This document shows, one piece after another, positions 1 through 64,000 of a stretch of DNA of 64,000 nt. Where the stretch lies: positions 1 through 64,000 of IMG/VR virus record IMGVR_UViG_3300037704_000085. One strand, given 5' to 3'. Every line of letters begins with the position of its first letter. Position 1 is the stretch's first letter. The translations under genes and the position numbers were made by a program. Below the pieces are notes generated by a model. It worked only from the letters and a program-made list of their open reading frames with translations, ran no database searches and was not told where the DNA came from. The DNA comes from a virus.

Positions 1-74
1 ATTGTTCTCCCAGAGAGCGGGGGAGCGCCCATTGAAATCGGCATTCCGGTCAAGATCACCAAATAGGCATAGCC

Positions 75-1163
75 ATGGCAACCACGAAGGGAAAGAAGAG
101 TGACGACAACCACAACAAGGCGGCTGGTCGCAGCCGGAGCGTTCGCCCTGATGGCGATGCCGTACCTACCGCCCCTGCAAAGCGCCGCGCCGTCAGCACC
201 AAGCCGGCCACCACTCGCGCCGCCAAGAAACAGCCTGACACTGTTGCGCCCGGTGGATCAGCACGACCCGTCAAACCGGGAAGAGCGAAGAAACCGGGTG
301 CGCGACCGAAGCCGCACGCATCGGAAGTAAAGGCGGTCCCGGCCCCGGCGGCGGGGGTGACAATACCCGCCGAGCCGCCCCGGCTGATTGACGCGCTGCC
401 ACCGAAGCAGCAACGGTTCGTCAGGGAGTACCTGATTGACTTGAATGGTACGCAGGCGGCGATCCGGGCCAAGTATTCAGCGAACTCGGCGCACGTTATC
501 GCTTGCGAATTGTTAAGAAAACCTAATGTCGCGGCGGCAATCAGGCAGGAACAAGAACGAATCTCGATGGCGCTGGAAATCACTTCCGAGAAGGTCGTCG
601 CCCGCTGGCAGGAACAGTTCGAGGCGGACCCCGGCGAACTGACGCAGTTCCGCCGGCATCCGTGCCGCAACTGCTGGGGCAAGGATCACCGCTACCAATA
701 CACGCCGGGCGAGTTCGACAAGGCCAAGCGTGATCACCAGATGGCCCGCGCGCAGGCGTTGGGCAAGTCGGGCGGCAAGGTCGATATCGGCGAGTTCAGC
801 GGCTTGGAGGGGGACTGGTACGACCGGGGCCGCGAACCGAACGTCGAGTGCCCGGAATGCTTCGGTGATGGCGTAGGCGAGACCTTCTTTGCCGACACGC
901 GCAAGCTGTCGAAGAAGGGCAAGGCGCTGTTTCTGGGGGTCAAGGAAGGCAAGGACGGGCTGGAAATCAAGATCGCGTCGCCTGAGAAGGCTGGCGAGTT
1001 CCTCGCGCGACACTTGGGTATCTTCAACGACTCATTGAAGGTCGAGGTCGCGGAAATGACCACTGAAGCCTTGGAAGAGCGTTTTGTTTCCAAAATGCGT
1101 GAGGCGCAGGCTAGGCAAATGCAGGTGTTGCAAGAGCGTGGTATTGATCCTGCTGATGACTAA
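75..1163 (+). CDS. terS: Terminase small subunit with basic N-terminal extension and Cys-rich insert
   Basis: KQQRFVREYLIDLNGTQAAIRAKYS (Terminase_2-type HTH); CRNCWG...CPECFG; upstream of terL. Confidence 0.9.
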   Translation: MATTKGKKSDDNHNKAAGRSRSVRPDGDAVPTAPAKRRAVSTKPATTRAAKKQPDTVAPGGSARPVKPGRAKKPGARPKPHASEVKAVPAPAAGVTIPAEPPRLIDALPPKQQRFVREYLIDLNGTQAAIRAKYSANSAHVIACELLRKPNVAAAIRQEQERISMALEITSEKVVARWQEQFEADPGELTQFRRHPCRNCWGKDHRYQYTPGEFDKAKRDHQMARAQALGKSGGKVDIGEFSGLEGDWYDRGREPNVECPECFGDGVGETFFADTRKLSKKGKALFLGVKEGKDGLEIKIASPEKAGEFLARHLGIFNDSLKVEVAEMTTEALEERFVSKMREAQARQMQVLQERGIDPADD

Positions 1164-1166
1164 TTT

Positions 1167-1976
1167 ATGAAAGACCGAACATCTTCCGGTATTTATAGGA
1201 TCGAGAACACAGTAAGCGGTCGCGTTTATATTGGATCGGCGTCTTCGCTAAAGAAGCGTCGTAATTCACATTTTGGGATGTTGAAAAAAGGAAAGCACCA
1301 TAGCCAAAAGCTTCAGCGCTCATTCGACAAGCATGGCATCGGCGCATTTGAGTTCCTGCTGATTGAGTACGTTAATGGCGGGGCCGCTCTTTTGGAGCGA
1401 GAGCAGTATTGGATTGATTTATACGATTCTGCCAATTCAGGCTACAACATACTTAAATTTGCCGGAAGAATGGAAGGCAGAGAGAAAAGCGAGGAAGAGC
1501 GCGCAGCAATCAGAGAACGCATGAAAGAGAAGTGGAAAGACCCTGATCATAGAGCCATGATGGTTGAGCTAAATTCAAGCCGGGTTTTCACTGATGAACA
1601 CCGCCGAAAAATGAGTGAGGCGGCAAAAAGACGGTTTGAAGACCTGTCAGAGCGTAAGCGTTTTGCTTCTCTGCGCGTTGGTGTTCCACTGACGGACGAA
1701 ACGAAACGAAAAATGTCAGCAAAAACGACTGGCAGTAAAAGAAGCGAAGAAACCCGAAAGAAAATATCAGATGCAGCAAAAGAGCGAATGAAAGACCCTG
1801 AATATCGGTTCAGACTTGGCAGGCTAAACAAGAGCAAGCCAATCACCGAAGAAACCCGCCAAAAGATGCGCGAAGCAGCGAAGAGGCGCATGGAAAACCC
1901 AGAGACAAGGGCGAAGATTTCTGCTACCAACAAAGGGAAAACAAAAACAAAACAACCGGCCCGTGTGCTTGCTTAA
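1167..1976 (+). CDS. Free-standing GIY-YIG homing endonuclease with NUMOD3-type repeats
   Basis: SGIYRIEN...YIGS, EQYWID, GYNI; repeats of S/T-EET(R/K)xK(M/I)S; AT-rich relative to flanks. Confidence 0.9.
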   Translation: MKDRTSSGIYRIENTVSGRVYIGSASSLKKRRNSHFGMLKKGKHHSQKLQRSFDKHGIGAFEFLLIEYVNGGAALLEREQYWIDLYDSANSGYNILKFAGRMEGREKSEEERAAIRERMKEKWKDPDHRAMMVELNSSRVFTDEHRRKMSEAAKRRFEDLSERKRFASLRVGVPLTDETKRKMSAKTTGSKRSEETRKKISDAAKERMKDPEYRFRLGRLNKSKPITEETRQKMREAAKRRMENPETRAKISATNKGKTKTKQPARVLA

Positions 1977-1979
1977 AGA

Positions 1980-3548
1980 GTGGCTAGAAAAACAATCCTT
2001 GATGACGACAGATACCCTCTTTTCATAGAAAGGTATCACGCCGATCCGCTGCGATTCGCAGTCGAGGTTTGCGGTTTCTCGCCGTCAATGGATCAGGAAG
2101 ATTTGTTTTGGGCAGTAGTTCCTATGTCCGCAAAGGTTTCTGTTGTTTCCGGCACGGGTACAGGAAAAACGACGGCGGTAGCTCGTATTGCTTTATGGCA
2201 CATGCTCTGCCACCCGATTGCTTTGTATGAGGGGAAGGTAGAGGTGGGGAGCAATACTTATTTGGGCGCTCCGAAACTCGCGCAGGCAGTCGACGGCGTG
2301 TGGAAAGAGATTAGTGATACGCGGCTTGCTATCGGAAACGGCTCATTCTCATGGTTGAACGGCTACTACACGATCACAAAGACCAGAATCACCGTAAACG
2401 GCTTTGATGATCAGTGGTTTATCGCTCAAGTAGCGCTATCGAAGGGCGAATCGGTAGGTATTGCCGGTAAGCACCGATGGGCGCAAATGATTATCGTTGA
2501 CGAGGCAGCGGGGGTTCCAGACGGTCACTTTGACGTGATCGACGGAACGCAAAACCAAGAGTGCAACCGGACAATCATGCTATCTCAGGGCGTCCGAAAT
2601 GCCGGCCGGTTCTACGAGTCACATCACAACCTGAACGTCAATAACGGCGGAAGCTGGACTTCGCTGCGCTTCAACTCCGAGCGCTCGCCATTCGTCACCA
2701 ACAAATGGCTCAAAGACCGCATGGACGAGTGCGGCGGGCGCGAGTCGGTCGAATACAAGATTCGCGTGCGCGGCCTGTTCGCCGAGGATTCCGGCGCGAA
2801 CCTGCTGACTCGGACCGAACTCGAACTGGCGTTCCAGCCGAAGAAGATCATCCGCGACGACGAGCCGTTTGGCCTGATCGTGCTGTCGGACGTGGGTATG
2901 GGCGAATACCGCGACGATTCGGTGGCCCTGATCGCCAAGGTGATCGGCAACGGCGACTTCGGCGACGACGCGCGCCGGGTCGAATACATCGAAATGCCCA
3001 TATGCACCAACACCAAGAATGAAATCGACTTCGCGGGCGATCTGGTCAGTGTCTTCGGCCGGCTGTCGAACGCGACGCTGCTGGTCGATAACGGCGGCAT
3101 CGGCGCGACGGTCAATAAGCTGATCGAGCGTTCCGGCGTGCCGGTGCAGAAGGTCGATTGGGGCAAGCCCTGCTTCAAGAAAGCGTACAAGGAACGGTTT
3201 TACAACCAGCGGGCGTGCGCCATGGTGCGGTTCAGGGACGCCGTGCGGCAGGGCCGGGTCGTGCTGCCGCAAGGGCTCGACAAAAAGATGCGCGAGAAAA
3301 TCCTGCTGCAAGGCGCTCGCCTGCCATACCACTTCGCCGAGGCCGGCGGACTGCGCTACGTCATGGAGAAGAAGGAAGTCATGCGCGAAAACGGCATCAA
3401 GTCGCCCGACATTATCGACGCCATGAGCTTCGCCTTCCTTGAGGACGCGCACTACATGCCGGCCGAGAGCGGCATCAGTCAGGGCGGCGAGAGCCGCAAG
3501 CAGTCGGCCCGCGAGAAGGCCGAAGAGGCGCTGGCGGGCGTCGCCTAA
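1980..3548 (+). CDS. terL: Terminase large subunit (P1 PacB-like)
   Basis: Walker A SGTGTGKT, Walker B IIVDEAAG, nuclease motifs SDVG and KSPDIIDAMSF. Confidence 0.92.
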   Translation: MARKTILDDDRYPLFIERYHADPLRFAVEVCGFSPSMDQEDLFWAVVPMSAKVSVVSGTGTGKTTAVARIALWHMLCHPIALYEGKVEVGSNTYLGAPKLAQAVDGVWKEISDTRLAIGNGSFSWLNGYYTITKTRITVNGFDDQWFIAQVALSKGESVGIAGKHRWAQMIIVDEAAGVPDGHFDVIDGTQNQECNRTIMLSQGVRNAGRFYESHHNLNVNNGGSWTSLRFNSERSPFVTNKWLKDRMDECGGRESVEYKIRVRGLFAEDSGANLLTRTELELAFQPKKIIRDDEPFGLIVLSDVGMGEYRDDSVALIAKVIGNGDFGDDARRVEYIEMPICTNTKNEIDFAGDLVSVFGRLSNATLLVDNGGIGATVNKLIERSGVPVQKVDWGKPCFKKAYKERFYNQRACAMVRFRDAVRQGRVVLPQGLDKKMREKILLQGARLPYHFAEAGGLRYVMEKKEVMRENGIKSPDIIDAMSFAFLEDAHYMPAESGISQGGESRKQSAREKAEEALAGVA

Positions 3549-3674
3549 TTGTCATGGGCAGGGCGCTTGGGCGGCAAAGCGCGGCGCAAGGAACCTGCCG
3601 GTATCAGTTGCAACATAAAATTTAGCGGAAAGCTGCAAAACCTTCGGGTTTCGGCCTGTTTTGGTTTCGTGCGG

Positions 3675-3727
3675 TTTAGCGGTCGTTATAAAAAACGCTT
3701 GACACGTTCCGGGTAGGCGGCTACATT
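3675..3727 (+). promoter_or_regulatory. Early sigma70-type promoter, class A, with upstream operator-like 15-mer
   Basis: TTGACA 3699-3704, 17 bp, TACATT 3722-3727; TTTAGCGGTCGTTAT 3675-3689; similar copy at 7624-7676. Confidence 0.8.
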
Positions 3728-3760
3728 CACGCCATACCAACCAACCGGGAGCATTGCATC

Positions 3761-4030
3761 ATGTCCAATACCATCGACCTAACCCCGACGTGGGCCGGCG
3801 TGCTGCCGGCGCTGCTGGCCGTGCTGGAAAGCGGGACCAACGAAGGCAAGAAAATGGCCCGTGAAGAGCTTGCCAAGATGGCGAAGGGCCTTGACCGCTG
3901 CAACGCTGTCGTGCCGGCGCTGCTTGAAGCGCTCGAAGGCGTCATGAAGCCGATTGCCGGTAGCGACAAGGCCCCGATGTATGAAGCGGCCCGCGCCGCC
4001 ATCGACAAGGCTAGATCAAAGGCCCTTTGA
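3761..4030 (+). CDS. Hypothetical phage protein
   Basis: GGGAG RBS; first gene after promoter; ends in PALLEAL...ARAAIDKA module. Confidence 0.8.
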   Translation: MSNTIDLTPTWAGVLPALLAVLESGTNEGKKMAREELAKMAKGLDRCNAVVPALLEALEGVMKPIAGSDKAPMYEAARAAIDKARSKAL

Positions 4031-4116
4031 AGCCCCTAACAAGCCCCTGGCTTGACCTTTTCTATGCCCCTGCCAAGGCGGTGGTATCCACAAGATCAAC
4101 CCACCGGGAGTACAGC

Positions 4117-4485
4117 ATGGCAACAGACGTTCAACTGGTTTCGCAGGCCAATCCGGGCCCGTGGCGGCTTTGCAGCAACGAACAGGACAGGGAGTTTCAT
4201 ATTGTTGACGCTGACGGCCTACCCGTGGCAACGGTGGAGACGACCATAGCGAGCAGTTGCGCGAAATGGTCGAATAAAAGGCTTTCGGCCAAGGAACTCT
4301 GGCAGTCGGTTGCCAACGAGCGCGAGCAAGCAAACGCCAGCCTGATCGCCGCCGCGCGGGAAATGGCCGATGCGCTGCGAGCAATCCTGTTTCAACTAAC
4401 GCAGGGCGACAAGGTATTCGACCGCGACGCCTGCATCACTCAAGCCCGCGCCGCATATATCAAAGCCACCGGGGGAAAATCATGA
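4117..4485 (+). CDS. Hypothetical phage protein (PGPW...ANAxLIAAA module)
   Basis: GGGAG RBS before ATG 4117; motif shared with next gene. Confidence 0.8.
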   Translation: MATDVQLVSQANPGPWRLCSNEQDREFHIVDADGLPVATVETTIASSCAKWSNKRLSAKELWQSVANEREQANASLIAAAREMADALRAILFQLTQGDKVFDRDACITQARAAYIKATGGKS

Positions 4486-4904
4486 GTACCAAGCCGACGC
4501 CCGGCCCGTGGAGCCGGCACCAATTCAGCGATAAGAAGCCGGTTGCTCTTCGTAGCGACGACGGCCGAGAGTGGCAGGCTTTCGAAGTATTCATCGGGGC
4601 CGGCGAGAAGATGGTTGCATCCGCGCTCATGAGTACGTCGACCGGCGGCTATCCGTCGCCGACGACCGTTGAGGAATGCGAAGCCAATGCCGCACTGATC
4701 ATCGCATCGCCAAAGCTGCTGGCCGCGTGCGAACTGGTCTTGCAGTCGTTCGGCTACGCGCCTGGGCAGGGGCCGGGGTGGTACGAAGTCGCCCGGCAGG
4801 CCGTCGCGGCGGCAAACTCGACGCCAATGATCAAGCTGACCGAGCGCGATGGAGACATCACGCCTGACGCGCTCGCTGCTGCACTCGCGCGGCCGGTTGG
4901 CTGA
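4482..4904 (+). CDS. Hypothetical phage protein (TPGPW...ANAALIIASPKLL module)
   Basis: ATGA overlap; common phage accessory module. Confidence 0.8.
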   Translation: MSTKPTPGPWSRHQFSDKKPVALRSDDGREWQAFEVFIGAGEKMVASALMSTSTGGYPSPTTVEECEANAALIIASPKLLAACELVLQSFGYAPGQGPGWYEVARQAVAAANSTPMIKLTERDGDITPDALAAALARPVG

Positions 4905-4951
4905 AGCGCCTGAAAGAAAATTCTCAACAACACCAATAAAGGAAGCCTGAA

Positions 4952-5158
4952 ATGTCAGCCTCACAAGATAAAGAAAACGCCGTCAAGGCCGAACAAGCTG
5001 CCGGCCTGCTGGTCGCCGATCTGCGCGATCTGGTCAAGACCGATTGCCCGCTGCTGAACATGCTGTCGATGCAGGCGCTGAATGAGGCCGTCATGCTTCA
5101 GCGCAAGATTCTGTCGATGGTTGAGGCGATCCAGTCCAAGAACGTCGAACGTGTGTAG
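4952..5158 (+). CDS. Hypothetical protein
   Basis: AAGGAAG RBS; typical codon usage. Confidence 0.7.
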   Translation: MSASQDKENAVKAEQAAGLLVADLRDLVKTDCPLLNMLSMQALNEAVMLQRKILSMVEAIQSKNVERV

Positions 5159-5447
5159 CCACTTGATCAACATCAGCGAGGCAGCGCGCGGCGTCGTCGC
5201 GCTGGATGACGAGTTGGCGCGGGTCAACGGGGAAATCGAAGCCCTGCAAATCAAGCTATCGGTCGCTGTGTCGAAGAAGTTGGCGATCATCAGGGCGATG
5301 CGAACGCTCGCCGAACCGGAGGAAAATAATGAAAAAAGCAACGCTGCTGTTGGACGCTGTTCTGGTCTTGCCGATATTCATCTGGGCAGCACTTGTGTTC
5401 GTCGTGCTGGCTCCGTTTGTGATGGCCGCTGCGCTCTTCACGAATGA
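5151..5447 (+). CDS. Hypothetical coiled-coil protein
   Basis: Fills gap; heptad-like segment; start uncertain, 3' end overlaps next gene. Confidence 0.5.
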   Translation: MCSHLINISEAARGVVALDDELARVNGEIEALQIKLSVAVSKKLAIIRAMRTLAEPEENNEKSNAAVGRCSGLADIHLGSTCVRRAGSVCDGRCALHE

Positions 5448-5508
5448 CCGCAAGGAACTGAGCTTCTGGCTGCGGGATCGCATCCGGGTCGCGCGGGGCG
5501 TGTTGTGA
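5329..5508 (+). CDS. Small membrane protein
   Basis: GGAGG RBS; long hydrophobic stretch. Confidence 0.65.
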   Translation: MKKATLLLDAVLVLPIFIWAALVFVVLAPFVMAAALFTNDRKELSFWLRDRIRVARGVL

Positions 5509-5675
5509 TGGCCTGCTTCACCAAGCAGAAGAAGGCTGATTCGCGGCCCCGGTGCATGGGCGAGAACGCACGCGGCCAGCGCTGCGTATTCAAGGCGTCC
5601 GGGTATCGCGCGGGCGAACCGGCGTGCGGCAGTCATCAGAAATCGAAGGTTTTCAGGGTATGGAGGTTGAAGTAA
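5508..5675 (+). CDS. 55-aa Cys/His protein, possible zinc finger (not in ORF track)
   Basis: TGATG and TAATG coupling on both sides; CMGENARGQRC...CGSH. Confidence 0.6.
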   Translation: MACFTKQKKADSRPRCMGENARGQRCVFKASGYRAGEPACGSHQKSKVFRVWRLK

Positions 5676-6229
5676 TGGATAACGAGCGCATCAAATCCCG
5701 GCTCAAAAAGCTCTTGGCGCTGGCGCGGCGGGGCGAAGGCGGCGAGAAGATCAACGCCCAACGCATGCTCGAAGCAACGCTGAAGAAGCACGGCATGACG
5801 ATGGAAGACCTTGACGACAGCGCCGAGACGCCGCAGGAAGTGAAATTTAAGTTTGTCGGCCCGCTTGAACGTGACCTGCTTGGGCAAATTCTCGTCATGG
5901 TGTTCCGGGCAAGGACCGTCGAGACTTACGGTTATCGGCGATTCGGCAAGGCGGTCCGTGGATTGGTCGGCGTGATGGCGACGCGGGCGCAAGCGGTCGA
6001 GATTGAAGTCGCTTTCGAGGCGCACAAAAAGGCGCTCAAGGCGTACATGAAGAAGCAAGCCGGGCTCGCGTTCAATGCCTACGTGCAAACCAACGAGCTT
6101 TACAGCGGAATCGAAAGCGACGACAAGAGCAAGTCGAAAATGTCGATGGCTGACCTGATGGCGATCAAGTCGATGATGGACCGATTGGAGCCGACGCCGG
6201 TTCACCGGCAGATTGAATCGAGGGTCTGA
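5675..6229 (+). CDS. DUF2786-like protein
   Basis: RLKKLLALARRG...EKINAQRML...KKHG; GGAGG RBS. Confidence 0.75.
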   Translation: MDNERIKSRLKKLLALARRGEGGEKINAQRMLEATLKKHGMTMEDLDDSAETPQEVKFKFVGPLERDLLGQILVMVFRARTVETYGYRRFGKAVRGLVGVMATRAQAVEIEVAFEAHKKALKAYMKKQAGLAFNAYVQTNELYSGIESDDKSKSKMSMADLMAIKSMMDRLEPTPVHRQIESRV

Positions 6230-6231
6230 CC

Positions 6232-6678
6232 ATGGCGGCGCAATTCAAGATATCGAGAATCATCACCGCAGAAACGGCGCGGGCGATGATGGATGGCAGC
6301 GGGTCGTTTGCCGAGATTGACGTTTCAGGGTTTGATGCCCGGCACAACAACAGCGGCAACCATGGCGGCTTTGCAATGACCGTCTGGCGCATGTCAGATG
6401 CTGAGCGAAGCCCGGAGAAGGAAGAGCTTACGCGCTTCATGGTCGCATCGGCGAACGCCTGCGCCGGGATCAATCGCGACTACATGGAGAAGCTGGTTGC
6501 GGATGGCAGCAACATCAATGCCGAAATGATTGCGCGGATAGCCAAGATAACCGACATGAAAAAGCGGCAGCAAGACCTGATTGACGCGATAAAAAGAGAG
6601 TTTACTTACGCCCCAAGCTTCGGCAGGCTGTCACTCGGCGTCAAGAACCTGATCGATAACTTCGAGGCCGCACAATGA
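6232..6678 (+). CDS. Hypothetical protein
   Basis: Contiguous operon, RBS GAGG. Confidence 0.7.
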   Translation: MAAQFKISRIITAETARAMMDGSGSFAEIDVSGFDARHNNSGNHGGFAMTVWRMSDAERSPEKEELTRFMVASANACAGINRDYMEKLVADGSNINAEMIARIAKITDMKKRQQDLIDAIKREFTYAPSFGRLSLGVKNLIDNFEAAQ

Positions 6679-6953
6679 GCGAGAAACCCGACTTCGAGGC
6701 GCTGCGCCGCGACCGCAACGAGCGCCAGCAGGCGAGCATGAAGCGGCTGGCCGAGGAGCTTGATATTCCGCTGGCGTCGCTGACCAGCAACCACAACCCG
6801 GACGCCTGCTATTGCGCCTGTTCGACTGGCGGGCTGTGCGAACACCAATGGAATGGTGAAGGCGTCGAGTTTGACGACGGGCGCGGGTGGAGCGTCACTT
6901 GTTCGCGCTGCAACTGCACGGCCATGGGCCACGACATGCGGGCGTTGCCGTGA
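6675..6953 (+). CDS. Cys-rich hypothetical protein
   Basis: ATGA overlap; CYCAC..CEH..CSRC. Confidence 0.7.
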   Translation: MSEKPDFEALRRDRNERQQASMKRLAEELDIPLASLTSNHNPDACYCACSTGGLCEHQWNGEGVEFDDGRGWSVTCSRCNCTAMGHDMRALP

Positions 6954-7153
6954 CCGCCACCGATCCGCTTTGCTGCACGATCTGCCCGCGCCGCATCCGC
7001 GAAGCCAAGCAGTTGGCCGTCGCCATTGCCGCGCTGCTGGAAATGGATACCGACGCGGCACGCGACACGCTGGCGCAGATGGCAATCATAGACCCCGAGA
7101 GAGAGGAAAGAGGCTGTGACCAAAAGCGAAAGTACGAAGGGGGCGCGACGTGA
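6950..7153 (+). CDS. Hypothetical protein
   Basis: GTGA overlaps at both ends. Confidence 0.55.
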   Translation: MTATDPLCCTICPRRIREAKQLAVAIAALLEMDTDAARDTLAQMAIIDPEREERGCDQKRKYEGGAT

Positions 7154-7620
7154 GCACCTGTCCGAAATGTAACGCCAGTCCTTGCCGGTGCTTTGTTGGA
7201 GCTAGTCGCGTGACTAAAGGCAATACCGGCCCGTCGCCTGATCGCGCCTCGCTTTGTGTCGAAGCCTGCGCCGGCCTGCCCGATCTGGTCCTGAAGGCCA
7301 TCGCGGCACTCGGCGGCATGTCGCAAGACGCGGCCTGCCGGGCGCTGACCGAGCATTACGAACTGGCCGAGGAAGGCGCGAAAGAGGCGTTCGGCGTGGT
7401 CGTTATCGCCAAGCAGCAGATTGAGGCGAAGAGCCGCGAGCAGCAGCGGACGATTGACTCCCAAGGAAGCGTGATCTGCGCCTTCCGGACGCAACGCGAC
7501 ACGCTGTTGGATGCCGTGCGCAACCTGCGCGACCAGAAGGGCCGGCACAACACCGAGACCGCATACCGGCGCTTGATGGACGCCTTTGCCAAGGTAGAGG
7601 CCGAGAAAGCGAAGCTGTAG
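7150..7620 (+). CDS. Hypothetical protein
   Basis: GTGA overlap; coiled-coil C-terminus. Confidence 0.7.
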   Translation: MSTCPKCNASPCRCFVGASRVTKGNTGPSPDRASLCVEACAGLPDLVLKAIAALGGMSQDAACRALTEHYELAEEGAKEAFGVVVIAKQQIEAKSREQQRTIDSQGSVICAFRTQRDTLLDAVRNLRDQKGRHNTETAYRRLMDAFAKVEAEKAKL

Positions 7621-7623
7621 CGG

Positions 7624-7676
7624 TTTAGCGTTCGTAAAACAAAACGCTTGACGCGGAAGGCGTAGGCGGCTACATT
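7624..7676 (+). promoter_or_regulatory. Early sigma70-type promoter, class A (second copy)
   Basis: TTGACG 7648-7653, 17 bp, TACATT 7671-7676; shares GCGGTTTAGCG, AAAACGCTTGAC and GTAGGCGGCTACATT with the 3675 copy. Confidence 0.8.
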
Positions 7677-7708
7677 GACGCCATCATTAATCACAAGGGA
7701 GCCGCAGC

Positions 7709-8041
7709 ATGAACCTCACCCATTACCGTGGCCTGCGCGCCAAAGGCATGATTCGATCCAAGGCCATGGCGCTGAGTGGCGTCGAGCAAGCCGCCCTGAT
7801 CAAGCGTAGCCTGCACTGGCTGGGCCTGCTGTTGATCATTGCCGCCCTGATGATCGGCCTGATCAACGCGGCATCGGCGCAGCTTCAGGTCAGCGAGGCC
7901 GGGGCCGAATCGCGCGCCCTTCGCGCCGACATCGAGCGGCTGGAAAAAACCGTAGTGGCCTGCCTGAACGGCCTGCCGATAAAGGTTTCCGGCGAGTGGT
8001 TTCTGTGCAGCGCGGCCCCGTCTGGGTACAAGGTCAAATGA
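7709..8041 (+). CDS. Single-TM hypothetical protein
   Basis: AAGGGAG RBS; WLGLLLIIAALMIGLI. Confidence 0.75.
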   Translation: MNLTHYRGLRAKGMIRSKAMALSGVEQAALIKRSLHWLGLLLIIAALMIGLINAASAQLQVSEAGAESRALRADIERLEKTVVACLNGLPIKVSGEWFLCSAAPSGYKVK

Positions 8042-8607
8042 AGCAGGGAGAAAGCATCCGCTTTGCCTTGGCGCTTCGAGAGCATGGCGTCGAGGAACGG
8101 CTTCTGCGCGTGCTGTCGGCCTTCGAGCCGCTGTCGGCGGTCGAGATTGCCGAGATAACCGGGCAAAAGCGAGTGACCGAGCATTGCGCGGTATCGCGGT
8201 TGCGGGAGGGCAAAACGATCCACGTCGGCAGCTACGGACAGCGCGCCGGGCGTGGCGGGCCATCGACGCCGAAGTTCTGCATCGGCCGGCATGACGACGT
8301 GCGACCGCCGGCCAAGAAAACCCACAAGGAATTGTCGCTTGAGAGTCGCGAGCGGCTGAAGCGCGAGCGCCCGCAGGTCAATGCCGAGCGAAATCAGAAA
8401 GCATGGCGGGACCAGAAGGCCCGGCTTGAGGCCGACCCGGAGCGCCGGAAGGCACTAAGGCAGTACAAGAACGAGTGGGACCGCGAGCGGTACGGCTACG
8501 TGCCGCGTGTCCTGCGCAACAAGCAGCAACTGGCCGAGATTGCCATTCAGTTCGGCATTACTCGCGACGTGACCAAAAGCAACCGATCCGCCCGCAAGGC
8601 GGCATAA
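8038..8607 (+). CDS. Putative winged-HTH DNA-binding protein (paralog of 22060-22554)
   Basis: PLSAVEIAEITG...VSRL; basic C-terminus; ATGA overlap. Confidence 0.65.
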   Translation: MKQGESIRFALALREHGVEERLLRVLSAFEPLSAVEIAEITGQKRVTEHCAVSRLREGKTIHVGSYGQRAGRGGPSTPKFCIGRHDDVRPPAKKTHKELSLESRERLKRERPQVNAERNQKAWRDQKARLEADPERRKALRQYKNEWDRERYGYVPRVLRNKQQLAEIAIQFGITRDVTKSNRSARKAA

Positions 8608-8621
8608 CCAAGGGGTACAAG

Positions 8622-8993
8622 ATGGAAGTCAAACTAAACGACAGCGACATGGATGTTTTGGCCGAAAAAGTAGCCAATATCCTGAAGCACAAACTGATCG
8701 CGGCGGCGGCAATGGGCGGCGCATTCAAGGCGCTCGAAGATCGCGCCAAGGCGTGCGCCGAGAACCATTTGGATATCACGTTCAAGGGCGATGTTCACCA
8801 GATGTTCCGCGACGTTCTGAAGAGCGAAAGCAAGCTGAACGCGAACGTCATTCTGCGGGATGTTGTTGCCGAATTGCTGGGCAGCAAACAGGAACTGCGC
8901 AAAGAGGCGTTCGCGTCGGTGCTGTCGGCCATGAATGCGGCGGCGGATCACTGCAAGGAACGCATCAGCGGCATCACAGACAACGACGACTGA
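8622..8993 (+). CDS. Hypothetical protein
   Basis: AAGGGG RBS before ATG 8622. Confidence 0.7.
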   Translation: MEVKLNDSDMDVLAEKVANILKHKLIAAAAMGGAFKALEDRAKACAENHLDITFKGDVHQMFRDVLKSESKLNANVILRDVVAELLGSKQELRKEAFASVLSAMNAAADHCKERISGITDNDD

Positions 8994-9002
8994 GGCCAAG
9001 CC

Positions 9003-9836
9003 ATGAGATTCGAAGACATGAACCCGCTTCAACAGCGCCTGCACAACGCAGCTATCGTGCTGGATGGCGACGGCGACGAACACGGCTACGCCGGCTTGCT
9101 GCGCGAGGCTATCGACCAGATCGAGGCCGGCAAGGCGAACACGGTAGGCAAGGCGCATTTCAACGGCTTCGCGCCGGAGAACTTGCCGCCGATCCTGATT
9201 TCCTGCGTTGCCAAGCTGTGGCCGGGATCGCGCGGGATGTTCTGGGAGCAGTGCATTGACAGGCTTCCGGGCCGTATCGCCGCGCTGATCGAAGAGATTG
9301 CGCCGAAGAAAAAGACGCCGGCCGCGCAATGGCGCGAGGATGGCGAGGCCGATCCGCACGGCGACCGCTACGACTGCGCCCGCGAGCAGCTTTGCATGGG
9401 CACGCTATCCGACGACGATCTGGCGAATGCGGCTTTCCTGAACTACGACCGCCGGCCATCGGTGCAAGAAATCATCGAAGGCAAGGCTTTATCGCCGATT
9501 GCCTACATGACGGCGGTCAAGGATCGCATTCGCTGGCTGTCGCGGCAGCTTGAGAAGGCGAAGGCCCCGGCTGGCAACGTCGAACTCGCCGGATGCTTCG
9601 TTTATCACAGCGAAAGCGGATGGCAACAAGTCGCCGAGATTTTCAACGGCGATCCAGACACGGTTCCGCTGTTCCGGATCGACGCCGCCGGCCGTCCGGT
9701 CGCCGAGGTTCAAGAAAAGATGCTCAAGGCCCTGAAGGCGGTCAAGGAACGCTTGGACCGCAACGGCATGTCGGGCCGGCAGCTTCCGGAATACAACCTG
9801 CTGGCCGATGCCATTGAGGCGGGAGAGGCGAAATGA
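9003..9836 (+). CDS. Modular hypothetical phage protein
   Basis: PAAQWREDGEADPHGDRYDC module; typical codon usage. Confidence 0.75.
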   Translation: MRFEDMNPLQQRLHNAAIVLDGDGDEHGYAGLLREAIDQIEAGKANTVGKAHFNGFAPENLPPILISCVAKLWPGSRGMFWEQCIDRLPGRIAALIEEIAPKKKTPAAQWREDGEADPHGDRYDCAREQLCMGTLSDDDLANAAFLNYDRRPSVQEIIEGKALSPIAYMTAVKDRIRWLSRQLEKAKAPAGNVELAGCFVYHSESGWQQVAEIFNGDPDTVPLFRIDAAGRPVAEVQEKMLKALKAVKERLDRNGMSGRQLPEYNLLADAIEAGEAK

Positions 9837-10060
9837 AAAAGAAGGACAATCGCACGCCGTACAAGCGCGAGGGCGACGGCTCGCCGACATCGCCGGTCGT
9901 CAAGGCCATGGCCGGCATCGCGTTCAATCCGAAGCCGACGCGCATGTTTCTCAACAAGCTGGACAGCCAGCACAACGACGACGCGGCCGAAGCAGCGGCC
10001 AAGGCCAAGCGGGAGAGTCGCGCGGCCAAGGTGCGGGCGCGTCTGGGGAGCCCGTCATGA
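9833..10060 (+). CDS. Small basic hypothetical protein
   Basis: ATGA overlaps at both ends. Confidence 0.65.
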   Translation: MKKKDNRTPYKREGDGSPTSPVVKAMAGIAFNPKPTRMFLNKLDSQHNDDAAEAAAKAKRESRAAKVRARLGSPS

Positions 10061-11406
10061 ACAAACTGATCAAAGCAGCAAGGGCGCTTATCGAGCGCTG
10101 GGAGACGCCGCTGTGGAAAGACGCCCCGGCGACGGCCGGCTTTATCCATGCGCTGCGCGATGCGGTGGCCGAGCATGAGGCATTTTCCGGTGAGCCGGTG
10201 GGCGTGATCACGCGCGGAGTCAGTGGCGCGACGGGCGTTTATTGGCACAAGCTGGACATGCCCCACGGCACAAAACTGTATGCCAATGCTGAAGGCGAAG
10301 GCATTCGCGCGCTGCTGACCGATTGGAAGACGGGCAAAATTAGCACCAACGACCTGCTGGGCACGCTGTTTTCGCGCTACGGCAGCAACCCGGTTTTGGG
10401 CGGCGATCCGGCGCGGATGTCTTGCCCGGCGTGCAAGGGTAGCGGCGATAGCGCGTCAGGACGGACGCCGTGCGGCGCATGCGAAGGCACGGGCGGCGTG
10501 TCGGCCCGTAGCCCCGCCACGGCAGACAAAGAACAGCAGCCGGAGCCGGTTGGCGAAGTGCAATGGCGAAATATCAAGCACGTTGTTCGAACCTTGGCCG
10601 ATTGGGCGTTTGGCTCGAAGGACGATCCTACATATGGGACTTGTTGGATTGCAGTGGTGAACGGCCTTACTGCGAAAGATGGCCCTGAGTTCAAACTTGA
10701 ACCGCTCTACACCCACTCCGCCCCTGCAGACAAAGACGGGGAGCGGCTGATTCGTGCCGTGCAAGCGTTTCGCAACCTCCCGATGCTTGGCAACTACCAC
10801 ACGTTGCGCGCAACGCCTGAATATGACGAGCTTTGCAACGCATGGGACGCTGCCGTTGATCGGGTCAGTAAGGCAGGGCTACGGAAGGCGGTCGATAGCG
10901 TTTGCCAGTCGATGGCAACCGAGACCGATCATTCCGGCGAACTCGCGCCGTTCAAGCCGCTGAACGCGGCCAGCAATCAGCGCGCGGACGGGTCGTACAG
11001 GGGCGAGCCGGCGAATGTTGAGGCTGATTACATTGCACGGCACACCACCGCGCCAATCGCGCCGGCCCCGGACAAGTGGTTTCCGCTGCTGGGCACCGGC
11101 CTTGCCATGAAGCGCTCGCTGCTGAATGAGCGGCAGGCGCAGTTGAACCACTCCCAGACGCTGGACGTGCTGGCGTCGCGCGGCGGCTTGTGCCCGGTCG
11201 AGGCGATGGCTGTCATGGAGTCGCGAAGCTACTCGAATAGGGATCAGGTTGTGGCACTGCGCGCCTTGATTGAGGCCAGCACGAATCGCGATGTTGATTC
11301 CTTGGCGCAGTTCATTCGGTCGATTAACGGCCGGAATTTGCTTGGCGCGGCCTCGCTGGCCGAGAAGATCATCGAGTGGCAGGACGGGCCTCGCCATGGC
11401 CGATAA
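10057..11406 (+). CDS. Mosaic Ead/Ea22-style protein with EPV...LY modules and CxxCxGxG zinc finger
   Basis: GEPVG...TKLYA; PEPVG...PLYTH; CPACKGSG/CGACEGTG; likely start ATG 10057. Confidence 0.75.
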   Translation: MNKLIKAARALIERWETPLWKDAPATAGFIHALRDAVAEHEAFSGEPVGVITRGVSGATGVYWHKLDMPHGTKLYANAEGEGIRALLTDWKTGKISTNDLLGTLFSRYGSNPVLGGDPARMSCPACKGSGDSASGRTPCGACEGTGGVSARSPATADKEQQPEPVGEVQWRNIKHVVRTLADWAFGSKDDPTYGTCWIAVVNGLTAKDGPEFKLEPLYTHSAPADKDGERLIRAVQAFRNLPMLGNYHTLRATPEYDELCNAWDAAVDRVSKAGLRKAVDSVCQSMATETDHSGELAPFKPLNAASNQRADGSYRGEPANVEADYIARHTTAPIAPAPDKWFPLLGTGLAMKRSLLNERQAQLNHSQTLDVLASRGGLCPVEAMAVMESRSYSNRDQVVALRALIEASTNRDVDSLAQFIRSINGRNLLGAASLAEKIIEWQDGPRHGR

Positions 11407-11614
11407 ATACTTTGCGACCGCGACTGTTCAAGTGACTTTGGAGATAACGGTGAAAGACACATGGGGCAAGGACTGCCCGATTTCTCAGGTGTATCGGCAG
11501 GGTGCGGAGTCGGCGATTGGCTCGCTGGGCTACGCGCTCCGGCAAAGCGGCATCAAGGCCAAGATCATCGGCACGCCGCAAGTGTCGGCCGTGGTGGCGA
11601 AAGGCTTCGAGTGA
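11396..11614 (+). CDS. Hypothetical protein
   Basis: Coupled start and stop. Confidence 0.65.
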   Translation: MADKYFATATVQVTLEITVKDTWGKDCPISQVYRQGAESAIGSLGYALRQSGIKAKIIGTPQVSAVVAKGFE

Positions 11615-11871
11615 TGCCGTTCCTGACCGATCAACAGGTGCGCGCGGCGCTGGCCGAGAATGGCATGGTGCCGCACGCCGACAGCAAGCTGATGATGGAC
11701 CACTACAGCAAGATGGCCGACAGCTTCATCCGGGCCTATCTCGGCGAGGCCAAGCCGTCGCCGGTCTTCGCGGTTGATCCGCCGAAGTTCATCGAACACT
11801 CAAGCGCCAATTTGCCACCGCCAACGGCGAAGAAGGCCGCGCCGCCGATAATTGGAGACCTGTTCGCATGA
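11614..11871 (+). CDS. Hypothetical protein
   Basis: TGATG coupling; ends GDLFA. Confidence 0.65.
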   Translation: MPFLTDQQVRAALAENGMVPHADSKLMMDHYSKMADSFIRAYLGEAKPSPVFAVDPPKFIEHSSANLPPPTAKKAAPPIIGDLFA

Positions 11872-11882
11872 GCGAGCCGACC

Positions 11883-11953
11883 ACGGAACGCCGAATTAAC
11901 AGGCGCGAGCGGCGCTGTTGCCGCGAAGCGTCCGGTTGAATGACGTGTTATGC
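11883..11953 (-). mobile_element. Integron attC site
   Basis: Minus strand: R'' GCATAAC, ACGTC, L'' ATTCAACC, GGACGC...GCGCC, L' TGTTAAT, TCGGC, R' GTT; both canonical extrahelical bases present. Confidence 0.88.
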
Positions 11954-12218
11954 AACTTGCAAAAATAATTGAGTAACGCCACTTGGAGGCCAAAAGCATG
12001 GCAACGAAATACCCGCAGTACCAGATTGGGCAGTGGATCGACACCAGCGAGGAAGCGATGAACAAGCCGCAAGCGACGATCCTTTACGGAGTGCAGATCA
12101 GACCGGAGAAAGGCGCGAAGTGGCGGCACTGCTGCCGTGATAACGAGCCGCTGATTTTCGACACGGTGGAAAAGGCCAGCGCGGCGATTGCAGAACTGAA
12201 GGCGCTCCCGTTGCATAA
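11889..12218 (-). mobile_element. Single 330-bp integron gene cassette, ORF antiparallel to attC
   Basis: G|TTATGCAAC at 12219-12210 (minus) is the perfect complement of the R'' end (+ strand GTTATGCAAC 11947-11956 vs GTTGCATAAC 12210-12219). Confidence 0.82.
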
Positions 12219-12228
12219 CGCGAAGTAG
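11998..12228 (+). CDS. 76-aa cassette-borne hypothetical protein
   Basis: GGAGG RBS; reads through the cassette boundary (...LHNAK*). Confidence 0.75.
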   Translation: MATKYPQYQIGQWIDTSEEAMNKPQATILYGVQIRPEKGAKWRHCCRDNEPLIFDTVEKASAAIAELKALPLHNAK

Positions 12229-12273
12229 GCCCACAAACCGGCGTATATCTCAACAAACGGGACTGTAAAAACA

Positions 12274-12441
12274 ATGAACCGCGCATTCCAGATCGCCAAG
12301 CACGTCGCGTCGCAGCTTCGCCAGTGGCCGTTCCGCGACCGCGCCGTAGTCGAGCGCGAAGTGACCAAGGCCATCGACAGCGGCAACGCGTGGCTGTTTT
12401 ACGAACCGAAGCAATTGGAACTATTCGAATGCCCAAAATGA
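12274..12441 (+). CDS. 55-aa hypothetical protein (not in ORF track)
   Basis: MNRAFQIAKH...QLELFECPK; high-GC3 codons; ATGA overlap with next gene. Confidence 0.6.
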   Translation: MNRAFQIAKHVASQLRQWPFRDRAVVEREVTKAIDSGNAWLFYEPKQLELFECPK

Positions 12442-12638
12442 AGCCCAACGAAAAGCCGGCGAACGTCGCCGCCCGGCTCGCCAAGTCGCACGACAAAAAG
12501 CTGCTGGCCGGCGAGGTCCGCGTCACTGTCTGGCTGAAGAAAGACGCGGCCAAGGTGCTGAAGAAGGAAGTAGCGAAGGGCGCAACCGTGCGCGATGTCA
12601 TCAGTGAGGCACTTATCGAGAAGGGGAGTCGAAAATGA
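12438..12638 (+). CDS. Putative ribbon-helix-helix DNA-binding protein
   Basis: RVTVWL strand then two helices (DAAKVLKK, TVRDVISEAL). Confidence 0.55.
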   Translation: MKPNEKPANVAARLAKSHDKKLLAGEVRVTVWLKKDAAKVLKKEVAKGATVRDVISEALIEKGSRK

Positions 12639-13009
12639 AAACCACTATTGCGGCCGTCGTTATCGCGGCCATCGTCATGCTGGCATCGTGCGTTGCGCAC
12701 GCCGGAGACATCGGCGTCTACGGCAACCAGTTCGAGGGCTTTATCTACTTCACCGACGACCGGGGCGCGTGCAAGAACAGCATGCAGACCCGGCTTGACG
12801 CGGCGGACGGCCGGAAGTTTTACGGCTGCTGGCGTCCGGTGCCCGGCGGCGTGCGCTTCCGTTGGGATGGCGAGTCAGCCGACAAAGAGAAATTCTTGGC
12901 CGACGCGAACATCGGCGCAACCGAATACGGCGAGGCCGTCGCGAACGCGGCGCAGCAAGACGAAATCGACCGCAAATACCGGACGAACCGGAAAGCCCGA
13001 GCGCAGTAG
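12635..13009 (+). CDS. Exported protein with signal peptide
   Basis: MKTTIAAVVIAAIVMLASCVAHA-GD; two mature Cys. Confidence 0.7.
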   Translation: MKTTIAAVVIAAIVMLASCVAHAGDIGVYGNQFEGFIYFTDDRGACKNSMQTRLDAADGRKFYGCWRPVPGGVRFRWDGESADKEKFLADANIGATEYGEAVANAAQQDEIDRKYRTNRKARAQ

Positions 13010-13030
13010 CGGCGCGCGTTGTGCCATTAT
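12989..13030 (+). promoter_or_regulatory. Putative late promoter
   Basis: CGGAAAGC 12989 and CATTAT 13025 (+36), same spacing as four other sites. Confidence 0.65.
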
Positions 13031-13036
13031 TCTGGC

Positions 13037-13318
13037 ATGCTATCCACGTCAAAATTCTACCGGGAAGTTCGCCGATTCTGCGTTCAAGCGCCGGTCTGGT
13101 CGAGCGATGTTGTTCGCCATGAAGTGCTGCCCGACGAGCGGTTCGACCTGTCGCTGGTGGCCTACCGCGTCTATGGCTCGCGCAACGAGTTCCATGCGGT
13201 GATGGCGGCGGCGGGAATTGACCGCTACGACCGCCCGCTGGAGCAGCAGACGATTGTCCTGCCGTCGCGGTCGATGCTGGAGCAGATCAAGGCCGCGACC
13301 GGCTTCAAGAGCGCATGA
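13037..13318 (+). CDS. Baseplate LysM/gpX/gp53-type protein (P1 gp26-like)
   Basis: DLSLVAYRVYGS...VMAAAG...IVLP; precedes gp25-like gene as in P1. Confidence 0.65.
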   Translation: MLSTSKFYREVRRFCVQAPVWSSDVVRHEVLPDERFDLSLVAYRVYGSRNEFHAVMAAAGIDRYDRPLEQQTIVLPSRSMLEQIKAATGFKSA

Positions 13319-14109
13319 AAAAGAATACCTGCGGGGTCTATCAGATCACCGCGCCATCTGGCAACTTCTATATCGGATCGTCGTTCTGCATGCGAAGCCG
13401 ATGGTCGGGGCATCGCGTCGATCTTCGCAAGGGTTCGCACCATTGCGCGGCGCTTCAACACGCCTCAAACAAACACGGTATCGACAGTCTTAGGTTTAGC
13501 ATCCTGCTGGTCTGTGACCGCGACAATGCGCGCTTCTACGAACAGCTTGCCATTGACGCATTCCAGCCGGAATACAACTCAACCGACAGTACGCGCGAGC
13601 CGCTGAGCGGGCTTTGGCAAGACCCGGAGTTCCGGAAGGCTGGCGTCGACAGGTGTCGCGAGCAGGCGATTCAGTGGCGCAAAAGCCCTGAGTGGGTGGC
13701 TAACCAGAAGGCCGGTGCCGGCGCGGCGCTCGCAAGGCTGCATACAAACCCAGAGTTTAAGAAAGCCCATGCGGAGCGAATTCGAGAGAGGATCATCCGA
13801 GTCAATGAAACGCCCGGCATTCGAGCCAAGGCGGACGAGACTCGGCGCACAAGGATGGCGGAAGACAAGGCCGATCCAGAGCGTTGGGCGGCGCGCAATG
13901 CCAAAATTCGCGAGCTTCTCGAAACCCCTGTTCTGTGTGTCGAGACCGGGGCGGTTTTCAAGAGCCAGAAGGAGGCCGGCAACTGGCTGAACGTCGAACA
14001 CGGGTTCAAGTCGTCCGGGCATATCAATAACAACCTGAAGGGCCGCTGCAAGCAGGCTTACGGCTTCACTTGGCAGTATGCGGAGGTCAGCAATGCCGAA
14101 CATCGATAA
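13315..14109 (+). CDS. Free-standing GIY-YIG homing endonuclease with C-terminal NUMOD1-type HTH
   Basis: CGVYQI...FYIGSS, EQLAID, PEYN; PVLCVETGAVFKSQKEA...AYGFTWQY. Confidence 0.88.
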   Translation: MKKNTCGVYQITAPSGNFYIGSSFCMRSRWSGHRVDLRKGSHHCAALQHASNKHGIDSLRFSILLVCDRDNARFYEQLAIDAFQPEYNSTDSTREPLSGLWQDPEFRKAGVDRCREQAIQWRKSPEWVANQKAGAGAALARLHTNPEFKKAHAERIRERIIRVNETPGIRAKADETRRTRMAEDKADPERWAARNAKIRELLETPVLCVETGAVFKSQKEAGNWLNVEHGFKSSGHINNNLKGRCKQAYGFTWQYAEVSNAEHR

Positions 14110-15121
14110 CCGGCAAGGCGCGTTGCGCGCTGCTGATGCGCGGCGCGAAGCCAAGCTTGAAACAAAGCGACAAGAGGCCGTCCGAGCGGCAGCGGCAACG
14201 ATCCTAAACCCCGACGAAGTGGCCGGGGACTACGACGCCAAGCGGATGTTGATGACAACGCTTGGCGGGAGAGTTCGCCCGCTGACGAATGAAGACCTTC
14301 GGCAGTTTCAACACAACATTCGTCAGGCCAAGAAGAAATATAAGGGCGGAATTTCTGCGAAGCAGGCTATCGACCTATCACTGCCAGAGGACAGGAAGAG
14401 AGCGGCCGAGGAAATCAAAAACGCTTTGCCGGTTTCTTCTCAGGCTGGCGTGGTGCATTTCCAGACCAACGCAGGGCCGAAGTCTGACAAGCAGCGCCAC
14501 CACGTCTACGTGCAGTTTTTGAACTTTGAGGCAGCGGTGTCGAGCCCAAAACATGCCGACAAGATCGTTCAGGAACTGATCGACGGGAAGTTGAAATTTG
14601 ACTGCGATTGTGGACGCCACCGTTTTTGGCACAGATTTACGGCCACCATCGGGCAGTGGAACTATCGCCTTGCCGAGCAGGGATTCCCCCGTGTACGAAA
14701 TCCGGGGTTGCATGGCGTCGCGTGCAAACACGTTCTGCGCGTGATGACAATGGTTCGCCAGTCGCCAACGATCAAAGGCTATCTCACCCGCATGATCGAC
14801 GCCGCGCGGGCCAAGCTGGACCGCAAACGCGAGGATGTCGCCGTGTCCGAGGTCAAGGACTTGGCCGAGAAGTTGAAGGCCGAGAGCCATCGCCAGCGCC
14901 GCGTCGCGACGACGGACGAGAAGCGCCGCGAGCGCGAGCGCTGGGCCAAGTCGAAGCCGGTTCAGGACATGAAGGCGGCGGTCTCCACCAAGGTCAAGAG
15001 CAAGGCCGTCAAGGTGGCGGCGAAGGCGGTCGAGGCGAACATTCAAAAGATGCTGTCCATGGGCGCGCTGACCAAGGCGCAAGCCGCTACCATGCTGGCG
15101 GCAATGAAGGGCGTGAAGTAA
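14093..15121 (+). CDS. SWIM-type zinc-finger tail protein (P1 gp25-like)
   Basis: FDCDCGRHRFW...RNPGLHGVACKHVLRVM; GGAGG RBS. Confidence 0.75.
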   Translation: MPNIDNRQGALRAADARREAKLETKRQEAVRAAAATILNPDEVAGDYDAKRMLMTTLGGRVRPLTNEDLRQFQHNIRQAKKKYKGGISAKQAIDLSLPEDRKRAAEEIKNALPVSSQAGVVHFQTNAGPKSDKQRHHVYVQFLNFEAAVSSPKHADKIVQELIDGKLKFDCDCGRHRFWHRFTATIGQWNYRLAEQGFPRVRNPGLHGVACKHVLRVMTMVRQSPTIKGYLTRMIDAARAKLDRKREDVAVSEVKDLAEKLKAESHRQRRVATTDEKRRERERWAKSKPVQDMKAAVSTKVKSKAVKVAAKAVEANIQKMLSMGALTKAQAATMLAAMKGVK

Positions 15122-15762
15122 TGGACTACTACGGCTACCGAAGCATCCTTGATTCGCTGGCGAAAGGCATCAAGCGTTTGCCGAGCCGCAACGTCGCCGA
15201 TTACACCGTCGAGTCGATGGGTAGCGCTGGGCACAACGTCATTTATCGCGGCCAAGTGGTGGGTGTAATCAAGCAAGGCAAGGCCAAGGACGCGGTGGCG
15301 GCATTGCTGGCCGAGCAGGATGCGATTGACCGGGAGCGTGACGCCAAGAAAACCAAAGCGGCCGAGGCCAAGCCGGCGAGCGACGCCAAGCGGCGCGATG
15401 CGGACATGCTCAAAGCGGCGATGGCCGGCAACAAGGCGTTGATCGCCAATGCCCACAAGGCCGTCAAGCTGGCATTCAAGCCGCTGTCGCTGGCCGACTT
15501 CCGCGCCAAGGAAACGCTCCTGATTCATGCATCGAAGGGCTACGGCCGGCGGTCCGGGTCGGAATATCGACTGGTGGCGATCAACGGCGAGCCGGCCTAC
15601 GCCCGTGAGTCAGACCATTGGGGCAAGTTCCACACGTCCGATTTTGTCGATGGCGAGCAGGTCAGCAAGGATTACGAATGGATGCTGTCCGGCGTGACCA
15701 CGAAATACGGCGAAGGCATCCGCTATGCCGGATACATTCTGCTGAAAGATTTGAAAGGCTGA
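15121..15762 (+). CDS. Hypothetical late protein, candidate internal head protein
   Basis: TAATG coupling; leader MDYYGYRSILD-S. Confidence 0.7.
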   Translation: MDYYGYRSILDSLAKGIKRLPSRNVADYTVESMGSAGHNVIYRGQVVGVIKQGKAKDAVAALLAEQDAIDRERDAKKTKAAEAKPASDAKRRDADMLKAAMAGNKALIANAHKAVKLAFKPLSLADFRAKETLLIHASKGYGRRSGSEYRLVAINGEPAYARESDHWGKFHTSDFVDGEQVSKDYEWMLSGVTTKYGEGIRYAGYILLKDLKG

Positions 15763-15763
15763 C

Positions 15764-16258
15764 ATGCTCAATAACGTACCGACCCAGATCAACCGCAGCG
15801 CCCGGCTGGTGACGCTGCGCCATCCGAACGCGATGGATTGCACGGTGTTCCGCAAGCAGATCAACCGCACGGCCGCAACCAGCATGGGCGGCATGCCGAC
15901 CATCGGCGGCTTGGGCGTGATCGACAGCGAGGACGAGGCCGATTACACGTATGTCGAACTCGGCGACGCCAAGATCGTGTTCACCGGCCAATTTCAGACG
16001 CAGGGCAACAACTTTGTCGAGGACGAGAGCGGGCTGAACTACGCGGAGTCGCCGATTGAGGCGCTGGTGGAATGCGTGCTGGACCCGGCAGCGCAGGGCT
16101 ACTTCGTGCTGACCAGCAAAGACATGGTGATGGTCGAGCCCGGCGGCGGCTTCGCGCTGGCGTATGAAGTGGCTGGCGAAACAGGATCGGTCAACATCCC
16201 GCCCTACACCAAGAAATTCCTTCTTTCCCCGCGTCAAGACGCGAACGTCGGTATCTGA
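15764..16258 (+). CDS. Virion structural protein (possibly P1 gp7-like)
   Basis: Acidic beta-rich protein; HPNAMDCTVFRK; synteny after gp25-like. Confidence 0.55.
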   Translation: MLNNVPTQINRSARLVTLRHPNAMDCTVFRKQINRTAATSMGGMPTIGGLGVIDSEDEADYTYVELGDAKIVFTGQFQTQGNNFVEDESGLNYAESPIEALVECVLDPAAQGYFVLTSKDMVMVEPGGGFALAYEVAGETGSVNIPPYTKKFLLSPRQDANVGI

Positions 16259-16268
16259 GGCCCAGACC

Positions 16269-16652
16269 ATGAGCAACTACTACGGAACCCGCGCCATCGT
16301 GTTGGACGCCGCCGACATGAGCGCCAAGGCAACCAGCGCAGCAGCGAAGCGCGCGGCAAGGCGCGACCGGATCGCCGGCAACGTCGCCAGCGTCGCCGCG
16401 CTGAACGGCAAAGAGAAGCCAGATTACGCCGCGAACCTCGCGTTCTTTCTTCAGGACGTTGCCGGCAACATTCACGGCCAATGGCACGGCCCGATGTCGG
16501 CAGACGACCAGAAGCTACTTTTCGGGCGATTTCTGGGCAAGGGCACGATTCATATCGACGGCCAAGCCGAGCGGCTGGAACACAGCAAGAAAGTCGGCTT
16601 CGGGCAGGACTACGAAGTGACGGCCAACCTTAAGTGGTCCGAATTGAAGTGA
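16269..16652 (+). CDS. Hypothetical late protein, candidate internal head protein
   Basis: GAGG RBS; leader MSNYYGTRAIVLD-A. Confidence 0.7.
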   Translation: MSNYYGTRAIVLDAADMSAKATSAAAKRAARRDRIAGNVASVAALNGKEKPDYAANLAFFLQDVAGNIHGQWHGPMSADDQKLLFGRFLGKGTIHIDGQAERLEHSKKVGFGQDYEVTANLKWSELK

Positions 16653-16885
16653 CGCGCTACGCGAACAAAAAGACCGGCCACGACTACCTGACCGTCGCGC
16701 TCGTCTACAACGCGACCAATGCGCAGGACGGTGAGCGCATGGTGCTTTACACCCGGAACCGTTGCTGGATCGATGCCGCGATTGTCTTCGTTGCGCGCCA
16801 AGTGCTGCGCCTGATCCCCGCGTGTTATGTCCGCGAGCGCCTTGAGTTTCACGAAAAGTTTCTGCCAATCGACAAAAAAGATTGA
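16649..16885 (+). CDS. DUF1653-like small protein
   Basis: GHDY...NATNAQDGERMVLY...YVRERLEFHEKF. Confidence 0.55.
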   Translation: MTRYANKKTGHDYLTVALVYNATNAQDGERMVLYTRNRCWIDAAIVFVARQVLRLIPACYVRERLEFHEKFLPIDKKD

Positions 16886-16911
16886 CAGGATCAAATAACG
16901 GTTGCTAAAGT
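16882..16911 (+). promoter_or_regulatory. Early sigma70-type promoter, class B
   Basis: TTGACA, 18 bp, TAAAGT; ATAACGGTTGCTAAA 16895-16909. Confidence 0.8.
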
Positions 16912-16941
16912 GTAGTCACACCAACCAACCGGGAGTGAAGC

Positions 16942-17169
16942 ATGGCAACAGGTACTCAAGTCCGCAGCATCGGACAGGTCAATTCGGCGCTCAAGGCGCG
17001 CAAGATCGACATGGAACTGGTCAAGGGCAAGGACTATTTCTACTTCGTCGGCGACGACGTGGATTTGTCGGCCGATGGCACGTCGGTTTATGTCCCGCGC
17101 GTGTCGGACCTGTCGCTGGAGCAGTGGATTGACGAAGCCATCGATAAGAAGGTCAAGGCCGCATCATGA
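16942..17169 (+). CDS. Hypothetical protein
   Basis: GGGAG RBS after promoter. Confidence 0.75.
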   Translation: MATGTQVRSIGQVNSALKARKIDMELVKGKDYFYFVGDDVDLSADGTSVYVPRVSDLSLEQWIDEAIDKKVKAAS

Positions 17170-18149
17170 ACTCGGCGACGTATTCCGGGCTGGTGGCCGG
17201 CGTTAATTTCCCGCAGACGATTTCATCCCTGCGGCCGGGCGAGCAGAAAACCTTCCAAGCGGCCATTCAAGACCTGCTTGGTGCTGTGTCGGTGCCGGGG
17301 CAGATCATCAAGGCGCGCGCCACCGAGATTCGCAGCCGGCTGGGCAGAGCGTGCGAAAACGCATGGCGCGACGGTCCGGCGGTCAAGGGCTGGCTCAACA
17401 TGGAACACGACGCCCGGCCAGAGTGGTTCCATGATGCCTACTACGCGAGCGGGCTGACTTCCCTGAAGAAGATCGCCCGGACCTGCCAGCCGCATGCCGG
17501 CGAGCCGATTGCCGACGCCGCGCTGGCCTTCGTGAAGGAATGGGAGCCGGTCGTCGCCGCACTGGAAAGCCTCAAGGCCAAGATAACCACCGTGGCCGTG
17601 GTGCGCGAAGAGAAGAAGGAAACCGAGCGCAAGGCGCGGGCGCTCATTCCGCCGTCGAAGCTGTCGCAAGTCGTCGCCGCCGCAGTCGAGTCCTACCGGC
17701 CGGAACTGGCGAAGCAATACACCGAGTTCGCGACGCGCCGCTATCAAGCCATGGTGCTGAGTTTGGGCGACGACCTGAAGGGCGTGACTTCTTCGCGCGA
17801 GTGGGCGCGGACCTACGAAAACACGGTGCAGCCGATCCTTGGCGCGGACGGCAAGATCAACGCCGCCAAGCTGCGCGACAAGGCCGAGCAGTACGCCGTG
17901 ATGGTCTCCGACAGCATGAAGGCCAAGATCATGGCGAAGGCCGGCGAACTGGACAACCCGGAAGTCAAGCGCATGGACAGCTACCGCTTCCTGATTACCG
18001 GCGAGCGCTTCGGCAAAAAGGTCGCGATTGAACAGACGCGGATCGTCAATGTCTCGAAGCTTGGCACGCTGTTCAACCAGTGGCCGGCGCGGATCGCGTT
18101 CGACCATCGCTCAATCAGCGAAGCCGCTTATAAATCCCTGAAAGGATGA
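17166..18149 (+). CDS. Hypothetical protein (327 aa)
   Basis: ATGA overlap; strong codon bias. Confidence 0.8.
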   Translation: MNSATYSGLVAGVNFPQTISSLRPGEQKTFQAAIQDLLGAVSVPGQIIKARATEIRSRLGRACENAWRDGPAVKGWLNMEHDARPEWFHDAYYASGLTSLKKIARTCQPHAGEPIADAALAFVKEWEPVVAALESLKAKITTVAVVREEKKETERKARALIPPSKLSQVVAAAVESYRPELAKQYTEFATRRYQAMVLSLGDDLKGVTSSREWARTYENTVQPILGADGKINAAKLRDKAEQYAVMVSDSMKAKIMAKAGELDNPEVKRMDSYRFLITGERFGKKVAIEQTRIVNVSKLGTLFNQWPARIAFDHRSISEAAYKSLKG

Positions 18150-18430
18150 TCATGGGTTTCACTACCCGTTTTGGACACAGTGCCCACGTTGAGCGCAACG
18201 TCAAGATCGTTTGCGCCGTGTTGGAAGGGCAGACGCTGGCGAAGGCCGGCGAGCCGCACAAGCTGACGCGCGAGCGCATCCACATCATGTTCAATCGCTA
18301 CTGTCGCGCCGCCGTGCCGGAGCTTTGCGAGAAGCAGCCGCCGGGCAAGAAATTCACGGTTTGGATGCGCGAGCATCGGAGCCTCGTCGCCGCCAAGCTG
18401 AAGGAGAAAACCAAGGCGGCGCTGTCGTGA
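18146..18430 (+). CDS. Sigma70 region-4-like HTH protein
   Basis: RNVKIV...GQTLAKAG...LTRERIHIM. Confidence 0.6.
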   Translation: MIMGFTTRFGHSAHVERNVKIVCAVLEGQTLAKAGEPHKLTRERIHIMFNRYCRAAVPELCEKQPPGKKFTVWMREHRSLVAAKLKEKTKAALS

Positions 18431-18540
18431 GCGACTACAAGCGGATGCAGTGCATCCATTGCAAGCGCTTCACGCAGTTCAGGAATCGCGGCGCGCACGG
18501 CTGGGAGTGTGCGCTTTGCGGCCGGTGCCAAGACGAATGA
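18427..18540 (+). CDS. Tiny zinc-ribbon protein
   Basis: CIHC...WECALCG; coupled on both sides. Confidence 0.5.
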   Translation: MSDYKRMQCIHCKRFTQFRNRGAHGWECALCGRCQDE

Positions 18541-18752
18541 TCCGCGTGCCGCTGCGCGATCTACCGGACGGGGCGCGGTTCGTGCTGATTCGGACCGGCG
18601 ACCGCTACCGGATTACCGGGCGCGAAACCGTCAAGGGCCGGCGCGTGATACTCGTTCGCCGCGAGGACGGAAAGGAGCGTGTTCGCGGCTCGCTACACCA
18701 TTCCTGCCACGTGTCGCCGATCATCAAGCCGCACGTGAGGCCGAAGCCGTGA
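18537..18752 (+). CDS. Small basic hypothetical protein
   Basis: ATGA and GTGA overlaps. Confidence 0.6.
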   Translation: MIRVPLRDLPDGARFVLIRTGDRYRITGRETVKGRRVILVRREDGKERVRGSLHHSCHVSPIIKPHVRPKP

Positions 18753-18940
18753 AGCGCTCGCCATTGGATGCCGCGAAGGAAAAAGGCGCGTGGGCGGCGC
18801 GGATCGGCCAGACCGAGGCCGATTGCCCATACCCGGACAAGCGCAAGGACGACGGCCGGCTGACGTTTTCGCGGGCCTTCCGCAACGCGTGGGCGCAGGG
18901 CTTCAGAGAGGCAAAGGCGAGCGATGGCAAGCCGGCGTAG
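18749..18940 (+). CDS. Rmf/CrpP-fold protein (ribosome modulation factor-like)
   Basis: AKEKGAWAARIG...CPY...RNAWAQGF. Confidence 0.6.
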   Translation: MKRSPLDAAKEKGAWAARIGQTEADCPYPDKRKDDGRLTFSRAFRNAWAQGFREAKASDGKPA

Positions 18941-19088
18941 GCGCTCCGCGTACCTGTCGAAGCCGCATATCTACAAGGCGCGCGGCAAGTGGGTTGTGCG
19001 CGTCTATGACCCGGTGGCGAAGCGGATCATGGCCTTTCGCTCGCCGCATTTGGACGCCGGTTTCATCTATGCACTCTGGGGAAAATAA
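18924..19088 (+). CDS. 54-aa hypothetical protein (not in ORF track)
   Basis: MASRRRRSAYLSKPHIYK...; ends just before terminator. Confidence 0.5.
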   Translation: MASRRRRSAYLSKPHIYKARGKWVVRVYDPVAKRIMAFRSPHLDAGFIYALWGK

Positions 19089-19133
19089 GGGGGAATCATG
19101 CACAAATACTGATTATCCAACCTGCTTGCAGCG

Positions 19134-19156
19134 CCCGCCATTACGGCGGGTTTTTT
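19134..19156 (+). terminator. Rho-independent terminator
   Basis: CCCGCC-ATTAC-GGCGGG-TTTTTT. Confidence 0.85.
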
Positions 19157-19168
19157 GCGCCTAAACGA

Positions 19169-19197
19169 TTGACATAGCGGATAGCACTCGCTAAAGT
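19169..19197 (+). promoter_or_regulatory. Early sigma70-type promoter, class B
   Basis: TTGACA, 17 bp, TAAAGT; ATAGCACTCGCTAAA 19181-19195. Confidence 0.8.
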
Positions 19198-19230
19198 GTT
19201 TCCTTTCACAAACAACAAATGGAGTGATGT

Positions 19231-19500
19231 ATGAAAGTCCTTGCTCTGGTGGATAGCGACACCTATCTGGTCGAGGTCTCGCACGGCGAGATTGAAAAGG
19301 TGTTCGACAAGTATTACGGCAAACTCGACAATCTCAAGGTCGGTGCCAAGATCGACCTTTCGGAAGGGTACGAATTCCGGACGGACATCAAAGCCGCCTG
19401 CCGGGCCATGCAGGAAGCCATGGAGAAGTTCGACCTCAAACGCGAAACGCTGTTCCAGTTTGCCGAATTGATCGCCAAGCAGAAGGACGGTGCGGCATGA
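19231..19500 (+). CDS. Hypothetical protein
   Basis: GGAG RBS after promoter. Confidence 0.8.
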   Translation: MKVLALVDSDTYLVEVSHGEIEKVFDKYYGKLDNLKVGAKIDLSEGYEFRTDIKAACRAMQEAMEKFDLKRETLFQFAELIAKQKDGAA

Positions 19501-20123
19501 GCGACAAGCCACTGCAAGCCTTCGAAGTTAAGGACAACTACGAAGGCAATGCCACGGTGGTTTTCTGCACCAATGGCGCAGCCGCGCGCCGCGAGGGGGC
19601 CAGCGAACTCGGCGTCGAGTGGACCGAGGTTGAGCATTGCCTGCGCAAACCTGAGTTCGACCAGTACGCCCCCGGCCCGGTCTCGCCGCTGGTCCTGATC
19701 GCGCATGGCTGGTGGTTCGAATGCAGCCATTGCGGCCGGCGCGTGACCAGCGACATGTCCGACGAAATCAACGAGGGCGAAGACCCGGAGAACCTCGTTC
19801 CGCGCCTTGATGGCCGGAGCGGCGTCTTCTGTAGCGATTCCTGCGGGTGCTTGGACCACATGGACCAGCGCGGCAGGGAAGAGGCCGCTGACGCGCTGCG
19901 GGAGGTCTTTGAGGCCAAGTTTCCCGGCGCGAAGATCGCAGATGTCCACGTGTATCGCGGCCCGCTGCTGGAATGCCGCCCCGGCCGGTTCGTGGTGGCC
20001 TTCTCGTTCCCCGGTGGAACGTATGCCGCGCATTGGGAGTTCGGCGAAGACGTTTGCCATGTATCAATGATCGATGTTGAGCCGTTCAAGGAATGGCGGA
20101 AGGAGAAAAACCGTGGCGGATAA
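19497..20123 (+). CDS. Hypothetical phage protein with Cys motifs
   Basis: GWWFECSHCG...FCSDSC. Confidence 0.75.
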   Translation: MSDKPLQAFEVKDNYEGNATVVFCTNGAAARREGASELGVEWTEVEHCLRKPEFDQYAPGPVSPLVLIAHGWWFECSHCGRRVTSDMSDEINEGEDPENLVPRLDGRSGVFCSDSCGCLDHMDQRGREEAADALREVFEAKFPGAKIADVHVYRGPLLECRPGRFVVAFSFPGGTYAAHWEFGEDVCHVSMIDVEPFKEWRKEKNRGG

Positions 20124-21201
20124 AACGAAAATCGAGTGGAGTGATGCGACGTGGAACGTCATTACCGGCTGTTCCGTGCTGTCGCCGGGCTGTAAAAACT
20201 GCTACGCCATGAAGTTGGCGGGCACGCGGCTGAAGCACCACAAGAGCCGCGAGGGCCTGACCGTCGAAACCAAAGCCGGCCCGGTCTGGAATGGCGAAGT
20301 GCGCTTCAACGAGGAATGGCTTGATCAGCCGTTGCGCTGGTCGAAGCCGCGAATGATCTTTGTTGCCGCCCATGGCGACCTGTTCCACGAATCGGTGCCG
20401 GACGCGTGGATCGACAAGGTGTTCGCCGTGATGGGGCTGGCCTTCGTGATGGGGCGCGGCCATACCTTTCAGGTGCTGACCAAGCGCGCGGCGCGGATGC
20501 GCGGCTATCTGTGCAATCCGGAGACCGTCTGTCGCGTGACGCGCGCCATGAAGGCCCTTGGCCCGGAGTTGCCGGGCGAGAACTCGCCGCCGGCTTGGCC
20601 GCTGCCGAACGTCCACCTTGGCGTGTCGGCCGAGAACCAAGAGGCCGCGAATACGCGCGTTCCTGACCTGTTGATGACGCCGGCCGCTGTCCGCTGGGTC
20701 AGCGTCGAGCCGATGTTGGGCGCGATCAACCTGACCGCGCTCATGCGGTACGAGCGCGACGCCGGCCGAGAAGGCGAGGACGGATGGACCTTTTGCGACG
20801 ACGCCCTGTCAGGCTTCCGGGCGCACAAGTGCGGTGGGTCGATGGGTGCGAAGCTGGACTGGGTTGTTTGTGGCGGCGAGAGCGGCAGGGACGCGCGGCC
20901 GATGCACGTCGACTGGGCTCGCCGTCTTCGCGACCAGTGCGCGGCGGCTGGCGTGCCCTTCCTGTTCAAGCAGTTTGGCGAATGGGCACCCGGCACGAAA
21001 GTCGAGGCGCGATCCGGTTGTGTCGAGACGGCAACCTTGTTCGATGGAAAGTGGGTCCATGGCGTCGAGAACCTTGCCGACGAAGACCTGCACGTTGACG
21101 ACGAGCCGGACATGTACCGCATCGGCAAGAAAGCCGCCGGCCGCTTGCTGGACGGGGTTGAACACAATGGATATCCGGAGGGTGTTTGTCATGGTCTTTG
21201 A
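20113..21201 (+). CDS. Phage Gp37/Gp68 (DUF5131) family protein
   Basis: KIEWSDATWN..TGCSVLSPGCKNCYA, DLFH, FQVLTKR, WVVCGGESG, PFLFKQ; AGGAG RBS before GTG. Confidence 0.9.
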   Translation: MADKTKIEWSDATWNVITGCSVLSPGCKNCYAMKLAGTRLKHHKSREGLTVETKAGPVWNGEVRFNEEWLDQPLRWSKPRMIFVAAHGDLFHESVPDAWIDKVFAVMGLAFVMGRGHTFQVLTKRAARMRGYLCNPETVCRVTRAMKALGPELPGENSPPAWPLPNVHLGVSAENQEAANTRVPDLLMTPAAVRWVSVEPMLGAINLTALMRYERDAGREGEDGWTFCDDALSGFRAHKCGGSMGAKLDWVVCGGESGRDARPMHVDWARRLRDQCAAAGVPFLFKQFGEWAPGTKVEARSGCVETATLFDGKWVHGVENLADEDLHVDDEPDMYRIGKKAAGRLLDGVEHNGYPEGVCHGL

Positions 21202-21472
21202 TAGCAACGTGGTATCCGCCATTGCAGCCGTAGCGGCGGCAATCGGCTTTGGGGGCGGGATCATTCACGGGCTGGTGGTCGGCACGCGGATCAACAAACA
21301 CGAAAAGCATGACTTCATCCGCCTGCGCTTCGAGGGATCGCACTTCCTGATGACGCCGGCCGAGGCGTGCCAGATTTTGCAGGACGACGACGATCCGAAG
21401 CGCTACGGCGTCGAGGCGGTGCGCCTGACCATGGCCGAGTTCGACGCCATGCCCGAGTTCGACGGGTTCTGA
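21191..21472 (+). CDS. Hypothetical membrane-anchored protein
   Basis: GGAGG RBS; N-terminal TM; ends EFDAMPEFDGF. Confidence 0.65.
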   Translation: MVFDSNVVSAIAAVAAAIGFGGGIIHGLVVGTRINKHEKHDFIRLRFEGSHFLMTPAEACQILQDDDDPKRYGVEAVRLTMAEFDAMPEFDGF

Positions 21473-21475
21473 GCC

Positions 21476-22063
21476 ATGGAAGAGACCAAGGACATGTTTA
21501 TCGCGCATATCCCGGCGCGGCCGGTGCGCCCCGACGTGATCGGCGAAGTGGTGTTTGTCGAGGCGTGGCAGCGCTTCATGGCAACCGATCCGGCGTTCTG
21601 GGACGACCCCGAAAAGACCGTGCTTGACGGCGTGTTGGGATGCTACCGAAAGGAGTATTCCGGCCAGCGCGAGGCGACGGTTTGCGCGAGCCTGATTTGC
21701 TGGTTTGGGACCAACTGCGGGCAAGGCTTTCTGATGGCTTGCAAAAGGTACGGCAAGCAACATACGGAGCATCAGTTGCAGGATGCCTACCTTGCGCAAT
21801 GGGCCATCGAGAACTCACGCAAGAGCGGCATCAATCGCGGCATTCGAACGCTTGAGCATTGCCTGTCGACGGCAGCGGACAACTCGCCGCATGAGCATCT
21901 GCTGTGCCCGGCAGGCCCCAGCGCCGAGGATTACGAATGCGCCGAATGTCTGGTGCAGTGGCTGGGCACGGGCGACGGCCAGAAGTTCTTGGATTACTGC
22001 GAGGCCGAGATTGATCGCCGCCGCAACCCGATCCGGTTCCCGTTCGAAAGCGCGGCAGCATGA
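21476..22063 (+). CDS. Hypothetical phage protein
   Basis: Internally repeated xWxGTxxGQxFL motif. Confidence 0.75.
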   Translation: MEETKDMFIAHIPARPVRPDVIGEVVFVEAWQRFMATDPAFWDDPEKTVLDGVLGCYRKEYSGQREATVCASLICWFGTNCGQGFLMACKRYGKQHTEHQLQDAYLAQWAIENSRKSGINRGIRTLEHCLSTAADNSPHEHLLCPAGPSAEDYECAECLVQWLGTGDGQKFLDYCEAEIDRRRNPIRFPFESAAA

Positions 22064-22554
22064 AGCGCCAGTACCAATCCGCCGAGCAGCACATGCTTGA
22101 AACGCTGTCCGCCTACTCGCCAATGTCGTATCGCGACTATGCCGAACTGACCGGAGCCAGTGAAGACGCCGCATTCGAACGCCTGCGCCGGCTCTGGAAT
22201 AAAAAGGTGCTTTTCATAGCCGGCTATCAGCCGACGAAGGGCGGTCGGCCGTTGCCGCTGTACGCCATCGGCGCGCTGCCGGACGAGCTGAAGCCGAAGG
22301 CCAAGACGACGACCGAGCGCACCAGCGCCTACGAAAAGAAGCTTCTGGCCGAGGGCGGCGCGCGGCTGAAGAAGCAACGCGCCAAGCGGCAGAAACGGCA
22401 CAAATACCGCATGAGAACCGATCCGGTCTATGCCGAGTCGGTGCGCAAGCGGCAGGCCGCGCATCGCCGCAAGGTGATGGGCTATCAGCCGAGGATGCCG
22501 AAGCCGGCCAAGATTGATCCCTTGTTATCCATCCTGATGGGAGTGAAGCCGTGA
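22060..22554 (+). CDS. Putative winged-HTH DNA-binding protein (paralog of 8038-8607)
   Basis: PMSYRDYAELTG...RLRRL...GRPLPLYAIG. Confidence 0.65.
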   Translation: MKRQYQSAEQHMLETLSAYSPMSYRDYAELTGASEDAAFERLRRLWNKKVLFIAGYQPTKGGRPLPLYAIGALPDELKPKAKTTTERTSAYEKKLLAEGGARLKKQRAKRQKRHKYRMRTDPVYAESVRKRQAAHRRKVMGYQPRMPKPAKIDPLLSILMGVKP

Positions 22555-23105
22555 AGATCGAAGAAAGCACGGTCCGCAAGCTGCGGATCACCGAAGCCAC
22601 GGCCCTTGATCCAATTGACGTGATTCTTGAGGACTTGGGGCCGCGTAAAGGCAACATCGTCATCACCTGTTACAACAAATCATGGACGGCAGGCTGGGGC
22701 GGCATGGGCGACCAGACCATCGCGAAGTTCTTTTGCAGCGTTACGGTCGGCTACATCGCGGGCAATCTATCGACGGGAATTCAGCAGTCCGTTTTCGACC
22801 CGGACGGCCTGACTGAATCGCTTCAGCGCATCGTTCTCAAGGATCGTCGTCGCCGAAACATCAGCGGCGACGAGGCGCGCGAAACGTGGGGCGAAATCGA
22901 TGAAATGGGCCATCCCGACAATATCGAGCAGTGCTGGTATCACTCCAAGTTGCTGGTCAAGCTCATTGGCGATGAATGGTGGTATGGGTTGCCCGAGAAA
23001 CCAAACCCGGATTACGTCTATCTCTGCCGCATTATCAACGCCGTGCAGGAAGCTCTACGCACGCTGGAAACCCAACGAAAGGAGTCTGAACATGCAACAG
23101 CCTGA
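22551..23105 (+). CDS. Conserved hypothetical phage protein
   Basis: LDPIDV.LED...ITCYNKSWTAGWGGMG; NPDYVYLCRII. Confidence 0.8.
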   Translation: MKIEESTVRKLRITEATALDPIDVILEDLGPRKGNIVITCYNKSWTAGWGGMGDQTIAKFFCSVTVGYIAGNLSTGIQQSVFDPDGLTESLQRIVLKDRRRRNISGDEARETWGEIDEMGHPDNIEQCWYHSKLLVKLIGDEWWYGLPEKPNPDYVYLCRIINAVQEALRTLETQRKESEHATA

Positions 23106-23874
23106 AAACGCCCCGGCCGCGCCGCGTCTGGAATGGGAGCTTGACGACGCGACTGCCGCCCTGCTGCGTCGCTTCATCGGCGACGACGAAGAGTGCCAAG
23201 GCATCACCCTGTCGGTCGGCTACATCAAGGACGACGACGGCAAGGTCGAGCATGGCCTGTGCGTTCGCAGCACCGAATACCCGGAAGAGGGCGGTGTGCT
23301 GCTGGCCCCCTGCGCGCCGCCGCCGCACCATCCCGACGTGCGCGTGCTGAGCGATGCTGCCGCCCGCGACCTGCGCCGCGCCGGCCGCGCCGAGGCTGTG
23401 GCGACCCTGCTGAAGCTCGACCCGGCCGAGCTTGACGGATGCGTGGATAGCTCGCCGCTGGGCGATACCGGGGAATATCAGTCGTCATGGAACGAAGCCA
23501 AGCTGCGCACCATGTTCGACATCGCCAGCGACGACCCCACCATGGCCCTGATCGAGCGCATAGACGCCGCGTATTGGGAACAAGAGGTCAAGCTTGACCG
23601 ATTCCGCCATCTACGCGACCTGCGGACGGCCGACTTGCTGGCCCGCTTCACGGAAGTCAAGCCCTGCGTGGTCGAGGACTGGCCGAACGCGCATACCGCA
23701 TGGCTCAAGGTCGGCGTGCAATCGTTCTGCATCACGCCGGCCGCGTGCGAAACCAAGGAAGAAGCCGAGTTCATGGCGATGCAACTGGCGCGGGCGCTGC
23801 GCCGTATCTTGCGCGGCGACTTCTCGGAACCGCCGCCGGCAAAAACGATTGACACGGCAAATAACAGTTGCTAA
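23092..23874 (+). CDS. Hypothetical modular protein
   Basis: AAGGAG RBS before ATG 23092. Confidence 0.75.
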   Translation: MQQPENAPAAPRLEWELDDATAALLRRFIGDDEECQGITLSVGYIKDDDGKVEHGLCVRSTEYPEEGGVLLAPCAPPPHHPDVRVLSDAAARDLRRAGRAEAVATLLKLDPAELDGCVDSSPLGDTGEYQSSWNEAKLRTMFDIASDDPTMALIERIDAAYWEQEVKLDRFRHLRDLRTADLLARFTEVKPCVVEDWPNAHTAWLKVGVQSFCITPAACETKEEAEFMAMQLARALRRILRGDFSEPPPAKTIDTANNSC

Positions 23875-23877
23875 AGT
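23849..23877 (+). promoter_or_regulatory. Early sigma70-type promoter, class B
   Basis: TTGACA, 17 bp, TAAAGT; ATAACAGTTGCTAAA 23861-23875. Confidence 0.8.
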
Positions 23878-23908
23878 AGCTGCACCACAAACCAACAAGG
23901 GAGTTGTC

Positions 23909-24319
23909 ATGAGTCGAGAGACCCACGGCCCGGAATACAAGGCTTACCTCGCCGCCCTGAAGCCGGGCGACGAAATCATCTATCTCAAGCATTCGCGCTG
24001 GGGCGGATATCCGGAGGCGGTAAAACTGACTGTCACGCGCCGGACCGCGACGCAAATCATCTTTGGGGAAGGGCGCAATCCGCTGCGATTTAAGGCTGGA
24101 AACGGCCTTTCCATCGGTCGTTCGAATTTCAGCTTCCTTCCTTGGCCGGCAACGCCCGAGGAACTGGCCGCTGCCATCGCGGCGCAAGAACTTGCTGAGT
24201 TCCGCGTCGAGGTCAGGAAAGACGACCTGACCAGACTGCCCATCGAGGCACTGCGAGAAATCAAGGCGGTGATCGATAAATACCGTGCGCCGAAGGAAGG
24301 GAGCGCCGATGCAAGTTGA
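23909..24319 (+). CDS. Hypothetical beta-barrel protein
   Basis: AAGGGAG RBS; LKPGD...VTRRTATQI. Confidence 0.75.
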   Translation: MSRETHGPEYKAYLAALKPGDEIIYLKHSRWGGYPEAVKLTVTRRTATQIIFGEGRNPLRFKAGNGLSIGRSNFSFLPWPATPEELAAAIAAQELAEFRVEVRKDDLTRLPIEALREIKAVIDKYRAPKEGSADAS

Positions 24320-25136
24320 TCGCGATAAGCCGATCCTGTTCTGCGATGCCATGGTGCTGGCGCTGCTGGCCGGAACCAAACGCCAGACGCGCCGCACGAT
24401 GACGCGGCCGGGGCCGGGCTGGTCTATCGAGTCGCCGCCGAGGCTGGGGCGCATCCTGACCCAGCCGCACCCGAAGCACGGCAAGTTCGGCGTCTTCGTG
24501 CGGCGCGGCGAAGGCGAGTTCGCGGAAATGGACCTGATCCCGGCGGCGTATTCCATCGGGCAAAGGCTGTGGGTCAAAGAGTGCTGGCGGATCGGCGCGT
24601 GGGATGAAAATCGTGGCGTAGTGGCGCTGGATTACCGGGCCGGGCACTTCGTTCGCAAGCAGTGGTTGATTCCATGCGCTACGGCCAAGCTTGACCCGAC
24701 CGAGGTCTTCGAAAAGCTGTGGATTCAATCGACAGACGATTGCATCGCCGCCAGAATCGAGCCGGACGCCGAGGGCAACTACCATTGGGAGCCCGGCGAG
24801 GCCCCGACCCGCTGGCGTCCGTCGATCTTCATGTCGCATTGGGCGAGCCGGATCACACTGAAGGTCGAGAACGTGCGCGTCGAGCGACTGAACGACATCA
24901 GCGCAGCCGATTGTCTGGCCGAGGGCATTGTCGAGCGAGAAGTGATCGTCGGAACGGTCTACGAAAACGGACATCGAGAGATTACCGCGTTTCGCTACTT
25001 CTTCGATGGTTGCACGGAAGAGGGTTTCGAATGCCCGGAAGACGCCTACGCGGCGCTCTGGGACTCCATCAACGGGGCCGGCGCATGGGAGGCCAACCCC
25101 TATGTTTTCGTTTATGACTTTGTGAGGGAAGACTGA
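24309..25136 (+). CDS. ASCH/PUA-like phage protein
   Basis: PILF..MVLALLAGTKRQTRR; WRPSIFM..WASRITL..VRVERL.DIS; NPYVFV. Confidence 0.85.
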   Translation: MQVDRDKPILFCDAMVLALLAGTKRQTRRTMTRPGPGWSIESPPRLGRILTQPHPKHGKFGVFVRRGEGEFAEMDLIPAAYSIGQRLWVKECWRIGAWDENRGVVALDYRAGHFVRKQWLIPCATAKLDPTEVFEKLWIQSTDDCIAARIEPDAEGNYHWEPGEAPTRWRPSIFMSHWASRITLKVENVRVERLNDISAADCLAEGIVEREVIVGTVYENGHREITAFRYFFDGCTEEGFECPEDAYAALWDSINGAGAWEANPYVFVYDFVRED

Positions 25137-25261
25137 TGCAAAAATCTTTTATGCCGCGCTGGTGGCACTTGATCAACAAGGGCAACATGGTTTCGGGGGT
25201 GATGATTGTCGCCGGGGTTATTGGCCTGTGCGTTGCCGTGATTGTCGAGGTCAAGGCATGA
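25136..25261 (+). CDS. 41-aa membrane peptide (not in ORF track)
   Basis: TGATG and ATGA coupling; hydrophobic helix. Confidence 0.5.
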   Translation: MQKSFMPRWWHLINKGNMVSGVMIVAGVIGLCVAVIVEVKA

Positions 25262-25539
25262 GCGCCGTCATCGCGGTATCGGCCGAAGCCGACTTCGAAG
25301 CCGGGACGTGGACCTTTGAGCCGAAGGGGCCGTATGCGGTCGGCGCGGGCAACTACGCCATCATGCGCGAAGAGCATTTCAAGCGCCTATTGACTGCGTG
25401 CCGGCTCGCGATCAAGGCGAGCGCCAAGAACGCGCCGGACGGCGAGTATTGCCCGGACTGGCAAGCCGCCATGTACGACATGCGCGAGGCCGAGAAGGAG
25501 TTTTCGAACATCCTTCCCGCCGAGGCGGTGGCATCGTGA
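25258..25539 (+). CDS. Hypothetical protein
   Basis: ATGA and GTGA overlaps. Confidence 0.65.
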   Translation: MSAVIAVSAEADFEAGTWTFEPKGPYAVGAGNYAIMREEHFKRLLTACRLAIKASAKNAPDGEYCPDWQAAMYDMREAEKEFSNILPAEAVAS

Positions 25540-26249
25540 GCCGCGAAACCATCCGCCCGGAAATCACGGCCGGGAAGATCGGGCAGTGCGACGATCACGA
25601 TATCTACCGGCACCCGGCGTTCGGCGTGATCACGCTCATGGAGCCAACAGGCCATGCCGAAGGATTGTTTGGATCGGACGTTCAGCACTCGCGCTGCATG
25701 AAGATCACGATTCACCGGGCCGAGCTTCATCGCAACCTGTCGAACGACTGGATACACGACCGCGAAACGCTGGTTGTGGTCGAGTTATCGCACGCGCAGT
25801 TCGCCGAGTTCATCACCAGCAAGGGCAAGGGCGACGGCACGCCCTGTACGTTGCGCTACACCGCGCCGGAAGGCTCGCGATTGGAGCAAATGCCCGGCAT
25901 CGCCATGCCGGAAACGAAGACCGAAATGTTCCGGCGCGAAATCGAAGAGTCGGCCAAGGAACGGCTGACCGAGATCAGAAAACAAATTGATCGGCTGGGC
26001 GCGATGATCGAAGAGGGGCGGCTTGCCAAGCGCGACCTGCGCGACATGCACGCCGAACTGCTTCGCCATGCGCAGCAGCTTCCGGGGTCGGTCGGCTTCG
26101 TGATTGAGCAGGCGCAAGAGGCGTTGGAACACGCGACGACCGCTGCCAAGATCGAGGTCGAGGCGTACATCGGGCAGGCCGTGCAGCGCATTGGCATGGA
26201 CGCCGCCAGAAACATCGGATTGATTGAAAACAAAGGAGAAAGATCATGA
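25536..26249 (+). CDS. Conserved hypothetical phage protein
   Basis: HPAFG...LFGSD..H...AQFAEFITS.G.GDGTPCTL. Confidence 0.8.
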   Translation: MSRETIRPEITAGKIGQCDDHDIYRHPAFGVITLMEPTGHAEGLFGSDVQHSRCMKITIHRAELHRNLSNDWIHDRETLVVVELSHAQFAEFITSKGKGDGTPCTLRYTAPEGSRLEQMPGIAMPETKTEMFRREIEESAKERLTEIRKQIDRLGAMIEEGRLAKRDLRDMHAELLRHAQQLPGSVGFVIEQAQEALEHATTAAKIEVEAYIGQAVQRIGMDAARNIGLIENKGERS

Positions 26250-26476
26250 GCAAGTGGAGCCCCAAGGACCAAGCCAAGCTGCAAGAGCTTCAGCAGCGCA
26301 AGGCCGAGCATGATGCGATCAACTTGAAGCGGCTGGTCGCCGTGGTTGAGTGCTTCGGCTGCATCGGCAACACCACAACGCCGGAAGAGGTTGCGGAGGT
26401 TCTGATTGCCAATGCCGACGCCGTTCGCGACGCGCTGGCCCCCTACGATAGCGGCGTACGGGTTGAAGCAGCATGA
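26246..26476 (+). CDS. Hypothetical protein
   Basis: AAGGAG RBS. Confidence 0.7.
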   Translation: MSKWSPKDQAKLQELQQRKAEHDAINLKRLVAVVECFGCIGNTTTPEEVAEVLIANADAVRDALAPYDSGVRVEAA

Positions 26477-27228
26477 GCGGGCATATCGAGGGGCCATTGA
26501 CCGTTGCCGAAAGCTACGACAACGACGGATGTACCGAGACCGTGCTTCGCGGACTGGACGGCCGCGCGGCGGTCGCCGTGGTGCTGGACTTCGGGCCGAA
26601 CAATCCGGGCATGCGCGAGGCCAATGCGCGCCGGCTGGTGGCGTGTTGGAAAGCGATGATCGGCGTTCCGACCGAATGGCTCGAAAGCTTTGCCATATCG
26701 AATGCCGAGAACGAGGCGCAAGAAAACGCGCGGCTTGTCGTGCAAAACGCAACCCTGATCCGGGCGCTAAAGGACATCAGCGAAAAGACGTTTGACGCCG
26801 GGTTTCACGTCGGCGGACCGGCCGAGTATTGCAACTTGAACAAAGACGCGGAAGGCATGAAGGCGCTGCTGACTCGCGCCTGCTGCTATCTGCAAGACAT
26901 CAGCGGAATCGCCGGCAAGGCCATCGTCATCAATGCGAGGAAACAAACCAACGACGTGCAGGCGGTCATTCAGCAGCGCGACGACCTGCTGGCAGCAATG
27001 GAGGATATTGCCAGCCAGATGCGCAAGGCCGGCGCAAGCGTTCCAGCCCCGGAAAACAAAGGGACCATCGAAAGCGCGATGGCTACCGGATTGAGCCTTG
27101 GCCTGCTGCTGGTTCAAGACGCTATTGCCAGCGCCAGAAAAGCGTATGGAATGTGCTACTACGCCCCGGACGGCACGCTGATGAACCCGGACGGTACGCG
27201 CAGCATCTTTGACGACGTAGACCAATGA
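26473..27228 (+). CDS. Modular hypothetical protein (EANARRLVACW; QRDDLLAA)
   Basis: ATGA overlap; common phage modules. Confidence 0.75.
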   Translation: MSGHIEGPLTVAESYDNDGCTETVLRGLDGRAAVAVVLDFGPNNPGMREANARRLVACWKAMIGVPTEWLESFAISNAENEAQENARLVVQNATLIRALKDISEKTFDAGFHVGGPAEYCNLNKDAEGMKALLTRACCYLQDISGIAGKAIVINARKQTNDVQAVIQQRDDLLAAMEDIASQMRKAGASVPAPENKGTIESAMATGLSLGLLLVQDAIASARKAYGMCYYAPDGTLMNPDGTRSIFDDVDQ

Positions 27229-27407
27229 GCCCAGAAACCGCCCGCTGCTTTGCCCTGATCGTCGCGGCACAAGCGCGCATCGCTGGCATGTCGGCAGAAA
27301 ACCAACTGGCCGCAGCCGTGGGCAATTCACCGCCCTACGGCGAGGCCGCTTTTAACAACGAGGCCGGCCACATGGAACAGATTGCCCAACAGGTGATCAA
27401 CCAATGA
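27225..27407 (+). CDS. Hypothetical protein
   Basis: Coupled on both sides. Confidence 0.65.
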   Translation: MSPETARCFALIVAAQARIAGMSAENQLAAAVGNSPPYGEAAFNNEAGHMEQIAQQVINQ

Positions 27408-27775
27408 GCCGCGCCGAGTGGGTAGAGCGCCACCTGAAGCGCACGCTGACCGAGTTTCAGCGCAGCGCCGTCGAACTGATCTGCGAGGCGCAGCGTTGTG
27501 GGCCGTATGACTTCACCCAAACCTTTGATCACGCCGATTGGGAGTATGGTATCGGCGTGCGCTTCCTGATCGGCCCGAAGTGCCTGTCGACATGGGATAG
27601 CAACGGTCTGACCAATCTCGTCATCGGCGCGCACGACCGCTGTATCAGGGTCGAAATCGAGCCCTGCAACTTCTCGCGAATCGCGGTCATCATGCACCCG
27701 CGAGAGCGCGACAAGCCATCCATGTGTCAGCGCCATCCGACCATCGAGCAGGCGATTGAAATCTACCGATCATGA
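27404..27775 (+). CDS. Hypothetical phage protein
   Basis: LSTWD...LT.LV..AHDRCIRVEI. Confidence 0.75.
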   Translation: MSRAEWVERHLKRTLTEFQRSAVELICEAQRCGPYDFTQTFDHADWEYGIGVRFLIGPKCLSTWDSNGLTNLVIGAHDRCIRVEIEPCNFSRIAVIMHPRERDKPSMCQRHPTIEQAIEIYRS

Positions 27776-27972
27776 GCGAGATTATTTTGGCCGGGCATGT
27801 CTTCGAACAGCGCGACTTGATCGAACGGGCGCTGCGCAACTTGCGGCGCAGTCGCGGCAGTCGTTCAAAAGAACGCTGGGTCGCCGTGATGGAGACTTTT
27901 GCCGTGGGTAGCACCGTAGCGCACGCGCTTTGTCATGAGTTCAACTTGGACCCGGAGGAAAAAATCAAATGA
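27772..27972 (+). CDS. Hypothetical protein
   Basis: RWVAVMETFAVGST.A..LC. Confidence 0.7.
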   Translation: MSEIILAGHVFEQRDLIERALRNLRRSRGSRSKERWVAVMETFAVGSTVAHALCHEFNLDPEEKIK

Positions 27973-28364
27973 ACCAGAACACCCCACCAATGCGGATATT
28001 TGGCATGCGCGTCTTCGCCAATCCGCTGCTTGATCCCAAGCCGAAGGTCGCGTTTTCGCCGGCCTGTCCGGCGTCCGACCAGTGCCGCGCAGAGTTCAAC
28101 GCGTGGGCGCTGAAGCTGTTCGGCATGACGGAAGCGCAGTGCATCGTCAGCAAACCTCTGAACGCAGTTTTCTGCGGGGCATCGATCTACGAGAAGCTGA
28201 AGGAAGCGACGCAGACCAGCGGCACGGCGACGACGGCTGAGACAAAAGCGCCGAGCGTCAAGGACATCGAACGGTCGGTGAAAGAACTGCGGGCACTGCG
28301 CGCCAAGAGCAACATCGTCGCCAACGATCCGGGCGACTATAGCCCGTTCATTCGCCCATATTGA
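27969..28364 (+). CDS. Hypothetical protein
   Basis: GGAGG RBS; last gene of early block. Confidence 0.7.
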   Translation: MNQNTPPMRIFGMRVFANPLLDPKPKVAFSPACPASDQCRAEFNAWALKLFGMTEAQCIVSKPLNAVFCGASIYEKLKEATQTSGTATTAETKAPSVKDIERSVKELRALRAKSNIVANDPGDYSPFIRPY

Positions 28365-28370
28365 CCTGAT

Positions 28371-28412
28371 CGGAAAGCAACCCAGAAGCCCATGCCCGGA
28401 CGCCCCTATGAT
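28371..28412 (+). promoter_or_regulatory. Putative late promoter of main structural operon
   Basis: CGGAAAGC 28371 and TATGAT 28407 (+36). Confidence 0.7.
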
Positions 28413-28438
28413 GCAAGCTGTGCAATTTGGGGCGCGGC

Positions 28439-30037
28439 ATGGCAAAAGATCAACAATCAGCGGGCTTGTGGCAGAAAGCCAAGGCATGGCTCGCCGGTAA
28501 CGACAAGGCCGGAGAAATCAGGGAATTGGACGCTGGTTTCGAAGGCGTGTCCGTGTCCATGCTGCTGGGCAGCGGCAAGCGCTCCTCTAGGTCCCGCGCG
28601 TTCCTGTACGAGAACTACCACTACATGGCCGGCGACGGGATTATCTCGTCGGCGATCCGCCTGCACGTCACGCAAGCGCTGGGCGGGCACGAAACGACCG
28701 GCGACGTGGTGTTCATCGAGCCGGTGGCCGAGGATGCGACCGGCGAGCCGAAACGCATTGTCGAAGAGCTTCAAAGAGACCTTGGCCCGCTGTTCAACCG
28801 CGTGGCCTACCCGACCGCCTTCAATGGTGCGACCTTCGGAGACGCCTACGCGCGCATTTATGCCAAGGACAAATTCGGCGTGGTCGATCTGTGTTGCGAC
28901 GAAATGGTCTATCCGCCACTGGTGCAACCATTCGAACAAGGCAACCGCACGGTCGGCTACACCATCAGCACCGGCACCAAATTCACCGAGAAGCTGAGCG
29001 TCAAGCAGATGGCGCGCATGAAGATGCCGCGCATGCTTTACGTCGCGCAAAACCGTGTGATCGAAAAGTCGATGCGCATCGCCATTCAAGAGGATGACAT
29101 CGACAAGTTGCCGATCCTGCCGGCGCTGGTCGGTGGTTCCTTCCTTGATGCGGCCGAAGAGTCTTATTACAACCTGATTTCCGCCCTGACCGGACTGGTC
29201 GGCCAGCGCGTGTTGAACTCCATTGACGAATCGATGATCGGCGTCAACATGGAGTCGATGACGGTCGAGCAGCGCAAGGAGTTCATGGGCTCGCTGAAGG
29301 CCATGCTGACCAACAGCAAGGCCCGCGCCGAAAAGGCCGTCAAGGACGGCAAGCCGGTCCTTGAGCGCCTGTATCACATCATGCCGACGTTCAACGAAAA
29401 GCAGATGACGCGGATCGAAGGCTTCCAAGGCGGGTCCGGCGGCGCGAACATTAGCATTGACGACGTGATGCTGCACGCCAAGATGCTGGCCGGCGCGCTG
29501 GGTATCGACCTGTCAATGCTGGGCTTCTCCGACATCCTCTCCGGCGGCTTGGGTGATGGCGGTTTCTTCCGCGTGTCGGCGCAAGCGGCCGAGCGCAGCC
29601 GGATCATCCGCAACGCGCTCTCCAAGTTCTTTGATGACGTGATCGACATTCACACGTTGAACAAATACGGATTCGTGTTCGCCGATGGCGAGCGGCCGTA
29701 CAAGGTTAATTTCTACGGCTCGATTTCGGCACTCGAAACCGAGAAGCAGCACACCAAAGAAACGGCGACGAACACCGCCATGGCGCTGGTCACGGTGCTG
29801 ACGCAACTGCGCGACTTGGGTATGAAGCCGGAAGCGAACGAGCATATTTTTTCGAAAGTCATGCAGATGGACAAGGACGCCGCCAAGCTGCTGGCCGAAG
29901 GGATCAAGAACGCCAAGCCGCCGGGCAACGAGGACGGCATGGGCGGCTTCGGCGGCGGCGCACCGGGGCAACCCGGCGGCATTCCGCCGTTAGAAGACAC
30001 GGGCGACGAACCGCCCGACAATCGCGTACTGCAATAA
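28439..30037 (+). CDS. prt: Portal protein (P1 Prt-like)
   Basis: 532 aa; ALGGHETTGDVVFI, GGLGDGGFFRVSAQAAERS; adjacent to protease-like gene. Confidence 0.75.
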   Translation: MAKDQQSAGLWQKAKAWLAGNDKAGEIRELDAGFEGVSVSMLLGSGKRSSRSRAFLYENYHYMAGDGIISSAIRLHVTQALGGHETTGDVVFIEPVAEDATGEPKRIVEELQRDLGPLFNRVAYPTAFNGATFGDAYARIYAKDKFGVVDLCCDEMVYPPLVQPFEQGNRTVGYTISTGTKFTEKLSVKQMARMKMPRMLYVAQNRVIEKSMRIAIQEDDIDKLPILPALVGGSFLDAAEESYYNLISALTGLVGQRVLNSIDESMIGVNMESMTVEQRKEFMGSLKAMLTNSKARAEKAVKDGKPVLERLYHIMPTFNEKQMTRIEGFQGGSGGANISIDDVMLHAKMLAGALGIDLSMLGFSDILSGGLGDGGFFRVSAQAAERSRIIRNALSKFFDDVIDIHTLNKYGFVFADGERPYKVNFYGSISALETEKQHTKETATNTAMALVTVLTQLRDLGMKPEANEHIFSKVMQMDKDAAKLLAEGIKNAKPPGNEDGMGGFGGGAPGQPGGIPPLEDTGDEPPDNRVLQ

Positions 30038-30046
30038 GGATTGACG

Positions 30047-30922
30047 ATGGCAACCACGACCAAACGCATTAGCTTCAACGTCACGAACCGCCACCGGAAG
30101 TTTCGCGGCCAGAACCGCAACTTCGACACGGCCGCGCTCGCGGCGCTGATCAACGGCGGCGAGACACAGGAAAAGGTCAAGCACCGCGACATGCTGGGCT
30201 ACTTCGGTCACTGGCCGCGCGTGCGCTTCGGCATGAACCCCGGCGAGGGCGCGATTCTCGACGGCAAGCACGTTTCGATTGAGCCGGCGATTGTGACGAC
30301 GCACCTGAAGGCGTTGCCGGATGGCACCATCGAACACGAAACCGAGTTTCTCGATACCGCGTCCGGCCGGCTGGCTGAGCGCCTGTACCTGTCGAATGCC
30401 GGCGGCTTCAGTTCGGCCATCGACACCCGCAAGTGCGGCGACAAGCAGGTGCCGTTGGGCTTCTACGGCTTCGACTACGTGTTGGAGCCGAACTTCACCA
30501 AGAATCGCGGCTATGACGTGGCGCTCGACGGCGTTCAGGACGAGGCGATGCTAATGATGCTGGACGACGTGGCCGAGTATCGCGGCATGTTCGACGCCAT
30601 CAACGGCCTGTACGACTCGCTGCAAGGGGCCTACGACCTGCAAAGCGCGGCGATGCAGCGCGTGGTCGAAGAAAACGAAACCCTCATGTCGATGCTCGCC
30701 AAGCAGGGGCGCTCGCCGCATGCGCTGGCGCTCGACGGGATCGAGGCCGAAGCCTTCGGCGGCGGCGAAAGCCGCGTGCTGCGCGTATCGGATCGGTTCA
30801 TGGCGACCGACATCAAGGACTTGCCGGGGTTTCAGGCGCTCGATTCGGTGGCCGAGGAAGAGCGCAAGGCCGAAGAAAAGGCCAAGCCGACTGACAACCT
30901 GCTGCACCGCATGTTTCGCTAA
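30047..30922 (+). CDS. Prohead/head-processing protease (P1 Pro-like)
   Basis: GYFGHWPR, GGFSSA, GFDYVLEPNF; follows portal. Confidence 0.7.
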   Translation: MATTTKRISFNVTNRHRKFRGQNRNFDTAALAALINGGETQEKVKHRDMLGYFGHWPRVRFGMNPGEGAILDGKHVSIEPAIVTTHLKALPDGTIEHETEFLDTASGRLAERLYLSNAGGFSSAIDTRKCGDKQVPLGFYGFDYVLEPNFTKNRGYDVALDGVQDEAMLMMLDDVAEYRGMFDAINGLYDSLQGAYDLQSAAMQRVVEENETLMSMLAKQGRSPHALALDGIEAEAFGGGESRVLRVSDRFMATDIKDLPGFQALDSVAEEERKAEEKAKPTDNLLHRMFR

Positions 30923-30925
30923 GCC

Positions 30926-33127
30926 ATGGCCGCGCTGAAGCACGACAAGGACGGCTTCCTGCAAGGGGAGCCGGTTGCCATTGAATCGCAGAACTTCGCC
31001 AAGGCGCTCGAAGTCTGGTCGTCCATCAAGAGCGACACGGCGGCGATTCGCGCCGCGCTGACTGGCAGCAAAGAGGGGACGAAGACCGCAGCGACGCCGA
31101 CGCCGAGGATCACGCTCGCCCCGGTCATTGCCTTCCCGGTGAGGAACGCAAGGCCGGACGCCGAGCGCGCCGCGCCGCAATTGGCCGAGCGCCGTGAAGT
31201 GGTGCGCGCCGCCCGCGCGCCGCAGCCGCGAGACAGTCTCGGCCGCTTCGTGGTCGCGCCATCGCAGCCGGTGATCAACGCCGGCAGTCGGTTTGCGACG
31301 CCGGTCCCGGTCGATGCGGTCGGCGATGGCGCTGTTCCGGTTGCTGTTCCGGTTGCTGCGCCAGTTGTGCCGCAGGATGTGATGACGGGCGCGGTGCCGG
31401 TTGCGATTCCGGTCCCGGCCAACAAAACCAAGCGCGAAGTCCAGAACCGCGAGCGCGGCAGCGACGGCCGGTTCGCAGGCGACCCCAAGGACGAAGGCTC
31501 CAGCCGCGTTGGCGGTGACGGTCCATTGGGTCGGGCGGCAGACGCGATCAGCAACGCGGCCGGCGAACTGCGCGGCCTGACCGATGGCACCGAACAGATT
31601 GACCCGGCAATTGCAGCAACCAAGGAAGTCGGCGATATCGTCAAGCCGGCGATCACGGCCGCGAGTTCGGTGGCGAAGAGCGTTTTCGGTTTCTTCGGCA
31701 AGAAAGACGACCCCGCCGCCGAGGCCATCGAAAAGACCATTCCTTGGCACAAGCGCATTTTTAAGGTACTGCGCAGCATTGAGACCGCCAGCAACGCCGA
31801 TGTAGGCGGCGGCGGTGGTTTGCTGGCGATGATTTTCGGCGGGCTGATGGCGGCGATTGGCTCCGGCGTCGCGGCGGTCAAGTCGTTGCCGCTGATGATC
31901 GGCCGCATGGTCGGCGGCTTCGGCGGCTTCCTGAAGGTGTTGGGCTGGGCCGGCAAGGTCATCGGCAAGCTGGCGCTGCCGGCGATGATGATCTATTCGG
32001 CATTCAAGTCGCTTTTCACGTCGACCGAAGAGTTCGCCAAGCGCATGGGCATGAATGCCGGCGAAGGCTTCTTCAAAGACTTGGCGATCCGCTTCATGGG
32101 GACGCTGGGCGATCTGGGTAACACGATCACCTTCGGGCTGGCCGGCAAGTTCGGCGAGGCCATCGCGCCGGCTGTGGCGTCGATGGTGGAGGGCATCGTC
32201 AATGCGTGGAACGGCGCGCTCGACGGCATGGCGGCAGTCTGGCAGGGCATCACCGATACGTGGAACTTCACTATTGACTGGTGGAAAGGCGCGTGGGATA
32301 GCTCGCTGGGCGCGGTCGTGGAAGTGGTCGATGCGGTCAAGAACTGGCTTTCGAACAAGGTCGGCGGTGCGAAGAAAGCCGTTAGCGAGACATGGAGCGC
32401 CGTCAAGGGCTCCGCGTCCGAGGCGTGGGACAAGGCCAAGAGTGCGGTCGGCAAGGTGCTGGAGACCGGGGCCGGGTACAACGTGGTGCAGCGCCCGGAT
32501 GGCACGGTGGAGCGGCAGGAAGGGGCGCGCAACTGGCGCAACAACAACCCCGGCAACATCGAGGCCGGCGACTTCGCAACCAAGATGGGCGCGGTCGGGA
32601 CCGATGGCCGGTTCGCGATCTTCCCCGATTACCAGACCGGGCGCAGCGCCAAGGAAAAGCTGATTTTCGAGGGCGGCAACTACAAGAACAAGACGCTGAC
32701 CGAGGCTATCGCGCGCTATGCTCCGGCCGGCGAGAACGATACCGGCCGCTATCAAAAAACCGTGCTGGGCGCGGTCGGCGGCGCGAACAAACCCATGGCG
32801 GAATACACGCCGCAGGAACGCGGCGCGATCATGGACGCCATGGAGCGCGTCGAGGGCTTCCAAGTCGGCAGAACTTCGGTGCTGTCGCGTATGTCATCGA
32901 CCGCCCCGTCGCTGGCCCTGCCGCGCCTGCCGCCCTTCAGCGCAACCGCCGCGCTCTCCGGTGCGGCGCGGCAAGTGCCAGCCGCCCCGGCAACGGCGAT
33001 GCCGCTGGCGTCGAATGCGGGAGCGCCCAACGTCAACGTCCGCCTCCCGCAAGAGCTTTCGCAGAACGTTTCGGACCGGGGCGTAGCGCATATCGCGACC
33101 GGCGGCATGGGCTATTTCAACAGGTGA
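30926..33127 (+). CDS. Tape-measure-like protein with C-terminal lysozyme-like domain (position of P1 Sit)
   Basis: Hydrophobic core, Trp-periodic 11-aa repeats, RNNNPGNI...IARYAP..ENDT..Y. Confidence 0.7.
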   Translation: MAALKHDKDGFLQGEPVAIESQNFAKALEVWSSIKSDTAAIRAALTGSKEGTKTAATPTPRITLAPVIAFPVRNARPDAERAAPQLAERREVVRAARAPQPRDSLGRFVVAPSQPVINAGSRFATPVPVDAVGDGAVPVAVPVAAPVVPQDVMTGAVPVAIPVPANKTKREVQNRERGSDGRFAGDPKDEGSSRVGGDGPLGRAADAISNAAGELRGLTDGTEQIDPAIAATKEVGDIVKPAITAASSVAKSVFGFFGKKDDPAAEAIEKTIPWHKRIFKVLRSIETASNADVGGGGGLLAMIFGGLMAAIGSGVAAVKSLPLMIGRMVGGFGGFLKVLGWAGKVIGKLALPAMMIYSAFKSLFTSTEEFAKRMGMNAGEGFFKDLAIRFMGTLGDLGNTITFGLAGKFGEAIAPAVASMVEGIVNAWNGALDGMAAVWQGITDTWNFTIDWWKGAWDSSLGAVVEVVDAVKNWLSNKVGGAKKAVSETWSAVKGSASEAWDKAKSAVGKVLETGAGYNVVQRPDGTVERQEGARNWRNNNPGNIEAGDFATKMGAVGTDGRFAIFPDYQTGRSAKEKLIFEGGNYKNKTLTEAIARYAPAGENDTGRYQKTVLGAVGGANKPMAEYTPQERGAIMDAMERVEGFQVGRTSVLSRMSSTAPSLALPRLPPFSATAALSGAARQVPAAPATAMPLASNAGAPNVNVRLPQELSQNVSDRGVAHIATGGMGYFNR
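31331..31357 (+). repeat. 12-bp coding tandem repeat (AVPV)
   Basis: GCTGTTCCGGTT x2 plus degenerate copies. Confidence 0.7.
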
Positions 33128-33131
33128 GGCA

Positions 33132-33437
33132 ATGCAGAACATCGTAACCGCGCAGGAAGTGCAAGGCATGGTCAGTCACTGGCTGGCAACGCCGGTCAAT
33201 GGCTACTTGGGGTCGAGCTACGGCAACGATCTGGCCGCGCTGTTGCAGCGCCCAATGAGCGCCGGGCTGGCCGATAACTTCCTGCAAAAGATGATTACCG
33301 ACATCCCGATTCTCGGCGCGTTGCCGGAAGGGTCGGTCAACATCTATCTGGTCGATAAGGCCGGGTACAACGACAAAAAAGAACTGACGCTGGAAATTCT
33401 TGGCGACTTGATTCCTCTCGGACTGGTGAATGCTTGA
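33132..33437 (+). CDS. Baseplate W/gp25-type protein (P1 PmgA-like)
   Basis: HWLATPVNGYLGSSYG; between tape measure and baseplate. Confidence 0.65.
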   Translation: MQNIVTAQEVQGMVSHWLATPVNGYLGSSYGNDLAALLQRPMSAGLADNFLQKMITDIPILGALPEGSVNIYLVDKAGYNDKKELTLEILGDLIPLGLVNA

Positions 33438-34843
33438 TGAAAACGAAGGCTGACTTTCAAAACGCTATCGCGGCGGCGATTTCGAACTACCCGACCGCCG
33501 CGCAGTTTTACCGCGCCAAAGACCCGCGCCTGCTGGCCCAGCTTGACGCGATGGCGACCATGCTTGCGATGCTGTCGCAGGAAATGGAAACGGCGGCGAT
33601 GGAGCCTTTCACCAAGGCGCGCGACACGACCGTTCTCGCCGACGCAGCGATCAAGGGCATCCTCCCCTTCGCGCGCCCGGTGCGTATTAAGGTGACCATC
33701 GACAACACCCGCGCCGAAGCGCTGAACGTGCCCGCAGGACGGCGCTTGCTGGATGCGCAGGGGCGTATCTACGTGGTCGATCAGGGCGCGGTCATTGCGG
33801 GGCTGGGCAGCGGCTTCGTGACGGCCGTTCAGAAGACCGAAGCCGCCTTTGAACATACGGTCTCGGCGTCGCAGCCGTTCTACGCCATCGACATCCCGCA
33901 ACCGGAAGGTGGCAAGTTCATCGCCGAGGTCAGGCTATCGATTGGCGGCGTACCGTTTGTCTTCGCCGAGGATTTCGTGAACGTGGCGATTGACGACAAG
34001 ACGTTCCATCTGGAAACCGACGAATACCGGACGCTGAAGATTGTTTTCGGCGCGGCCGAGATTGCGGGCTATCAGCCGGACGTGGGCGAAGTCGCCACGG
34101 TGACCGTGGTGGAGACCGAAGGGGCCTTCGAACTCGCGTCGGAAAGTCCTTTCTCGTTCGAGTATTCCTACTCGCTGTACGACTCCGGCGCGACGCTGAA
34201 ATTCGATTCGGTGCTGACCGTGGGCGCGTCGCCACTCGACATCGCGACGCTGCGCGAAATCACGAACTACCCGTCGGTCTACGACAGCAGCGCGGTTTAT
34301 CTCGGCAACTTCGACTTCCTGATCCGCCGGCAACTGTCGCCGCTGCGCTTCCTGTCGGTCTGGAACGAACAGACCGAGGAAAGCGTTCGCGGGGCCAACA
34401 TCGACAACATCAACCGGCTGTTTGTGTCGGCGCAGGCGGACGGCATCGTGCAAGGCACCTTGGAAACCAGCATCGCCAACATCATCAAGGCAGCAGACGA
34501 CTCCTACCGAATCACCTTCGTTACGCCCGTGGCGACGCAGATTGTCGTGGTGATCGACGCCGAGGTCTCTGCAATTTATGACTTTGCGGTAGTCGAGCAG
34601 CAGATTCGCGAAGTGGTCGCGGCAGAATACGGCCCCGATTCGCTGTTCGCCAAGCACGGCTCCAACCGCGTGCTTTACAAGCGGCTGTACGACATCATGA
34701 CGACGCAGGTCGAAGCACTGCAAGGTAATGGCAGCGACCTGTCGCTGACCATCACCGACCCCGGCGGCAGCATCCTGCCGGAGCAGTACCGCTACATCGC
34801 CGACGCCAGCCTGACCGTCAACATCACGCAAGCGACCTTCTGA
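33437..34843 (+). CDS. Baseplate wedge protein (P1 BplA/J-like)
   Basis: EPFTKARDTTVLADA; AVYLGNFDFLIR; LSVWNE; size and synteny. Confidence 0.7.
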   Translation: MKTKADFQNAIAAAISNYPTAAQFYRAKDPRLLAQLDAMATMLAMLSQEMETAAMEPFTKARDTTVLADAAIKGILPFARPVRIKVTIDNTRAEALNVPAGRRLLDAQGRIYVVDQGAVIAGLGSGFVTAVQKTEAAFEHTVSASQPFYAIDIPQPEGGKFIAEVRLSIGGVPFVFAEDFVNVAIDDKTFHLETDEYRTLKIVFGAAEIAGYQPDVGEVATVTVVETEGAFELASESPFSFEYSYSLYDSGATLKFDSVLTVGASPLDIATLREITNYPSVYDSSAVYLGNFDFLIRRQLSPLRFLSVWNEQTEESVRGANIDNINRLFVSAQADGIVQGTLETSIANIIKAADDSYRITFVTPVATQIVVVIDAEVSAIYDFAVVEQQIREVVAAEYGPDSLFAKHGSNRVLYKRLYDIMTTQVEALQGNGSDLSLTITDPGGSILPEQYRYIADASLTVNITQATF

Positions 34844-34844
34844 C

Positions 34845-35429
34845 ATGCTGACCGCCCTTGAGAATAGCCACTCGGCCACCGAGCTTGAGGAAGAGTTGCA
34901 GGCCCTGTTCATCGAAGTGTTTGACGACCTACTGAAGGCGCAGGCCGACGAACTGAACGTCTATGGCATGCCGCATTTGGGCTCAAGCAGCCTGATTGCC
35001 AAGAACCTCAAGGCCGATCAACTGACCATCTTGCAAGACGAGGAATACCGCGTTCGCCACCTGTTCAAAGCGTGGCGGCACCAGAACCCGGAACGGGGCC
35101 TGCATTTCTTGCGGACCTACCTGCAAACCCTGTGGGGGAATAGCTGGACCGTCGAGCAGCTTTGGCAGAAAAAAGCCGATCCGTACCCGACGAACCTGAA
35201 GGAAAAAAGCCAGATTTTGGAAAGCGATTATTTTCTGACATCGCGTCTGCGGGTAGATTTAGATGCTGCGGACATCGTTCCGGAAAACATCATCGTTTCA
35301 TTGAAAACGGCCGTCGCGGCGCGTTTCGTTTTGCAGCTTCGTATCGCCAAGTTTGCCCAAACCACTATTCGCTTGGGAACGGTGTTTAGCCAAGTGGCTT
35401 GCGTTATCCATACCGAATCAGGAGCCTGA
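34845..35429 (+). CDS. Baseplate protein (P1 gp16/I-like)
   Basis: RGLHFLRTYLQ.LW; FLTSRLRV; precedes tail fibre. Confidence 0.65.
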   Translation: MLTALENSHSATELEEELQALFIEVFDDLLKAQADELNVYGMPHLGSSSLIAKNLKADQLTILQDEEYRVRHLFKAWRHQNPERGLHFLRTYLQTLWGNSWTVEQLWQKKADPYPTNLKEKSQILESDYFLTSRLRVDLDAADIVPENIIVSLKTAVAARFVLQLRIAKFAQTTIRLGTVFSQVACVIHTESGA

Positions 35430-35432
35430 CCC

Positions 35433-37577
35433 ATGCCTGTTGTTATCTTCAACCCCACCGTCACCGCCGCCGGCCTCGCGGCGGCGATGAACGCCGATAC
35501 GACCGGCATCGATCTGGCGATTACCCATGTTGCGTTTGGGACCGGGGCTTACGACCCGACCGGCGCAGAACCGGCGCTGGTGGCCGAGCAGAAGCGCGTG
35601 GCGATTGGCGGCGGATCGTTGGTCGCGCCGACGCAAGCGCGCATTCTCGCGATATGGTCGAGCGCGGTCGATGTTTGTGCGATCAGCGAAGTCGGGTTCT
35701 TTGCCGGCGACATCCTGTTCGCGGTCTGGTCGCGCGCAACCGGCGGGCCGATTGGATACAAAACGACCGGCGTCGATTTTGTCATGTTCAACGACATCAA
35801 GTTCGACGGCATCCCGGCGGGGTCGATTACAGTATCGATTGATAGCAGCGGTACGCCCGCTGCGCTGGCGGCGATTATTCAGCATGAAACAGCCGGCGAT
35901 CCGCATGCGCAATACGAGCTGCGCGACGCGACGCTGACCGCGCTTGCTGCGCTGGTCACTGCTGCCAATCAAATGGTTTATTCGACCGGGGCCGATACTT
36001 TCGAAATGACCGGATTGTCGGCGTTCATGAGAACGCTGTTGGACGACGCCGATCAGGCAACGGCACGCGCTACGCTAGGAGCGGCATCGCCGGCTGATAT
36101 TACAAATGCAATCAACAATTTACTCGGAGCAGTGCCCGGAGCGCTAGACACGCTGGATGAACTGGCTGCGGCGCTTGGCGATGACGCAAACTTTTCCGTC
36201 ACGATGACCAACGCGCTGGCCGGCAAAGCGGCCTTGAGTGGTGCGAACTTCACCGGGCAAGTGCAGGTTCCTGCCGGACTGATAATCAAGTCGCAAGGGG
36301 GCGTAGAAGGCGGAGAGTTCCATCTACAAAAGCCGGACTCCGGCTCTTTGTTGGAAGGGAACTTGTGCATCGACTTGATTGGCAACACGCTTCGGGTTTT
36401 CGAGTATGGCGGGGGGGAGCATGGGTTTCTAATTGACCTAATGTCGTGCTCCACAGGCATCGGGTCACTGTTGATCACCAACGACAACGTTGCGACACTG
36501 AGCAACAAGACGTTCATCTCTGCGGCCCTGACCGGCACCTCGACTGCACCAACGGCCGCATTCGGCACCAACACGACCCAGCTTGCCAATACCGCATTTG
36601 TTCAGGCGGCCGTCGCGGCGATTTTGGATTCCACCCCGGATGCCCTCAATACGCTGAATGAACTGGCCGCTGCCCTTGGCGATGATGCGAACTTTGCGAC
36701 CAACGTCAACAACGCCTTGGCGCAACGCGTGCGAAAGGACGCCAGCAGCGAATTGGCGGCCGGCGTGATCATTGGTGCACTCACCAACAGCAACAGCGGA
36801 ATGCCAACGATTGTCGGCGAGCATACCTACGTCGTGCGGGGCAATGGCGTCGGCCCGGCGCTGATGACGTTCCACCGGCCGGGGGTCTATGCGTCATATT
36901 TTGGCCTTGACACCGACAACATTTGGAAGGTCGGCGGGTGGTCGGCCGGTTCGGTCGCTTACGCGTTATTGCACGAAGGGAACTACACCAGCTATTCGCC
37001 ATCACTGGTCGGCGGCGGCGCCTCGGGCACGTGGGGGATCGGCATCACCGGCAACGCGGCGACCGCGACCAAGGCCAGCACGCTGGCGCTAGGTGGCGGC
37101 GACGGCTTGGCGATGACCTTCAACTGGACCGGTCAGGTCGGCCAGCCGACCTGGTTGTGGGGCAGCGACGAAGGGACCACTCACCAGGTTTACAACCCGT
37201 CGAACTTCAACGTCAATTACGCGACCTCGGCGGGGACGGTAACGGACAACGCGATCACCGTCGCCAAGCTCGGCACGACCGAAAAAAAGCAGATCGCCAA
37301 GGCCTGGGTCAATTTCGACGGCACCTTGAGCGGGACGATCACGCCGCGCGCCAGCCACAACGTCAGCAGTGTGACGAAGACCACCACTGGCGATTACACG
37401 GTGAACTTCAGTGTGGCAATGCCGGACGCCAACTACACCCCAGTCGGTATGTCGCTATTTGACCGATTCATCGGCATCTACAGCATGAGCACCACCGCCG
37501 TGCGGGTGGTCAATCGCAACGGGGGAGGTACGTCTTATGACTCTACGACAATCGCAGTCGCTGTTTTTGGGAACTAA
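35433..37577 (+). CDS. Tail fibre protein
   Basis: VTAAGLAA N-terminus, DPHAQY, two LxTLxELAAALGDDANF repeats, APTAA..TNTTQLANTAFV, AKAWVNFDG C-terminal domain. Confidence 0.92.
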   Translation: MPVVIFNPTVTAAGLAAAMNADTTGIDLAITHVAFGTGAYDPTGAEPALVAEQKRVAIGGGSLVAPTQARILAIWSSAVDVCAISEVGFFAGDILFAVWSRATGGPIGYKTTGVDFVMFNDIKFDGIPAGSITVSIDSSGTPAALAAIIQHETAGDPHAQYELRDATLTALAALVTAANQMVYSTGADTFEMTGLSAFMRTLLDDADQATARATLGAASPADITNAINNLLGAVPGALDTLDELAAALGDDANFSVTMTNALAGKAALSGANFTGQVQVPAGLIIKSQGGVEGGEFHLQKPDSGSLLEGNLCIDLIGNTLRVFEYGGGEHGFLIDLMSCSTGIGSLLITNDNVATLSNKTFISAALTGTSTAPTAAFGTNTTQLANTAFVQAAVAAILDSTPDALNTLNELAAALGDDANFATNVNNALAQRVRKDASSELAAGVIIGALTNSNSGMPTIVGEHTYVVRGNGVGPALMTFHRPGVYASYFGLDTDNIWKVGGWSAGSVAYALLHEGNYTSYSPSLVGGGASGTWGIGITGNAATATKASTLALGGGDGLAMTFNWTGQVGQPTWLWGSDEGTTHQVYNPSNFNVNYATSAGTVTDNAITVAKLGTTEKKQIAKAWVNFDGTLSGTITPRASHNVSSVTKTTTGDYTVNFSVAMPDANYTPVGMSLFDRFIGIYSMSTTAVRVVNRNGGGTSYDSTTIAVAVFGN

Positions 37578-37580
37578 ATC

Positions 37581-38057
37581 ATGACCAACATTGTGTGGCG
37601 ACAGCCAAGCCAAACCCTTGCCGTGACCAGCATCCTAGATGGCTCCGACCCAACCGAACACGCCGCCCTGCTGCAGTCGCGCGGCGATGTGCCGGCCGAC
37701 TGGGAGGTGGCGGCGCTCAATGTCGGCGAATTCCCCGAAGGGCCGCAAGAAGCTTGGCGTTTCGTCGGGGGCGTGATCGTGCGCGATGCCGCCGCAGCGA
37801 CCGCGCTGGCACGCGTGGCAATGGTTGTGTCTCGACGCCAGATCCGGCAGGCCATGAGCCTCACGCCGTATCAAGCCGGAACGCTCCGCGAAGCTGTCGA
37901 AGCGGCGGTCGCTGCCGGCGACCAGAATCTCCAAGACTGGTGGAATGATGCCAATGAGTTTGAGCGATTGCACCCGGTAGTCGTGGCGATGGCGCAGGCT
38001 CTTGGGCAAAGCGACGAACAGGTCGACACGCTATTTACGTTGGCGGCATCGCTGTAA
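37581..38057 (+). CDS. Tail fibre assembly chaperone
   Basis: VSRRQIRQAM...WNDANEFERLHP...DTLF; follows fibre. Confidence 0.75.
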   Translation: MTNIVWRQPSQTLAVTSILDGSDPTEHAALLQSRGDVPADWEVAALNVGEFPEGPQEAWRFVGGVIVRDAAAATALARVAMVVSRRQIRQAMSLTPYQAGTLREAVEAAVAAGDQNLQDWWNDANEFERLHPVVVAMAQALGQSDEQVDTLFTLAASL

Positions 38058-38125
38058 TGATGTACGCCACGGGAGGCGAATCTCACCTTTTTTTGTTCGA
38101 TCAATCCGATGATGGGGCTTTCTGA

Positions 38126-38902
38126 ATGAACGGCGCATTTCACCACGTCAAGGTCGGGTTGGGGGAATATCTGACCAAGTGGAAAGAATTTCTGGTCGCC
38201 GACACGCCGGGGTTGCAAGCCTACGCCGCCCGGCCGCTGGCCGAGTCGATTATCTTCGTGCCGGGCCGGCTGGTCGATGCCGCCGAAGAAATGCTGGCTG
38301 CGTACCGTCGCAACGACAACCCCGGCGAGTCCGGCCACAAGTCAAAGCTGCCGGTGGTCCTGATCGGGCTATCGAAGGATTACACACCGACCGATCCGAG
38401 TTGGAACCGCCAGCTTGGCGACCGCATGCTGATCAAGATCGAAGACGATACGACCGAAGCGCCCGCGTCGATCTACGGCTACCGGCAGGCGGCGGGCGAT
38501 GTTCGCGCGCAAGTGGTGATCGTCGCCGCCGACGAGCCGACCGCGCGCAGCATGACGATTCAGTTCTGCTTGTTCATCGGGGCCGTGGGCAACCGGACCT
38601 TCTACGCGGCGCATACGTGGGGGCAGTACGAGATTCCCATGGGCACGATGCTCGAAACCCCGGACGTGCCGTTCATGGAGATTGCCACCGATCAGAAGAA
38701 TCTCACGATGCTGGCCGGCGACCTGAACCTGCGGGTCGTGATTCCTTACTTCGACGCGCCGGCCGAGGGCGAGCCGAACGACGGCACGGCCAACAATCCG
38801 CCGGGCTACCCGTATGTCACCGAGGTTCAGACGATCAACAACGTCGCGCGGACAACGGGAACCACGACCGACGCCGGCACGATCTTTACGCCGACCGTAT
38901 GA
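38126..38902 (+). CDS. Tail/baseplate protein (P1 gp24-like)
   Basis: Synteny 24-6-5; KLPVVLIG. Confidence 0.55.
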   Translation: MNGAFHHVKVGLGEYLTKWKEFLVADTPGLQAYAARPLAESIIFVPGRLVDAAEEMLAAYRRNDNPGESGHKSKLPVVLIGLSKDYTPTDPSWNRQLGDRMLIKIEDDTTEAPASIYGYRQAAGDVRAQVVIVAADEPTARSMTIQFCLFIGAVGNRTFYAAHTWGQYEIPMGTMLETPDVPFMEIATDQKNLTMLAGDLNLRVVIPYFDAPAEGEPNDGTANNPPGYPYVTEVQTINNVARTTGTTTDAGTIFTPTV

Positions 38903-39792
38903 ACGTCTGGCTGTCCGAGAATAACGAACTCCTGCCGGGCGATCTGGTCGCGCGGCTGGTGGTGCGTTCCGACCTGACGCCCGTACCGCGCACGGTCGAA
39001 CTGTCGGTCCGGTTGACCGCCGAAACCGAGGCGCGCATCAAGGAAGGCGAGTCGATTTGGACCGGGCAAGAGGCGTTGCGCTATCGCATCGTCAAGGTCT
39101 CGCGCTCGCCGTCGTCCGGGCTGATTCAGGGCGACCGCGAAATGGCCGTTCTGAATGCGACCGCGATCCTGCACATGAGCCATCGCATCGGCTTCCGGGC
39201 CGAAAAGGCGGTGATCAAGGAACGGGCGCGCTTCAGCGACATCTACCGCGCGTGCGGCGCGCAAGTGGCCGTCGCCGATGACTTCGTGGTGCGGCGCTTC
39301 TCTTGCTTTTTCGGCCAAGTGCCGAGCTTCCATCTGGCGCAGGCGCTGCAAGAGGAAGGCGGCGCGCTGGTGTTGCGCGACAAGAAAATCCGCTTCATGC
39401 GCCTGCCGGACCTGTTCAAGCAGGCCCCGGTGACCGAACTGGTTCAGTCGGACACCACGGAAACCGATGCCAGCGAGTTCATGGAGCGCCATGAAATCCC
39501 CAGCTTCTTTTCGACCGACGACGCCGGGGCCTTCGTGCGCGGCGACTTCGATCAGGTGCGGGCGGTCAATTACGCGCCGCGCGCCGACGTGCGGACGCTG
39601 CGCAACATGAGCCGCGTGCTGGTGACCCGGCGCGTTCTGAACTCCAACGCCGCCGGAAACATCAACGCGGGCGACCTGATCCGGATCATGGACAAGAATC
39701 TGGTGGTCGTGACGGCGGCGCATGCCTTCGAACAATCGGACGGAGCGACCGAGGCACGTAGCCGGTTCTGGCTGGCGGAACTCAACAAATGA
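38899..39792 (+). CDS. Baseplate hub-type protein (P1 gp6-like)
   Basis: RSDLTPVP.TVEL; likely start ATG 38899 (ATGA overlap); precedes spike. Confidence 0.65.
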   Translation: MNVWLSENNELLPGDLVARLVVRSDLTPVPRTVELSVRLTAETEARIKEGESIWTGQEALRYRIVKVSRSPSSGLIQGDREMAVLNATAILHMSHRIGFRAEKAVIKERARFSDIYRACGAQVAVADDFVVRRFSCFFGQVPSFHLAQALQEEGGALVLRDKKIRFMRLPDLFKQAPVTELVQSDTTETDASEFMERHEIPSFFSTDDAGAFVRGDFDQVRAVNYAPRADVRTLRNMSRVLVTRRVLNSNAAGNINAGDLIRIMDKNLVVVTAAHAFEQSDGATEARSRFWLAELNK

Positions 39793-40520
39793 GCCTCTAT
39801 GGCAAATATCCCGCCATCGTGCGGACGTGGGACCGGGCGCGGCGCGAATGTCGCGTCGAAATCCCCGGCGTAACGGACGGGGCCGAAGTCCTGCCGCTGG
39901 CTGAAATCGCCTACCCGATTGGCGACAAAAGCGAACACACCGAAATCTACGTGACGCTGGGCGACCGGGTTTGGGTGGAGTTCGAGCGCGGCGACCCGCG
40001 TTTCCCGATCATCACCCACTGGCGCACCAAACACACCGGCAACGCGCCCCTTTGGCGCAAGTTCCACCATGAGAACCATGAGCGCGAAGCGTTCGACGGC
40101 GACATCCACGACACGGCCAGCAACAACATCAACACCGAGGCCGGCAACAACGAGCAGCGGACCATCGGCACGGCATTCACGCTCGACGCCGGTACGACCA
40201 TCACCCTGCATGTCGGCGGCTCGACGCTGGTCATCGACGGCAGTAGCGTGACAATCACGACCGCCGAGGTGACCGTTGATTCGCCGCAATCGACCTTTAC
40301 CGGCGCGGTGACCGTGCTGGGGCTGCTGACTTACGCGGCCGGCATGTCGGGCTCGCCGGGCGCGGGCGGCGGGGCCGGGGCGACCATTTCCGGCAACATC
40401 GCCGTGACTTCCGGAAACATCACCACGGACGGCGACGTGACGGCGGGTAGTATCAGCCTCAAGAATCACACTCACGGCGGCGTACAGCCGGGCGGCAGCA
40501 GCACCAGTCCGCCGACATAA
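39789..40520 (+). CDS. Baseplate spike (gpV / P1 gp5-like)
   Basis: GDRVWVEFERGDPRFP OB-fold, beta-helix, ISLKNHTHGGV tip. Confidence 0.88.
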   Translation: MSLYGKYPAIVRTWDRARRECRVEIPGVTDGAEVLPLAEIAYPIGDKSEHTEIYVTLGDRVWVEFERGDPRFPIITHWRTKHTGNAPLWRKFHHENHEREAFDGDIHDTASNNINTEAGNNEQRTIGTAFTLDAGTTITLHVGGSTLVIDGSSVTITTAEVTVDSPQSTFTGAVTVLGLLTYAAGMSGSPGAGGGAGATISGNIAVTSGNITTDGDVTAGSISLKNHTHGGVQPGGSSTSPPT

Positions 40521-40530
40521 GGACTTGACC

Positions 40531-41022
40531 ATGAAAGACCTGATTTTCTCATTCGATGAAATGGGCTCCCAAAAGGATGCCGCAACCAAGCGCGTGGTCA
40601 AACTCTTCGCGCAGGCCAGCACGCCGATTGCGCAGGGCGAAGTGACGCCCGGCACCAAGCGGACGGCCGGCGTCAGCTACCGCGAAATGCTGCTGACCTT
40701 TGTCGACGGGCAAACGATCCTCTTGCGGGTCAAAAGTACCGGCGACATCTTCCAAGTCATGCTGAACGGCAAGCTGACGCCGATCAAGAACCAGACCGAT
40801 CATGCCAAAGCGGTTAAGGAACTGGTTGGCATGCTCGACGCCGGCCGCGCGAAGTACCAGAAGAAGCTTTCGCTGGTCCGCGCCGAACTGCCGAAGGGCA
40901 TCAAGACCGCCGCGCCGAAAATCGAGGAAGCGCTGAAGCAGCATAGCGACGAACTCGACACGGCGATTGCCGGCGCACGCGAGAAAATCACCGAACTTCG
41001 TACTGAATTGGAGGCCGCATAA
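40531..41022 (+). CDS. DarA N-terminal-domain protein (P1 Hdf-like)
   Basis: LTFVDGQTILLRVKSTGDIFQVMLNGK.TP resembles ELSDGQTVTVYF...WLLNKKDIT of 43805 ORF. Confidence 0.65.
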   Translation: MKDLIFSFDEMGSQKDAATKRVVKLFAQASTPIAQGEVTPGTKRTAGVSYREMLLTFVDGQTILLRVKSTGDIFQVMLNGKLTPIKNQTDHAKAVKELVGMLDAGRAKYQKKLSLVRAELPKGIKTAAPKIEEALKQHSDELDTAIAGAREKITELRTELEAA

Positions 41023-42131
41023 TGGCTGCTGTCTGGGGTAAAACGTCCGCGCCGAAAGGCCCGGTCTTCGATTCCGTCAAAGTGGTTGGCGGGGCCGTAT
41101 GGGAACGCGCCTTGCCGGCGCTCGATGCGGCTGATCCGGTGCTTGATGCCGCCCGCAAGATGAACCAGAAGACCTACGCCGTCTATGTCGTGGTCAATGG
41201 CAAGATTGAGTCGGGCTGGGATTTCAACGAGGACGCCAAGGAACACAAGGCCGAGAGCCTGCCTGAGAAGTTCAAGGCCACGGCCAAGATCGTTCGCAAG
41301 GGCGGCATGAAGGCGCTAGGCATCGACCCGGACGACAACGCCAGTTGGATGACCACGGCCGACATGGACGCGGTTGCCGAGGGCGACGGCAAGGAAAAGG
41401 AAGGCGACGACGAAGACGACGACACCGACCCCGAGAAGGAATGGAGCGAGACGCCGGACGAAGAGCCCAAGGACGGCGAGGAAAAGGTTCTCGACGGCGA
41501 TTTTGTCGGGCACCCGTTCAGAGGGAATGGCTACCGAAAAGCCAGCCGGGAATCGGGCGCGGCCGTCAATACGTCGATCCGCGCCAAGCGCGCCGAGAAA
41601 TCTGGCGACGCCAAGGCGACCAAGACCGCGCACAAGGCCGCGCATCACGCGCACGCCGCCGCCGCGCTGACGGCCGACACGAAGAAGGCCAAGAGCTATC
41701 ACGCGAAGATGGCGACGTTCCACGGCTCGCGGGCAGGCGGCGCGCTTGACTCTGCCGACGCCGGTATTCCCAACGGCGACGGCATCGCGCTTGACGAGGA
41801 CGACAGCGCGGCCGACGTATCCGACAGCCAGCCGGGCCTGTTCGACAGCGCTGCGGCGCTTGACGCGGCCAACGACTACCCGATCTATCACAAGACGTTC
41901 TCCGCTGCCGTACAGGCCGCTGCCGCCTACGCCGAGAAGAAAGGCTTCGCGGTCGATGACGAGGATTGGGATCACAAAGTCGCGATGGGGCCGCGCAAGC
42001 CCGACGAAGGCAAGACCAACAGCTACTCGGTGGCGCTGACCAAGGACGGCAAGGCGAAGAAAAAGGCGCTGCAAATTCAGGTCTACGGCCGGGGCGAGCA
42101 GGGCTACGAACTGAATTGCTACGTGTCCTGA
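41022..42131 (+). CDS. Candidate internal head polyprotein
   Basis: Nine [LFM]D motifs separating three small domains and acidic linkers; GHPFRGN motif. Confidence 0.75.
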   Translation: MAAVWGKTSAPKGPVFDSVKVVGGAVWERALPALDAADPVLDAARKMNQKTYAVYVVVNGKIESGWDFNEDAKEHKAESLPEKFKATAKIVRKGGMKALGIDPDDNASWMTTADMDAVAEGDGKEKEGDDEDDDTDPEKEWSETPDEEPKDGEEKVLDGDFVGHPFRGNGYRKASRESGAAVNTSIRAKRAEKSGDAKATKTAHKAAHHAHAAAALTADTKKAKSYHAKMATFHGSRAGGALDSADAGIPNGDGIALDEDDSAADVSDSQPGLFDSAAALDAANDYPIYHKTFSAAVQAAAAYAEKKGFAVDDEDWDHKVAMGPRKPDEGKTNSYSVALTKDGKAKKKALQIQVYGRGEQGYELNCYVS

Positions 42132-42135
42132 TGCG

Positions 42136-42285
42136 ATGACCGGACGCCTGATCGTCATCGCTGAGTGGAAGGCCGCGCACCGGCCTTGCCTGACGCGCTG
42201 GTGGTGCGGCTTCTGGTGGTCCGGGCAGTGCCTGAACTGCGCCAAGTTTTCAGCAGGTCAATCGATTCACAACGAAAAGGGGTAG
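42136..42285 (+). CDS. 49-aa Trp/Cys-rich protein (not in ORF track)
   Basis: MTGRLIVIAEWKAAHRPCLTRWWCGFWWSGQCLNC...; fills the gap between two genes. Confidence 0.45.
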   Translation: MTGRLIVIAEWKAAHRPCLTRWWCGFWWSGQCLNCAKFSAGQSIHNEKG

Positions 42286-42289
42286 TCCG

Positions 42290-43186
42290 ATGGAAATTCA
42301 ATTCAAAGATGGTTTGCCGGTGATCTTCGATCCGGAGACCGGCGAAATGGAACAGTTGGTGACGTGGAAGCGCAACGCCAACAACGAGCGTATCGGCGTC
42401 ATGGGCAACAACGAGGCGACCGATACGCTGCTGCCGATCACGCAGTACGACGCGAACGGCAAGGCGACCGGCATCAAGGCCGGCGGCAAGACTGTTCCCG
42501 GCACGGCGGCGCTGTCCGGCGGCAGCACGGCGGCGGTCAGCGTGATCGAAGCGGCGGCGACCTTCACGGCGCAGACGCTGGCCGACAACGGCGGCAACGC
42601 GCAAATCGCATCGGCCGGCGTGCATGGCCTGACGACCAATCCGGCCGTGGGTGCGAGCGTCTATGTCGCATGGAGCGGCGCGGACCATGCCGGCGTCGAT
42701 GGCCTGTACGAAGTACTGTCGGTCGATACGACGCTGGCAATCACGATTGACCTCGCTTACGACGCCGATCTGGGCGTTCCGGCCGTGGCGCTCGCCAATA
42801 CCGAACTGACCGTCGCGTCGGTGACGGTGCCGGGCGGCGCGATGGGCGTGAAGGGCAGCTTGGCCGTCGAGGCCCTGCTGTCGCATACCAACAGCGCCGG
42901 GGGCAAGACCGTGGGCGTCAAGCTGGGTGGTTCGGCCGTGGTGACCTACACGGGCGCGGCCAGCAACGACGCGACCATGATCGAGCGCAAGGTCTACAAC
43001 CGTGCGGCGGCGGTGCAGGTTTCCGCCCCGGTGGCGCAGGCCGGCGCGGGCTCCGGCGGCGCGCTGGTGGCGTTGACCGTCAATACCGCCGTCGATCAGG
43101 CGTTGATCGTGACACTCAAGCCGGCGGTGGCGAACGAAGTGATGACGCTGGAAGCCCTGTCGGTGAAGGCGTTTTACGCCGAGTAA
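42290..43186 (+). CDS. Virion structural protein (fibre/decoration-like)
   Basis: A/G/T/V-rich beta protein at end of late operon. Confidence 0.6.
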   Translation: MEIQFKDGLPVIFDPETGEMEQLVTWKRNANNERIGVMGNNEATDTLLPITQYDANGKATGIKAGGKTVPGTAALSGGSTAAVSVIEAAATFTAQTLADNGGNAQIASAGVHGLTTNPAVGASVYVAWSGADHAGVDGLYEVLSVDTTLAITIDLAYDADLGVPAVALANTELTVASVTVPGGAMGVKGSLAVEALLSHTNSAGGKTVGVKLGGSAVVTYTGAASNDATMIERKVYNRAAAVQVSAPVAQAGAGSGGALVALTVNTAVDQALIVTLKPAVANEVMTLEALSVKAFYAE

Positions 43187-43205
43187 TCGCGGTCAGTAGC
43201 GCAAC

Positions 43206-43233
43206 AAAAAGCCCGCTTCGCGCGGGCTTTTTT
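43206..43233. terminator. Bidirectional rho-independent terminator
   Basis: AAAAA-GCCCGC-TTCGC-GCGGGC-TTTTTT between convergent genes. Confidence 0.9.
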
Positions 43234-43243
43234 CATAGGGCGG

Positions 43244-43702
43244 CTAAATCGTCTGAATGCCGTAGAACTCGGCCAGTTCGGACATGCCGCGCACGGCCGA
43301 GCCAATCGCCTTCTGCTTGTTGGCGTAGCGCACCATGGCAAGGACGGCGATCTGGCCGTTATCCACGTCGGGCGCGACGGCGTATTTGGGGCCGTTGGCA
43401 TCGACGCCCTGCATTTCGATCTTGTTGGCCGGGTTGTAGCGGCCAATGGCTTCCACAATATCGACCATGCCCTGCGACTGGCCGGCAAAAAACTCGGCGA
43501 TGGCCTGCTTCATGTCGGCGTCGATGAATCGGTAATCGACTTCGGGCAGGTCGAGGTTCGAGACCATCGCGAAGTCGGGCAGCTTCGCTTCGGAGAAGGA
43601 AACCTGCTTGGCGATCACAAGGACGCCGGTATCGTCGTCCAATACGCCGACTAGGGTTATCGGTTGGCCGGCGAAGCCAGCAACTGAGGCCATGATTTTC
43701 AA
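43244..43702 (-). CDS. Hypothetical protein; only credible minus-strand gene
   Basis: AGGAG RBS before TTG (or ATG 43693); high-GC3 codons; ends at terminator. Confidence 0.8.
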   Translation of the reverse strand: MKIMASVAGFAGQPITLVGVLDDDTGVLVIAKQVSFSEAKLPDFAMVSNLDLPEVDYRFIDADMKQAIAEFFAGQSQGMVDIVEAIGRYNPANKIEMQGVDANGPKYAVAPDVDNGQIAVLAMVRYANKQKAIGSAVRGMSELAEFYGIQTI

Positions 43703-43756
43703 GGAATTCTCCTGTCGTTAAATTAGCGAACGTATAATACGGCTCCGGGGCCGAAT

Positions 43757-43798
43757 CGGAAAGCCCGGCCGCTGCATTTGCCATGGAAAAACGATAAT
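43757..43798 (+). promoter_or_regulatory. Putative late promoter of dar operon
   Basis: CGGAAAGC 43757 and GATAAT 43793 (+36). Confidence 0.7.
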
Positions 43799-43804
43799 CA
43801 CGTC

Positions 43805-46363
43805 ATGGACGACATCTACGCCAAAATTGAATCCGCTGCGCATTCCGGTGCGAACGGCCTGAACTCTCGGCCTGTGCCGACCGACGCGCAGAAGAAGGCC
43901 GGCAACTATGCCAAGGGCCGCGCCGCGTGGCAGGGCTTGACGCTGGTTATCGAGTGCCCGCGCAACAGCTACCGTAGCGGCACCGATCCGAACGGCAAGG
44001 CGTGGTCCTGCCGCATGGCGGCGCACTACGGCTACTTCGGCCAGAGCAAGGGCGCGGACGGCGACGCGGTGGATTGCTTCATCGGCCCGCTGCCGGAGTC
44101 CGACCGGGTGTTCGTGATCAACCAGAAAGACCCGGCCAGCGGACGTTTCGACGAAACCAAGGTGATGATCGGCTTTCCTGACGCCGAGACCGCCAAGCTG
44201 GCCTATCTGCATTCCTACGACCGGGGCTGGCGCGGGCTCGACTCCATGATTCCCTGCACGGTCGAACAACTCAAATGGTGGCTGAAGCACGGCAACCATC
44301 GCCGCCCTTTAACCGCTGAATCTTTGCCCTACGAAGGAACCGAGACAATGGATGCTGTGAAATGGAACGAGAACGCCGAGCCTGTCGGTACGACGCTGGC
44401 CCACCTGATCTACGGCTTGCGCCAGCACGACGACGGCCTGCTGTTCGATGCCGTTTCGGTCGCCGACATCCTTGAAGACTCGGACGGGGCGCTGCCGGAA
44501 GCGGCGCTTGATGCCCTGATCGCGCCGTATGCCAAGCTCGAACGCAAGATGACGCAACTCAAGGCGATTATGGGCCTTGCCGGCGATGCCGTGAAGCCCT
44601 TGGCACTGACCGTGACGCCGCCGTTCAAACAACGCGGCACAACCAACGTCGCCGCCGTGTTCGAACTCTCGGACGGCCAGACGGTGACGGTCTATTTCCA
44701 CAACCCGGACACGAACCCGAACAAGCTCGCGCCGGCCGACGAAATGATTTCGTGGAAGTGGCTGCTGAACAAGAAAGACATCACCATCATCGTTGCGCCG
44801 GAGCGCGGCGAAGACCTTAATCCGCGCGAAGTAGCACGCCGGATCATGCGCCTCGCCGAAAAGAACAGCGCCCGCTTTGCGCAGGCCAACACCAAGCGCG
44901 CCGAGCGGCTGGCGTCGATTGCGACACTCAAGGACGGCGTGGCGGCGAAAGAGGCCGAGTTGGGCAAGCTCGAAAAGGAAATCGAGGTTCTGGAATTTCA
45001 GGTCGAAGAGAAGCGGGCGACGAAGCCAGTTACCGTCAGCGGCCGGAGCAAGCAGTTCGAAGCCTACGCCAAGATGATCCGCGAAACGACGCGGCAAGAG
45101 GATTTGCCGGCGGGCCTCAAGCAGACCATCGAAGCCGACGCTGACCTGTTGCCGGGCGAGCCGGGCGATCTGATTGAAATGATCCGCAACGCATGGAAGC
45201 AGGACGAGCAACCCGCGTGGAAATCGGTTGATCCGACCACGGCCGAAGGCTATGCCGCAGTGGTCGCGGCCGGCGAAGAGGCGTTGCTTTACTGGCAAGA
45301 CACGCTCGACGCATTCTTTGGTGGGCGCATCGTGGATGTTCGCAACGCGCTGCGCGAACGTGGATGGACAGGCGAGCAGAACAGCGACCTTTACAAAGGC
45401 GATGCCATGTATCAGCCGAGGTTCAAACAGACTGGAGCCGGGGCGAACATCGTTGGCGTAACCAACACCGTCTACGGTATCGGAGCGGTGCCGTTTGAAT
45501 TAACCGACGATATGACCAAGACCGCCGCCGTAATTGCCGACGCTGTTGATGCGGCCGTGCCGAAATCTGCCGCCCCGGCCTATGATGCTGACGCAATCGG
45601 CCAGCAGCTTGCGGCCAGCGGCTGGGCGGCGAGCGCGACCGGCGGCTATCCGTACCAGAAGGCGGCAGAGGGCCGGCAGTTCATCGTGACCATCGGCACC
45701 TTCGAAGGCGAAACGATGCCGCGCGCCCACTTGCAGGAAATCAACGTCGGCGCGGCGCGGGTGACCGAGAATGTCAGTAGCTTCGAAGTTGCCGGCGTTC
45801 CTGCTGGCGACGTGGTGGCGGCTATCGAAGCGGCCTTGCCGAAGGTCGATCCCGCGATAGCCAAGGGGCAGATCGAGCAGCGCGTGGCGATGGAAGATCA
45901 CGCCGAGAAAGCCGCCCGCGAACTCGGCGGCACGCTGTCGGCGTGGGAACAGTCGGCAGCGAAGGAATGGCAATACGCGACCTTCACGCAGGGCGTGAAG
46001 ACGCTGCGCATCGGCGCTTCGACTGGCGGCGTGGTTTCGGTCGACGGCCATCCGTTCGATCCGGACAACCAGTTGATTTTGTCGCTCAAGCAGACCATCG
46101 CGGCGATGCAGGCGGCGCTCGACAAGCAACTGAGCGCCGAAGACCTCGCGCGCAACGAGCGCGAAAGCCTGCTGTCGGCCGACCGCGCGTTCATCCAGTC
46201 GGCGATTGACGGCAAGGCCGACTTCTACGACAAGGCGGTGACCGACCGGCTGGCCGAACTCGCCAAGACCTACCCGGACGGCGACATGGCCGACCTAATG
46301 AAGCAGGCCAAGACCGCCGCCAAGAACTTCTTCATGGCCGAGTTCAAGAAAAAGGCCGGCTGA
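43805..46363 (+). CDS. darA: DarA-like polyvalent head protein with N-terminal inorganic-pyrophosphatase-like domain
   Basis: GNYAKG...HYGY...GADGDAVD...FDETKVM (InPase-like); FELSDGQTVTVYFHNPD...LNKKDITIIVAPE (DarA_N); helical C-terminal module. Confidence 0.8.
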   Translation: MDDIYAKIESAAHSGANGLNSRPVPTDAQKKAGNYAKGRAAWQGLTLVIECPRNSYRSGTDPNGKAWSCRMAAHYGYFGQSKGADGDAVDCFIGPLPESDRVFVINQKDPASGRFDETKVMIGFPDAETAKLAYLHSYDRGWRGLDSMIPCTVEQLKWWLKHGNHRRPLTAESLPYEGTETMDAVKWNENAEPVGTTLAHLIYGLRQHDDGLLFDAVSVADILEDSDGALPEAALDALIAPYAKLERKMTQLKAIMGLAGDAVKPLALTVTPPFKQRGTTNVAAVFELSDGQTVTVYFHNPDTNPNKLAPADEMISWKWLLNKKDITIIVAPERGEDLNPREVARRIMRLAEKNSARFAQANTKRAERLASIATLKDGVAAKEAELGKLEKEIEVLEFQVEEKRATKPVTVSGRSKQFEAYAKMIRETTRQEDLPAGLKQTIEADADLLPGEPGDLIEMIRNAWKQDEQPAWKSVDPTTAEGYAAVVAAGEEALLYWQDTLDAFFGGRIVDVRNALRERGWTGEQNSDLYKGDAMYQPRFKQTGAGANIVGVTNTVYGIGAVPFELTDDMTKTAAVIADAVDAAVPKSAAPAYDADAIGQQLAASGWAASATGGYPYQKAAEGRQFIVTIGTFEGETMPRAHLQEINVGAARVTENVSSFEVAGVPAGDVVAAIEAALPKVDPAIAKGQIEQRVAMEDHAEKAARELGGTLSAWEQSAAKEWQYATFTQGVKTLRIGASTGGVVSVDGHPFDPDNQLILSLKQTIAAMQAALDKQLSAEDLARNERESLLSADRAFIQSAIDGKADFYDKAVTDRLAELAKTYPDGDMADLMKQAKTAAKNFFMAEFKKKAG

Positions 46364-48294
46364 TGCAAGCGGCCGGGGATGAATTTTTCGCGCTGATCGG
46401 CGAAGGCGCGGGGCTGCTGAAGGAGCTGGACGAAAACGACGCCGGCTTTTTCGACAGCCTGAACCGGCTGCGCGAAATCCTCGCCATGCTGGGTGATCCC
46501 GCGCCTGCGTTGGTCAAGCTGGATTTCAATCTGGCCGACAAGGACGCCTCACTGGTGGCACTGGCCGGCTACCTCGACGGGCCGCTGCAAAGCCTGCCGG
46601 CGGCGCTCCGTCCGTATGAGGCATCAACGGTGCACGATTTGACCGTGATCGTCGCAAGCAACAGCGACGGCCCGCTGATCAGCCAAAACGCGAACAGCCT
46701 GATCGACAAGACCACGGCCATGATCAGGGATATTGCGCAAAGCCCGGAGCGTCGCCATCAGCAACAACTCGACGCTTTTGAGGAAATCAAGTCGCGCGGC
46801 GTGGTGCATGGTCTTGACGTTGAAATGCTGAAAAACAACGTCGAAGAAAGCGGGAAGCTGCTTGCCCAGAGCCGCGACGACAACCCCGAATACAAAGCGG
46901 CGAATGACGAATATATCAGGCTGGTGAGCGAACACAGGGAAATGACCAGACGGTATAACCAGCTAATGGTTGATGCCGACAAGGCGGGGGATACAGCGGA
47001 AGGCGACCGGCTTGGTGCTGAGTATGTCGCGGCGCAAAAAGCATCAAGGGAAGCCCGAGAAAGGGCTTGGACTGCTGCCGCGAAGGCGAGCGCTGATTTC
47101 AACGACACCAAAGCCGCCAAACACGCGGCGCTTTTCTTGGCTGACGGTATCGAAATTATCAATGCCGTCATGGCGGCGTCGCCGATCAGCGAAGAACAGG
47201 CAACCGCATGGGCGAGCGAGCAGGTTATTGACGACAACGCCAAGGCCAAGCTGAAGCGGCTGGGCTACGCGCCGGCCGACGTGCTGCGCGACATGGCCGA
47301 GTTCTACCGGCTGTCCGGCGGAAAGTCGTCGGCGATCCGCATCGGCATCGACGGTGGCCGGCGCGCGAACGCCAGCGGGATATCGGCCCGGCTCAATGAA
47401 AAAATCATCAATCTGGGATCGCGGTTCAACAAGACCGTGCTGTTCCACGAACTCGCACACCATCTGGAAAACGACCCGATTGCCAAGGCGGCGTCGAACG
47501 GCTTCCTGCTGAAGCGGCGCGAGAGCGACAAGACCTACCGCCTGAAGGAATTGACCGGCAACGGCGGCTATGACCGCCGCGAGATTGCCTACAAGGACAG
47601 CTTCACCGATCCCTACGTCGGCAAGGTCTATACGGACGGCGTAACCGAAGTGTTTTCCATGGGCGTGCAATACCTCTCGACGCCCAAAGACGCCGCGATC
47701 TTCGCTGGCAAAGACCCGGAAATGTTCGCGCTGATCACCGGCTACCTGACGAGCCCGCTGACGCCGGCCATGGACGCCAAGCTGCATATGCACCGGGGCG
47801 CGATTGGCGCGCTGCAAGAGAAGCGGCAGGGCGAGGCCGACATGTACGACAAGGCCGTCGAACTGATGGCCGGCAAGGTGGAAATCGCCAAGGACAACTG
47901 GTATTCGACGCTCGACAAGGACAGCAGGTTCTACGACCTGCTGCTGGCCTACGTGTTGAGCAAGGAAAAGAAATCGAACCCGGAATACATCGGATCGGCC
48001 GGCGAGTTCAAGGTGTTCTCCGGCGTCTTCCGCAACCGGCAGAGCAAGCGCTACGGCAAGGGCTTCCTGATCGTCAAGAATGAACCATCCGAACAAGGCG
48101 TGACGGGCGGCTGGTCGATTCCCGAATATGAAACGGTCAATGGCGACCTCGACCAAGCCAAATTGATGATCGCGCTGGCCGGGCTAAATGGCGTCGGGCT
48201 CAACAAGGTCTATTACGACTATTTCATGAAGAGCAGTTGGGGCAATATCAAGCAGAAACTGATTGAAGCCGTGGGCGCGGAGAATCTGCAATGA
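46363..48294 (+). CDS. DdrB-like protein with zincin metallopeptidase motif
   Basis: VLFHELAHHLE...YVGKVY...TEVFSMG; downstream of darA. Confidence 0.7.
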   Translation: MQAAGDEFFALIGEGAGLLKELDENDAGFFDSLNRLREILAMLGDPAPALVKLDFNLADKDASLVALAGYLDGPLQSLPAALRPYEASTVHDLTVIVASNSDGPLISQNANSLIDKTTAMIRDIAQSPERRHQQQLDAFEEIKSRGVVHGLDVEMLKNNVEESGKLLAQSRDDNPEYKAANDEYIRLVSEHREMTRRYNQLMVDADKAGDTAEGDRLGAEYVAAQKASREARERAWTAAAKASADFNDTKAAKHAALFLADGIEIINAVMAASPISEEQATAWASEQVIDDNAKAKLKRLGYAPADVLRDMAEFYRLSGGKSSAIRIGIDGGRRANASGISARLNEKIINLGSRFNKTVLFHELAHHLENDPIAKAASNGFLLKRRESDKTYRLKELTGNGGYDRREIAYKDSFTDPYVGKVYTDGVTEVFSMGVQYLSTPKDAAIFAGKDPEMFALITGYLTSPLTPAMDAKLHMHRGAIGALQEKRQGEADMYDKAVELMAGKVEIAKDNWYSTLDKDSRFYDLLLAYVLSKEKKSNPEYIGSAGEFKVFSGVFRNRQSKRYGKGFLIVKNEPSEQGVTGGWSIPEYETVNGDLDQAKLMIALAGLNGVGLNKVYYDYFMKSSWGNIKQKLIEAVGAENLQ

Positions 48295-50564
48295 TCGAGA
48301 CGAGCTACCAAGTCATGACGCCGCACGGCGCATTCGAAGCGTCATGGGACGCGGCCGAAGATTCGCCCGTGCGCTACGCCGGGAGCCCGGACGGCATCGC
48401 TTTTTTCCGCGCCTGTCTCGACCTGCAAAGCCTGTCCGGGGCCGGCGGCGCGCTGCTGCAATTCGATGCGTTGGAACCCGCCGACCTTTACGGCTACTGC
48501 CAGTCCGTAAAATACGGCATCACCGTACAGCCGCTACGGGATGACCTGTTGGACGCTGCACAATCAAAGGACGAAGAAATGAGCCCAACGATGGATGCTG
48601 CCCCGGTCAGCGATTACAAGCCGTGCCCGGATTGTGGCGGCGACATGTTCAACTGGCCCATCGGACAAGATGGCTCCAATTTGCGATTCAGGGGCACGAT
48701 TCAGTGCCACAAATGCGGGAAGGAAATGAGCGGGATGGGATGGCGAAAAGAAACCGGCGCACTGGATGCAGTCGATGATTCACAGGCGTTCCTGCTGATC
48801 GGCGAGGGCGCGCAAGTGCTGTCGCGACTTAGCGAAGATGCTGACACGTTTTTTACCGACATCGGGCGGCTGCGCGAAATCATCGTGCTGCTGGGCGACG
48901 ACGCAGATCCGGCCGAAGAGGCGTTCGAGCATGTTGGCCTGCGGATTTATCCGACGACTTGGCGTTCCGGCGATCAGGTGAAAACCGGCTGGGGGGTTCA
49001 GAAGCCGGAGAACGTCGGCACCGAACGCACGTTCGGCGACAGTCTGATGGAGACCAAAGACGCCGCGATCAGGGAGGCCGAAAGCCTTGTCAATCGCGCC
49101 AAGCTCGATAAGGAATGGTCCGACAAGATGGCCGCAGACGAAGCCGCCGCGACCGCCGCGCGCAATGCTGTTATCGCCATGTTCGCCGACTTCGTTGCCG
49201 CCAAGGGCATGTCGCCGGCCAGCGCCGAGAAAGCGCGCCAAGTGCTGATGAAACGGGTCTTGGCGGACGGCAAGGAAATGACGCTCAAGGAACTGGTGGA
49301 GAAAGACGTGGCCGATGGCCGCACCATCGGCGAATACGAAGGAAAGCGAACGCTGGAACATTCGGACGGGCGTTTCCGCGAGGAAAAGAAGATCGGCAAG
49401 ATCGCGATGGATTACGCCGCGTGGCTGATCGGCAAGCGGCCGGTGGCGCAGGACAGTCCAGAGCCGAAGCCGGGCGACGCGGTTTATGTCGTCGGCGGAA
49501 AGTACAACGGCACGATTCGGACGCTGATCGAAAAGGTGCCGTTTGGCTTCAAGGTCTCGGACACGATTTCAGGCTACATTACCGTTCCGGGCGTCGAGTT
49601 CTATCGGTCCGGAGAGCCGGCCAAGCCGACTGCGCAAGACGGCGACGCCGCCATCAAATACCTGTCGCCGTTCCTGTCCGGGGCGCAGCGCCGCACCGTC
49701 AAGGACGCCATGAAGGGCGAGGAAGGCAACTGGTTCGTCGCCAAGATGATCGAACTCGCCGAGCGCATCAAGACCATGCCGAAGACCTACGATCAGGACG
49801 GCAAGGGCGATCAGGCGGTGGCCTACCTGCACTACTTCACGGGCGGCGCGGACTTCTGGATCACCGAAAAGGACAAGGCCGGCGACGGCACCGAACAGGC
49901 GTTCGGCCTTGCCAAAATCCATGAGGCCGAGTTGGGCTATATCAGCATCGCCGAAATCGTCAGTGCGGGCGCGGAACTCGATTTTCACTTCGAGCCGAAG
50001 ACGCTGGCGGTCTTGAATGGCGGCGACGCGCCGGAAGTCGATACCTACCTGCCGGAAGGCTGGACCGAAGCGACGCCGGGCGGCTTGGCGACCAACACCG
50101 ACAAGGAAGCCGGCGGCATTGTCGATCAGCGCATGGGCACGGGCGAATGGTTCTTGGTTGCCGAGAACGACGCCGCAGCGGCCTTGCTGAAAGACCGTGA
50201 TTTCGAGAGCCGGAGCGAAGCCTTCGCGGCGCTGCACGAAGCGATTGCGCAGGTTAAGGCGGCGGTTCCTGCCGATCCGGCACCGCAACCGGAGCCGCCG
50301 GCCCCGGAAAACACCCCGGCCATCGACCCGCCGGCCGCAGCCGATCCGAAACCCGCCGGGAACGCCGAAATGGACGCCGACAAAGCCTTTATGCAATCCG
50401 TGGTGGATCGCACGACCGACATGTACGCGCCGGAGCTTGCCGACCGGCTGGCCGCGATCCACGACAAGTATCAGGGCGATCCGGACATGGTTGCCGCCTT
50501 CAACGCCGCCGTCGATGCCTATTCGAACTACATGATCGAAGAAGCCAAGAAAGCGATGGGCTAA
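48291..50564 (+). CDS. Polyvalent protein: DdrA-like N-terminus, zinc ribbon, DUF2958-like domain, DarA-type C-terminus
   Basis: KPCPDCGG..CHKCG; YLHYF..FWITEKD..AFGL..ELGYISI.E..ELDFHF; C-terminus resembles that of 43805 ORF. Confidence 0.7.
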   Translation: MIETSYQVMTPHGAFEASWDAAEDSPVRYAGSPDGIAFFRACLDLQSLSGAGGALLQFDALEPADLYGYCQSVKYGITVQPLRDDLLDAAQSKDEEMSPTMDAAPVSDYKPCPDCGGDMFNWPIGQDGSNLRFRGTIQCHKCGKEMSGMGWRKETGALDAVDDSQAFLLIGEGAQVLSRLSEDADTFFTDIGRLREIIVLLGDDADPAEEAFEHVGLRIYPTTWRSGDQVKTGWGVQKPENVGTERTFGDSLMETKDAAIREAESLVNRAKLDKEWSDKMAADEAAATAARNAVIAMFADFVAAKGMSPASAEKARQVLMKRVLADGKEMTLKELVEKDVADGRTIGEYEGKRTLEHSDGRFREEKKIGKIAMDYAAWLIGKRPVAQDSPEPKPGDAVYVVGGKYNGTIRTLIEKVPFGFKVSDTISGYITVPGVEFYRSGEPAKPTAQDGDAAIKYLSPFLSGAQRRTVKDAMKGEEGNWFVAKMIELAERIKTMPKTYDQDGKGDQAVAYLHYFTGGADFWITEKDKAGDGTEQAFGLAKIHEAELGYISIAEIVSAGAELDFHFEPKTLAVLNGGDAPEVDTYLPEGWTEATPGGLATNTDKEAGGIVDQRMGTGEWFLVAENDAAAALLKDRDFESRSEAFAALHEAIAQVKAAVPADPAPQPEPPAPENTPAIDPPAAADPKPAGNAEMDADKAFMQSVVDRTTDMYAPELADRLAAIHDKYQGDPDMVAAFNAAVDAYSNYMIEEAKKAMG

Positions 50565-50827
50565 TGGGCGTCGGAAAAAACGTCATGATCGGGCTGGATC
50601 AAACGCTGAATTGCGTGATCCGGCTCGATGACGGCCGGGGCCGGCCGGACGAAATGCTTTCGGCGAGGGCGTGGCGTTTACGCGAGCGCCATCCGAAGCT
50701 GCGCCTGTGGATCGACCGGCTATTCTTCTGGGATGCCAACCACTGCGAAGAGTGCTACTGGATTGAGCGACGACGGCAGCAACTGCCGGCCGAGTATTCG
50801 GAACCGGAAAACCAAAGGACTTCATAG
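50564..50827 (+). CDS. Conserved small phage protein
   Basis: LDQTLN...PDEMLSARAWR...IDRLFF...HC..E..R..LP. Confidence 0.75.
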   Translation: MGVGKNVMIGLDQTLNCVIRLDDGRGRPDEMLSARAWRLRERHPKLRLWIDRLFFWDANHCEECYWIERRRQQLPAEYSEPENQRTS

Positions 50828-50846
50828 GGCTTAAATGCCCTATTAT
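50805..50846 (+). promoter_or_regulatory. Putative late promoter of fibre cassette
   Basis: CGGAAAAC 50805 and TATTAT 50841 (+36). Confidence 0.65.
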
Positions 50847-50853
50847 TTTGACG

Positions 50854-51621
50854 ATGGCCGAGCCGACAAAAAACCCCGCTGAACTCCTGAAAAACGCCGC
50901 TGCGATGCGCGAAACCGCGCTAGTTGCCGGCGTTGTTTCTGAGCTTGACAGCATCGCGTCGCGCACCGACTCCAAGCCGGAGTTTTTGCGCCGGGCCGGC
51001 GCGAAGCTGCTGATTGCCAAGGGCAAGGTCAGCGGCGCGGTTTTGGACGCCGCCGTGGGGCCGCTTGACGAGTTCTGGCAAGGGCGCAGCGATGCCCGCG
51101 CGAACCGCTTGCGCGTGATCGTGACGCCGTCGGAAGCCGTACCGAAACCCGTGGTTGATCCAGTGATTGACGCCGTGGCCGAAGCGCCGCCGGAGCCCGC
51201 GCCGGAGCCGGAGATTCGTTCCGGGGCGCGCATGATCCGAACGGCCTATCTCGACTTCATGATGGGCCTGCATACGCCGTTCGGCGACTACCGCTTGGCG
51301 CTCTACCCGGAAGCAATCGCCGATGCCGAAACCTACTTCAGCGTCGGAGAATGCGTCGGCGGCGGCTACCCAGTGGGCGGCGTGCCGCTGACTGGCTACC
51401 GGGCCAAGATGATCGGCCGCGAGGCGGTGCTGTCATTCGATGACGCCGTTATGAACAATGTCAGCGTCCGGGCGCGCAACGGCCTGCTTTACAACGCGAC
51501 GAACCAAAAGGCGATTGCCGTGATTGAGTTGGGCCGGGTGTTCGCCGTCGATGGCGGCGTGTTTGTGCTGAAGATGCCGGCCGATGGTCTGGTGGCGATT
51601 GGGGACCGTAACGATGCGTGA
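50854..51621 (+). CDS. Virion protein, possible fibre anchor
   Basis: Pro-rich linker, then YRLALY...GGGYPVGG..L...F.D...ARNGLLYN...AIAVIELG domain seen in phage fibre/decoration proteins. Confidence 0.55.
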   Translation: MAEPTKNPAELLKNAAAMRETALVAGVVSELDSIASRTDSKPEFLRRAGAKLLIAKGKVSGAVLDAAVGPLDEFWQGRSDARANRLRVIVTPSEAVPKPVVDPVIDAVAEAPPEPAPEPEIRSGARMIRTAYLDFMMGLHTPFGDYRLALYPEAIADAETYFSVGECVGGGYPVGGVPLTGYRAKMIGREAVLSFDDAVMNNVSVRARNGLLYNATNQKAIAVIELGRVFAVDGGVFVLKMPADGLVAIGDRNDA

Positions 51622-51652
51622 GAACGACCACTTGACGCTGGAGTACGTGTAA

Positions 51653-54637
51653 ATGGCCGCACGTTTCGCAGCAGCTTCCGGCAACTGGTCGGGCGCGATC
51701 TGGGCAGCGACCATTGACGGCGCGGCAGGGTCGGCCGCAGTCCCGACTTCCGCAGATGACGTAACGATTGTCGGGCCGCGCACGGCCTGCACGATCAATA
51801 CAACTACTGACGTAATCACGGCGGTCGGCTCGAACTTGACGAACGGTGAAGCCATTACCCTCACATACACCAGCGCCCCGACGCCGCTGAGTGCAAACAT
51901 TCTTTATTACGTGCGGGATGCCACGGCAGATACCTTCAAGGTCAGCACCTCGCCGGGGGCTGCAGCGGTAAACATTACGGCAGCAGGTTCGGGGGTGTTC
52001 TTCTCCCGATACGACCCTGCGTACAAGGTCATCCTTGACTCGACGGCGTGCGCCTGTAACACCTTGACGATCAGTAGCCACGGCATTCTCAGCGGCATTA
52101 CGACGGGCAATCACGCGTTGGCGGTGCAGCTTGGCGGGGCGATTCTGCCCAGCGGCCTGATCGACATCGACATGCGGACCAGTGCCTACGTGTCTACGCT
52201 AATCCTGAATAATTCCGGCAACGCCACGGCGCAAAGTTTCCTGATCAGCGCTGGCGGTCATATGCGTTTGCGCGGGAAAACAAAGAAGGCGTTCACGCGA
52301 ATCAACGGGGGAATCGCGGCGGCGGCAACCAGCGTTGCGGTCGATGATGCTGGCGATTGGGAGGTTGGCGATACCATTGTGCTGGCCCCCACAGAAACGA
52401 ACTTCAACAGCGGCAATGGCTGGATACCCAGATACGACCGGGTAGTGCTCGACGCCGCCTACACGCCGGGTAGTGGCAACTTGAGTTGGGCGGCGGGAGC
52501 CACCTATTCTCATGCGGATAATGCACACGCGGCGAACGTCACGCGAAACGTCATCGTCACGACACCGGGGGCGGGTGGCAAGGCATTTATTCGCTACGGT
52601 TCCGGGGGTGTATTTGCGGCGATTGCCCCGGAAATTAGCTATACCAAGTTTGCAGACTTGGGAATCGACCCGTTATCGCCGAACGCCTCTTTTTTGATTC
52701 AAGCCCCTTCCCCTGTGGTGCCGTGGAATGCCTTCACGGGAAACGTGTTTGAAGATGCGTCGCACTCGCACTACTCGCCCGTTCAAGGGCTGTTTATCGA
52801 GACGTGGAGCGTCTATACCCGGACTGGAAGCACAAAACCGACAGGCCGAGGTGGGACGAACTACCTCAGCCCCTCTGACGGGATTGAGGACTGTTGCTTT
52901 ATCGGATCGCTGCTGGGTGGCGGTTTCGCCAAAATGTCAACGAGTCGCCGGGTTGTGCTGTGTGGGGCGTCGTGGTCTTCTGTGTCTACGGCTTTTGGGG
53001 CCGGTGGTGATGCGACCAATAGTTACAATGACTTCGAGTTCTACTGTAATCAGATGGACATTGATGGCTCGTATGCTGCGATGCCGGACGCGATGTTCAT
53101 CAATCCGGTCTTCCAGCAACTCGCCCAAAGTTACCGGATGTTTCACAGCGGCTACGCGCAGCGCTACCGCTTGGTTAATCCGCAAATGGCAGGGATCGGG
53201 ACGCTAACCCCTTCGATCATGACAATCTGGTCGAAACTCGTTTTTGAAAATAAAAACGGAAATATCGATCTTCAAGAAGTCTACACATCAGAGAGTGTCG
53301 CCGTTCCTACGGTGCAGCGCGATACCGTAGAAAAGAAAAACGCAGACGGGTCGATCAAGCTATTTGGCTCGACCTACGGCGTAGTTGATCGTGATGTGGT
53401 GTTCGCTGTGCTGGTCGCGGTCGGCGCTACGTTGACGCTGCGCGGGTCGTGTAAGGTTGATGCGAACTTCTACAACAGCGGGGATTGGTACGCACCGACG
53501 CTACGGTTTCATGTGGATGGAGCCGAGGTTACCAGCGGCGTCACCAACTACACGGCCACAACATCTGCCTCTGCCGGCTGGGAAACCTTCGTTGCCACAA
53601 TGACGAACGGAGCCGCATCAGCCAAGGTGGTTACGGTAAAACTTCGTGCTGACAGGAAAGGCGTCTCTGGTTTCTGCTGGTTTAGCGGGATTCCGGTGTA
53701 TCCGTATGTTAGAGCGGTACGCCACTACGGCTACATCTTTGACGAAACCAATCCGGTTCGGGTAGTCAATCCTACGGTCAGCGCCAGCGAAGCGACGGCC
53801 GCAGCCTATACCAGCATCGCTGTGACGTGGGGCGCTGCGTCGTCTTCGGTATCGATTACCGAAAACTGCACGCTGCAAAAGCTCTACGACTATACGCAGG
53901 CGCAAGGATGTCTCAACGTCGGGTCGGCGATGCCGCTGACTGGTGCAGGGGCGGCAGGGGCTCCCGCTCTCTTCGCGGCGGGAGACATTACGGTGACCGA
54001 TGCGGTCGTGCTGAACGGTGGTGGCTCGTTGTCGATGGGTTCGAAGGTGCTGATCACCGAGTTTGCCAGCGGCAGCAACTACACCTACACAGGCGGAACC
54101 TGGAGTCAGCTTTCGACCGTGCCAACCTTCAACGGCGGCACGCTGACGCTCGGCGTTGAAGACACGTTTGTCTTCTCCGCGACCGCCGCGACCGTGACCT
54201 GTGCCCCGAGCGCCGACGCCGTGACCTATGAAATGGGCGGCTGCACGTTCTCTGGCGCGATGGTCTTCCGCAACACCCACGCCACTCGCGGCATCACCGT
54301 GAAGGTGCCGGCTGGAACTGACTACACGACCACGACGGCCGGCGGTTCGATCACCGTCACGGTCGCCAGCGCCGCGCTGACCATCGCCGCCAACGTCTCA
54401 CTCGTAGGTTCCGAAGTCCGCATCTACGACCTCGACTCGACCGGCAACAACCTTGGCGCCGAACTGACCGGCGTTGAGTCGTGCCCGACTGCGACCTACG
54501 CCTATTCCGGCGCGGCCGGGAATGTCGTCTGGGTTCAGATTCTCAAATCGGGTTATGTTGAGTTCGGCCAGCAGATCATCCTGCCGGCAACCAGTTCGAC
54601 CTTTACGGCAACGCTTCGCCCGGACAAAAACGCATGA
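51653..54637 (+). CDS. Large beta-rich virion fibre/adhesin protein (994 aa)
   Basis: GGAG RBS; ASGNWS..IW N-terminus; S/T/G/A-rich; lower-GC core. Confidence 0.65.
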   Translation: MAARFAAASGNWSGAIWAATIDGAAGSAAVPTSADDVTIVGPRTACTINTTTDVITAVGSNLTNGEAITLTYTSAPTPLSANILYYVRDATADTFKVSTSPGAAAVNITAAGSGVFFSRYDPAYKVILDSTACACNTLTISSHGILSGITTGNHALAVQLGGAILPSGLIDIDMRTSAYVSTLILNNSGNATAQSFLISAGGHMRLRGKTKKAFTRINGGIAAAATSVAVDDAGDWEVGDTIVLAPTETNFNSGNGWIPRYDRVVLDAAYTPGSGNLSWAAGATYSHADNAHAANVTRNVIVTTPGAGGKAFIRYGSGGVFAAIAPEISYTKFADLGIDPLSPNASFLIQAPSPVVPWNAFTGNVFEDASHSHYSPVQGLFIETWSVYTRTGSTKPTGRGGTNYLSPSDGIEDCCFIGSLLGGGFAKMSTSRRVVLCGASWSSVSTAFGAGGDATNSYNDFEFYCNQMDIDGSYAAMPDAMFINPVFQQLAQSYRMFHSGYAQRYRLVNPQMAGIGTLTPSIMTIWSKLVFENKNGNIDLQEVYTSESVAVPTVQRDTVEKKNADGSIKLFGSTYGVVDRDVVFAVLVAVGATLTLRGSCKVDANFYNSGDWYAPTLRFHVDGAEVTSGVTNYTATTSASAGWETFVATMTNGAASAKVVTVKLRADRKGVSGFCWFSGIPVYPYVRAVRHYGYIFDETNPVRVVNPTVSASEATAAAYTSIAVTWGAASSSVSITENCTLQKLYDYTQAQGCLNVGSAMPLTGAGAAGAPALFAAGDITVTDAVVLNGGGSLSMGSKVLITEFASGSNYTYTGGTWSQLSTVPTFNGGTLTLGVEDTFVFSATAATVTCAPSADAVTYEMGGCTFSGAMVFRNTHATRGITVKVPAGTDYTTTTAGGSITVTVASAALTIAANVSLVGSEVRIYDLDSTGNNLGAELTGVESCPTATYAYSGAAGNVVWVQILKSGYVEFGQQIILPATSSTFTATLRPDKNA

Positions 54638-54969
54638 ACGACGAGAACATCGTCAAGATTCGCAGCCAGCAGATCACGATTGACCTTCCGGTGGAGGACG
54701 CGTTGCCGTGGGTGCGCGCAACGCTGCAACGCTGCATCAAGGACGCCGATTACAAGACGGTGCAGACGATTGACCGGGTTGGCTTTGTGCATCGAAGTGC
54801 CGAACAGTTCGCGATGCAAATGACCACCGTGGTTGATCCGCTGACCGGGCAGCAACACACCTTGAGCGGTGTTGCGGTGGCGATCCTGATTCGCGACATG
54901 GTATCGGCATGGATTGTGGAAGATCGCGGCGGCGTCATCAACGAATATCAAGACATCATCGAAGGGTAA
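54634..54969 (+). CDS. Hypothetical protein in fibre cassette
   Basis: ATGA overlap; DPLTGQ..TLSG. Confidence 0.7.
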   Translation: MNDENIVKIRSQQITIDLPVEDALPWVRATLQRCIKDADYKTVQTIDRVGFVHRSAEQFAMQMTTVVDPLTGQQHTLSGVAVAILIRDMVSAWIVEDRGGVINEYQDIIEG

Positions 54970-54973
54970 AAAA

Positions 54974-56446
54974 ATGCTGATCACGCACCTGAATTTTGCG
55001 GCAAACCTCAAGCAGTCGGCCAATCCGCGCGGCGGCGCAGTTGATGGCAATATCCATTTCAACCAGACGACCGGAGAAGTGGAGTTCATCACGGTCGATC
55101 AACTGGCGACGGTGGATTTCGGCGCTGGCCCGGTAGCCAACCCGCTGACGGCGGCGGATGGCATCACCATGCGCGCCCTCTACAACTTCGAAAACCAAGA
55201 ACGCGCGGTCGATAACACGCTGGCCGGGTTCAAGCGTTTCACCAGCGGCGACTATCGTTTTGCCGGGGCCTACTCGTTCGTCAATGGCAACAAGCCGGCG
55301 GCGGCGGACCGGGGTAAGATTCGCAATTCCGGGTGGATCGAATACGACGCGGCGGTCGATGGCGAAACGACGGTCAATCGCATCTATCACGGCGTCAAGT
55401 CGCTGAACCCGATTCAGGCCACAACGACGCCATATTGGACGCTGGTCACTGCGACCGACGAAACGACGCTGCAAGCGGCGGCATGGGCTGACTTCGGACG
55501 GCCGGGGCCGGTTGACGAGGCGGTTCAGGTGTTCGGCGCGGCCGGGCATGGCGACTTCGACTACACCGCGCGCGTTCTGGCGGTTCGCGTGCGCTCATGG
55601 GGCTACAACGCCGGGGAAACCACGTCGGTTTTGACCGGGATCGCGGAGTTTTCCGGCTTCTCGGCCGGCTACGGTATCGGCGAGTCGCTGAACAGCAACA
55701 ACTCCTATGCGCTGGCCGATGTTTATGGCGGCGCGGCGGTCGCACCGTGGACCGGCATGACACTTGAAATGCTGGCTGTGCCGCAGACCGAAACCGGCTT
55801 CAACGAGGCGGACGGCGATTTCACATGGGTTTTGCACAACGCGGCTGTCGGCACGGTGCAGCAATGCGCCGCTTATCTCGATGCGGTGATGTTGCAGGAC
55901 GCCGACATTGACGTTGGCACGGGGGTTTACAACGGAAAGAAAGGCCGGGTCTGGTACTCCCGCGATACGACCGGCCGGGTGGTGACCAGTCGCGGCCTGT
56001 TCATCGAAGGTCTGTCAACGGCAGAGAAACAGAACGCCGTGATGACGGCCGACGACAACTCGGCGAAGACATCCCCCTTCTTCCCCGAGATTCGGCTGAA
56101 TGCCGGCGCGGTTGCCGTGTCCGATCCGGCGGCATGGTATCGCCTGATCTATGTCGATGGGGCGGGCGGGGCCGACTACGACACGGCAACCGCCGTGACC
56201 GTCAACAACGCGGCGGGCACCCCGATTTATGGCAACGTCGCGGCTGACGTGGTGGGAACAATCATCTTCAACGACTACGACTACGACGGCAACACGCAAG
56301 CCGGCTTGGCGGCGGGGGTCGATAAGAACGTGGTGGCACTGGTGGAGGGGAATGGCATCGCCGCGCAAGCCATCGCCTACTTCACGATCACGCGAACGCC
56401 GATTATTACGGTGACCTGCGCGCCCGGCACCGATACGAACGCCTAA
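54974..56446 (+). CDS. Virion fibre-like structural protein (490 aa)
   Basis: Acidic, T/G/A-rich; ends DTNA like the 994-aa protein (DKNA). Confidence 0.65.
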   Translation: MLITHLNFAANLKQSANPRGGAVDGNIHFNQTTGEVEFITVDQLATVDFGAGPVANPLTAADGITMRALYNFENQERAVDNTLAGFKRFTSGDYRFAGAYSFVNGNKPAAADRGKIRNSGWIEYDAAVDGETTVNRIYHGVKSLNPIQATTTPYWTLVTATDETTLQAAAWADFGRPGPVDEAVQVFGAAGHGDFDYTARVLAVRVRSWGYNAGETTSVLTGIAEFSGFSAGYGIGESLNSNNSYALADVYGGAAVAPWTGMTLEMLAVPQTETGFNEADGDFTWVLHNAAVGTVQQCAAYLDAVMLQDADIDVGTGVYNGKKGRVWYSRDTTGRVVTSRGLFIEGLSTAEKQNAVMTADDNSAKTSPFFPEIRLNAGAVAVSDPAAWYRLIYVDGAGGADYDTATAVTVNNAAGTPIYGNVAADVVGTIIFNDYDYDGNTQAGLAAGVDKNVVALVEGNGIAAQAIAYFTITRTPIITVTCAPGTDTNA

Positions 56447-56449
56447 GCC

Positions 56450-57142
56450 ATGCCGCTCGTTGCTTCCGTCAACTACCCGGACAAGCGGATTTTTCTGTCG
56501 GCCGATTCGGTCGGCGTCGATCTGGACACGATTGCCGTGTATCGCGAGGTTCGTGCCCTGCGCGCGGTCACCGAAGCGCACCAGAACTTCGACCCGATCA
56601 TCGAAGCCGGCGGCAACATCACGAAAATTCCGGGGGTCAGCGCGACCCCGGCGTATGCCCGCCTGCTGCATGGCTGTCGCATCGTTCCTTACAACGTGTC
56701 GCATTCGATTCGCCTGATTCGCGATACCTTCACGGATGACGGGTTGGCAGGGCGCGACTGCTTCGACCGGACCCCGTTGTCGGCGTCGGTGGCGGTGGAT
56801 ATCGACGTGGATATCGCCGAAGTGGAAATTCGCTACGTGACGACCGGCGGCGGCGTAGTGCTTACGCAGTCTCAAGCCGATAAGCTTATGAGCTTGCCGA
56901 GTTCGACCGCGATCCGCGAGGCGGTTTGGAGCGCCGACGAGGCCTTGGCGCTGGCCGACAAGATCAACATCAGCGCGGCCATCCTGCGCAACAAGACGGT
57001 GACCGATCCGGCCACGGGCTTGATGACGGTTTATGCCGATGACGGCGTGACGCCATTGCTGACCGCGCAGTTGTGGGAGAACGCCAGCGGGCCGCAGAAA
57101 TATCGCGGCCAAGGATCGGAGCGAAGGGACCGGCTCGCATGA
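56450..57142 (+). CDS. Virion structural protein in fibre cassette
   Basis: IREAVW; NKTVTDP.TG.MTVYADDGVTP. Confidence 0.65.
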   Translation: MPLVASVNYPDKRIFLSADSVGVDLDTIAVYREVRALRAVTEAHQNFDPIIEAGGNITKIPGVSATPAYARLLHGCRIVPYNVSHSIRLIRDTFTDDGLAGRDCFDRTPLSASVAVDIDVDIAEVEIRYVTTGGGVVLTQSQADKLMSLPSSTAIREAVWSADEALALADKINISAAILRNKTVTDPATGLMTVYADDGVTPLLTAQLWENASGPQKYRGQGSERRDRLA

Positions 57143-57498
57143 TCGTGACACGTGGGTTGGGCAAGGGGATGTATCGCGGCGCGATTGTTGCGGCCGGGCT
57201 CGCGTTCGTCGTGGCAAGCGCGCCGGTCGAACAGGCGACTGCGCCGATGGTGCCGACATGGGTCGGCCTGCCGGAGCGCGGCAAGATCAGCCGGACGGGG
57301 CTGCACGTCTGCCAGCTATCGCGGGCGGCGGCGGGCGTCCGGGCGAGCCCGGCGGCGCTGGCAACGGTACAAACCGCGTATCTCGACCGGGTAGGCGCGG
57401 GCGCTCGCGCGTCGCCGCCAAGCGTCGATTGTGCAACCGTGGTGCCGCTGCGCCGGGTGGCGGCAAAAGTAGCGATTCGAACGCCGGTTGTCGCGTAA
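57139..57498 (+). CDS. Hypothetical protein
   Basis: ATGA overlap; MIVTRGLG start; ends just before next late promoter. Confidence 0.55.
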   Translation: MIVTRGLGKGMYRGAIVAAGLAFVVASAPVEQATAPMVPTWVGLPERGKISRTGLHVCQLSRAAAGVRASPAALATVQTAYLDRVGAGARASPPSVDCATVVPLRRVAAKVAIRTPVVA

Positions 57499-57501
57499 AA
57501 C

Positions 57502-57543
57502 CGGAAAGCCGCGCCGAAGCGCAACGCGGCCAGCCTTTACCCT
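57502..57543 (+). promoter_or_regulatory. Putative late promoter of darB-like gene
   Basis: CGGAAAGC 57502 and TACCCT 57538 (+36). Confidence 0.65.
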
Positions 57544-57570
57544 AGCGGGAGTTCATTGGAGACCTCCCGC

Positions 57571-60500
57571 ATGTTCCGCTCGTTCCTTGATGACGCCACC
57601 AGCAAGCTCAGTAAACTGAGCCTTTCCTCGCTGCTGGCGCAAAAAATCGTGCCCTTGATGGGCGAAAAAAAGAAAGAATCACCGAACCGAATGACGGTGC
57701 TGTCGCTGACGCGCAGCATGGTCGATATCCTCTCGCAGTTGGGCGCGATGACGGCGAAAGCGGTCGAAGTCGTGGCCGGGGCGGCGAAGTTTTTCCCGCA
57801 AGAGCAGCGCCGTACCAAGGGCGCGCGGCAGAAAGACAATGACGCCGCGCTGGCGCTGATGGCGAAGCTGCGCAGCGAAGGCCGCGAGGCGACCGATCAG
57901 GAACGCGCCGTGCTGGCGCGCTTCTCTGGCTACGGCGGCGGGCTGGTCGATCCGGAAGGCAAGGAAGGTTCGCCCTACGAGTATTACACCCCGACCCCGG
58001 TAGCGGCCGGCACGTGGGAACTCCTGAAGGGCTTGGGTTTTGCCGGCGGCAAGGTGTTGGACCCCTGCGCCGGCTCCGGCGTCTTTGCGGCGACCCGGCC
58101 GGATAACGCCGTCATCGATCAGGTGGAGCTTTCCAGCCTGTCCGGCGGCGTCAATGCGCTGGTCAATGCCGGTCCCGGCGTGACGACCAAAATTAGCCCC
58201 TTCGAAGCCGTCGCGGCGACGCTGCCGGACGAGTCCTACGATGCCGTGGTGACCAACGTACCCTTCGGCGACGCCGGCCTGCGCGAACACGCGCACAAGG
58301 ACGACAAGCTGCAAAGCGCCTCGCTTGAGGCGTATTTCATCCTGCGCACGATGGACAAGCTGAAGCCGGGCGGGCTGGCCGCATTCATCACGCCGCCGCG
58401 CATCGTGTCGGGCACTGATGCCGCGATGGAAGACCTGCGCTTCAAGGTTTCTCTGCGCGCCGAGTTTCTCGGCGCGTACCGCCTGCCGAACAAGGTTTTT
58501 CAGGACGCCTCCGACGCCGACACGATTGTCGATATCATCGCGTTCCGCAAGCACTCTCGCGGGGCCAAGCAGAAAATTGACGAACTCGCCGCCGAAAACA
58601 TCGACGTGCTGCGCGACAAGGCCGTGTTGTGGCCGGAGTTCCTTGAAGGCAAGTATTTCCGGGGCGAGGGCCTGAAGTTCCAGTTGGGCGAGTTCAAGGC
58701 CAAAGACCCGGCCAAGCTGCGCGACGTTGACCGGGTGATTTCGGACGAGAAAGACACGGCCGCAATCGCCAAGATGATCCGCAAGTTTCCGGGGTCGCGG
58801 ATCGATTGGGCCGGGCTAGATGCCGAGGAAACCGCGCCGATCCTCTATCAAGACGGCGACGTGCTGTATCAGGACGGCCAGACGCTCGAATACCGCGCCG
58901 GCAAGTGGCTGGTCCGCGAGCAGGATGCGAGTAGCGTCAACCTCGCCGAGACCGGCAACCAACTGACCACGGCCCTGAACGCCGTCAATGCCGGGATCAG
59001 CTTCGCCGACGCCGAATCGTGGCTACGTTCGATGAACGTCCGCGCCATGGGCGGCGACGTGCCGGAGTGGGCGCGCAAGTCCATCTATGCCGTCGCCAAG
59101 CAGGCGGTCGGCGAGCGCGAAAGCTGGTGGCAGGCCGTGACGGCGGCGCTGGCGGCGAAGGCGGTATTGGAAGAGAACTTCGGGGCCGAGCCGTTTCACT
59201 ACAACATGGCCTACCCGGTGCTGTCGGCGCGGCTGCTGGCGGTGTCGCACTACGGCAACCGCACGATTCAAGCGCCTGACGACATCAAAGGCGCGCTCAA
59301 GCTCTTGCGCGTGATCGTGCCGCGCAAAGGCGCGTTCTATGCCCGCTGGCTGGGCAACGTCAAGGCCGACGTGGATATGGGCGACCTGACGCCCGAGAAA
59401 GCCTACGAAAAGATCAAATACCAGTCCGGCGACGACTTCGGCTACGTGCCGCTAGACCGCCTGAAGACCTCGCAGGGCGAAGCCTTCGACCCGCTGAACG
59501 ATGACGACTGGTGCCTCAACCCGGACGGGCAATCCGTGATGCGGGCCGGCGACTACTATCAGGGCAACTACGCCGACTTCCTGAAGCATTCGGACGAGGA
59601 ACTGAAGGCGGCGGCGGACCCGGTGATTGCCGCCAAGATTCTGCGCCAGCGCCAAGTCGCGGGCGAGCGCGTGGCGATGCCGGCCATCGAGAAGATGACC
59701 TTCACGCTCAATTCGCCGTACCTGTCGCAGAGCCAGAAGCTCGACTTCCTGCGCGAGAACGTCGATCCGCGTTTCTCGTTGGTGCCGGAAATGACCACGG
59801 AAGGCGTCGAAGCGATCAACGGCAAGAAAGAGCCGGTGCCCACGGGCAGGATGTTGATCGACTTCCCGAAGATCAGCAGCGCCAAGGAAACGCGCCGCGA
59901 TCAGGCGTTGCGCCGCTTCGCCGTGTCCTACCTCAAGAACGGCACGATCACGACCGGCAGCAAAAACGACGTGGTACTGGCGAACGCCGAGGCCGAGTCG
60001 GCGCTGATTCAGGAAATGCGCGAAATCGTCCAAAGCTCGAACGCGAAATTCAATATCTGGGCGAAGACCAACCCGGACGCCTTTGATTCGCTGAAGGCCC
60101 GCCTGCACGATCCGGCCAACCTGTTTTTCCCGCAGGTCGATGACGATTCCGACTTGGAAATCGAAGGCATCGGCGAGCGCAAGCCGCACGGCTATCAGAA
60201 CGTCTCGATTCGCCGCTACAGCCGGCATTTCTCCGGCATCTTGGGCGACGACGTGGGGCTGGGCAAGAGCCTACAGGCATTGCTCGCCGTGTTGCACGTC
60301 CAGAACATCGGGGCCAAGCGCAAAACGATCTTTGTGGTACCCAATTCTGTTCTTTCGAACTGGAAACGCGAGTCGGCGATGGCCTACGCCTCGACCGACG
60401 ACTGCCTGTACGTCGGCCTGACTTTCGACAAGGCCGGCAAGCCCATCGTGGACAACAAGCAGCGCGACCGCGATATCCATGCGATCTTGGAAAACCGGCA

Positions 60501-63500
60501 CCGCAAGATTTTCATGACGCTGGAAGCCTTCACGTCGATTCCGATGCGCGAACCGACGCTGGAAGCCTACAAGAGCCATATCGCCAGCACCGATCCCTCG
60601 TTTTTCGAAGCCAGCGAAAAGAAGGCCGACGAAATCCGCGCCGCGAAGAAACAGCAAGCCCTGATGGACACCGGCAAGAAGTCGGCGGCGCTGCCGTATT
60701 TCGAAGACATGGGCGTCGATTCGCTGGTCATAGACGAAGCGCACATGGCGAAGAATAGCCGCCTGTTAAGCGACTTTAAGAGCGCCAAGTATCTGGCCTC
60801 GTCGGTGGCGTCGGATCGCGGACTGGATATGCAGATCAAGTGCTGGTTCGTGCGCAGCCACAGCGCCAACAAGGACGGAGTGCTGGCACTTTCGGCCACT
60901 CCGATCACCAATAGCCCGCTGGAAATCTACTCCATGCTGACGCTGGCGGTCGGCGAGCAGGAATTGAACCGCCGGCTGGGCATCATGGGCGGCGACGACT
61001 TCATGAACGCCTTCACCGACGTTCAGGAGCAGGAAGAGCCCGACCTGATCGGCCGTCCGCGCGCCGGCCGGGTGTTCTTGGGCCTGCAAAACGTCACCAT
61101 GTTGCGCACAGCGCTGCAACAGATCGCGATCATCCGCGACAAGAACGACGTTGGGATGGCGATTTCCGTGCCGGAAGAGGACGGCGTTTCGACCAAGGTC
61201 GAACTCGACGCCGAGTCAAAGCGCAAGCTGGCTTATTACAAGTCGATTTACGAAGCCGCCCGGCTGATGCAAAAGGACGAAGCGCTGCCGGAACAGGAAC
61301 AGGCGGTCGAAGCCTACTGCGCGCAGAGCGGCGAGTCGGTCGATTTGGTGGCGCACCCGTTCAACCTGATCAACAAGATGGCGAAGTTGATCATGGATCA
61401 GGAACTGGACAAGGACGGCAGTTTTTACCAGTTCAGCGCCGCACAGGGCGACGCGGCCAAGGTCGCGGTCGGCCAGTTCAACAACAAGAACTTCAAGGAA
61501 AAGCGCGACCGGCCGGGCCTGCTGACCGATCCGAAAAACGTGTCGATGAAGGTCCGCAAGGACGACAACGACAACGAGAAGGCGGAATACACGATTCTGG
61601 TCAAGGCGTGGATCGACGGCAACCAGATCGTGATCGATACCGACGACCACAACACCCAAAGCAAGTTTTTGGAGATTGCCGACAAGGCCGGGCTCGACCT
61701 CGACGTGAAGATCAGTCCGAAGCTCGCGGCGATGCTCGAAAACGTCAAAAAGGAACTGGCGAACCCGAAGGCCGGGCGCGGCACCGATGCGCAGGGCAAC
61801 CCGCTGCCGAGGCTCGCCAAGCAGATCATCTTCTGCGACATGCTGGGCATGCACAACAAGATCAAGCTGGCGCTCAAGCGGGTCGGTATCAAGCCGTCGC
61901 AAGTCGCCATCGTCAATGCGCAGGCGATCAGCGATCCGGCCGACATGCAGGACGTGCAGGACGGCTTCAACGCCGAACACGAAGAGAACCGCTATCGCGT
62001 CATCATCGCCAACAAGAAAGCCGAAGTCGGCATTAACCTGCAAGTCGGCACGCAGGCGATACATCACCTGTCGATTGGCTGGACCCCGGACAGCCTGCAA
62101 CAGCGCAACGGGCGCGGCGTCCGGCAGGGCAACTACCTGCAACGCGTGACCGTCTATCACTACGACGCCAACGGCTCGTTTGACGAATACAAGCGCATGC
62201 TGGTCGGCAAGAAAGACGACTGGATCGGCAAGGTGATCGGCAAGCATGGCGATGTCGAGAATATCCAGATCGGCGGCGAACTGTCCGAGAAGGAAATGCA
62301 CGACCTGATCATGTCGTCGGGCGACGCCGGGGCGATGGAGAAGGCGCGCGAGCAGATCGAACGGCGCGAGCGCGAACGCATGCGCGACGCGGCGCGTGGC
62401 AATCAGGTACAGATTCTGCGGATCATTGAAGGGCAAAACAACTGGCTGAAGAATCACGCCGACGCGACCGCCTACCGCAACGCCAAGATTTTCGAATATC
62501 TCGACCTGACTTGGCAGGCCGAGGAACTGGCGGCGAAGATTGGCCGCAGCACCAGCGAGCGCGTGATTGCGACGCTGAAGAAGCAAAAGGCCGATGTGGA
62601 CGCGCGGGCGGCGACGCTGGGCGGCTTATTGGAGGGATCGAGTTTTGTTCCGGCCGGACAATACGACTACCAAGGCAACGGACACGCCAAGGTCGATACG
62701 CCGATCAGCGGCAAGGGCTACAAGCTGCAAGAATACGGCCGCGACAAGGGGCAACCGCAATTTCGCGGCAAACTCAATCCCGACTCGGCGCTGGGCCAGC
62801 GCTACGCCGCCGAGCGCGCCGGCAAGGGAAAGGCGCTGCAACAAGCGCGCGACGACTACAAGGGCCAAGCCGCACGGCAAGGCGCGTATTCCGACAGCAC
62901 CCTGAAGGCATTCGAAACCGGCGAAGGCAAGATTATCGGCGGCGTGCTGCTGATGCAGGGCATGGTGGGGATTCACAAGGGCGAATACTGGATTGCCGAA
63001 ACACCGTCGAAGCTGGTCCTGCCGATTGACGGTCGCAGCATGCCGTCCGGCGCGGCGGTCAGCGGCTTCGAGTTCGTCGGCCCGGCCGATGCAGACGAGG
63101 ATTGGCTTCCGGTCGCAACGAATCTTGCACGGGTCGATGAACAGACCATCGCGCAGAACAAGGCCGATGGCTTCGAGATTGGCGACAAGCGGCTGTATTC
63201 GACCTGCTCGCCGGAAATCGCGGCGCTGGTCAAGCTGGTTCCGACCGGCAAGCTCGCCTATCCGAACAACCTCTACCTGAAGGCCCCGTTGTTCCGCTTC
63301 CCGATCAACCCGGAGCAGGCAACGACGCCGCTACTGAAGGCGATTGTCGCGCAGCAGGCCGAGGCGATTGAGTGGAAACACGAAACGGACCAGTGGGAAA
63401 GAAAAACCTCACGCGTCCGGGCGCTGAACATCCACAAGGTCGAACCGGAAGGCGTGCGCTACGACGGCCGTTCGGCGGCGCTGATCACGTTCGCTATCGC

Positions 63501-64000
63501 CAACGGTCTGAAGGTCGGGTATGACGATTTCGAATACTTCCTTGAGGGTAATCGAAGCTTCACCATTCTGATTGACTCCAAGCCGGGTTTCCAGAAGCAA
63601 TTCGATTCCGGGCTCGCTGACGCCGTGGCTGAAGCCAAGACCGGAGACGACCTGACCTTGTGGGCCGATGGCTTTGTGCGCGCCGCGTTCGACTTTGTGG
63701 CCTTTGACGAAGTGATGACGCCGCTTTCGCTGATGGGTGTCGGCCTGAAGGCACGATTGGGTCGCGCTGTCGAGACCCTGAAGGCTGGCGGCAAGCCGGT
63801 GATTTGGCTCGATGAAGTGTTGGCTACAGGCGCGGCGTTTTACGTGGCCGATTTGGTTGGCCGGGCGCTGGCAGAGCGGGCTGGCGATTTTGTCAAGGAC
63901 GGCACGGTAGTTGATCGCGGAACGATCCGGGAGGCGGCGCTGGCGGAAATCACCGCAGAGCCGTTTGACGGGTTCGCCGGGGCCTTCGTGGTGCCTGCCA
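57571..64000 (+). CDS. darB: DarB-like N6-adenine methyltransferase plus SNF2/SF2 helicase; >2143 aa, truncated by window end
   Basis: GGAG RBS; in-frame EYYTP, VLDPCAGSG (~58054), TNVPFG (~58252), DDVGLGKS (~60247), IDEAH (~60730), SATPITNS, QRNGRGVRQGN (62101); frame still open at 64000. Confidence 0.88.
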   Translation, partial: MFRSFLDDATSKLSKLSLSSLLAQKIVPLMGEKKKESPNRMTVLSLTRSMVDILSQLGAMTAKAVEVVAGAAKFFPQEQRRTKGARQKDNDAALALMAKLRSEGREATDQERAVLARFSGYGGGLVDPEGKEGSPYEYYTPTPVAAGTWELLKGLGFAGGKVLDPCAGSGVFAATRPDNAVIDQVELSSLSGGVNALVNAGPGVTTKISPFEAVAATLPDESYDAVVTNVPFGDAGLREHAHKDDKLQSASLEAYFILRTMDKLKPGGLAAFITPPRIVSGTDAAMEDLRFKVSLRAEFLGAYRLPNKVFQDASDADTIVDIIAFRKHSRGAKQKIDELAAENIDVLRDKAVLWPEFLEGKYFRGEGLKFQLGEFKAKDPAKLRDVDRVISDEKDTAAIAKMIRKFPGSRIDWAGLDAEETAPILYQDGDVLYQDGQTLEYRAGKWLVREQDASSVNLAETGNQLTTALNAVNAGISFADAESWLRSMNVRAMGGDVPEWARKSIYAVAKQAVGERESWWQAVTAALAAKAVLEENFGAEPFHYNMAYPVLSARLLAVSHYGNRTIQAPDDIKGALKLLRVIVPRKGAFYARWLGNVKADVDMGDLTPEKAYEKIKYQSGDDFGYVPLDRLKTSQGEAFDPLNDDDWCLNPDGQSVMRAGDYYQGNYADFLKHSDEELKAAADPVIAAKILRQRQVAGERVAMPAIEKMTFTLNSPYLSQSQKLDFLRENVDPRFSLVPEMTTEGVEAINGKKEPVPTGRMLIDFPKISSAKETRRDQALRRFAVSYLKNGTITTGSKNDVVLANAEAESALIQEMREIVQSSNAKFNIWAKTNPDAFDSLKARLHDPANLFFPQVDDDSDLEIEGIGERKPHGYQNVSIRRYSRHFSGILGDDVGLGKSLQALLAVLHVQNIGAKRKTIFVVPNSVLSNWKRESAMAYASTDDCLYVGLTFDKAGKPIVDNKQRDRDIHAILENRHRKIFMTLEAFTSIPMREPTLEAYKSHIASTDPSFFEASEKKADEIRAAKKQQALMDTGKKSAALPYFEDMGVDSLVIDEAHMAKNSRLLSDFKSAKYLASSVASDRGLDMQIKCWFVRSHSANKDGVLALSATPITNSPLEIYSMLTLAVGEQELNRRLGIMGGDDFMNAFTDVQEQEEPDLIGRPRAGRVFLGLQNVTMLRTALQQIAIIRDKNDVGMAISVPEEDGVSTKVELDAESKRKLAYYKSIYEAARLMQKDEALPEQEQAVEAYCAQSGESVDLVAHPFNLINKMAKLIMDQELDKDGSFYQFSAAQGDAAKVAVGQFNNKNFKEKRDRPGLLTDPKNVSMKVRKDDNDNEKAEYTILVKAWIDGNQIVIDTDDHNTQSKFLEIADKAGLDLDVKISPKLAAMLENVKKELANPKAGRGTDAQGNPLPRLAKQIIFCDMLGMHNKIKLALKRVGIKPSQVAIVNAQAISDPADMQDVQDGFNAEHEENRYRVIIANKKAEVGINLQVGTQAIHHLSIGWTPDSLQQRNGRGVRQGNYLQRVTVYHYDANGSFDEYKRMLVGKKDDWIGKVIGKHGDVENIQIGGELSEKEMHDLIMSSGDAGAMEKAREQIERRERERMRDAARGNQVQILRIIEGQNNWLKNHADATAYRNAKIFEYLDLTWQAEELAAKIGRSTSERVIATLKKQKADVDARAATLGGLLEGSSFVPAGQYDYQGNGHAKVDTPISGKGYKLQEYGRDKGQPQFRGKLNPDSALGQRYAAERAGKGKALQQARDDYKGQAARQGAYSDSTLKAFETGEGKIIGGVLLMQGMVGIHKGEYWIAETPSKLVLPIDGRSMPSGAAVSGFEFVGPADADEDWLPVATNLARVDEQTIAQNKADGFEIGDKRLYSTCSPEIAALVKLVPTGKLAYPNNLYLKAPLFRFPINPEQATTPLLKAIVAQQAEAIEWKHETDQWERKTSRVRALNIHKVEPEGVRYDGRSAALITFAIANGLKVGYDDFEYFLEGNRSFTILIDSKPGFQKQFDSGLADAVAEAKTGDDLTLWADGFVRAAFDFVAFDEVMTPLSLMGVGLKARLGRAVETLKAGGKPVIWLDEVLATGAAFYVADLVGRALAERAGDFVKDGTVVDRGTIREAALAEITAEPFDGFAGAFVVPA

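Follow-up and report, generated by a model that had tools for sequence, protein, structure and literature searches.

The segment 11889..12218 of the DNA analysed here, a window of 64,000 nucleotides corresponding to positions 1 to 64,000 of the IMG/VR record IMGVR_UViG_3300037704_000085, is, with a probability of about 0.8, a bona fide lone integron gene cassette (SALIN) that a host integron integrase (IntI) would have inserted in trans into the genome of a tailed phage. This record, which CheckV rates as complete, is a virus contig of 90.8 kb, whose phage genes include those for the small and large terminase, portal, tape measure, baseplate and tail fibre, all located on the plus strand. The cassette is 330 bp long, the top strand of its attC site (11883..11953) is the minus strand, and its ORF, P0001 (76 aa; 11998..12228, plus strand), is antisense to attC. 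An earlier examination of the letters of the window (the sequence-only reading) had described a circularisable cassette with an antisense ORF, placed in a phage early operon with no integrase in the window; the cassette, its circularisability, the antisense ORF and the absence of an integrase were borne out, and the label of early operon was not, since nothing identifies as early the small-ORF stretch that separates the terminase genes from the tail genes.

The attC site was identified with R1, a covariance model built on 15 attC sites of IntI-linked arrays of Burkholderiales and on the aadA1 attC of R100; an integron integrase was found in 84 of the 201 sampled Burkholderiales genomes, a tally which includes the unpublished genome G027, and 16 array regions were taken for model building. 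In the controls, 98 of 98 array sites were on the strand that the location and orientation of intI predict, and in R100 the top strand was the sense strand of aadA1. R1 matches positions 11883-11953 on the minus strand with 41.8 bits and an E-value of 4.2e-8 over 135 kb (2.2e-9 with the filters off around the site), a mid-range score in comparison with real array sites (22-69 bits). The plus strand of the site gives no match at E<=10, and the strand margin of the match exceeds 30 bits. No second match was found in the window, around the site with the filters off or in the remaining 27 kb, the site being the sole match in 90.8 kb; 306 kb from 28 related phages gave 0 matches at E<=1, and no false match of R1 was seen in about 400 kb of phage DNA. 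A covariance-model search had been proposed as a check of the sequence-only reading, and this independently built model upholds it, on the minus strand only. Among 23 attC sites of the loci that hold the P0001 family, 90.3% of the cells are paired as compared with 70.9% in shuffles and with 24-45% in a control in which the partners were slid, and compensatory changes occur at 9 of the 12 pairs of the inner stem.

The boxes, the 5-nt spacers, the two extrahelical bases and the 10-bp match between cassette start and R'' all lie where they had been placed before. On the minus strand, R'' (7 nt, ending in AAC; 11953-11947) is followed by a 5-nt spacer (11946-11942), L'' (8 nt; 11941-11934), a GC-rich and imperfect variable stem-loop of 32 nt (11933-11902), L' (7 nt; 11901-11895), a second 5-nt spacer (11894-11890) and R' (11889-11883), of which only the G|TT at 11889-11887 belongs to the site proper, the remainder being flank. 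Measured from R'' to G|TT, the site has a length of 67 bp, which becomes 71 bp if the whole R' box is counted, and known attC sites measure 57-141 bp. In the L box 6 of the 7 pairs form, the spacers are unpaired, and two bases of the bottom strand (the plus strand of the window) are also unpaired: a G located in L'' (11938), at alignment column 16, and a T at the base of the variable stem (11931), the third base of the inner stem, at column 23. These columns are the positions named G16 and T23 in attCaadA7 (PMC5027507). The cassette start (12210..12219, plus strand), complementary to the R' half, pairs with the extended R'' (11947-11956) in an inverted repeat of 10 bases out of 10, or of 12 out of 13 when extended (11944-11956 with 12210-12222), the R box being paired with the cassette's own start over 10-12 bp; this pairing is retained through different letters in the related contigs L001, L008 and L009. 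The crossovers, 11888|11889 and 12218|12219, bound exactly 330 bp, an extent indicated by the G|TT of the model alignment, by the complementary ends and by the fold of the joined ends.

In fact, when the ends of the cassette are joined, the full R box is restored and the bottom strand of the reconstituted circle junction forms one long imperfect hairpin of -21.7 kcal/mol (z -3.67), which only 1 of 300 shuffles equals; the same length as integrated reaches -14.6 kcal/mol (z -0.28), and 107 of 300 shuffles fold as well. The difference between the two forms agrees with the claim that the cassette is circularisable. As integrated, 4 of the 7 R-box pairs form and, in view of this partial pairing and of the non-significant fold, the site may no longer be efficient.

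With regard to its classification, the element shows the R''/R' boxes, the L box with the extrahelical bases, the spacers and length of an attC site and the match to the covariance model; as a gene cassette, it holds an ORF and an attC between G|TT crossovers, and the same gene is found beside IntI elsewhere. The ORF is antisense, not co-oriented with the attC top strand as a cassette expressible from Pc would be. This polarity does not exclude it from gene cassettes, because reverse-oriented cassettes are known and 16 of the 77 control cassettes are antisense by the longest-ORF measure. Moreover, the cassette is not adjoined by the intI and attI of a complete integron and, as the genome has one attC and a CALIN needs at least two, the element falls among the SALINs.

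P0001 is preceded by a Shine-Dalgarno sequence (GGAGG, 11985-11989) located 8 nt upstream of the ATG, and its GC content by codon position (0.55/0.40/0.78) is similar to that of the neighbouring genes. A sigma-70-like promoter match (9/12; 11940..11969, plus strand) lies inside the cassette and is directed towards the ORF, with one site against 0.3 expected; on this weak evidence it may act as the promoter of the ORF. The ORF is co-oriented with the phage genes and, as had been noticed from the letters, ends outside the cassette: beyond the right crossover follow the last base of an Asn codon (12219) and the codons 12220-12228, which specify Ala, Lys and the TAG stop (12226-12228). The homologues are alike up to this Asn codon, which contains the AA|C crossover, and beyond it they have unrelated tails or stop at the core TAA; the variation at the G|TT boundaries that had been predicted for relatives is therefore present, in the form of different sequence beyond the crossover. 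In the window, the end of the ORF (12195-12228) is about 7 nt shorter before the core than in relatives, as compared with 4195-4231 of L001; this shortening shifts the frame, so that translation passes the usual core TAA and terminates in phage DNA, giving the protein another tail. The ORF restored by excision, in the frame 12219-12428, was rejected as a gene on its GC by codon position (0.76/0.57/0.40, real genes here having about 0.6/0.4/0.8); this frame is the shadow of the 55-aa gene P0003. The P0001 protein belongs to no Pfam or PHROG family. Its AlphaFold model has a pLDDT of 83, and Foldseek against the PDB gave nothing significant; the best VIA-align match is YaiA with a Z of 6.0, which is within the noise range, and the Atlas search returned viral hypothetical clusters only, in addition to YaiA at 0.79.

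The cassette is located in a variable stretch of small ORFs between the terminase (75-3548) and the tail, baseplate and portal genes, its immediate neighbours being two small genes without known function; in 28 distant related phages, conservation of the stretch around the cassette is absent. Neither IntI (TIGR02249) nor the tyrosine recombinase domain (PF00589) has a match in the whole 90.8-kb record, which extends the lack of an integrase from the window to the complete genome. The blastn search of the cassette region against the phage collection gave no match, the neighbour genes P0002 and P0003 have no relatives among the viral contigs, and the viral contigs contained no exact match to the junction predicted for an empty site (11888 joined to 12219). 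Relatives with an empty site, which the sequence-only reading had suggested looking for, were thus not found in the viral contigs by junction or neighbour-gene searches, and for this reason the insertion event itself is undocumented. Among the sequencing runs searched, the region is present only in the probable source sediment sample and only as contigs, and no joints or excised form were seen at this contig level. A contig of 151 nt from this sediment (run X1) carries the attC core as at 11887-11934, with 5 differences in 48 nt, and its L'', R'' and flanks differ from those of the window; it is a sister attC of another cassette in the same community. The gene of a GIY-YIG homing endonuclease (13315-14109), at a distance of 1.1 kb from the cassette, lies between the genes 13019-13318 and 14078-15121. 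About 25 related phages have these two genes directly side by side; the endonuclease gene looks like an insertion specific to this lineage.

The family of P0001 is small and associated with phages; the 32 homologues found in the database all come from metagenomes, and about 20 genomic contexts were recovered for the family. The only match in a bacterial genome is in Paenacidovorax caeni, one of the 401 Burkholderiales genomes searched, in which the family ORF is 137 nt from the start of intI and is hence the first cassette; the IntI of this species scores 460 bits (cut-off 265) and a LexA-box-like palindrome is located before intI. In the metagenome contig L009, which encodes an IntI of 410 bits, the family ORF is the second cassette. 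The search for the ORF in integron arrays, which the sequence-only reading had advised, therefore shows the same gene as a cassette beside IntI in two cases. In both cases, the orientation of attC is canonical relative to intI and the ORF is antisense, which independently confirms the polarity observed in the window. The P. caeni contig (L024) also has a second strong attC of 45.4 bits (2006-2065, plus strand), located 3' of intI on the strand opposite to the array attC. The integron of L009 (2834-6081) is small and complete, with IntI at 3738-4838 and two antisense cassettes; it adjoins an Arm-type phage/ICE integrase (4828-6081, minus strand), and a phage-type DNA methyltransferase is located upstream of it. 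In this contig the attI crossover is a mere 45 nt away from the start of intI, a distance at which transcription of the cassette ORFs may continue into intI.

In the phage-like contigs L001, L003 and L006-L011 the family gene lies within arrays of 2-6 attC sites, and the neighbours on these contigs include a Cas4-type exonuclease, a helicase, an Ant anti-repressor, an exonuclease and a PAPS reductase. In particular, L011 contains at 1148-2220 a phage-type PAPS reductase (305 aa) that is antisense between two attC sites and is a typical gene of phage replication modules packaged as a cassette. A further group of contigs (L002, L012, L014, L016, L017 and L020-L022) holds the family gene in tight, ordinary phage operons with no attC. 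The attC sites beside the closest relatives of the ORF, which share 86-88% DNA identity within it, are not alignable with the attC of the window, so ORF and attC have not simply been travelling together recently; downstream of the ORF of L003 there is a truncated attC. The family tree needs 4 label changes with weak support and is too short for the direction of transfer.

As the phage has neither IntI nor a tyrosine recombinase, IntI-mediated recombination in trans is the likely route of the cassette into its genome. According to this mechanism, a circular cassette of 330 bp would have been inserted by a host integron integrase acting in trans and would have entered through the folded bottom strand of attC, which here is the coding strand of the phage. 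The target would have been a G|TT located where two small phage genes are separated by intergenic DNA; its attI-likeness is not significant, the P. caeni and L009 attI-junction scores being reached by 17% and 37% of control sites, respectively. By this insertion the antisense ORF would have become co-oriented with the phage genes, and it could be transcribed by read-through or from the weak promoter-like site within the cassette, with a frame change near its 3' end extending it into phage DNA by 9 nt, which make up three codons, the last of them the stop.

The site could in principle be a chance hairpin with a fortuitous inverted repeat, or a terminator or regulatory stem-loop of the phage that resembles attC. 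As integrated, it does not fold better than shuffles in a separate test (z -0.16 and -0.86), a loose scan for geometry finds 8 matches in the genome and is unspecific alone, the 7-mer core is not enriched, although its count is uninformative, and the Rfam search returned no attC family and only noise matches. This explanation is nevertheless extremely improbable and is refuted by the score of R1, with its strand margin and its lack of false matches in phage DNA, by the absence of a T-tract terminator at the site, for which the terminator reading was rejected, and by the linkage of the family to attC and IntI elsewhere. A more substantial alternative is that the cassette is the relic of a larger attC array, acquired by recombination between phages and with the other attC sites decayed, so that no insertion by IntI took place here. 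The arrays around the same gene family in related contigs, the turnover indicated by unrelated attC sites beside close relatives of the ORF and the truncated attC of L003 agree with such a history; however, no attC remnant is detected on either side of the cassette, even with the filters off, the homology-free flanks start at both crossovers, the two ends fit together as one attC stem, and the 28 related phages lack attC in the corresponding region. On balance, a relic of this kind is unlikely.

A different question concerns the origin of the gene, which may be native to phages: attC sites would come to flank phage genes, integrons would capture them, and the copy in the window would have arrived from another phage. 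This possibility falls only somewhat short of even odds. It is favoured by the rarity of the family in bacteria, with one positive among the 401 Burkholderiales genomes and one match in the genome collection, by its frequency on viral and metagenome contigs, and by the fact that its most divergent members lie without attC in tight phage operons. In addition, the cassette occupies position 1 or 2 in both integrons, as expected of a recent acquisition, and is antisense to the array, and typical phage genes such as the PAPS reductase are found between attC sites. The family tree, on the other hand, gives no direction for these exchanges. A phage origin of the gene is also compatible with the preferred explanation of the window copy, namely its insertion as a cassette by a host integrase.

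The polarity of attC relative to the genes was measured in three samples as the strand of the longest inter-attC ORF with respect to the attC top strand. In the IntI-linked arrays of Burkholderiales, 61 ORFs are sense and 16 antisense; the proportion is reversed in the deduplicated arrays that hold the P0001 family (3 sense and 16 antisense; Fisher p 5e-7 against the IntI-linked arrays) and in 80 loci of IMG/VR for which a 15-base attC motif was the sole criterion of choice (15 sense and 37 antisense; p 2e-8), a comparison that is based on crude ORF calls and on one type of attC, and in which IMG/VR may include non-phage DNA. The 15-base motif occurs in at least 120 stretches of viral contigs. 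In the 80 loci (L090-L169), R1 finds 245 attC sites, and IntI is present in one only, L116; 35 of the 80 have at least two of the best 150 attC sites and some arrays exceed 10. Several of these arrays are located within a few kb of genes for portal, tail-spike or head-morphogenesis proteins, RecE/RecT or primase-helicase.

From these data, attC arrays seem to be frequent on viral contigs and, for the most part, inverted with respect to the genes. As a tentative proposal, somewhat on the doubtful side, phages may carry their own widespread attC cassettes of reverse polarity, in which the coding strand is the recombinogenic bottom strand and expression would be due to phage transcription, not to Pc. 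If this is true, the accessory genes of phages would be highly exchangeable through host integrases, and phage genes would be fed antisense into bacterial integrons, as in P. caeni and L009. The functional meaning of the antisense polarity is a matter of conjecture. Bottom strands that lie on the lagging-strand template are known to fold and to be excised far more (PMC13108822), and folding on the lagging strand as the cause of the polarity in phages is likewise conjectural.

Phages that carry attC sites, CALINs and even integrons, among them virulent phages devoid of IntI, were described by Qi et al. 2023 (PMC9892861), who found that 5 of 6 phage attC sites were recombined by IntI1 and proposed exchange through host integrases. 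The element in the window shares with these the condition of a canonical attC cassette borne by a phage without IntI; in contrast, that screen needed at least two attC sites per phage, and the phage examined here has one. Neither ORFs antisense to attC nor a gene family common to phage operons, phage arrays and IntI-linked integrons was found in the passages of PMC9892861 that were searched, and a description of antisense polarity in phage attC arrays was not found in the literature searched. SALINs and attG insertion were reported for isolated cassettes in bacterial genomes (bioRxiv 10.1101/2022.09.11.507474), whose route of insertion is the one proposed here. The window element has in common with SALINs one cassette with one attC, remote from an integrase or other att site, and its flanks, like theirs, are those that one crossover at a G|TT of ordinary double-stranded DNA could leave; SALINs are from bacterial chromosomes, whereas the target here is a phage genome.

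With the attC sites of aadA1 and aadA7 (R100; PMC5027507), the site shares the order of the boxes, the 5-nt spacers, the L box of 8/7 nt, the unpaired bases at 16 and 23 and the GC-rich variable stem; in class 1 cassettes, unlike here, the ORF has the same sense as the attC top strand and its expression is driven by Pc. The chromosomal arrays of Burkholderiales have the same type of attC, down to the conserved first and last parts of its variable stem, but they adjoin IntI and their ORFs are mostly sense, whereas the cassette of the window is antisense and without IntI. The promoter-stem-loops (PeSLs) of T4-type phages are regulatory cassettes through which small genes are shuffled, their repeats undergoing homologous recombination with one another. 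They resemble the window element in the repeated intergenic stem-loops that flank small accessory ORFs, in the plastic phage regions concerned and in the modular exchange; they differ from it in that they are not known to have an attC architecture or a tie to integron integrases. On the whole, the window element is a further instance of a published kind and differs as a single cassette in a complete, integrase-free phage; the apparent novelty seems to be that the genes are antisense to attC, here and mostly on other phage contigs.

The gene capture that underlies multidrug resistance is mainly due to integrons, and the origin of their cassettes is a long-standing question. In this respect, a complete phage devoid of an integrase can carry a single canonical cassette, and the fact that two real integrons have its gene family in their first positions documents, directly at the sequence level, an exchange between phage genomes and integrons. 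If the antisense majority holds, phages would be a reservoir and possibly a birthplace of cassettes, with their own logic of expression and recombination.
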